The notes beneath the pieces are model-generated. The model was not told where the DNA came from. It saw only the letters and a program-made list of their open reading frames with translations, and ran no database searches. Positions 1-20,000 of a stretch of DNA of 20,000 nucleotides are shown here, in pieces. Source of the DNA: Rhizaria sp. SCN 62-66 (lineage: Eukaryota). The translations under genes and the position numbers were made by a program. Positions within the stretch are counted from its first letter, which is position 1, and each line of letters starts with the position of its first letter. The stretch is from the NCBI GenBank assembly GCA_001724265.1, contig MEDY01000127.1, forward strand, positions 49,260 through 69,259, written 5' to 3'.

Positions 1-64
1 TACTGGACCCCTCGTTCTGTTCCGACTGGCTGCCGATCACAAAGCTGCTCTCTGCACCGGAAAG

Positions 65-3000
65 ATGGCCACGCATCGGTTGACTCGGGTTTTCGCCCGT
101 ATTCAGCGCGCATGCAACGCCGCAGTCCTTCCCTTTTCTCCTGCGTCTGCTCTTGCTCCTGCACATGCAGTTGCATCGACATCGACTTGTAACACACCGA
201 GTGCTGCTACTTCTTCTTCTCCTCACGCATCACCGGCACCGAGCGCTGGTGTTGTGTGCGATGTTGCGACTGCGCGCGCAATCTTTCTCGCTGCTCTTCG
301 CACCTCGCTTTCTCGCAGCGAACACGTTTCTCAAGCAACATTCAACAGTACAAGCAGTGCTGCTAACGCGGCTGCTGTGATGATTGCTGGCACTAGCGCG
401 GGCGCATTTGCAACATCTATGTTCAAGCCTAGCCATGCTGTGCTCGCCCAGTCTAAGAAGCACCAGAACAAACACAGCAACAGCAACAGCAACAGCAACA
501 ACAATAGCAACGGAAACGACTCTGATAGCAAGTCGACTCTCAACAGCGCTGCTGATGGCCAGCCGACCGCTGCCGCGAATGCCAGCGCCGCCGAGCCTCC
601 CAGCAAGCGCGCGTCTCTGGCCACTTCTGCCCGGTCGCTCTTCTCCCGCATCCAGTCCGCCGCCAACACCATGAACGAAGCCAACCCCAAGAACCCTAAG
701 AACAGCAGCAACAACAAGAGCATGGCCAGCGCTAGCTCCTCCCCTGCCGGCGCGCCTTTCGCCGACCTGCGCGAATATAAGCCGCTGTCCCCGCATCCGA
801 ACGCGGGCGCGGGCGCGGGGTCGCGGTCCGCCCACGCCCGCCACCAGCAGTTCCAGCAACAGCAGCAGGCCAAGGCGGAGGCGGCGAACCCGGTGGTGCC
901 GATGCCCAAGATGGGCTTCCCGGTCATCGGGCTCGTGCTGCTGGTGCTGGTGCCGGTGTTGCTGGCCGCCGCGCAGAGCCCTCGCGCGCAGGCGCAGTCG
1001 CCGGAGAGCTACGACAAGACGTACGGCAGCAAGGACTCGAGCAGTGAGAATGCTGTTAATGCGAGTGCGAGTGGGGGCAGCGTATATTAGGCGAACCGTC
1101 TTCCGAATAACGACGATCACACCGCGAAAGTCCCTTCAGCAAGCGCCAACAACAGTAAGAGTGTCGTATCCGTTGTCGAGAGCTCAACAACAACAACAAC
1201 AACGATCACGACGACGACGACAGTGTCCGACACTGCGACGGGGGAGACCGGTGATCTCAACAGCGGCAGCAGCAGTGACCATGAGCAGCAGCTTAGAGCG
1301 CCCCTGCACCGGACTGCCCTCAGCACATAGGCAACTAGACTCCCATTAAACTCCCACAATAACAACACTGCCAGCGATGAGGTACGTACAGTGAAGGCGC
1401 GTGCGCTGTCGCTCGCCTACTTAGCCTGTGTCGCTGCCCCCATGAAGCTGTTGGCGGCCACGGCGCGGTCGCTGCGCTTTACGATCCTCTTGATCCGCTT
1501 CCTGCCTCTCTTGGCGCTCGTCGCTGTCTGCTACGCGATTCCGCCCCCTCTTTACGACCAGTCGCACAGCGGCGCTGCGAACGAGGGCGAGCGGCGACCT
1601 AACTTTTACGAGCGGCTAACTTTATTCACCAACACGGCGCTCACGCGCGCGCTGGCCCGCAGCGGCCCCGCGTTCGTGAAGCTCGCGCAGTACGCATCGA
1701 CGCGGCCCGACGTGTTGCCACACGCGCTGTGCACGCAGCTGGGCGCGCTGCAGGACGACACGGAGCCGCACTCGTGGGCCGAGAGCGAGAAAGCGCTGGT
1801 GAGAGCGCTCGGGGAGGACTGGGAGGATGTGCTTTGTATCAGCGAGCATGATAAGCTCAAACCGGTCGGATCTGGGTGTATTGCGCAGGTCTATATGGGC
1901 AAGATGCGTTCTCCTGACAAGAAAGCGACCAAAAGCAGCATTATGACGTACAGTGCTCACCAGAACGCTGCTCACAGTCATACCTGCTCTGCTCACGGTC
2001 ACTTCGCGTCGGCCGATGCGGATAGGTTTGACTGGGATGACGTTGCGATCAAAATCATCCACCCGTCGGCACAATGGGTTCTCTCCCGTGACCTGGCCAT
2101 TGTGCGCACTATCGCACGTCTTGCATGCTATATCCCGCCGCTGCGGGATTTTTTTGCACTGATGCCGCCCTTGCAGCTCGTGCACGAGTTCGAGCTGCTG
2201 ATGTAGTGCCAGCTTGATTTGCGGCACGAGGCCGAGAACATCAACATGATGCGGCTTAATTTCGGGCTTGATACCCCGCAGTCACTGCAACTCCGCAGCA
2301 AGGGGTACATCACCAGCAACAGTAGTAGTGGTCTCCGCAATAGTGTTAATGCTCCTCCTAAGTCCCGCTCCTCGTCGCTGACTGCTTCTGCAGCCTCTAC
2401 AGCTCACGGTCATCAGAGCGGGCAACAGGCACCTTCGCCCGAGGCTGGCTATGTGTTCAGCCCCGTGCGCGCCATCGTACAACACCCGTCGTCTCCGTTC
2501 AGCATCGAGTTCCCTTCTGTCTACACGGCCACGCCCAGTGTGTTGGTGGAGCGGTTTCACTGGGGACTGCCGGCGTCGCACCTCATCGCGTCCACGCTGA
2601 GTGACCGTGAGCTGGAAGAGCACGCGACGGACTATGAGCAACAGAAGCTCGGTTTGAACAGTGGCAGTGGCAATATTAGTGGCAGCGACGCGAATAAGAA
2701 GATCGATGCCAGCAGGGCGCAGGAAGTTAAGCCGCCGTCGACAACGTCGTTGCAACACCTGCTGTTGCGTAACATGACGGTACAACAGCGCGAGACCGTT
2801 GCGAAAGAGGTTGCTGCCACCGGTCTCAACGCGTTTCTGCTGATGCTATTCCGCCACGGGTATTTCCACGCTGACTTGCACCCCGGCAACATCATCATCG
2901 ATCTCGGATATGACTGGCCACCACCTTGCACGGTCACTGTGCGTAACAGCAGCGAAACCCACAGTCAGTGCAGCGAATGCGCCCACAGCAGCCGCCCCGC

Positions 3001-4249
3001 TGCCACCCGTGGCGCTCACAGGCACTACGACACGGCGACGGTGACGTCTGCGACTGAAAGCGACATTAGCAGTTGTCTCGACGCGTTGGCTACGGTGCAT
3101 GTGTCAGACGACGCAGCTGCTGCCAGCGCAAAGCAAGCGAACCAAGAGCAGCTACACTACGTCAACACCATTCTTCACAGCAACAACACGGTCACAGACT
3201 TTCGCAGTAGCAACGGCAACAACGATACTGCAATTGATAACGTGAGTGTTCGCCCTGTGGCTACTGCAATCAAGGCATCTGTGTCATCTGTGCTGTCATC
3301 TCTCTCACAGACAGTTGCTGCGGCACTCTGTGAGAACAGCGTTTACAGGCAGTTCTACAACAGCATGGCTTGCAACGCGCCGTCGCTCACCCTCAAGCTC
3401 GGCCTGCCTACGCCGACCTCGACCTCAAACAACGATGACACGCCTGCGGACACCAGCGGCGGCTTAACTTCGACCACGGTTGATGCTCTCGTCTTCGAGC
3501 CAGCGTTGCCGTTCGCCCCGTTGACAATGTTCCCATCCACCGTGTTCCAAGCCTTACACCCAAACGACTCGCGCTTACACGAGGCCTTTGCCGCCGACCA
3601 CCCCTTAGCGTACCAGGCGTGGTACTTAGCCCACGGTCTCCCGCTGCCCCCGCGCCAGCCGCGGCTCATTCTCATCGACGCCGGCATGACAACCCCTCTG
3701 CTCGACAGCGAAATGGTCAACTTCCGCGACTTGTTCTATGCTGTTGCGCTGGGCAGGGGCAAGGAGGCCGCGGAGATGATGGTCGACCGCGCCCCCACGC
3801 GGCCTAACTTACCGCCACGGAGCCCGGAGTCGCGACAGCAGTTTGTCGACACGGTCTCGGCGTTGATCGACAAGGCCGCCAGCGCGGGGTTCAAGCTCTC
3901 CTCCCTCGGCGTGGTCGAGACGCTGCAGGGCCTTGTCACCGCTGCCAGGACGCACCTCGTGCCGCTGGATCCGGCGTTTCTCTCTGTCATCGTCGCTGTG
4001 ACGGTGACCGAAGGCGTCGGCCGCTCGCTCGACCCCAACGTCGACATCGTGACGCCGGCGATCACTGTCGTGGCCAAAGCGAGGATTGATGAGCTGTTGG
4101 CGCAGCAGACGTGCAACTTAAGCCGCCTGAAGAGGCTTGGCGGCATGGCGGGATATAACACGAGCACTGTCGAGGGCGCTCTTGCAGAGACCGCGGCGGA
4201 CGCCACTGTGGGGGTTGAATCTCCCGCAGCTGAGAAGAAGACTGAGTGA
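65..4249 (+). CDS. ABC1/UbiB (aarF-domain) atypical protein kinase, ADCK2/Cqd1-like; 1394 aa if the three in-frame TAG codons (1088-1090, 1328-1330, 2204-2206) are read as sense
   Basis: ORF-track pieces 65..1090, 1391..2206 and 2219..4249 share one frame, and the gaps translate openly apart from TAG. UbiB motifs occur in order: GPAFVKLAQYASTRPD, PVGSGCIAQVY, VAIKIIHP, EFELLM*CQLDLRHEAENI, FHADLHPGNI, LILIDAGM, EGVGRSLDPNVDI. The Arg/Ala/Ser-rich, acid-poor N-terminus resembles a mitochondrial presequence. Ends TGA 4247-4249. The kinase call is firm; the exact start at 65 is less so. Confidence 0.88.
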
Positions 4250-4393
4250 CGGATTAACGATCAACCGCCTGTAATTTATTCAACGAATCTTCATAATTTA
4301 TTCTGTAACGTCATATTGTTATGATATCAATATGAATACACACTATATAGCTTATCTTCCTGAAGTAAATCTTTTGTCAAGTACCCAACATGA

Positions 4394-7300
4394 TCAAATC
4401 CTCTGCTGCTACTGCTGCTGTACCTTTTGCTGTTGGCGCTTCTTGTCTTCCTCAACGATTGCAGCCCACTTGGCCAGCCTCGCCGCCTCCGCAGCAGCCT
4501 CTGCCGCTTGCTTCGTGCCCTGCCCATGCTTGGTGACTGCTGCCGCTGCCGCCGCCGCCGCTGTTGCAGCAGCTGTGGCAGCTGGCGCAGTACCGCGTGT
4601 TGAAGAAGAGCCTCTGACGCTGGTGCTGCTGCTGATGTTGCGTCCAACAATTTCATCATCATCGCTCACGTCAATCTGTTGTGTCGGATCAAAGTCAAGC
4701 CGCATATTGACATTTACCTTATTTCTCGGCACACGAGTCTGCGCGTTGTTGTTGTGACTCGACTGGGACTGTGTCAGCGACTGAGTCTGAGACTGCGGCG
4801 ACTGCCCGTGCGACAGCGCATGCAGCGCCTGCGCCCTGGCCGCCGCCCCCGCCGCCGCAGCAGCGGCCCCCTTGGCGCTGGCTTCCGTCGCGGCCGCCGC
4901 CGAGGGGCGCACGGCGGGCCTCGCGGTGCCGTCATTGCCCGAACCGACCTTGAACGGTGCCGTCGCGTGGCGGTTGCTCGTCCCGCAGCCGCAGTGCACG
5001 CCGAGAGTCGTGTGCGTGAGGTGAGCGGTGCAGTCGCGCGTATGAGTCACAGCGTCCGTGCCGTCGTTATGTGGAGACGCATCATCAGGAGTTTGCATCG
5101 GACCCTCGGCATCATCACAGGAGTTGTGAACGTGCTTGGCGTTGTGCGTGGATGTGGGTGAGCTAGGGTTCACATTCGGAACGAAGCCGGCTTGACTTGC
5201 GATATACTGCTGCCGCTTCAACCGCGCTTCAGCCTCCGCAAGCGTTTGCCTCAGCATCACTTGCCTTCCTGTCTCACCAGTGTGCGCACCGACAAACGCA
5301 CCGCGCGCCCGCGCCCGCGACGGCGACGACAGAGCGAGCGCGGACGGCGCCGCAGCGGGCGCGGCGGCCTCGGTGGCGGCGGCCGGAAGCGGCACAGGGC
5401 CGTTGCTGTTCGTGCAGTTGGTCGCAACGACAACAGTGTTGCTTTTGTTCTCATTGCTGGTGCTTTGCGTGACGTGGAAAGGCGGCGTTTGAAGCGGAAT
5501 TGTGCGCGTTGTCGCAAGACGATCGCGCAAAGTTAAACCGCAATTATTGTTGTTCACGGAAGCAACAAGCGCAGCGGCTTCAGTGGACAAGCCAGCTGAT
5601 GAGCCATTGTTGCACGAGTTGCGGTGCAGGAGAGATGCCAGCAAAGCGTCGTCGTCCTCCTTGCTGTATTCATCATGGCTGCCGCTATAACCATCAGAGC
5701 TCGGATCATAGTCGTCGACCGCGTCAGCGTCATGCATCCTGTTGCCCGCGTTCGCATTGTTCGCATTAGCATCACTCTGCGACTGCGACTGTGCGAGCAC
5801 ATGCGAGTGCGATTGTGAGTTTGCACCTTGTTGCTGCTGATGCTGTTGCTGTTGCTGTTGCTGGAGCGAAAGTAGCGAATGGGGCGTATGCGTGAAACTG
5901 ACAATTAACCCACCATGCACCAGCACAGTCCCGACATTGGCTACACCAGCCACCACAACCCCAGGCGCAGTCTGCTGCCGTTGCCGCTGCTGGTTCTGGT
6001 TCAGATTCGACATGATGAGCTTCCTGGTTAGCCTCGCAACTGTAATCGCTTGGCTCGACTCGACGCTCGGCGTTACTTGCGACGGACCCCGGATCACGCG
6101 CACAGGCGCATCGCCGGGCGCGGCTTGACTTAAATCATACTAGCTGCACTGCTGCTGCTGGTGATGGGGGTTGCGCACGAGAGGAAACTTAGCGCGGGGG
6201 TACTTGCACGTGACAGCAGGCGCGGTGTTCACATTCGATGTCGCGCTTCGAGAGCTCTCACCACCGGGGTTCTGCTGCTGATGATCGAGATCATCGTGAT
6301 CGCTATCGTGTGCGTTCTCACCTCGGTCAAGCGGCCCACGCCAGAGCAGGCCCTGTCGGGCATCAGCGCTGGCCTGCGCTAAATCGCCCCACCACTGACC
6401 CTCGGTGCTGTTCTCGGTCTTCGCCACCGTCTCGGCGGCGTACAAATCCTATCCGCTACTGTTGCCTTGAAGAGGGTTCACAAAGTATCCGCCAGTGCTA
6501 GCGCTGCTGTTGCCAACACGGTGTGATTTGGTGCGCTTGATCAGCGCGGGCTCCGGCCTCGCCCGCGGCACCTTGGCCGGCATCGGCTTGGCCGTTGCTC
6601 CCGCCAGGTCCGGCCCGTACACCGCCGACATCGCAGTCGCGGGCCCTGGCCCCAGAGACGACTCCGCGAGCGGATGGCTCGCCCAGTCGATCGGGAACAC
6701 CACCGACGCCGCGGGGACCGTGCCGGCACTCGCGGACACCGGCGGCATCGCAAGCCCCTCCGCAGACACGTGGGATTGGGAGCCAGGAAACGTGTGAGTC
6801 ATCGGTACCGGTGCCGTGCGTTCTAGAACAGCCTCGCGCGCCATGGCGGCGACGCGTGCGCCCGCGATTTGCCTGCGGTTGCGGCCTGTGGCAGCCACCC
6901 GCACGCCGAGGCTCAGCGCCTGCGCGCCTTTGCCGGCCGCGGCCGGGCTGCTGAGGCTGCTGGCCGCGGCGATGAGATGACGCGTGTTGGCGCGCGCCGT
7001 CATCGATAGCGACGAGGCGTGGTTGCTGAGCGCGGCGCCGGAGCAGTCGCTCGCGACGGCCGGGTTGCTGTAGCTGCGGACGTCGTTCGCGCGAGTGCCC
7101 GCGCCGCGGCTCGTCTGGGCGCGTGCAATACAGGCGGCCGTTTTGTGATTGTGATTGTCGTTGTTGTTGATGTTCGAGTTGGGGTTTGCTGCGAGTGCGC
7201 CGTGGTTGGGGACAGCGGCGGCAGTGGCGACACCGCATCCTACGCCGACGCCGGCAGCGGCGGCCCTGTCCAGCAGCGGAGCAATGTCCCTGCGGAGACG

Positions 7301-7966
7301 CAGGATGCGGCTCTCTTGCACTTGCCGCAGACCGGCCGCGACCGACTGCGCGGGCATCACGTACGGCGACTGCGACTGAGACGGAGACAGAGCGGAACGA
7401 GGCGTTGATTTGATGTGCGAGGCGGGCGAGTGAAAGTACCCTGAGCCGTCCAAGTACCCTTGCTGGTACGCAGTCGCTGTCGCAGTCATACTGTTGGCGT
7501 TGACGTTGGAGTTGGAGTTGGCGTGTTGGGGGACAGGAAGCGGGATGCCAAGTCGGTCATGAGCCCACTGCGGCATCGCGGCGGCGATGGAGCCGGGCGG
7601 CAGCAGGACCATTGACTGCTGGGTGCGGAATAGCGCGTCATTGTCGTCAGCGCTATCACCTACGGATAGAGATGATGAAGGGTACTCGTCGTTGATGAAG
7701 CGAACGGTCGATGCGTTGGCACTCGAAGTCGGGTAACCGGCAGAAGCAGCACTGCCAGCGGCCGGGGCGAGGGCAGGACCGTAAGCCCGCGGCCTATAAG
7801 GCGATGAAGATACGTTAGACGGTAGAATCATCGACCCCGTAGAGCGAAGAGCCGATGGCATAGTGACGCTATGCGCGGAGGTGTGGGGAGCTGAGGCCAT
7901 CGCAGCAGGTCCAGACGCGAAGGCCATGCCGCTCGGTCGCGAGCGAGCACTGTCGCTAGATGACAT
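4394..7966 (-). CDS. Hypothetical low-complexity (A/S/Q/N/H-rich) protein; 1190 aa if the three in-frame TAG codons (6449-6451, 6140-6142, 4409-4411) are read as sense
   Basis: ORF-track pieces 6449..7966, 6140..6445 and 4409..6103 share one frame and are separated only by TAG. ATG at 7966-7964 follows an AT-rich spacer with an in-frame TAA. The C-terminus QQQKVQQQ*QQRI ends at TGA 4396-4394, where composition turns AT-rich. No domain recognised. Confidence 0.75.
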
Positions 7967-9783
7967 TATGAGGAGCTATTAAAAAAGGAAATAATACAAC
8001 TATAACAAAAGGATCGGGAAAAGAGCGGGCAGTGAGTTTGACGATGCCGTTGATTCAATCCAGAACGGTTTCTTCCCTCCATCGCTCAGGCTTCATCTCC
8101 AAGCCACAGTGCAGCAGCGAGGCATAGACAATTAAGAGTATTTCTCATAATGGCAAACGACTGGAAAAATGCCGGCAAGATATGGAATTTGGGATGTGTA
8201 TTTGAAGAAGAATATATTAACTGGATAACGGGCGCGATACTATTCCCACGGGGATTCTTTGTCGTAGAGACAGCACGCTTTAGATTGAAACGAAACAAAA
8301 TGGAGGAAGGTTTGCACGAATGCCAGATCGACACGGACACAGAGACTAGTTCAGCTTGAATTATCTAGCGCCTGTGGTGAGACTGCCATGCTTGCAAGAA
8401 GATGGTGATCGAATCCCCAAACGAAGAGACAACAAAGTGACTGAAGCAGACGTCACATCGCACACTTTGCAGACGAAAACGACCCACACAGGAGGCGGTC
8501 GCGTTATCGTGCTCAGCTGCGATGTCGCGTCATGCGTGTCTTTGTGATGGTTGTGTAGAGGGCCAATAAATAACAGTTCAAAGCTCAGATGAGCCTTGGC
8601 AGCGAACCCTGTACACAGGCTCAACAAGAGACACACTCGTTTTGTGACAAACAGCGATCAAAGCAGCGAAAGCAAGCAACGGCTCAAATCAGGGAGTCAG
8701 TTTACGATCAGTAATAGTGACATTACTTTGCAACATCACCAAAGATATATGCAACATGTCAAAGAACAGAATACTGTGGCAGATGTACTGATATCCTGAC
8801 GGTACGCTTGGTTGCTGGCACTGGCTTGTTGTCACGCAGTCGCACGGTGGTGGAGCTAGGACTGCTTTAGTAGTATTATTAACGGTGCCACTGGCTTAAT
8901 TAACTGTAGTAGCAGTGACGTTCGCGCCAGGAGGCAGTGGTTGCGTTGTTTGTTGTGTGAAGTTACATTAGATCCATTAATGGTTGATAGTGCGTCAGAG
9001 CGCATGAGAGGCGAATGGTGGAGGGGAGAGAGATAAATAAGACGGTCGGTGTGAATTATCTGCAAAAGGGAAAGTGAAAGCAAACAGTATAGCGCAAGGA
9101 AAGGAGTGTGTTGTTGTGACTGGTGAGCTGTGCTGTTCTGTTGTCATGCCTTGCTGTGTTTGCGATGTGTAGGTTGTGTTTCGTGATAGTTTCATCGTAG
9201 TCGCCGTTGTTGTTGTTGTTGTTGCTCCTCCGTTGAGATATTGTTGCTGCTTCTCGTGCCACTGGTAATGCTGCTACTGATGCGAAAGCGCGTGTGCAAG
9301 TGTTGGTGTTACTTTCCGTTTGTGTGGTGCGTGATCGTCTTTGTTGCGACTGAGGTTTGGAAAACTGGCATCGTAGTGCTTCTTACTAAACTTGCGTTTG
9401 TTCACGTTTTGCGTTGTGCATACTGGTATCGCATAGATTCGGCTCCACTTTTAATCTCATGAGGAATTGCTACATCAAACACCAATCACCAAGCATTAGG
9501 AGCATGACAACATCCGAAGCAGCGTCAGCAGAAACACGAATCACGACGAACACAGGAGTACCACAACAATACGGAGACAAACAAACACACACGCACAAAG
9601 CTCAGCAACAGAAGCAACACCAGCAGCAGCGACACGAGAAGAGTTCAACAACAACGAGCCAACAAACACCGAAGCAGACGACGACAAGACTAACACAAAG
9701 CACGCACGTACACATCAGGCGACACGAGTACTGACACAACAGCACCCCTGATAGCTACTGAGAGCGATATCAGGAGCAGCAAT

Positions 9784-9785
<2 letters not shown>

Positions 9786-9836
<51 letters not shown>
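9786..9836 (+). repeat. (CAG)17 / (CTG)17 trinucleotide microsatellite
   Basis: 17 perfect CAG units counted directly, preceded by CAG GAG CAG CAA TAG and followed by CAA. Confidence 0.97.
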
Positions 9837-9839
<3 letters not shown>

Positions 9840-10024
9840 GTCACAACAGTGGCGACACCAGCGACGCCAGTGACACATGATAGAAATATAGATAGACAGA
9901 GATAGGTAACACGCAGGACCGCACGCGCGCGAATGCGAGTGCGCAAGTGCAAGTGATGCGGCTATACAGCAGCGACACACCGCGGCAAGTTAACACATCG
10001 CATTCATAGCTCATACCAAGCGCT

Positions 10025-10517
10025 TTATGAAAAGCGGCGTGAGGCTGAGCCAAGCGCAGCGCGCGAAGAGCTGAGGGAAAGATAGACACAGATATACGCG
10101 AGTTGGGTGAAAGGAAACTTACGTATCGTCCCCGTCGTACACGACGAGAGTGTAGTCGCTGTGGGGGAAAGGCGAGTTGGAGAGCACGGCCTTGACGGCC
10201 GAGCTGGCCGCAGTGCGAAGGCCAGTCTCCTGCTTGGCACCCTCGACGCTGCTGTTGCCGTTCGAGGTGACAAGGGCGTCGACAGCGACGGGACCGACCG
10301 ACATGACGGCGGAAAAAGCAGCGACGGACGACACGCGGGGGCCCGCGCGGGAGGCGGCAGCGACAGCGACAACGGAGGAGGCAGAGGAGGCGGCGGCGGC
10401 GAGGGCAGCGCGAGAGACGTTGCGGCCGGCGGAAATCATGCTGGCGAAGTGGCGCGAGGCGTGCGCGGTAGCGACAGCGCGGTGCATAACGCGACCGCAA
10501 AGACGAGACGCGTACAT
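10025..10517 (-). CDS. Small Ala/Ser/Arg-rich protein with probable mitochondrial presequence; 132 aa unspliced (stop 10121-10119) or 146 aa spliced (exons 10517-10123, 10070-10025)
   Basis: ATG 10517 gives MYASRLCGRVMHRAVATAHASRHFAS..., with GC-rich coding-like codons and a basic N-terminus, ending in acidic YDGDDT. A GTAAGT donor at 10122 and a polypyrimidine-CAG acceptor at 10071 define a 52-nt intron. Both forms end in TAA. Confidence 0.6.
10071..10122 (-). other. Putative 52-nt spliceosomal intron
   Basis: Minus strand reads GTAAGTTTCC...TCTATCTTTCCCTCAG. Confidence 0.6.
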
Positions 10518-10895
10518 TACCTTTGGGCAAAAGGAGTGCAGTCCCACTGACGGAGAGTTGCAACCAGAAAATTGATTGCAAATTCGTCCTCAGTCCAGTC
10601 TCGGTCTGGCTCCCGCTATAGAAAGTTAGGCCGCCCAGGTCCAGCCACAGTCAAAACTCGGCAGGCCGGTCTGGGACTCGGTGACCAGAAAGAGCAGTGG
10701 CTAGGATTAAGTTTGATTCTGGATCGTCGCGCAGTCTCCGTCTATACGGTTCCACGTGCATTTTCTGGTATTATTGTTTGTATTTAATTCAGCATCCTTA
10801 ATTCGAGTCCCCCAATAGACTATATCACCTCTGGGGCACCTCTCGTCTTATCGACTCACCACTCTCTCGGAGCCACCAACAAGTTTCCCACCTAC

Positions 10896-11062
10896 GTACG
10901 TCTCTCTTGCACTACAGCCCGCCTTCTTTCGAAGATCGCTTTCATATACGAATTTAAATATTTTCAATTTATCTTCCTTGCTCACTTACATTCCTTTTAA
11001 TATTTGTCTTTGCCTCCAATTCACTTCCCTGCGTGACCTTGACTTTTACGTATCCGTTGCAG
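10896..11062 (+). other. Putative 5'-UTR intron of the U2AF large-subunit-like gene
   Basis: GTACGT donor at 10896 (same hexamer as the coding introns in this window), T/C-rich body, TTGCAG acceptor at 11062, 51 nt before the ATG. Confidence 0.5.
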
Positions 11063-11113
11063 TGCACGACTCAGCTCGCCTGCTCTCGCGCGCGCTATAC
11101 TCTTTGACTCTTA

Positions 11114-13060
11114 ATGTCGTTCTTCCCCCCGTCTCAGGACGGCGCTGGCGTGGCCCCTGCTGGCGCACTGGCCTCCACGAGCGACTTTCGCGACTCTCGT
11201 GACGGTCGCGACAGCCGTGATAGCCGCAGCCGCGACCCCCGCGACTCCCGTGAGTCTCGCGACGCTCCCCGCAGCAGCCGCGGTGGCAGCCGCGACCGCG
11301 ACAGCCGCAGCCGTAGCCGCGACCGCGACGGGAACCGTCGCAGCTCGGTTGGCTCTGGCTCTAGTAGTTCGCGATACGACCGTGAGCGCTATGACCGCGA
11401 CCGCTACGACCGTGGGTCGACCGGCCGCTACGACGATCGTGACCGATACGTCGTCCCCAGCAGCAGCGACCGTTACTCTTCGAGTAGCGCCGACCGCGAC
11501 CGTGAGCGTGACCGCGACCGTGACCGTAGTGACCGTGACCGCGAGCGTGAGCGTGAGCGTGAGCGTGAGCGTGAGCGTGAGCGTGACCGCGGTCGTGGTG
11601 GCCGCAGCGACCGCGACCGTGACCGTGACCGTAGTGACCGTGAGCGCGGTGGCGGTGGCGGTGACCGTGGGCGCGATTCGTACCGCGGTGACCGCGACCG
11701 CGACCGCGCGAGTGACCGTGAGCGCGGCAGTGACCGTGAGCGTGACCGGCCCGCAGCCTTCGACTCTGACGCGGTGGCACGCTCCCTCGCTTCCGGCGAC
11801 AGCGCCCCTGGCTCTGGCTCGAGTGCGGCTGCTGCGGTGCATCCCTCCCGGGCTGGCCTCGTGGGCTCAGCCTCCGCGGCCCCCCGCTTCAGCCACCAAA
11901 CCGACTCTGCCGCCGCCACTGGCTCCACTGGCCCTGCGGTGCCCAACTCCGGGCTCAACCCGATCCTCGTCGCGCAAACGCGTCTCTCGCGCCGCATCTT
12001 CATCGGCAACCTGCCCGCGCACCCCGCGCTGACTGACCGCATCGTGCAGCAGTTCTTCGAGCTGTTCATGTCGCAGCGCGGCTTCACGACCCCCGGTCCG
12101 ATCATCAACGTCGCGCTCGCCGCTGAACGCACCTACTGCTTCGCCGAGCTGCGGTCCGTTGCCGACGCCGTGGCGTTGGTGCTGCTGCTTGACGGGCAGG
12201 AGATGGGCGGCCGCCGTCTGCGCGTGTCGCGCCCGCGCGACTTCACCCCAGCCCCGCCCGCGCTCGCCAATTTCATCGTCGGCCTGCCCCCGGGGTCCTT
12301 CCTCCCGCCCGTGTCGACGCCGGTTGAGGCAGCGCTGCTCAACGCCACCGTCGCCGCGCAGCTCAACTCGGCCGCGGCGCTTGCCGCGCTCCCCGCACCC
12401 GTGCAGAGCGCGCTCACCGCCGAGCTGGGCCAGATGGGGCTGCTGACCGCGGTCACGGCGGCGGCCAAGATCGCGCCCGTGCCAGTGCCCGTGGACCCCG
12501 CGACGGGCCGGGTCACCACCGGCAGCGTCGTCGTGCTCTCGCACCTGCTCGCGGAACACGTGGCCCCCACCGCGACTACCCCCACGAGTACCGCGGATGC
12601 CGTCGAAACTGCGGCGTCTAAGGGGGTACTTAGTCCGCTGAGCGACTCGCGCGCGTGGTTGGACCTCGTCGACGACATCCGGTCCCAGCTCACCACGACC
12701 GTGCTCACGGTCACCGCGGCGGCCGGCGCGCCCCGCACCGCCAACAGCGACCGTGAGCTGCAACGGCCTGTGCTGCGTGTCATCGTGCCCCGCACCGCGC
12801 CGTTCGACCCCGCCGTGCTGTCAGAGGAGGCGGGGCGCGGCGGCGGCGTGGCGAGCGACGGCAGCGAGGTGGACCTGGCTGCGGACTGTGGTCCCGTCAA
12901 TGCAGCCCACGCGGGCTCAGTCTGGGTGCTGATGAGCTCGGAGCAGGGCGCGCGCGCAGTCGTCGAGGCAATGCACGGACGTCTGTACCGCAGGAACAAG
13001 GTCGTCGCGACTTTTGGTACGATGGAGGAGTTTGAAAAGCTTCTTAGGAACTCTGTGTGA
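11114..13060 (+). CDS. U2AF2: U2 snRNP auxiliary factor large subunit (U2AF65/U2AF2)-like protein, divergent, 648 aa, intronless CDS
   Basis: N-terminal RS/RD/RE region. RRM1-like TRLSRRIFIGNLP...YCFAELRSVADA...LDGQEMGGRRLRVSRPRDF matches recalled U2AF65 TRQARRLYVGNIP...FAFLEFRSV...LKIRRPHDY. C-terminal UHM-like region: VVVLSHLL...DLVDDIRSQL...VLRVIVPR...GSVWVLM...AMHGRLYRRNKVVATF. Ends TGA. Confidence 0.8.
   Translation: MSFFPPSQDGAGVAPAGALASTSDFRDSRDGRDSRDSRSRDPRDSRESRDAPRSSRGGSRDRDSRSRSRDRDGNRRSSVGSGSSSSRYDRERYDRDRYDRGSTGRYDDRDRYVVPSSSDRYSSSSADRDRERDRDRDRSDRDRERERERERERERERDRGRGGRSDRDRDRDRSDRERGGGGGDRGRDSYRGDRDRDRASDRERGSDRERDRPAAFDSDAVARSLASGDSAPGSGSSAAAAVHPSRAGLVGSASAAPRFSHQTDSAAATGSTGPAVPNSGLNPILVAQTRLSRRIFIGNLPAHPALTDRIVQQFFELFMSQRGFTTPGPIINVALAAERTYCFAELRSVADAVALVLLLDGQEMGGRRLRVSRPRDFTPAPPALANFIVGLPPGSFLPPVSTPVEAALLNATVAAQLNSAAALAALPAPVQSALTAELGQMGLLTAVTAAAKIAPVPVPVDPATGRVTTGSVVVLSHLLAEHVAPTATTPTSTADAVETAASKGVLSPLSDSRAWLDLVDDIRSQLTTTVLTVTAAAGAPRTANSDRELQRPVLRVIVPRTAPFDPAVLSEEAGRGGGVASDGSEVDLAADCGPVNAAHAGSVWVLMSSEQGARAVVEAMHGRLYRRNKVVATFGTMEEFEKLLRNSV
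11543..11584 (+). repeat. (GAGCGT)7 hexamer repeat encoding (ER)7, within a wider GACCGY/GAGCGT repeat region (~11490-11750)
   Basis: Seven perfect units counted directly; in frame with the RD/RE region of the U2AF-like CDS. Confidence 0.93.
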
Positions 13061-13291
13061 AGTTTCTAGCGCAAATACGTTTATTAGTGACTTCAGCAAA
13101 CGATCAGTTCGTGTTTCCGACCCAACGCCAGCCAACGGCTCTGGGCGCGGAAGAGATGGCTAGATGTGAGCCAGATCAAAGAGGGTCGGTTAAGGATTGT
13201 TAGGACCATGAATTTGGTACTAGAGATACAGATTGCTTTATTCACGACATTTTCCTTTTTGATTCTTTTTTGTTTTTGAATTGCAGACAGA

Positions 13292-13968
13292 ATGCAGTCT
13301 TCCCGCGCTGGCCAGAAGGACGTTGCTCGCGTCTACGAGCGTCCCGGTCTCTCGAGCGACGAGATCGATGAGCTCTCCGAGGCGTTCAAGCTTTTCGACA
13401 CCGAGCAGTCCGGTACGTATTGACTACGCTCTCGCGTATCTCTTTGTCAGTGGTCCACCCTTTTTGCTGATGAAATGCTGTCTGTAATCTTGCCGCGCGC
13501 CTCCTTGCTTGCTCGCTCTGACTCCGTCTTGTTACTTTCTGTCCTTGACCTCACCCACGCTAACACGGCTGGCGCTCTCTGTTCATTCCCTGTGTAGGTT
13601 ACATTGATGCTAACGAGCTCAAAGCCGCGATGGAGTCCTTGGGCTACCGCAACAAGAACCGCATGGTGTACAACATGATCGAGTCTCTTCCTTCTGGCAT
13701 GATCAACTTCGATCGTTTCCTCGACCTCATGACGGCCCGCATCTCCGACACGGACTCGCGCGAGGACATTGCCAAGCTCTTCCGCCTCTTTTCCAACGAC
13801 GGACAGTTTATCACCGTGGATAACCTGCAGATGGTAGCCAAGGAGCTCGGTGAGCCCATGTCACAGGCGGAGCTGCGCGAGATGATCGAGCGCGCCGACG
13901 CCAACGGCGACAATCGCATCGATTTCGAGGAGTTTTACGCCATCATGACTAACAAGAGCTTCGATTGA
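13292..13968 (+). CDS. Centrin (EF-hand protein), ICL1-like subfamily, 163 aa; exons 13292-13412 and 13598-13968
   Basis: Spliced translation: MQSSRAGQKDVARVYERPGLSSDEIDELSEAFKLFDTEQSG/YIDANELKAAMESLGY...FLDLMTARISDTDSREDI...VAKELGEPM...EMIERADANGDNRIDFEEFYAIMTNKSFD. YERPGL, ELKAAM, MTARIS and FYxIMTxKxF match recalled Paramecium ICL1-type centrins. Ends TGA. Confidence 0.93.
13413..13597 (+). other. Spliceosomal intron in centrin (185 nt, phase 1)
   Basis: GTACGT donor, GCTAAC branch-like site at 13559-13564, TGTAG acceptor; removal restores the EF-hand 1 loop DTEQSGYIDANE. Confidence 0.92.
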
Positions 13969-14755
13969 ACGCATCTATAGTCAAACGATACTCTGTGATT
14001 GCAATCACGCAGGCCAGAGATGATGTCGTATCTGCACTGTGTTAGTGCTTTGCGGACACCCGCTGTTATAATTAGCTAGTTTTTGTTCTAAAATACAACT
14101 CTCTGTCTGCTTTTGCAGATGCCTTTATGCACGCATTTTGTCAGTGTCTTCTGGTGGTAGCAGAATCATACACTGTTCTCAGAGCCTCGTGCATTCTCAG
14201 CAGAACTCTTTTGCAGGTACGTTCTCGAATTGCCACGAGGAACACTTTGCGTTGTAAGAAGAGCACATTGCTGTATTACAACAGTGACATAGGAGACATG
14301 AATAGAAAAAGAGTATAGTACTCAGCATCTAGGATCTGATATAGACACAAGTCGCAATATCGTGTGCAATTTGTCTGGTCATTTAGTACTCACAATCACA
14401 ACATGCCACCTCATAGTTCGACTCTGACAGCAAGAAAGAGCATCATGTAGAAAGCTGTTGCATGATCAGAACCGAAACATCTCAAAGGGGACTCACATAT
14501 ATCACCAATCTCATCACTATCACATAACGTATAAACGAGGACAAACAAAGTGGCATAATAATAAAAAAAAGCAGAGGATGCATCAGCATAGACGAAACAC
14601 ATAGTCGTGCTTCATACATGTACACTGAAATTAGTTTACAAAAATAAACAATGATTGAGTTAAGAGAAAAAAAATAGCTTCACTGACTTCGAGTTGGACT
14701 CTTCAGGATCGTCGTCTCTCATGCTTGTAGATTTCCTTCAGCACAGGCGAATGCT

Positions 14756-16493
14756 TTACTGCGCGTCCGCGAAACCAATGCGGGAGACGATAAGGTTGAG
14801 GTTCTCGTCCGCGGTGGGGTCGATCTGGAGCAGGTGCAGGAACATGTGCGCAAAAGTGTCAGGGATGACGCGCGCACCGATGATCTTCGCGATGAACTCC
14901 TTCGACAGACGCAGTGCGCCGTGGGACGCAGCCGCGTCCGACTCGGGCTCGGCCGTCACCGCCGCGGTGTGAATGGCGGCGACCAAGGCCTGCGCAGTGG
15001 CCAGCGGCACCGACTTGCGGAGGTCGGCGATGATGGCAGAGGCGTGCTGGAGAGAGAAAGCCTTGACGGTGTTCTCCATGAGCATCGCCACGGTCATGGG
15101 GCCGACGCCGCCGGGCACGGGGGTGATGAACGAGGCGGCTATTAGCGATGATAGTCGCATCACAAAAAGAAAAAGAAGAATGCGCGATACAAGTCCGGGA
15201 GAAGCAAGTGTTTAAGTGCATTGAAGGGCGAAATGAAAAGAAGAAGGTTTAGAAAGTGAGACTTGGAGGTATAGATCTGTGTCGATTGTAAAAATAAAAA
15301 TAGATTTGATAATGCGAGACAAATGCGAGTATTATTTGCGGCGTACCGGCGCGGGCGGACTCGAAATCGACGTCGCCAACGAGGCGGTGGCCGGTCTTCT
15401 TGGTCTCGTCGTCGATCGCGTTGATTCCGACGTCGATGACAACGGCACCGTGGCGCAGCCACGAGCCCTGGACGAAGAGAGGGCGGCCAATGGCGGCAAT
15501 AACAATGTCCGCAGTGCCAACGACGGCGGCGAGGTTAGCAGTCTTGCTGTGGCACATGGTGACGGTGGCGTTCATGCCCTATTTCGCAGGAGTGTAATTT
15601 TAGTTAACACAGGAATCGCGGTAATAGTAGTAGCAGTCGAATAAACAGTGAAATAAAAAGAAGGAAAATCAAGTAAAAATGAGGAATCGTGCAACTTTGA
15701 TCATCGATTCACGAAGTAAACGCCACCCAGGAAGGTTTTTGTTCGCGCGATGCAAACTGAAGGGGATGACGAGAGAATGACGACAGTGCATTCCGGCCTC
15801 TCTCACGGAATAAATCCAGAGCATACGGAGTTGAAATAAAGCAAATAGCTACACATAATAGCATTATATACATTTGTCGTGCATTTATGCAGAAAAGATA
15901 CGTACCTGAAGGAGCATGGAGACGGGCTTGCCGACGAGGTTGGATCGACCGATAACGACAACATTCTTGCCCGCAACGGTAATGTTGTACTGCTTGAGCA
16001 GCTCAATGCAGCCCAGCGGCGTGCAGGGGATCAGTGGGGCATTGATGCCGTCGCGGAACAGCAGACCGGCGTTCATGGGATGCAGGCCGTCAACGTCCTT
16101 CTCGGGGGAGATCTTCTCGATCACGCCGACAGTGTTGAGGTTGGCAGGCAGGGGAAGCTGGATGAGGATGCCATTCACAGCGGGGTTGGCGTTAAGGTCG
16201 GAGATGAGCTTCTCCAAGTCCTCCTGAGAGACATCAGCGGGCAGCGCGTGCGTCTCGTGGAGGAAGCCGACCTCCTCGCACGCCTTGGCCTTCATGCGGA
16301 CGTACGTCGCGGAGTCCTTGCGGTCGCCCACGATAACGACGTCGAGGCGAGGGGTGAAGGTGCTCTCGTCGGCGCCGCGGGAGAGGCCGGAGCTCTTGAA
16401 AGCAATGACCTCCGCGGCAACGCGCTCGCGAACAACGCGGGAGCCTTGTGCACCCGAGATAAGCTCAGCAGTCGTGCTCAGAGCGAGAGACAT
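14756..16493 (-). CDS. folD: Bifunctional methylenetetrahydrofolate dehydrogenase/cyclohydrolase (FolD), 400 aa; exons 16493-15906, 15578-15347, 15138-14756
   Basis: Motifs [66 protein letters not shown] and [17 protein letters not shown] join in frame across two GT-AG introns. Ends TAA 14758-14756. Confidence 0.95.
15139..15346 (-). other. FolD intron 2 (208 nt, phase 1)
   Basis: G|GTACGC donor and GCTAATAG|CC acceptor; joins DFESARA to [11 protein letters not shown]. Confidence 0.88.
15579..15905 (-). other. FolD intron 1 (327 nt, phase 0)
   Basis: CAG|GTACGT donor and AAATAG|GGC acceptor; joins MLLQ to [11 protein letters not shown]. Confidence 0.88.
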
Positions 16494-17689
16494 GGGGAAA
16501 CTGGGGGGAGGACTGTGCCGATATTTCGGGTAGAGAAAAGCGAGACGCAGACAAAATGAGGCGGAGTGTTCCAAATGGAAAGATAATCTTCAATGTAATG
16601 GAAATGGAATTACAACAAAAAAACTGCCAACAACGAAGAAATAACGCGAATACAAGCTGTCAAAGTGTGGCTTCACCGATTTGCATAATCAGCCCGTCGA
16701 CCTGCCCGTCCACAGTTCCGAAAAATGCAGTGTAACACTTCTGTTTTCTGCACTTTTTCAGCTTGTACAACATGTAACTGATGCAGACAGCTGTACGCAT
16801 TTTATCCGGCGTTATAACACGTCATACACATCTGACTACGATGTTTATGCAGAAGTTATCGCTTCTTGTGCTGAGATATAAGAGGTATTGTTCCAGGGGC
16901 TGATACTGTGTTACACGTGGTAGAAAAGGCATATGTCAATGATTATAAGACATATCCCACTTAAGCATTGCTAAAATATAACACATACCACACTGCGTAG
17001 TCTTTCCAAACATGGCATTTTATACATGCGTTCTCATGTACATTTCAGTTCTTCAGGCGCTTCATAATGACTTGAGTAAGCTACTTAAAGTTATCATTTT
17101 TAAGTCAGTTTAGGCACAGAAATGCGTGCTTAGCTATAACCGTAACTATATCATAGAGAAACAACGTTATCATACTCTATTTACCTTGGGCTTTGAAAAA
17201 AACCGATAGATTTGCGTCAATAACCTAGCGATATTGTACAAGTTGCAAGAGTAACATGGGTTAAAACATTGACAATAGTGACGGTATACATTCCAAGAGT
17301 ACTTGAAGCGCAGGCATTGGTGCCTTTAGAGCAAATAAAATTGCATTTGGCACGTCATGCTGCAATATGGTTTGAACCGCACTTAGTTACAGCTCAGTAC
17401 GTTTGCGGCGCCGTTGCAGCTCTGCGTGGGCTGTGGGCGACGTTGAACGTCGACGTGCCGAGACGAGGGCTGCTCAATAATGAATACAGTGCACTGAACC
17501 TGCCGTCTATGAACATAGAACACCATGCAGAGATTCAAAGAATACTATTCTAAGTTTTTCAATTGTCTTCGGTCCAATATGTCTTGTTTGAACATCATGG
17601 TATCACTTTAAAATCATCTGCGGCTTTTCGCCGTTTCCCCTTGTCCGCACTTCTTCCTGACGCCCGCACATGTTCCTAGACCGAGTGCA

Positions 17690-19201
17690 ATGTCCGCTCC
17701 TCGCAACCAAACCGCCCCTATGACCCTTGCCGCCGGCGCCGCTGTTGGTTTGGTCGGCATCATCATCGGTTACTTCGCTTCCCAGGTCTCCCCATGCAAG
17801 ACCCTCCTGAAGTGGAAGTCTTCCGCCTCCGCTGCCCCCGCTGCCGCCGCCACTGCGACCACCGCAATGACTGGTGCCGCGTCAATCGAGCACGACAAGC
17901 CCGTCGAGACGCGCATGTACGAGCAGGCTAAGGCTCTCAACGAGTATCTTCTGCTGCACTACGGCGAGGCCTTCTCTGGCAACTTCGCGCCCAACGCGGA
18001 CGGCACCTCCTACTCCCTCGACTTTGGCACTGAGCTCACGAACGAGTTCGGCAACTTTGGTCTGTTTGACGTTAAGACCGGCAAGGTCAACGCCCCGCTT
18101 TTCCCCACGTTTGCGCTTAACTTCCCTGCGCGCGTCGCTCAGCTCGCCGCGCACTTCGCTGGTACGCCTGGCGTTCTTATCTAGACAACTTTTAACTTCG
18201 TTTAACACAATGTTTCTTGCGCAAGTCTTGCCCGTTAGCAACAAAATGTTCCCAATATCCGGAACTAATGATGGTACAACTTTGACTTGTAGTTTTCAAT
18301 GCGTACATATAGCAGTATATTTACATGTTTGCCTTTAAATTTATTTGTTGTTTTGCTTGTTCTGACTCAGGCGTCGCGACCTCTGCCGCGCCCGCCGGCC
18401 GTGCTCTTGACGTCGGCTGCGCTGTCGGCCGCACTACGTTCGAGCTCTCCAACTTCTTCGACACTGTCATCGGCATCGACTACAGCAACTCGTTCATCGA
18501 AGCGGCGAAGCTGTTCGGCACTGGCGCCATCTGCCCCGTCACCGTTCCCATCGAGGGCGGGCTTAACTTCAAGTCCACCGTCTCCATCGCTGGCCGTTTC
18601 CGCCCCGCCGCGTGCTCCTTCCAGGTTGGTGACGCCGGCAACATGGACGTGGCTGCGCTGGGCAAGTTCTCGTGTGTGACTGCCGCCAACCTCATCGACC
18701 GTCTCCCGCGTCCCCGCGCCTTCCTCAAGGTACGTTCTTGTTCTTCTGAAACGTCGTACAGTGTTCACCAATATGACGTATAAGATGACAACACGTTTAT
18801 ATTACACAGTTATGATGTTTTGTTCCGAAATTATTTGATCTTGGCCTTTTACTACCTCGTTTTAAACTCGTCACTCACTTTTTCATGTTGCTCTATCTGT
18901 TTCTGTCGTCCTCACCCAGGCGTGCGCGCACCTGGTGGCCCCCGGCGGCGTCCTCGTCATCACGTCCCCGTACACCTGGCTTGCCGAGTTCACCCCGCGC
19001 GAGGAGTGGCTCGGCGGCGGCTACCCCACCGTCTCCGCCGACGGGACCGAGAAATTCACCACCACCTTCGAGGCCCTCAAGACAGAGCTTCTGGGCGATT
19101 TCGAGCTCGTGCACCACAGCCACATGCCGTTTTTCATCCGTGAGACCGGCCGCAAGAACCAGTTCACCCTCGCGCACGCTACCGTGTGGCGCCGCAAGTA
19201 A
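17690..19201 (+). CDS. Class I SAM-dependent methyltransferase resembling the C-terminal (mercaptohistidine N-methyltransferase) domain of ovothiol synthase OvoA; 370 aa; exons 17690-18161, 18371-18729, 18920-19201
   Basis: YE..KALNEYLLLHYG, NFPARVA, RALDVGCAVGRTTFEL, GIDYSNSFI, FQVGDA, ANLIDRLPRPRAFL, PGGVLVITSPYTWLAEFTPREEWLGG and PFFIRETGRKNQFT match the recalled OvoA C-terminal pattern. N-terminal hydrophobic segment AAGAAVGLVGIIIGYFA. Ends TAA directly after ATVWRRK. Confidence 0.87.
18162..18370 (+). other. Methyltransferase intron 1 (209 nt, phase 1)
   Basis: G|GTACGC donor, AT-rich body, TCTGACTCAG acceptor; frame preserved on splicing. Confidence 0.88.
18730..18919 (+). other. Methyltransferase intron 2 (190 nt, phase 0)
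   Basis: AAG|GTACGT donor and CTCACCCAG acceptor; joins AFLK to ACAHLVAPGG. Confidence 0.9.
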
Positions 19202-19807
19202 GTTAAGTCCCCTCCAAATCGTTCACAAGCTGCAAAGCGCAGGTACCTGAGGTGCGTGAATGACTTCGATGTGATGTGTTCTAGCAATGCTGCTGCTTTC
19301 GATACTATCGTTGTTCCTGTGATTCCTTTTATTTTTTTCTGTGCCCATGTCACCCTACTTACATCTCTTGAGTAATACTGACGTACGACAAAACTTAGAC
19401 TGTCTGATTGTCAGTTGACGTGACTTTTACCCCTATTGTTAATTTTTGAAAGTCTTTATTTCGTTCTATAAGTTTGCTCTCCCTATTTTATTACGTTATT
19501 CTACGATACCAAGTTTCTTGTTTTCAATTTCACCACCGCATGTTGTCTGCAAGGGGGGCTTATATAGCTGTTGATACTTGTGTTGCGGGATTAGAACTAA
19601 AGTGAACGTTGTATTATTGTTATGTGCCAACTTTCAAGACACTTATGTAGCAGTAGTTGTTCCTCTCTCAATTCAATGTTATATCTCCACAATACACATA
19701 CATACCGATATCACGCAATAAGACCGAATGTTTTAAGACGTTAGGCAGAGAATGCGAATGCGTCGACTCACTAAAGAGAGTGTTTGTTACGATAGCTACT
19801 GAGCTGC

Positions 19808-20000
19808 TTAGGTCATGGTGCAAGCAGCCTTAGTGACGGAGGCAAGAATAATGCCAATAATGAGGCCGTAGAGACCGAGGGCTTCGGCGAAAATGAGAAT
19901 GAGGACCATGGGGACGTAGAGCTTCTCGTGCTGGCCGGAGGCGCGGACACCGGAGTCACCGATGATACCAATGGCGAGGCCGGCAGCGAGGGAAGAGAGA
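19808..20000 (-). CDS. V-type H+-ATPase 16-kDa proteolipid subunit c, 3' part (runs off the window; absent from the ORF track)
   Basis: Manual translation [63 protein letters not shown] contains the hallmark [15 protein letters not shown] with the proton-carrying Glu. Stop TAA 19810-19808. Confidence 0.95.

Follow-up and report, generated by a model that had tools for sequence, protein, structure and literature searches.

In-frame TAG codons in two adjacent genes of a wastewater eukaryote suggest a nuclear code in which UAG is sense and UAA and UGA are stops

Genes and terminators of the window

The window, i.e. the whole 20,000-nt stretch of DNA that was analysed, carries eight genes, which are listed in Table 1 together with the in-frame TAG codons of two of them. 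These two genes are adjacent and comprise 2,584 codons, and the first-pass annotation had described each of them as a single frame broken by TAG alone. The recount gave the same picture: the in-frame stops of each gene are three TAG, no TAA and one TGA, which is the terminator, and no internal TAA, TGA or frameshift was found in either of them. The other two frames of each gene contain 25-50 TAA and TGA codons, and an unconstrained frame would stay open over such a length with a probability of only about 1e-11 to 1e-22. UAG makes up about 0.2% of the codons of genes 1 and 2. The evidence base is thus six codons, all within two adjacent genes. All six TAGs are present, but the one at 4409 stands in the context CAG CAG CAG TAG CAG CAG AGG ATT TGA, with TGA four codons on, and may be the actual terminator of gene 2, which leaves five unambiguous TAGs.

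Table 1 Genes and in-frame TAG codons of the window
Feature	Position	Strand	Properties
Gene 1: ADCK2-type (ABC1-C) atypical kinase	65..4249	+	1394 codons with TAG read, intronless, ends TGA
TAG codon 342, gene 1	1088..1090	+	low-complexity N-terminal region
TAG codon 422, gene 1	1328..1330	+	in the ORF with TAG read through
TAG codon 714, gene 1	2204..2206	+	within the ABC1 kinase core
Gene 2: low-complexity protein, family unassigned	4394..7966	-	1190 codons if TAG is read; TGA at 4394-4396
TAG codon 506, gene 2	6449..6451	-	gap in the alignment with P0192
TAG codon 609, gene 2	6140..6142	-	conserved block, opposite Glu of P0192
TAG codon 1186, gene 2	4409..4411	-	QQQ-TAG-QQ; sense codon or true terminator
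Small ORF, presequence-like N-terminus	10119..10517	-	coding-type codon score, putative exon structure, ends TAA
U2AF large-subunit-like gene, RS domain	11114..13060	+	648 codons, no TAG, ends TGA
Centrin-like EF-hand gene	13292..13968	+	two exons, ends TGA
MTHFD/FolD gene	14756..16493	-	three exons (PDB alignments of each), two AT-rich introns, ends TAA
OvoA C-terminal-type methyltransferase gene	17690..19201	+	three exons, ends TAA
V-ATPase proteolipid subunit c gene, 3' end	19808..19999	-	TAA at the homologous C-terminus

The eight terminators are four TGA (ADCK2, gene 2, U2AF large subunit, centrin) and four TAA (small ORF at 10119, MTHFD, OvoA-C-type methyltransferase, V-ATPase subunit c). 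The earlier statement that no gene of the window ends in TAG therefore stands, for a small sample in which the TAG at 4409 is ambiguous. The claim that UAA and UGA are still stops is likewise upheld, with TAA found at homologous C-termini in two proteins: residues 1-54 of the V-ATPase subunit c match residues 103-156 of a 164-residue chain and are followed by nine more residues and the TAA, and the TIGR04345 matches of the methyltransferase extend to the last position of the profile (242 of 242), where its TAA stop falls.

As to the remaining genes, NCBIfam U2AF_lg matched 11114..13060 with 88 bits (under the cut-off of 310), and no NCBIfam family was found in the small ORF. The homologues of the MTHFD protein are mostly bacterial, at about 52%, an Atlas search with an MTHFD exon returned bacterial and plant clusters only, and intron 1 of this gene has GT..AG ends. 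Intron 1 of the methyltransferase gene contains a TAG, at 18182. ARAGORN detected no tRNA genes in the window, eRF1 is not among its genes, and an Rfam scan of the window gave one match, at chance level.

The products of genes 1 and 2 and their relatives

Gene 1 matched Pfam ABC1 with 79 bits (cut-off 22.9), and its best named matches were ADCK2/ABC1-C proteins, with 63 ADCK2 matches and no ciliates among them. The ABC1 domain, the invariant motifs (invariant Lys, Glu, ExxN, HxDxHPGN and D) and ADCK2 proteins as the nearest named homologues identify the product as a member of the ADCK2/ABC1-C group. ADCK2-type ABC1 kinases are mitochondrial in other eukaryotes, and ADCK2 is normally one conserved gene. 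The invariant ABC1 columns are all intact (K663, E708, D718, E722, A723, N725, H935-N942 and D946). TAG codon 714 lies between the invariant E708 and D718/E722/A723/N725, and the catalytic loop H935-D937-H939-P940-G941-N942 and D946 are encoded downstream of it; termination at this codon would therefore produce a kinase without the catalytic loop. In a quick ADCK2 tree, the protein grouped with unnamed sequences only, on long branches, the named taxa being opisthokonts and one haptophyte only.

Codon 714 is opposite exactly one residue in all 45 aligned ADCK2 homologues, and its counterpart in the closest relative, P0003, is Arg. Residues in this column vary and are for the most part polar (T20, R6, N4, K4, V2, L2 and singles among the 45 sequences, the T's being mostly redundant fish sequences). 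Reading the decoded amino acid from this column alone was considered and rejected, as the column is too variable.

No Pfam family was found in gene 2, and its sole relative among 1.84 billion representatives was P0192. The latter shares a contig with P0003, i.e. genes 1 and 2 are syntenic in this relative. Codon 609 of gene 2 has anchoring residues on both sides in the alignment, Cys before it (-2) and Asp-Leu-Ser after it (+2 to +4). Two of the six TAGs (codons 714 and 609) are thus alignable, each matching a single residue of the syntenic relative; the other four are in unalignable low-complexity sequence.

The database entries for genes 1 and 2 are fragments only, which begin or end at TAGs; P0194 likewise ends at codon 505. 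The orthologues of both genes in the syntenic relative are also shortened in standard-code gene calls. The cluster members of the ORF fragments include no strain in which a sense codon stands at a TAG site. Protein searches returned no paralogue at 57-99% identity to gene 1 or 2 and thus nothing that would point to an intact duplicate of either of them. Among 34 metagenome, 80 prokaryote-genome and 9 viral-collection loci, none was close to the ADCK2 alignment of gene 1 beyond about 30-50% in short segments, and both the contig of the window and the 12,707-nt contig of the relative were absent from the three searched locus collections.

Contigs and composition at the TAGs and alternative explanations

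The contigs of other runs were compared with the window at the six TAGs. X4 contigs (2025, a separate study) bridge all six of them unchanged among the contigs listed, the contig 1621-2536 covering codon 714, and X2/X3 DNA contigs bridge five of the six unchanged (1088, 1328, 6449 and 6140 among them), again among the contigs listed. The first-pass annotation had considered that these sites might read CAG in other data; in the contigs this was not the case, all covering ones having TAG, and no alternative letter at any TAG was present in the contigs of any run. X4 differs from the window at five positions, all away from the TAGs. The same alleles were found in samples from 2015 to 2025, and over these ten years the organism turned up repeatedly in samples of wastewater and bioreactors. 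Joints in the contig matches were considered as introns and discarded: their sides are 20-23 letters long and in low-complexity stretches, they occur in DNA runs, and they were taken as cross-matches from other organisms.

The presence of UAG in mRNA, which the first-pass annotation had proposed to confirm, could be followed at one of the six sites among the X6 contigs listed: the polyA-RNA contig 804-1176 bridges the TAG at 1088 with no differences and no joint, i.e. unedited and unspliced, although contigs of this library may include DNA carry-over.

GC content near the TAGs is 0.55-0.63, with an in-frame GC3 of 0.57-0.77, whereas the three measured introns of the window (GT..AG, 190-326 nt) have a GC content of 0.36-0.40; coding GC3 is about 0.7. 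None of the six TAGs is in intron-like sequence.

Under the standard code, the two adjacent genes could be decaying pseudogenes, e.g. a redundant duplicated segment with three nonsense mutations in each gene. We consider this unlikely, although three observations are in its favor. All TAGs are in two neighbours and none in the remaining six genes of the window (about 1,777 codons), where 3.4-4.1 would be expected at an equal rate (P = 0.016-0.032); TAG is the commonest nonsense outcome in these sequences; and three of the five strain differences are non-synonymous. The earlier chance estimate for six identical stops, (1/3)^5 or about 0.4%, was overstated about ten-fold, because with the codon usage of genes 1 and 2 as many as 58-61% of single-base nonsense changes yield TAG; the probability of six TAG out of six under random nonsense mutation is 0.04-0.05. 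Against decay, however, stands the length of 2,584 codons with neither a frameshift nor TAA or TGA. As only 2.4-2.7% of random substitutions in genes 1 and 2 create a stop, six nonsense changes imply roughly 230 substitutions and would probably have been accompanied by indels. Every invariant ABC1 residue is in place. Moreover, the protein searches found no intact paralogue of either gene, ADCK2 is normally a single conserved gene, the alleles remained constant from 2015 to 2025, and polyA-RNA contigs of X6 are present on both genes.

UAG could also be ambiguous, functioning as a stop near mRNA 3' ends and as a sense codon internally, be it in a Condylostoma/karyorelict-type code or by highly efficient programmed readthrough. 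The TAG at 4409, so close to the TGA, could be a working terminator in such a system, and eight terminators are too small a sample to judge rare TAG stops. Still, TAG was found at none of the seven other terminators, and three readthrough events per gene would leave a negligible amount of product unless readthrough were near-complete, which is reassignment. We therefore regard an ambiguous UAG as improbable.

It is very improbable that the code is standard and the TAGs are removed from the mRNA by unconventional in-phase introns or U-to-C editing. In-phase GT..AG pairs do exist by chance around every TAG (31-242 candidates per site), and five of the six TAGs are without an RNA contig among the X6 contigs listed. 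However, the sole RNA-covered TAG is neither spliced nor edited. For three of the six TAGs there are no in-phase candidate introns with GTRHGY...YAG ends, and at the other three such candidates, among the up to eight listed per site, have a coding-type GC content of 0.56-0.62, unlike the AT-rich true introns. In addition, codons 714 and 609 match one residue each in the relative, and excision, as in the candidate introns across codon 714, would drop conserved residues. Finally, a coupled code with UAA and UAG as sense codons and UGA as the sole stop is contradicted here and very improbable, since TAA ends four of the eight genes, two of them at homologous C-termini, even if the lack of in-frame TAA would not decide the matter alone (only 2.5 TAA expected for a TAA usage that follows the CAA to CAG ratio, P(0) = 0.08).

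The meaning of UAG and its relation to known codes

We conclude that in this organism UAG is probably a sense codon and UAA and UGA are stops. The proposal of such a variant code is supported by the colinear residues, the coding composition at the TAGs, the contigs and the terminators, and the TAGs need to be translated because full-length proteins colinear with those of the relatives would otherwise be unobtainable. UAG would be read by a tRNA with the anticodon CUA, which may most likely have arisen from tRNA-Gln(CUG) and less likely from tRNA-Glu or tRNA-Lys, and eRF1 would have lost efficient recognition of UAG. A rare UAG, concentrated in long fast-evolving genes, is what would be expected for a fairly recent reassignment.

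For the amino acid inserted at UAG, Gln is the probable choice, whereas Glu and Lys are possible and Leu is unlikely. The BLOSUM62 sums over the two alignable sites are +5 for Glu, +3 for Gln, +3 for Lys, -1 for Ser and -5 for Leu; Leu is disfavoured, on two sites only, because the relative has Glu at one of them and Arg at the other.

In many ciliates, Hexamita, ulvophytes, Streblomastix and Amoeboaphelidium, UAR is translated as Gln (NCBI table 6). The window resembles these codes in the change of UAG from stop to sense, probably Gln, but differs in the defining sense use of UAA, as TAA does not occur in frame and ends four of the eight genes. The reassignment of UAG alone is already known from several lineages, and this organism would be a further case. 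The earlier remark that such lineages are few agrees with excerpts of the literature, which name a rhizarian, a fornicate, the green alga Scotinosphaera and a few ciliates (PMC5304391, PMC11687900). Iotanema spirale (Fornicata) and the ciliates Protocruzia tuzeti, Hartmannula sinica and Trochilia petrani translate UAG as Gln with UAA still a stop, according to the same excerpts (PMC5304391, PMC11687900). The likeness is that UAG alone is sense and UAA and UGA terminate, and the counterparts E and R as well as the QQQ-TAG-QQ context agree with a Gln-like meaning here, where Gln is probable. In contrast to these systems, the window is GC-rich (GC3 about 0.7), has 190-326-nt GT..AG introns and an ADCK2-type kinase, and uses TGA for four of eight stops; for phyllopharyngeans, the excerpt gives UGA as the stop in only 1.7-13.1% of genes and a GC content of 27-54% (PMC11687900).

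UAG is translated as Leu in Rhizaria sp. exLh (Sainouroidea) and in three TARA phyllopharyngean MAGs, as far as described in these excerpts (PMC5304391, PMC11687900). They are like the present case in being UAG-only reassignments in uncultured protists, recognized in sequence data, with tRNA(CUA) as the expected mechanism, but Leu is disfavoured here by its BLOSUM62 sum (two sites only). UAG and UAA also have separate meanings in Scotinosphaera, where UAG is Ser (excerpt of PMC11687900), and in an uncultured oligohymenophorean ciliate with UAA as Lys and UAG as Glu (excerpt of PMC10553269). In the present case UAA terminates translation, Ser is weakly disfavoured and Glu is possible for UAG.

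In L001, a more distant relative but the nearest with readable DNA, TAG ends three of eight long ORFs, one of which encodes a mitochondrial carrier with the stop 19 residues past the third repeat. As L001 uses TAG as a stop, the change would be lineage-specific. The literature searches returned no report of this organism. With about even confidence, we propose that an undescribed non-ciliate, probably aerobic wastewater eukaryote lineage independently made UAG alone a sense codon, probably for Gln, after splitting from its standard-code relative; the syntenic sister may share the change.

Standard-code gene callers split the genes of this organism at TAG, and genes 1 and 2 are stored as fragments. 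The recurrence over ten years in wastewater and bioreactor samples, together with a standard-code relative for comparison, makes this a workable case. Cases in which UAG and UAA have changed separately are rare; if true, a further one would be an independent data point from a GC-rich, intron-bearing eukaryote with ADCK2, and would be informative on the part of eRF1 and suppressor tRNAs in the capture of UAG with UAA kept as a stop.

Two convergent frames interrupted by TAG

The gene for an ADCK2-type ABC1 kinase (gene 1) and the gene convergent with it (gene 2) are each one intron-free open reading frame when TAG is read through. Counted in frame, three TAG codons lie in gene 1 and three in gene 2, with no TAA and with TGA only as the terminator. 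The first-pass annotation had placed three TAGs in each gene, and we reproduced all of these positions exactly, without any other in-frame stop ahead of the terminator. With 25-50 TAA and TGA codons in the remaining two frames of either gene, chance does not explain the two long frames (P about 1e-11 or less). Gene 1 matched the Pfam ABC1 family (79 bits), its top named matches being ADCK2 and ABC1-C; the family search with gene 2 gave no match.

Coordinates and terminators of the features discussed
Feature	Coordinates	Strand	Length or codon	Terminator
Gene 1 (ADCK2-type ABC1 kinase)	65-4249	+	1394 codons	TGA
TAG in gene 1	1088	+	codon 342
TAG in gene 1	1328	+	codon 422
TAG in gene 1	2204	+	codon 714
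TAG-led peptide X-A-N-R-L-P-N-N	1088-1117	+
TAG-led peptide X-A-T-R-L-P-L-N	1328-1357	+
Gene 2	7966-4394	-	1190 codons	TGA
TAG in gene 2	6449	-	codon 506
TAG in gene 2	6140	-	codon 609
TAG in gene 2	4409	-	codon 1186
Low-complexity coding repeats	802-1068; 4807-5607
Contig of RNA run X6	804-1176
Long gene-poor stretch	8000-11000
CAG/CTG repeat	9771-9838		22.7 copies
Small ORF	10119			TAA
U2AF large-subunit-like gene				TGA
Its RD/RS/RE-encoding hexamer repeat	11492-11748		43 copies
Centrin-like gene				TGA
MTHFD gene				TAA
Introns with branch-point-like motif	15120-15930	-
Introns with branch-point-like motif	18162-18920	+
Methyltransferase gene (OvoA-C type)	17690-19201	+		TAA
V-ATPase subunit c, C-terminus	19811-19999	-		TAA

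Codon 714 lies within the kinase core, between the invariant E708 and the block D718/E722/A723/N725; downstream of it, the catalytic loop (H935-N942) is intact, as is D946. Codon 714 occupies exactly one alignment column: the closest relative, P0003 (56% identity), has Arg there, and each of the 45 other aligned ADCK2 sequences likewise has one residue. For gene 2, a search among 1.84 billion representatives gave a single relative, P0192, whose Glu stands opposite codon 609 in a well-anchored block (C-S-TAG-Y-D-L-S in the window, C-G-E-H-D-L-S in P0192). Because each of these codons faces one residue, both alignable TAGs (two of the six) stand for single residues. P0003 and P0192 are encoded on the same 12,707-base contig; therefore, the ADCK2/gene 2 arrangement is conserved. 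All six TAGs are set in sequence of coding type, with GC 0.55-0.63 and in-frame GC3 0.57-0.77; GC in the three window introns measured is 0.36-0.40.

Similar peptides follow both N-terminal TAGs of gene 1, encoded by TAG GCG AAC CGT CTT CCG and TAG GCA ACT AGA CTC CCA, respectively. The likeness might stem from a small internal repeat in which TAG was copied too, or from chance.

Sense codon or decaying genes

We consider it probable that UAG is decoded as sense in the source organism, judging from six codons in one 20-kb window. The alternative that survives best is that genes 1 and 2 are decaying pseudogenes with nonsense mutations under the standard code. The chance figure of (1/3)^5 initially raised against it does not hold, as it assumes equal stop outcomes: with the codon usage of the two genes (e.g. 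CAG 92, GAG 63, AAG 54, TCG 67), TAG makes up 58-61% of single-base nonsense changes, and so TAG at six of six sites has P = 0.04-0.05. A stronger argument against decay than this count is the low nonsense share combined with intact frames: only 2.4-2.7% of random substitutions are nonsense, yet there is no frameshift, TAA or TGA, and all invariant residues are retained. Moreover, protein searches revealed for neither gene a paralogue of 57-99% identity able to carry its function. Decay nevertheless stays alive, as an improbable explanation, because the roughly 1,777 codons of the window's six remaining genes include no TAG, against 3.4-4.1 expected (P = 0.016-0.032). A rare, recently captured UAG might be avoided in genes that are short, conserved or strongly biased, which would account for this absence.

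The absence of in-frame TAA (0 versus 2.5 expected, P = 0.08) is alone not decisive against a coupled UAR code. The eight terminators of the window are four TGA and four TAA, with no TAG. In V-ATPase subunit c, nine residues lie between the end of the alignment and the TAA, compared with eight residues beyond that point in the best solved chain; the TAA of the methyltransferase follows the final position of the TIGR04345 profile. Because TAA ends both genes at the expected C-termini, a coupled UAR code is contradicted, and the original proposal that UAA and UGA are still stops stands. In gene 2, the TAG at 4409 precedes the TGA by four codons; it might itself terminate translation, or it might point to UAG use that depends on context. 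Were codons 714 and 609 excised as introns or read as true stops, the result would be a deletion or an enzyme cut short.

The TAGs recur in other samples. All six are bridged by the listed contigs of X4, a DNA metagenome from a separate study (2025), which differ from the window at five positions, none of them at a TAG; these strain differences (two synonymous, three non-synonymous) are too few for reading selection. Contigs of the DNA runs X2 and X3, counted as one data set because their figures are identical, bridge five of the six, and in no run did the contigs compared have a letter other than TAG at any of the six sites. In the polyA metatranscriptome X6, a contig with no differences and no joint bridges the TAG at 1088, and further contigs fall on genes 1 and 2, short of the remaining five TAGs. 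Since the contigs are compatible with DNA carry-over, we regard this as partial support. Taken together, the single-residue alignments, coding composition, contigs and terminators support the reading of UAG as sense.

In all DNA runs, contig depth rises 5- to 10-fold, with many loose ends, at two GC-rich low-complexity coding repeats, to which other organisms contribute contigs of 90% likeness. The joints in these places are regarded as cross-matches of this kind and not as introns.

Candidate amino acids for UAG

The relative carries E at one alignable site and R at the other; the BLOSUM62 sums are +5 for Glu, +3 for Gln, +3 for Lys, -1 for Ser, -4 for Tyr, -5 for Leu and -6 for Trp. Codon 1186 has the context QQQ-TAG-QQ; Q flanks 1.2% of codon positions on both sides, and 11.5% of Gln codons. 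CAG, GAG and AAG differ from TAG by one base, and their tRNAs from CUA by one anticodon base. Among the known outcomes, Gln is the commonest. We give Gln about an even chance; Glu or Lys, jointly, is possible but doubtful, and Leu and all others together are unlikelier still.

The source organism and its relatives

The window is eukaryotic nuclear DNA. The MTHFD gene has three exons, each aligned in order to solved FolD/MTHFD chains, and its intron 1 starts with GTACGT and ends with AG; both introns of the methyltransferase gene start with GTACG and end with CAG. A GTACG start is found in three of four introns. Three of the four also carry a branch-point-like motif (CTGAC-TCAG, CTCAC-CCAG, GCTAAT-AG) that lies just a few bases upstream of the 3' splice site. 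These signals might help in placing the organism. The window further encodes V-ATPase subunit c, a centrin-like protein and a protein resembling the U2AF large subunit, whose RS (RD/RS/RE) domain is encoded by repeats of an imperfect GACCGT-like hexamer. The methyltransferase is a stand-alone eukaryotic gene resembling the OvoA C-terminal domain (TIGR04345, putative 4-mercaptohistidine N1-methyltransferase: E 2e-23 for exon 2, 2e-19 for exon 3), with a hydrophobic segment in its N-terminal exon. The C-terminus of V-ATPase c is unusually divergent over 12 residues, for which the solved chains show AQQPKLFVGMI or the like. Such divergence, in a part of the protein that is otherwise very conserved, is consistent with a lineage that is deep or evolves fast.

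Because the stretch recurs in bioreactor, wastewater and activated-sludge metagenome contigs from 2015 to 2025, its source is an uncultured eukaryote of such systems. The window's ORFs appear in the database on a contig of 172,059 bases. Judged by sequence features, the source does not look like a ciliate: the introns measure 190-326 nt, the coding GC3 is about 0.7, half of the genes in the window end in TGA, and no ciliate was among the ADCK2 matches.

P0003 starts with a Val matching window residue 512, and the end of P0192 matches residue 931 of 1190. The sister organism thus keeps the convergent pair of ADCK2 and gene 2. Both proteins are standard-code gene calls much shorter than the window's ORFs (787 versus 1394 and 586 versus 1190 residues), and for this reason the sister's genes may likewise contain a codon taken for a stop by callers using the standard code. 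In a quick ADCK2 tree with long branches, the window and P0003 grouped with P0004/P0196 with full SH-aLRT support. A member of the latter cluster is carried by the contig of locus L001 (1-21968), from a more distant relative. The ADCK2 of L001 is likewise long, at 1119 codons, and shares the architecture; its neighbours encode a CCT chaperonin subunit, a P-loop/EF-hand protein of 1870 residues and a mitochondrial carrier. The eight long ORFs of L001 end in TAG (3), TAA (4) and TGA (1), and the carrier ends at a TAG 19 residues past its third repeat, with more TAGs close downstream. We conclude that the L001 organism uses TAG as a stop; the UAG change would then postdate the split between the two organisms and be confined to the lineage of the window.

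Two reports (PMC5304391, PMC11687900) describe UAG as Leu in an insect-dwelling sainouroid rhizarian and three TARA phyllopharyngean MAGs, and as Gln in Iotanema spirale, Protocruzia tuzeti, Hartmannula sinica and Trochilia petrani; the latter report (PMC11687900) adds Ser in Scotinosphaera. A literature search on UAG and the genetic code in activated sludge or in amoebae revealed no comparable organism. UAG-only reassignment has thus already been described in several lineages, and the window, if the reading is true, would add another case.

Follow-up and report, generated by a model that had tools for sequence, protein, structure and literature searches.

An in-frame TAG in an ABC1/UbiB-type kinase gene suggests that UAG is a sense codon in an uncultured, GC-rich eukaryote

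We suggest, at a probability of roughly 0.8, that the window, the whole stretch of 20,000 nucleotides (20 kb) analysed here, is nuclear DNA of an uncultured, intron-bearing and GC-rich eukaryote in which UAG would be decoded as an amino acid and not as a stop. The codon at the centre of this proposal is a TAG at 2204-2206 that lies in frame within a gene for an ABC1/UbiB-type atypical kinase. The earlier note on this DNA had claimed that this TAG is translated through instead of ending the kinase, and the claim is supported by the ungapped alignment of homologs at the site, equal conservation on its two sides, its recurrence across assemblies, five more in-frame TAGs and the finding of no unambiguous TAG terminator among six gene ends. 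To take TAG as sense genome-wide is to extrapolate from two genes in 20 kb, and only one of the six TAGs, that at 2204, falls where homologs exist, both gene B and gene A's N-terminal extension being orphans. The features concerned are these:

65..4249, plus strand: gene A, an ABC1/UbiB-type atypical kinase ORF of 1394 codons from ATG 65, with three in-frame TAGs
1088..1090, plus strand: in-frame TAG within gene A's N-terminal extension, with the motif A-N-R-L-P-x-N after it
1328..1330, plus strand: in-frame TAG within gene A's N-terminal extension, with A-T-R-L-P-x-N after it
2204..2206, plus strand: in-frame TAG in a helix of the kinase N-lobe, running into the invariant Q..D....E-A..N block
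4247..4249, plus strand: TGA terminator of gene A, from the ORF reading
4394..7966, minus strand: gene B, a low-complexity protein of no Pfam family, 1190 codons, with three in-frame TAGs
6449..6451, minus strand: in-frame TAG in gene B (X3 contig 5874-7346, 0 differences)
6140..6142, minus strand: in-frame TAG in gene B (X3 contig 5874-7346, 0 differences)
4409..4411, minus strand: TAG within a CAG run at the end of gene B, four codons ahead of its TGA (X3 contig 4230-5238, 0 differences)
4394-4396, minus strand: TGA terminator of gene B, from the ORF reading

Positions 2186-2233 read GAG TTC GAG CTG CTG ATG TAG TGC CAG and onward, in the frame that stays open across 2-4249, and re-reading the window sequence returned the same codons and the same translation, EFELLM*CQLDLRHEA, as had been reported. 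Of 152 ABC1 proteins retrieved for alignment to the query segment, 146 could be aligned, and 139 of them reach across the site. None of these 139 homologs has an indel within -6 to +9 of the TAG, which occupies exactly one column, and BLASTP against the closest relative, P0003, leaves the block ungapped and pairs the TAG with Arg. The spacing is therefore as exact as had been claimed, with no room for an intron, and the alignment to the Pfam ABC1 family and to relatives that the earlier note had called for gave a PF03109 match and, against the homologs, one ungapped column for the TAG. The flanking columns are strongly conserved, with F(-5) in 135/139, Q(+2) in 139/139, D(+4) in 129/139, E(+8) in 139/139 and N(+11) in 112/139, and the window carries the majority residue of the F....Q.D...EA.N block at F(-5), Q(+2), D(+4), E(+8), A(+9) and N(+11). 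The TAG column itself is variable and does not reveal the residue, again as had been stated: it holds K26, R22, L14, S10, T10, I9, N8, E8, A6, V5, F5, Q4, Y4 and others (n=139), mostly a K/R/polar mix. Glutamine at only 4 of the 139 homologs is a point against the preferred reading, in the one column that could be aligned. Five metagenome loci have Q, N, R, R and S at this column; they are those with a usable match among 37 distant metagenome loci from a scan with alignment A1, a set from which the contig of P0003 is absent. Relatives' DNA was found neither among the 86 pattern matches of a single-protein metagenome scan nor, with alignment A1, among 24 matches in genome contigs, nor among 42 matches in viral contigs, and the exact pattern of the site had 0 matches in genome contigs.

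Past the TAG, 680 codons follow without a further stop, for which P is ~3e-8 at the lowest off-frame stop density of gene A. The catalytic-loop motif H-x-D-x-H-P-G-N and the metal-binding motif D-A-G are characteristic of the ABC1 family. Both had been described as intact, and HADLHPGN and IDAG were found downstream of the TAG in the same frame; they are conserved in P0003 too. Identity to P0003 is equal across the codon, at 113/198 upstream and 308/554 downstream, and reaches 168/239 in the C-terminal part. The product of gene A is, judged from its sequence, a member of the ABC1/UbiB family: it matches Pfam PF03109 with an E value of 9.4e-23 and 81.1 bits against a cut-off of 22.9, in three stretches owing to long inserts, and a 1415-aa readthrough ORF also matches PF03109. 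Among its neighbours in a language-model atlas are automatically named clusters, "aarF domain-containing protein kinase 2-like" at rank 3 and "C10F6.14c family" at rank 14, beside bacterial, viral and algal ABC1 clusters that point to no one taxon, and these neighbours make the ADCK2/Cqd1-type label a lead. Searches against solved structures returned 0 matches at E <= 0.001 for the whole kinase and chance-level matches for the N-lobe alone (a retroviral capsid at E 0.036 and above), among them an "ABC1 family protein" structure at a chance-level E of 0.091 whose alignment skips the TAG segment.

The start of gene A is uncertain, with ATG 65 as the start used here and ATG 1442 as an alternative. 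With TAG sense throughout, a reading from ATG 65 meets no stop before the kinase, so that the fusion of 1394 codons is forced and is not an independent observation. Among the 150 matches listed, no best stretch begins before query residue 416, which leaves the N-terminal extension an orphan. Within this extension, TAGs 1088 and 1328 are each followed by A-[NT]-R-L-P-x-N, and the codons of the two copies differ synonymously, which argues for constraint at the protein level around these TAGs. Both TAGs are also followed by G, like the TAG/G at the end of FolD intron 1, and were considered as intron acceptors; this candidate was rejected, since 300-1500 keeps coding GC3, and since the five identified introns are AT-rich and begin G/GTACG[TC], whereas the sole nearby GGTACGT (1381) lies 3' of both.

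Genes A and B together comprise 2584 codons with 6 TAG, 0 TAA and 0 TGA in frame. Off frame, TAG makes up only 17/99 stops in gene A and 14/78 in gene B, and at the off-frame densities genes A and B would escape both TAA and TGA with chances of ~9e-15 and ~1e-11, respectively. GC3 periodicity is unbroken across the TAGs, staying high from about 300 to 4200 in gene A and following the minus strand in gene B; the gene-dense first 8 kb have 58-60% GC, and the non-coding DNA of the window drops to ~40-50%. Six gene ends, a small sample placed from the window sequence itself, could be read in the 20 kb, TGA for genes A, B and C and a centrin-like gene and TAA for FolD and a methyltransferase, and no unambiguous TAG terminator is among them. 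The two TAA ends are candidate terminators; FolD has a TGA six codons past its TAA. TAG looks like a rare codon: it amounts to ~4% of CAG+CAA+TAG in genes A and B, and none occurs in the 1048 codons of four codon-biased genes or exons (gene C, FolD exons 1 and 2 and the centrin-like exon). No in-frame TAA occurs in ~3600 codons, which is weak evidence given the GC-rich genome. In the 20-kb window a tRNA scan found no tRNA gene, and there were no Rfam matches; nor is eRF1 among the genes of the window. Genes A and B are both rich in low-complexity sequence.

Three genes of the window have introns, of which five were identified, all AT-rich and 200-330 nt long. A giant-virus origin was rejected on the ground of these spliceosomal introns and of a gene resembling RS-domain splicing factors. 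FolD is a stand-alone enzyme whose exon 1 has its best non-self match at 66%, its best named matches, at 45-49%, being to plants and an oomycete; for gene C the one match has 49% identity, and the best non-self matches of the window proteins are metagenome proteins at 48-66% identity. FolD "joints" were discarded as evidence of splicing, because their sides were 21-29 letters long or foreign letters stood between them, and were read as the FolD of other organisms.

The same sequence was found in bioreactor and wastewater metagenome runs that span several studies and years; the contigs which carry it reach 172 kb. Four runs were compared as contigs, X3 and X4 coming from two other studies, and X4 differs from the window at many non-coding sites. 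A contig of X4 (519-1622) covers TAGs 1088 and 1328 with 0 differences, and a contig of X11, from poly(A) RNA, covers TAG 1088 (804-1176), again with 0 differences, as a consensus contig. This is the single poly(A) RNA contig over a TAG, and it may derive from carried-over DNA; other contigs of X11 fall on low-GC stretches without an identified gene. The earlier note had named a read-level error at 2204-2206 as a threat to its claim, and the source is indeed a metagenome assembly in which none of the contig pieces listed spans 2204, the nearest X3 piece starting at 2281. The ends of the two ORFs that meet at the codon nevertheless recur, as indirect support for it: an exact 271-aa ORF ending just before the TAG (P0126) is present on 4 contigs and a 667-aa ORF after it (P0002) on 6, contigs that may partly stem from one sample. 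At the other five TAGs, contigs from the runs of the two other studies agree with the window without a single difference, and none of the 40 differences listed falls at 2204-2206. TAG 2204 is thus probably not an assembly error, and we give an error of sequencing or assembly at this codon a negligible chance. It is also very unlikely, in our view, that genes A and B are decaying under the standard code and that their TAGs are ordinary premature stops or nonsense alleles. A pseudogene classically betrays itself by in-frame stops, low-complexity sequence abounds in both genes and gene B lacks a known family, and since CAG, GAG and AAG are common codons here, TAG would be the commonest nonsense product. 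Decay would, however, have had to leave 2584 codons free of frameshifts, TAA and TGA, maintain GC3 periodicity throughout, and leave the same sequence in runs from several studies and years. Nor was the relaxed selection downstream of TAG 2204 that a pseudogene would predict observed, the protein identity to P0003 being the same on both sides and the catalytic motifs intact.

Recoding of selected sites under an unchanged code, whether by mRNA editing of UAG or by programmed readthrough, seems to us unlikely. In sexual-stage transcripts of some filamentous ascomycetes, A-to-I editing converts UAG to UGG, UAG being the favoured triplet, and the motif CARYYA marks a readthrough context. Every interrupted codon in the window is TAG, just as such editing would favour, and TAG is rare and absent from the four codon-biased genes or exons. 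But six sites in two adjacent genes would be a very high density for either process, the residue that editing would supply, W, occupies the 2204 column in 1 of 139 homologs, most of which have a polar or basic residue there, and a CARYYA-type context follows none of the six TAGs. Nor do the introns and the gene set look fungal (AT-rich introns of 200-330 nt, a stand-alone FolD, plant and oomycete best named matches at 45-49%). The X11 contig over TAG 1088, with 0 differences, also speaks against editing, weakly, being a consensus contig that may be DNA. In our judgement very improbable is an ambiguous code in which UAG is both sense and stop according to its position in the mRNA, as in lineages without a dedicated stop codon. 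A candidate for it is TAG 4411, which is ambiguous between a sense codon and the terminator of gene B, as it stands four codons before the TGA; were it a true terminator, TAG would have a dual meaning. A strictly sense reading, moreover, is what leaves the ORF from ATG 65 without a stop before the kinase domain. Against this, no gene end in the window needs TAG (4 TGA, 2 TAA), and the CAG run around TAG 4411 is equally compatible with a sense codon.

Our preferred reading, UAG as a sense codon, has consequences for the kinase and for the decoding machinery. The ABC1/UbiB kinase would be made as one full-length protein, with TAG 2204 supplying a single residue of the N-lobe helix ahead of the invariant Q..D....E-A..N block, and translation would end at TGA, possibly at TAA as well. 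By analogy with other UAG-reassigned lineages, the organism would read UAG with a CUA-anticodon tRNA or by efficient near-cognate decoding, alongside an eRF1 that recognises UAG poorly. Glutamine is the most likely residue, at roughly even odds; it is weakly favoured because one TAG (4411) sits in a CAG run, where it is the product expected of a synonymous C/T change if TAG means Gln. Of 1188 positions in gene B, 24 are flanked by Q on either side. The TAGs that open A-x-R-L-P-x-N and the K/R-rich 2204 column make Lys, Glu and other residues possible too. We tentatively entertain, as rather less than an even bet, that a lineage without a named genome has independently reassigned UAG alone, with UGA and UAA kept as stops and a residue possibly other than glutamine.

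Several variant codes offer points of comparison. NCBI table 15, the "Blepharisma" code, reads UAG as Gln and keeps UAA as a stop; table 6 reads both UAA and UAG as Gln and is used by some ciliates, dasycladacean algae and diplomonads; and the phyllopharyngean and oligohymenophorean ciliates considered below are AT-rich, with gene-sized or short chromosomes. The window resembles table 15 in having only UAG in frame, ends at UGA and possibly UAA, a rare UAG and one site in a CAG run. The same likeness holds for Iotanema spirale, in which UAG alone has become glutamine and UAA is still a stop (PMC5304391); unlike these, the window organism is GC-rich, has introns of 200-330 nt and is not evidently a fornicate or a ciliate. 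In the rhizarian exLh, UAG is reported as leucine, with 384 in-frame stops in 71 genes, all of them UAG, and with UAG scarce in ribosomal protein genes (PMC5304391). The window shares with exLh that its in-frame stops are all UAG, that UAG is avoided in highly biased genes and that the organism is uncultured and known from sequence only, but leucine is not favoured here (the 2204 column is mostly K/R/polar, with L in 14/139, and one TAG lies in a Gln run) and TAG density is far lower, at 6 in ~3600 codons.

Codes with UAA and UAG both as Gln are mentioned in a further source (PMC13524828). The window would fit such a code in that TGA ends 4/6 genes, while the TAA ends are unproven and the FolD TGA lies six codons further on; it differs in its ~3600 codons without an in-frame TAA, weak evidence in a GC-rich genome. 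A code with TGA as the sole stop is accordingly possible. Multiple UAG reassignments in phyllopharyngean ciliates (PMC11687900) and a code with UAA=Lys and UAG=Glu in an oligohymenophorean ciliate (PMC10553269) offer a parallel in that the meaning of UAG changes independently of UAA; unlike the genomes of these ciliates, the window sequence sits on contigs that reach 172 kb, and its gene-dense first 8 kb have 58-60% GC. Blastocrithidia nonstop, reported to have reassigned all three stops, likewise has in-frame stops in intact genes and proteins rich in low-complexity inserts, but the window has no in-frame TGA or TAA, has spliceosomal introns in 3 genes and is GC-rich, not AT-rich.

Departures from the standard nuclear code are reported to be rare outside ciliates, and changes of UAG without UAA rarer still (PMC5304391, PMC10553269). 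A literature search surfaced no paper describing UAG as sense in a GC-rich eukaryote from wastewater, and the window organism would be a new and probably independent case. Standard gene callers cut genes at each TAG, and this kinase stands in public protein collections as pieces of 271 aa and 667 aa; the proteome would hence be systematically mis-annotated, and contigs of the organism could be mistaken for pseudogene-rich or prokaryotic DNA. Since the sequence recurs in reactors across studies and years, material for genome, tRNA and proteome work should be obtainable. If true, a novel reassignment of UAG only would be a further case outside the ciliates in which the meanings of UAG and UAA have become uncoupled.

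Two long reading frames in the window are interrupted by stop codons of a single kind. Of the 149 stop-to-stop ORFs with a length of 70 aa or more (TAG translated as X), 89 were scanned against Pfam, the remaining 60 being alternative frames that overlap genes A, B, and C; the gene content was as follows.

65..4249 (+): gene A, ABC1 kinase
4394..7966 (-): gene B, long protein without a Pfam family
plus strand: gene C, RS-rich protein with a weak RRM match
plus strand: centrin-like EF-hand gene, at least two exons
minus strand: FolD gene, three exons
17687-19201 (+): SAM-dependent methyltransferase, three exons, Methyltransf_11/25 on the middle exon

The frame of gene A (1394 codons from ATG 65) is interrupted at 1088, 1328, and 2204 (+), and that of gene B (1190 codons from ATG 7966) at 6451, 6142, and 4411 (-), in all six cases by TAG; neither TAA nor TGA occurs in frame in these 1394 + 1190 codons, and in the off frames TAG makes up 17 of 99 stops for gene A and 14 of 78 for gene B. 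Third-position GC stays high across every TAG, the 900-1500 stretch included. TAG, and TAG alone, lies in frame in intact, conserved, and reproducible coding sequence, and we estimate a probability of about 0.8 that it is a sense codon in the host organism. As in-frame sense sites, 2204, 6451, and 6142 are firm; 1088 and 1328 are probable, since they depend on an orphan N-terminal extension being coding, and 4411 is ambiguous because a TGA stands four codons further on.

The TAG at 2204-2206 falls within the kinase N-lobe, in a frame open from 2 to 4249, and codons and frame match the translation given for this site in an earlier note. The readthrough protein fits the Pfam ABC1 profile (81.1 bits on PF03109, cut-off 22.9), and the catalytic-loop and DAG motifs are read in translation downstream of the TAG. 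Queried with the readthrough ORF (residues 1-742), an exhaustive HMMER search returned 3523 proteins at E <= 0.001, and an 85-residue segment around the TAG was compared with the best 150 plus two further proteins, P0003 and P0004 (152 distinct ids), of which 146 aligned and 139 cover the site. The exact spacing claimed earlier was borne out, as none of these 139 homologs has an indel within columns -6..+9.

Residues around TAG 2204 in 139 homologs (columns numbered relative to the TAG)
Column -5: F, 135/139
Column +2: Q, 139/139
Column +4: D, 129/139
Column +8: E, 139/139
Column +9: A, 117/139
Column +11: N, 112/139

The TAG column itself holds 18 residue types (K26, R22, L14, S10, T10, I9, N8, E8, A6, and, more rarely, V5, F5, Q4, Y4, H2, G2, M2, D1, W1), in agreement with the earlier statement that it is variable and does not reveal the residue. 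Five metagenome loci have Q, N, R, R, and S at this column, and P0003, the closest relative (787 aa; 419/873 identities with the gene A protein), has Arg opposite the TAG in an ungapped block. Gene A opens with an N-terminal extension of ~460 residues (65-1441, +) containing S/N/T/A runs and a hydrophobic segment; the best stretch starts before residue 416 in none of the 150 best matches (of 3523). P0128, a 1068-aa relative, likewise has ~375 residues preceding its kinase domain.

An assembly error at 2204 is hardly credible, being contradicted by recorded ORFs on both sides: an exact 271-aa ORF ending just before the TAG (P0126) was recorded from 4 contigs, and a 667-aa ORF restarting past it (P0002) from 6 contigs, the longest of 172 kb. 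Exact-sequence look-up left 4 of 7 ORFs without a record, their guessed starts probably being wrong. The other TAGs are covered with zero differences by contigs from public metagenome runs (X3, X4) of two other studies, as follows.

519-1622: X4 contig over TAG 1088 and 1328, 0 differences
5874-7346: X3 contig over TAG 6142 and 6451, 0 differences
4230-5238: X3 contig over TAG 4411, 0 differences

Support for the codon at 2204 itself is indirect, because the cross-run comparison was made with assembled contigs and none of the pieces listed spans the site. That genes A and B are pseudogenes is improbable, as both are devoid of frameshifts, TAA, and TGA, and conservation is equal on either side of TAG 2204: the gene A protein shares 113/198 residues with P0003 upstream of the codon, 308/554 downstream of it, and 168/239 over the C-terminal part. 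No stop occurs in the 680 codons past the TAG, for which P is ~3e-8 if the lowest stop density of the off frames is assumed, and neither this open frame nor the identity to P0003 gives any sign of relaxed constraint downstream. Slightly less unlikely is site-specific recoding, by RNA editing or programmed readthrough; it is compatible with the TAG-only pattern but does not fit the site density, the polar column at 2204, or the non-fungal gene structure. A context-dependent dual meaning of UAG, to which TAG 4411 and the upstream ORF without a stop could be attributed, seems a little less probable than pseudogenes. Exact spacing, equal conservation on both sides, and TAG-only stops support the earlier reading that TAG 2204 is translated.

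As to the residue, we give Gln about even odds, with Glu, Lys, Leu, Tyr, and Trp sharing the rest. Of the six sites, 2204 alone can be aligned with homologs, and its column is uninformative. TAG 4411 interrupts a stretch of CAG codons, which points only weakly to Gln because 24 of 1188 gene B positions are flanked by Gln on both sides. The peptide A-[NT]-R-L-P-x-N comes after both TAG 1088 (1088-1111) and TAG 1328 (1328-1351), in what looks like a short repeated motif opening with the TAG-encoded residue; the copies use different synonymous codons (e.g., CGT versus AGA for Arg), suggesting protein-level constraint that does not name the residue.

Five AT-rich introns were identified, each beginning with the extended donor G|GTACG[TC]; the window contains 10 copies of GGTACGY where 4.2 would be expected, and these donors account for 5 of them.

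15906/15579 and 15347/15137 (-): FolD introns, about 200-330 nt, both with TAG at the 3' end
13412 (+): donor of the centrin-like intron
18161 and 18729 (+): donors of the methyltransferase introns

These introns mark the DNA as eukaryotic and nuclear, and a trypanosomatid or giant-virus origin was rejected. The methyltransferase, with a hydrophobic segment predicted at its N-terminus, presumably resembles stand-alone ovothiol-pathway methyltransferases. FolD extends ~95 residues past the end of its THF_DHG_CYH_C match (14759-15050, -). A long region of Arg-Asp/Arg-Glu/Arg-Ser dipeptide repeats lies in gene C (11400-11750, +), where depth and variants are unusable because contigs of many other organisms stack up (maximum depth ~4800 in X4, with small indels). 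A long trinucleotide run at 9730-9840, in a low-GC stretch devoid of recognised genes, would read as poly-Leu or poly-Cys in minus-strand frames.

Some part of the window is present in 16 of the 17 listed runs, which span 9 studies, and at least half of its sampled words in 4; the runs are labelled bioreactor, wastewater, activated sludge, or microbial fuel cell, which makes the sequence a metagenome contig. Self matches aside, the best homologs of FolD exon 1 (66%; matches with a named source, plants and an oomycete, reach only 45-49%), the gene A kinase (48%), and gene C (49%, its one match) are all metagenome proteins. Judged by these matches, the host lineage is unsampled, no named genome being closely similar. 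GC is 58-72% within gene bodies and 38-50% between genes. The X4 strain departs from the window mainly in low-GC non-coding stretches, with 34 of the 40 listed differences falling within 7500-9600, 14280-14620, and 16590-17450, a distribution compatible with purifying selection on gene bodies.

By analogy with other reassigned codes, the host would possess a tRNA that decodes UAG and an eRF1 whose recognition of UAG is weakened; in the 20-kb window, a tRNA scan found no tRNA gene and there was no Rfam match. Termination would occur at TGA, perhaps also TAA, going by six gene ends: four use TGA (A, B, C, and the centrin-like gene) and two use TAA (the methyltransferase and FolD, the latter with another stop, TGA, six codons beyond). 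UAG-only reassignment is the code of Blepharisma (table 15). It is also described for Iotanema spirale, with Gln, and for the rhizarian exLh, with Leu (PMC5304391), and for several ciliates (PMC11687900, PMC10553269). Codes with both UAA and UAG as Gln are known from several lineages and are mentioned in PMC13524828. The present case functions like these. Its host, a GC-rich eukaryote with medium-sized introns, is not assignable to any of those lineages, and searches of the literature outside supplements turned up no account of such a eukaryote with UAG as sense. TAG is absent from the 1048 codons of a codon-biased set (gene C, FolD exons 1 and 2, and the centrin-like exon), which would be the behaviour expected of a rare reassigned codon and is comparable to that reported for exLh (PMC5304391). 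The UAG reassignment proposed here is a further case of an already known phenomenon.

Follow-up and report, generated by a model that had tools for sequence, protein, structure and literature searches.

A rare UAG sense codon, most likely for glutamate, alongside UAA and UGA stops in a genome assigned to Rhizaria

UAA and UAG nearly always share one meaning in nuclear genetic codes; in peritrichs, for example, UAR encodes glutamate, so UAA is a sense codon there. Passages of PMC11687900 describe the reassignment of UAG alone to Leu or Gln in phyllopharyngean ciliates, to Gln in Protocruzia tuzeti and to Ser in Scotinosphaera; all of these resemble the present case in keeping UAA as their main stop. 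Two further comparable cases are exLh, a Rhizaria sp. in which UAG=Leu, and Iotanema spirale, in which UAG=Gln; both read UAG alone as sense, use UAA as the dominant stop and keep UGA, and a tRNA with a CUA anticodon was predicted for them (PMC5304391). Glutamate is the meaning of UAG in Oligohymenophorea sp. PL0344, where ten CUA tRNA genes closest to tRNA-Glu serve a code in which UAA encodes lysine and UGA is the sole stop (PMC10553269), and in Blastocrithidia, for which parts of PMC12153298 describe UAR=Glu and UGA=Trp, UAA doubling as a stop.

In the current study, we analyze a window of 20,000 nucleotides (contig MEDY01000127.1, Rhizaria sp. SCN 62-66) together with a larger sample of the same genome, and we propose that its nuclear code uses UAA (mainly) and UGA for termination and UAG as a rare sense codon that probably specifies glutamate (probability about 0.72). 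The literature searched contained no code that combines UAG=Glu with the retention of UAA and UGA for termination, and we know of no NCBI table for this combination.

An earlier note on the window had claimed that three TAA codons act as true stops and that UAA is thus decoupled from UAG. All three are present exactly where it had placed them:

19199..19201, plus strand: TAA stop of an OvoA-C-terminal-like methyltransferase (exons ~17690-18161, 18371-18729 and 18920-19201)
19808..19810, minus strand: TAA stop of V-ATPase subunit c; the gene leaves the window at 20000
14756..14758, minus strand: TAA stop of FolD; the gene starts at ~16494 and has two introns

The loss of codon bias and the rise in AT content that had been noticed past these codons were both confirmed: GC3 is 0.86/0.72/0.86 ahead of the stops and 0.42/0.38/0.44 beyond them, and GC drops from 0.58-0.60 to 0.38-0.45. 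The conserved C-terminus of the methyltransferase is borne out by its TIGR04345 match, which reaches the end of the model (242/242) with residue 92 of 93, and that of V-ATPase c by comparison with orthologues: nine residues follow its last aligned position, as against eight in plant and yeast and two in mammalian proteins. The PF00137 match stops 11 residues ahead of this TAA, and a related contig in run X5 aligns through the TAA and diverges right after it. Conservation had been claimed for these two genes only, and the FolD stop stands on a different footing; ~95 residues lie between the end of the FolD models and the TAA, and this extension, which lacks a conserved end, gave no matches in an Atlas search, so the support for the FolD stop comes from codon bias. 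The three TAAs of the window are genuine stops. TGA closes four further window genes:

13966..13968, plus strand: TGA stop of a centrin-like EF-hand gene
13058..13060, plus strand: TGA stop of an RS/RRM (U2AF-like) gene, 11114-13060
4247..4249, plus strand: TGA stop of an ABC1 atypical kinase ORF (2-4249)
4394..4396, minus strand: TGA stop of a low-complexity ORF, ~7963-4394

The decoupling of UAA from UAG extends beyond the window, as seen in gene-end counts, Pfam matches and a tRNA search. Among 66 called gene ends (~0.95 Mb sampled), 41 were TAA, 23 TGA and two TAG, and both of the latter frames continue, for 3 and 19 codons, to TGA/TAA; TAA is therefore the main stop in the sampled part of the genome and, for comparison with the phyllopharyngean ciliates, UGA ends about one third of genes. 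In the downstream background, 217 of 981 stop triplets are TAG, giving a probability of ~1e-7 for its absence from 64 ends, and a G directly 3' of TAA is found at 29/41 gene ends versus 60/300 background positions (p=1.5e-10). Internal TAA in conserved genes, which, if frequent, would overturn the view of the earlier note by its own account, occurred in five of 287 Pfam matches, all five in intron-like stretches on inspection. With TAA at 41 of 66 ends and no sense TAA in these matches, the common UAR=Gln code (table 6) is excluded, as the note had held. Neither sense UAA nor sense UGA was seen across the gene ends and Pfam matches, in contrast to Blastocrithidia, and the search pattern that recovered the CUA gene matched no tRNA with a UUA anticodon, though intron-bearing or unassembled genes would escape it. 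In-frame tandem stops within the first ten codons (TGA 22, TAG 7, TAA 4, versus 23/14/16 over two other frames) are too few to draw on.

In-frame TAG occurs in two open reading frames of the window:

1088..1090, plus strand: sense TAG in the ABC1 ORF; the same in one X4 contig and one X9 contig spanning the site
1328..1330, plus strand: sense TAG in the ABC1 ORF; the same in one X4 contig
2204..2206, plus strand: TAG within the Pfam ABC1 domain
6449..6451, minus strand: TAG in the 7963-4394 ORF
6140..6142, minus strand: TAG in the 7963-4394 ORF
4409..4411, minus strand: TAG in a CAG run of the 7963-4394 ORF, four codons ahead of its TGA; counts against Glu

TAG accounts for at most 34 of 174,367 codons (~0.4% of Glu codons) and occurs in 31 of 408 coding segments. 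It is thus far rarer than in exLh, where most of 71 orthologues contain UAG (PMC5304391), or in phyllopharyngean ciliates, where UAG has a different amino acid and occurs in 78-91% of genes according to passages of PMC11687900. Pattern searches for TAG sites by GC3 context returned mostly wrong-frame matches, ~6/14 first-priority and ~1/12 second-priority sites being real. Several Pfam-flagged TAGs were intron acceptors; dynein heavy chains, considered as a source of conserved TAGs, were set aside, as their 18 matches held two TAGs and the inspected ones were intron-related. RNA contigs were unspliced or sparse, with pieces from X9 (a polyA library) retaining introns.

A CUA tRNA is predicted for exLh and Iotanema; here the gene itself was found:

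76008-76080 of contig G000:C84, minus strand: CUA-anticodon tRNA gene, single copy (Rfam 58 bits)

Its neighbours on either side are intron-style, GC3-rich nuclear genes, and the contig shares the codon bias. Aligned to 31 distinct tRNA sequences of the same genome, it scored 47 with Glu(CUC), 38 with Glu(UUC), 37 with Asp and 31/25 with Gln; it has the U1-A72 acceptor type of both own Glu tRNAs and a variable loop of 4 nt, not the long variable arm of Leu-type tRNA. All three plasmid matches checked were tRNA-Glu, and a DNA search for paralogues returned only the gene itself, which stands against eight copies of Glu(CUC). Judged by sequence, the CUA tRNA is of tRNA-Glu type; its D and T arms are closer to bacterial tRNA-Glu than to the host's own.

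The earlier note had given UAG no amino acid; the homologue evidence, like the tRNA, points to glutamate. Opposite the TAG of eRF1, 123 HSPs carry 112 E, 10 D, 1 V, no Q and no L; the PDI column (n=56) has E15, Q3 and L1, and the NEK-like kinase column (n=148) E30, Q19 and L15; E is also the residue of P0270, its nearest orthologue with 88% identity in this region, and of the next three closest covering the site. In UBE2J (n=120), D36 and N27 lead, with E8, no Q and no L. Only one of these four columns is strongly conserved, and the homologues are not independent. A further kinase site (L062) carries no information on the amino acid. Leucine, the exLh meaning, is rejected on these counts and on the short variable loop; aspartate, common in two columns, is made less likely by the tRNA scores and the kinase orthologue. 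Of 48 TAG sites, 23% have flanks that score as Gln-like, compared with 20% of Glu codons and 49% of Gln codons, and in a context test that included false sites H, Y, D, I and E all fell within 4 log units, so that the test says "not Gln-like" more than "Glu". UAG=Glu, as in the UAR=Glu and PL0344 codes, is thus most likely, judging from tRNA type and homologue columns, and it differs from the exLh and Iotanema assignments; PL0344 differs in turn in its sense UAA and its tenfold CUA genes.

A single eRF1 locus was found, with an in-frame TAG at the position of human E107. The protein carries T32S (the residue is T in 115/115 homologues), G57S and T58K, and it retains E55, NIKS, S70, YxCxxxF and L69; Iotanema is also changed at T32 (T32G), whereas exLh has L69A (PMC5304391). 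Passages of PMC5304391, citing Brown 2015, report that T32 contacts the G of UAG; PMC12440015 contains no passage on T32, G57 or T58. T32S is conservative, Ser retaining the hydroxyl. In the closest relative, P0004, which keeps T32, E107 is replaced by Val, so this site does vary within the lineage, and among 80 metagenome eRF1 loci one unspliced contig (L144) is identical but probably not independent, the others being at most 71% identical. An eRF1 blind to UAG, as the earlier note had supposed, is plausible from these substitutions; the same pattern would also be expected if eRF1 were still partly active and had a CUA tRNA as competitor, so the UAA/UAG split need not imply blindness.

The sequence itself shows UAA and UGA closing genes, no gene end at TAG, and TAG in frame within conserved genes, including the sole eRF1 found. 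In the proposed mechanism, the CUA tRNA would be charged by GluRS and pair with UAG but not with UAA (a C34:A mismatch), which would allow the two codons to part, and T32S, G57S and T58K would lower UAG recognition by eRF1 so far that proteins reach full length. Candidate genes for GluRS and GlnRS lie on contigs C207, C27 and C9 of G000. A young, leaky capture still in progress, in which the single tRNA, perhaps acquired horizontally, competes with an eRF1 made partly UAG-blind by T32S, is a further but unlikely version; excess eRF1 would then truncate its own synthesis at the UAG in its N-domain, a feedback loop. Autoregulation of bacterial RF2 offers an analogy for such a loop.

Retaining UAA and UGA as stops while assigning UAG to Gln, as in Iotanema, Hartmannula and Trochilia, would require that charging of the CUA tRNA has switched or that a Gln-type CUA tRNA was missed; the tRNA pattern is indeed blind to intron-bearing genes, and 63 of 506 tRNA candidates were scored. 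This reading would suit the four TAGs in Gln-rich tracts, among them CAG runs (window 4411-4409, L081 twice and L114), the TAG opposite Gln of paralogues in the ubiquitin-like gene L266, and the ABC1 site, which scores 0.8 bit better with Q, although Pfam Q-versus-E scoring is flat overall (sum +0.3 bit over 10/16 sites; PDI 0.0). We consider it improbable, given a tRNA body of Glu type in own and external comparisons, a column count in which Q is everywhere absent or in the minority, and E in the nearest orthologue; informative sites are few, and since CAG to TAG is a single transition, Gln-to-Glu changes may be tolerable in low-complexity tracts.

Slightly less probable still is an ambiguous intermediate, in which eRF1 still stops at some UAGs in competition with the single-copy tRNA, a state made tolerable by the great scarcity of UAG and its location mainly at variable sites. 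The low UAG count relative to the phyllopharyngean cases, the one CUA gene, the conservative T32S and the lack of TAG at invariant catalytic positions in the inspected kinase, DEAD and kinesin sites agree with it; yet none of the 66 genes ends at TAG, eRF1 must read through its own UAG to be made, and ATA is equally rare (36 codons), so GC bias alone may account for the rarity. It also overlaps with the preferred reading on the amino acid. A standard code, with the TAGs due to assembly errors, pseudogenes, intron remnants or a mixed-organism bin, is scarcely credible: the assembly is metagenomic, its gene models lack spliced-RNA support and intron acceptors did mimic some sites, but TAG is missing from gene ends, recurs across many contigs in conserved ORFs that are intact, is identical at two window sites in another study's contigs, and is accompanied by a well-formed CUA tRNA in a nuclear setting.

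The preferred reading, UAG as glutamate, would add a Glu variant in a non-ciliate, with candidate tRNA and eRF1 together in one genome. It makes testable which eRF1 residues (T32S, G57S, T58K) part UAG from UAA/UGA, a matter of relevance to amber suppression where the genetic code of eukaryotes is expanded, and, given the rarity of UAG, whether codons undergoing reassignment go through a phase of ambiguity. Standard gene calling truncates UAG-containing proteins of this organism: the database entries P0322 and P0421 are 42 residues long, and P0322 stops exactly at TAG.

The organism is probably, though tentatively, a rhizarian flagellate (Cercozoa, possibly Helkesida/Sainouroidea); if sainouroid, it would provide a second, different UAG meaning within the group that holds exLh. 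An extra residue between polyubiquitin monomers is a rhizarian marker (PMC6133090, PMC12930898); the ubiquitin ORFs found here include no monomer-monomer junction and begin M-S-MQIF. The 18S is very divergent, on a contig not tied to the same organism.

TAA is present at each of the three places where an earlier note had read it as a true stop: behind the methyltransferase (19199-19201, plus strand), V-ATPase c (19810-19808, minus strand) and FolD (14758-14756, minus strand) frames, in what is the terminal part of contig C127 of a eukaryotic assembly (34.9 Mb, 714 contigs). Coding bias is lost past every one of them, GC3 falling from 0.72-0.86 to 0.38-0.44. The methyltransferase ends as its family does, with the TIGR04345 alignment reaching 242/242 one residue ahead of the TAA, and V-ATPase c meets its TAA 9 residues past the last aligned position, where solved chains have 2-8 more. 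FolD runs ~95 residues past the end of FolD models, and its TAA is therefore not a conserved end; this extension (14759-15045, minus strand) carries full coding bias and found no match in Pfam, NCBIfam or Atlas. Four other genes in the window end in TGA, two of which hold three in-frame TAGs apiece. A related contig from a sequencing run (X5) tracks the V-ATPase c gene through its TAA and diverges just past it, the listed differences falling at third codon positions; a related contig of that run apparently ends its centrin gene in TAA where the window has TGA (13960-13968, plus strand). The methyltransferase gene itself (17690-19201, plus strand) is stand-alone and OvoA-C-terminal-like (ovothiol-type), with a hydrophobic N-terminal segment and without the sulfoxide synthase part.

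Beyond the window, ~0.98 Mb of the 34.9 Mb was examined. Gene calling by codon bias, with known frames as the training set, returned 66 gene ends over ~0.95 Mb (41 TAA, 23 TGA and 2 TAG), and both TAG calls stay open in frame, for 3 codons to a TGA and 19 codons to a TAA. Downstream DNA contains 981 stop triplets, 217 of them TAG, so the absence of TAG from the other 64 ends has P ~1e-7. G directly follows TAA at 29/41 gene ends vs 60/300 in background. Frequent internal TAA in conserved genes, which the earlier note had named as the opposing observation, did not emerge: a whole-assembly Pfam search with seven families gave 287 matches, only five with an internal TAA, all where domain sequence gives way to an AT-rich stretch that is intron-like as judged from translation rather than RNA. 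A pattern that does recover the CUA-anticodon tRNA found no UUA-anticodon tRNA. NCBI table 6 (UAR = Gln) is excluded as the code of this genome, as had been claimed.

One tRNA gene with a CUA anticodon was found (G000:C84:76008-76080, minus strand, equal to L035:1489-1561), with an Rfam score of 58 bits and a T-run downstream. Among 31 distinct tRNA sequences of the same genome it aligns best with Glu(CUC) (47), followed by Glu(UUC) (38), Asp (37) and Gln (31/25), and the first five pairs of its acceptor stem are common to both own Glu tRNAs. GluRS would charge this tRNA, and Glu would be inserted at UAG. All three plasmid matches checked are tRNA-Glu (74-77% identity over 68-70 nt), as are all five annotated ones among the 12 phage matches listed, at weak E-values. 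The D and T arms are closer to bacterial tRNA-Glu (at most 77% over 70 nt) than to host tRNA-Glu (score 47 of 73), reflecting either horizontal origin or a retained ancestral form. Because a C34 anticodon pairs with UAG and not UAA (PMC5304391; PMC11687900), the decoupling of the two codons is explained without special eRF1 geometry for UAA.

The single eRF1 locus found (G000:C63, four exons, TAA end) encodes T32S, G57S and T58K, which set it apart from 115/115 homologues, and retains E55, NIKS, L69, S70 and YxCxxxF. An 84%-identical relative (P0004) has T58K in common with it and keeps T32 and G57, making T32S and G57S the lineage-specific candidates. The G of UAG is reported to form a bond with T32 (PMC5304391, citing Brown 2015), Iotanema eRF1 carries T32G (PMC5304391), and further T32S cases may appear in Figure S2 of that paper. 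However, the T32A change shifts human eRF1 towards recognising UGA alone (PMC3384315), yeast does not survive it (PMC4381064), and Ser still has the hydroxyl; for these reasons the earlier proposal that this eRF1 no longer recognises UAG stays a hypothesis, if a plausible one, under which its specificity would leave out UAG.

We put the probability that UAG encodes Glu, complete and leaky readings together, at about 0.82; decoding as Gln is unlikely. Homologue columns opposite the TAGs were as follows.

Residues aligned with in-frame TAG codons
eRF1 (123 HSPs): E112, D10, V1, Q0
UBE2J (n=120): D36, N27, H16, T16, S15, E8, G2, Q0
PDI (n=56): E15, S11, K7, A5, D4, Q3
NEK-like kinase (148 of 150; the search query carried E at this position): E30, Q19, L15, K15

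The nearest kinase orthologue (P0270, 79% over 598 residues) has E at the site within identical flanks, and the next three closest proteins covering it carry E as well. The surroundings of the TAGs look more like those of Glu than of Gln codons: Q outscores E at 23% of 48 unfiltered TAG sites vs 20% of Glu codons and 49% of Gln codons, a test that speaks mainly against Gln. Against Glu stand four TAGs in Gln-rich tracts and a ubiquitin-like gene with TAG opposite its paralogues' Gln. Pfam scoring of 16 sites is flat between Q and E: the 10 that could be scored sum to +0.3 bit for E, the ABC1 site giving -0.8, and PDI gave 0.0. The eRF1 column can change, given that P0004 has Val at E107 and that yeast E107A lowers readthrough and leaves termination unharmed (PMC4381064). 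What stands out is Glu as the probable meaning of UAG, along with the tRNA for it.

UAG serves as a sense codon, though a rare one, with at most 34 internal TAGs in 174,367 predicted codons (31/408 segments), an upper bound that includes some intron acceptors or wrong frames; the same codons hold 7,344 GAG, 923 GAA, 6,085 CAG and 36 ATA. The in-frame TAG of the eRF1 gene sits at the position of human E107, where a stop would leave just one quarter of an essential protein. By these codon counts a 441-codon gene holds at least one TAG with ~8% chance, so its presence here hints at regulation, no more. In public protein sets the NEK-like kinase of this organism appears as a 42-residue product (P0322 / P0421), cut at the in-frame TAG; standard gene calling thus truncates these genes.

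UAG-only reassignment is a known class, to Leu in exLh and TARA ciliates, to Gln in Iotanema, Hartmannula, Trochilia and Protocruzia, and to Ser in Scotinosphaera (PMC11687900). UAG = Glu is listed only alongside UAA = Lys, in PL0344 (PMC11687900; PMC10553269), and in Blastocrithidia both UAR codons are Glu (PMC12153298). At the sequence level this genome resembles the exLh/Iotanema class, but the amino acid probably differs. Codon usage, the tRNA gene and the eRF1 substitutions are directly observed. In the literature searched (few subscription journals, main texts rather than supplements), no code was found that reads UAG as Glu and keeps UAA as well as UGA for termination; within that scope Glu is probably new to the class.

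The window occurs in sequencing runs whose labels are bioreactor, wastewater or activated sludge. The 18S rDNA (L034:1501-5945, on contig G000:C706, putatively this organism's) is 4.4 kb, very divergent and interrupted by four group I introns, the first of which holds one further feature:

L034:2158-2634, His-Me finger homing endonuclease ORF (PF05551, E=1e-14)

This 18S resembles that of Helkesimastix-like cercozoans, described as very divergent with group I introns (PMC6133090, PMC12930898). Ubiquitin ORFs have an extra Ser ahead of MQIF (M-S-MQIF), which, seen in single monomers with no monomer junction, would fit the extra residue of the rhizarian insertion (PMC6133090, PMC12930898). Both traits tentatively suggest a rhizarian/cercozoan placement. 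The ubiquitin genes (L264-L271) are divergent single monomers in several dispersed copies, with a three-residue tail past GG. The presence of at least 11 loci for dynein heavy chains suggests a flagellate; eight of these genes (L037-L044) have open frames 2,600-5,200 codons long, nearly without introns, and three further ones are intron-rich.
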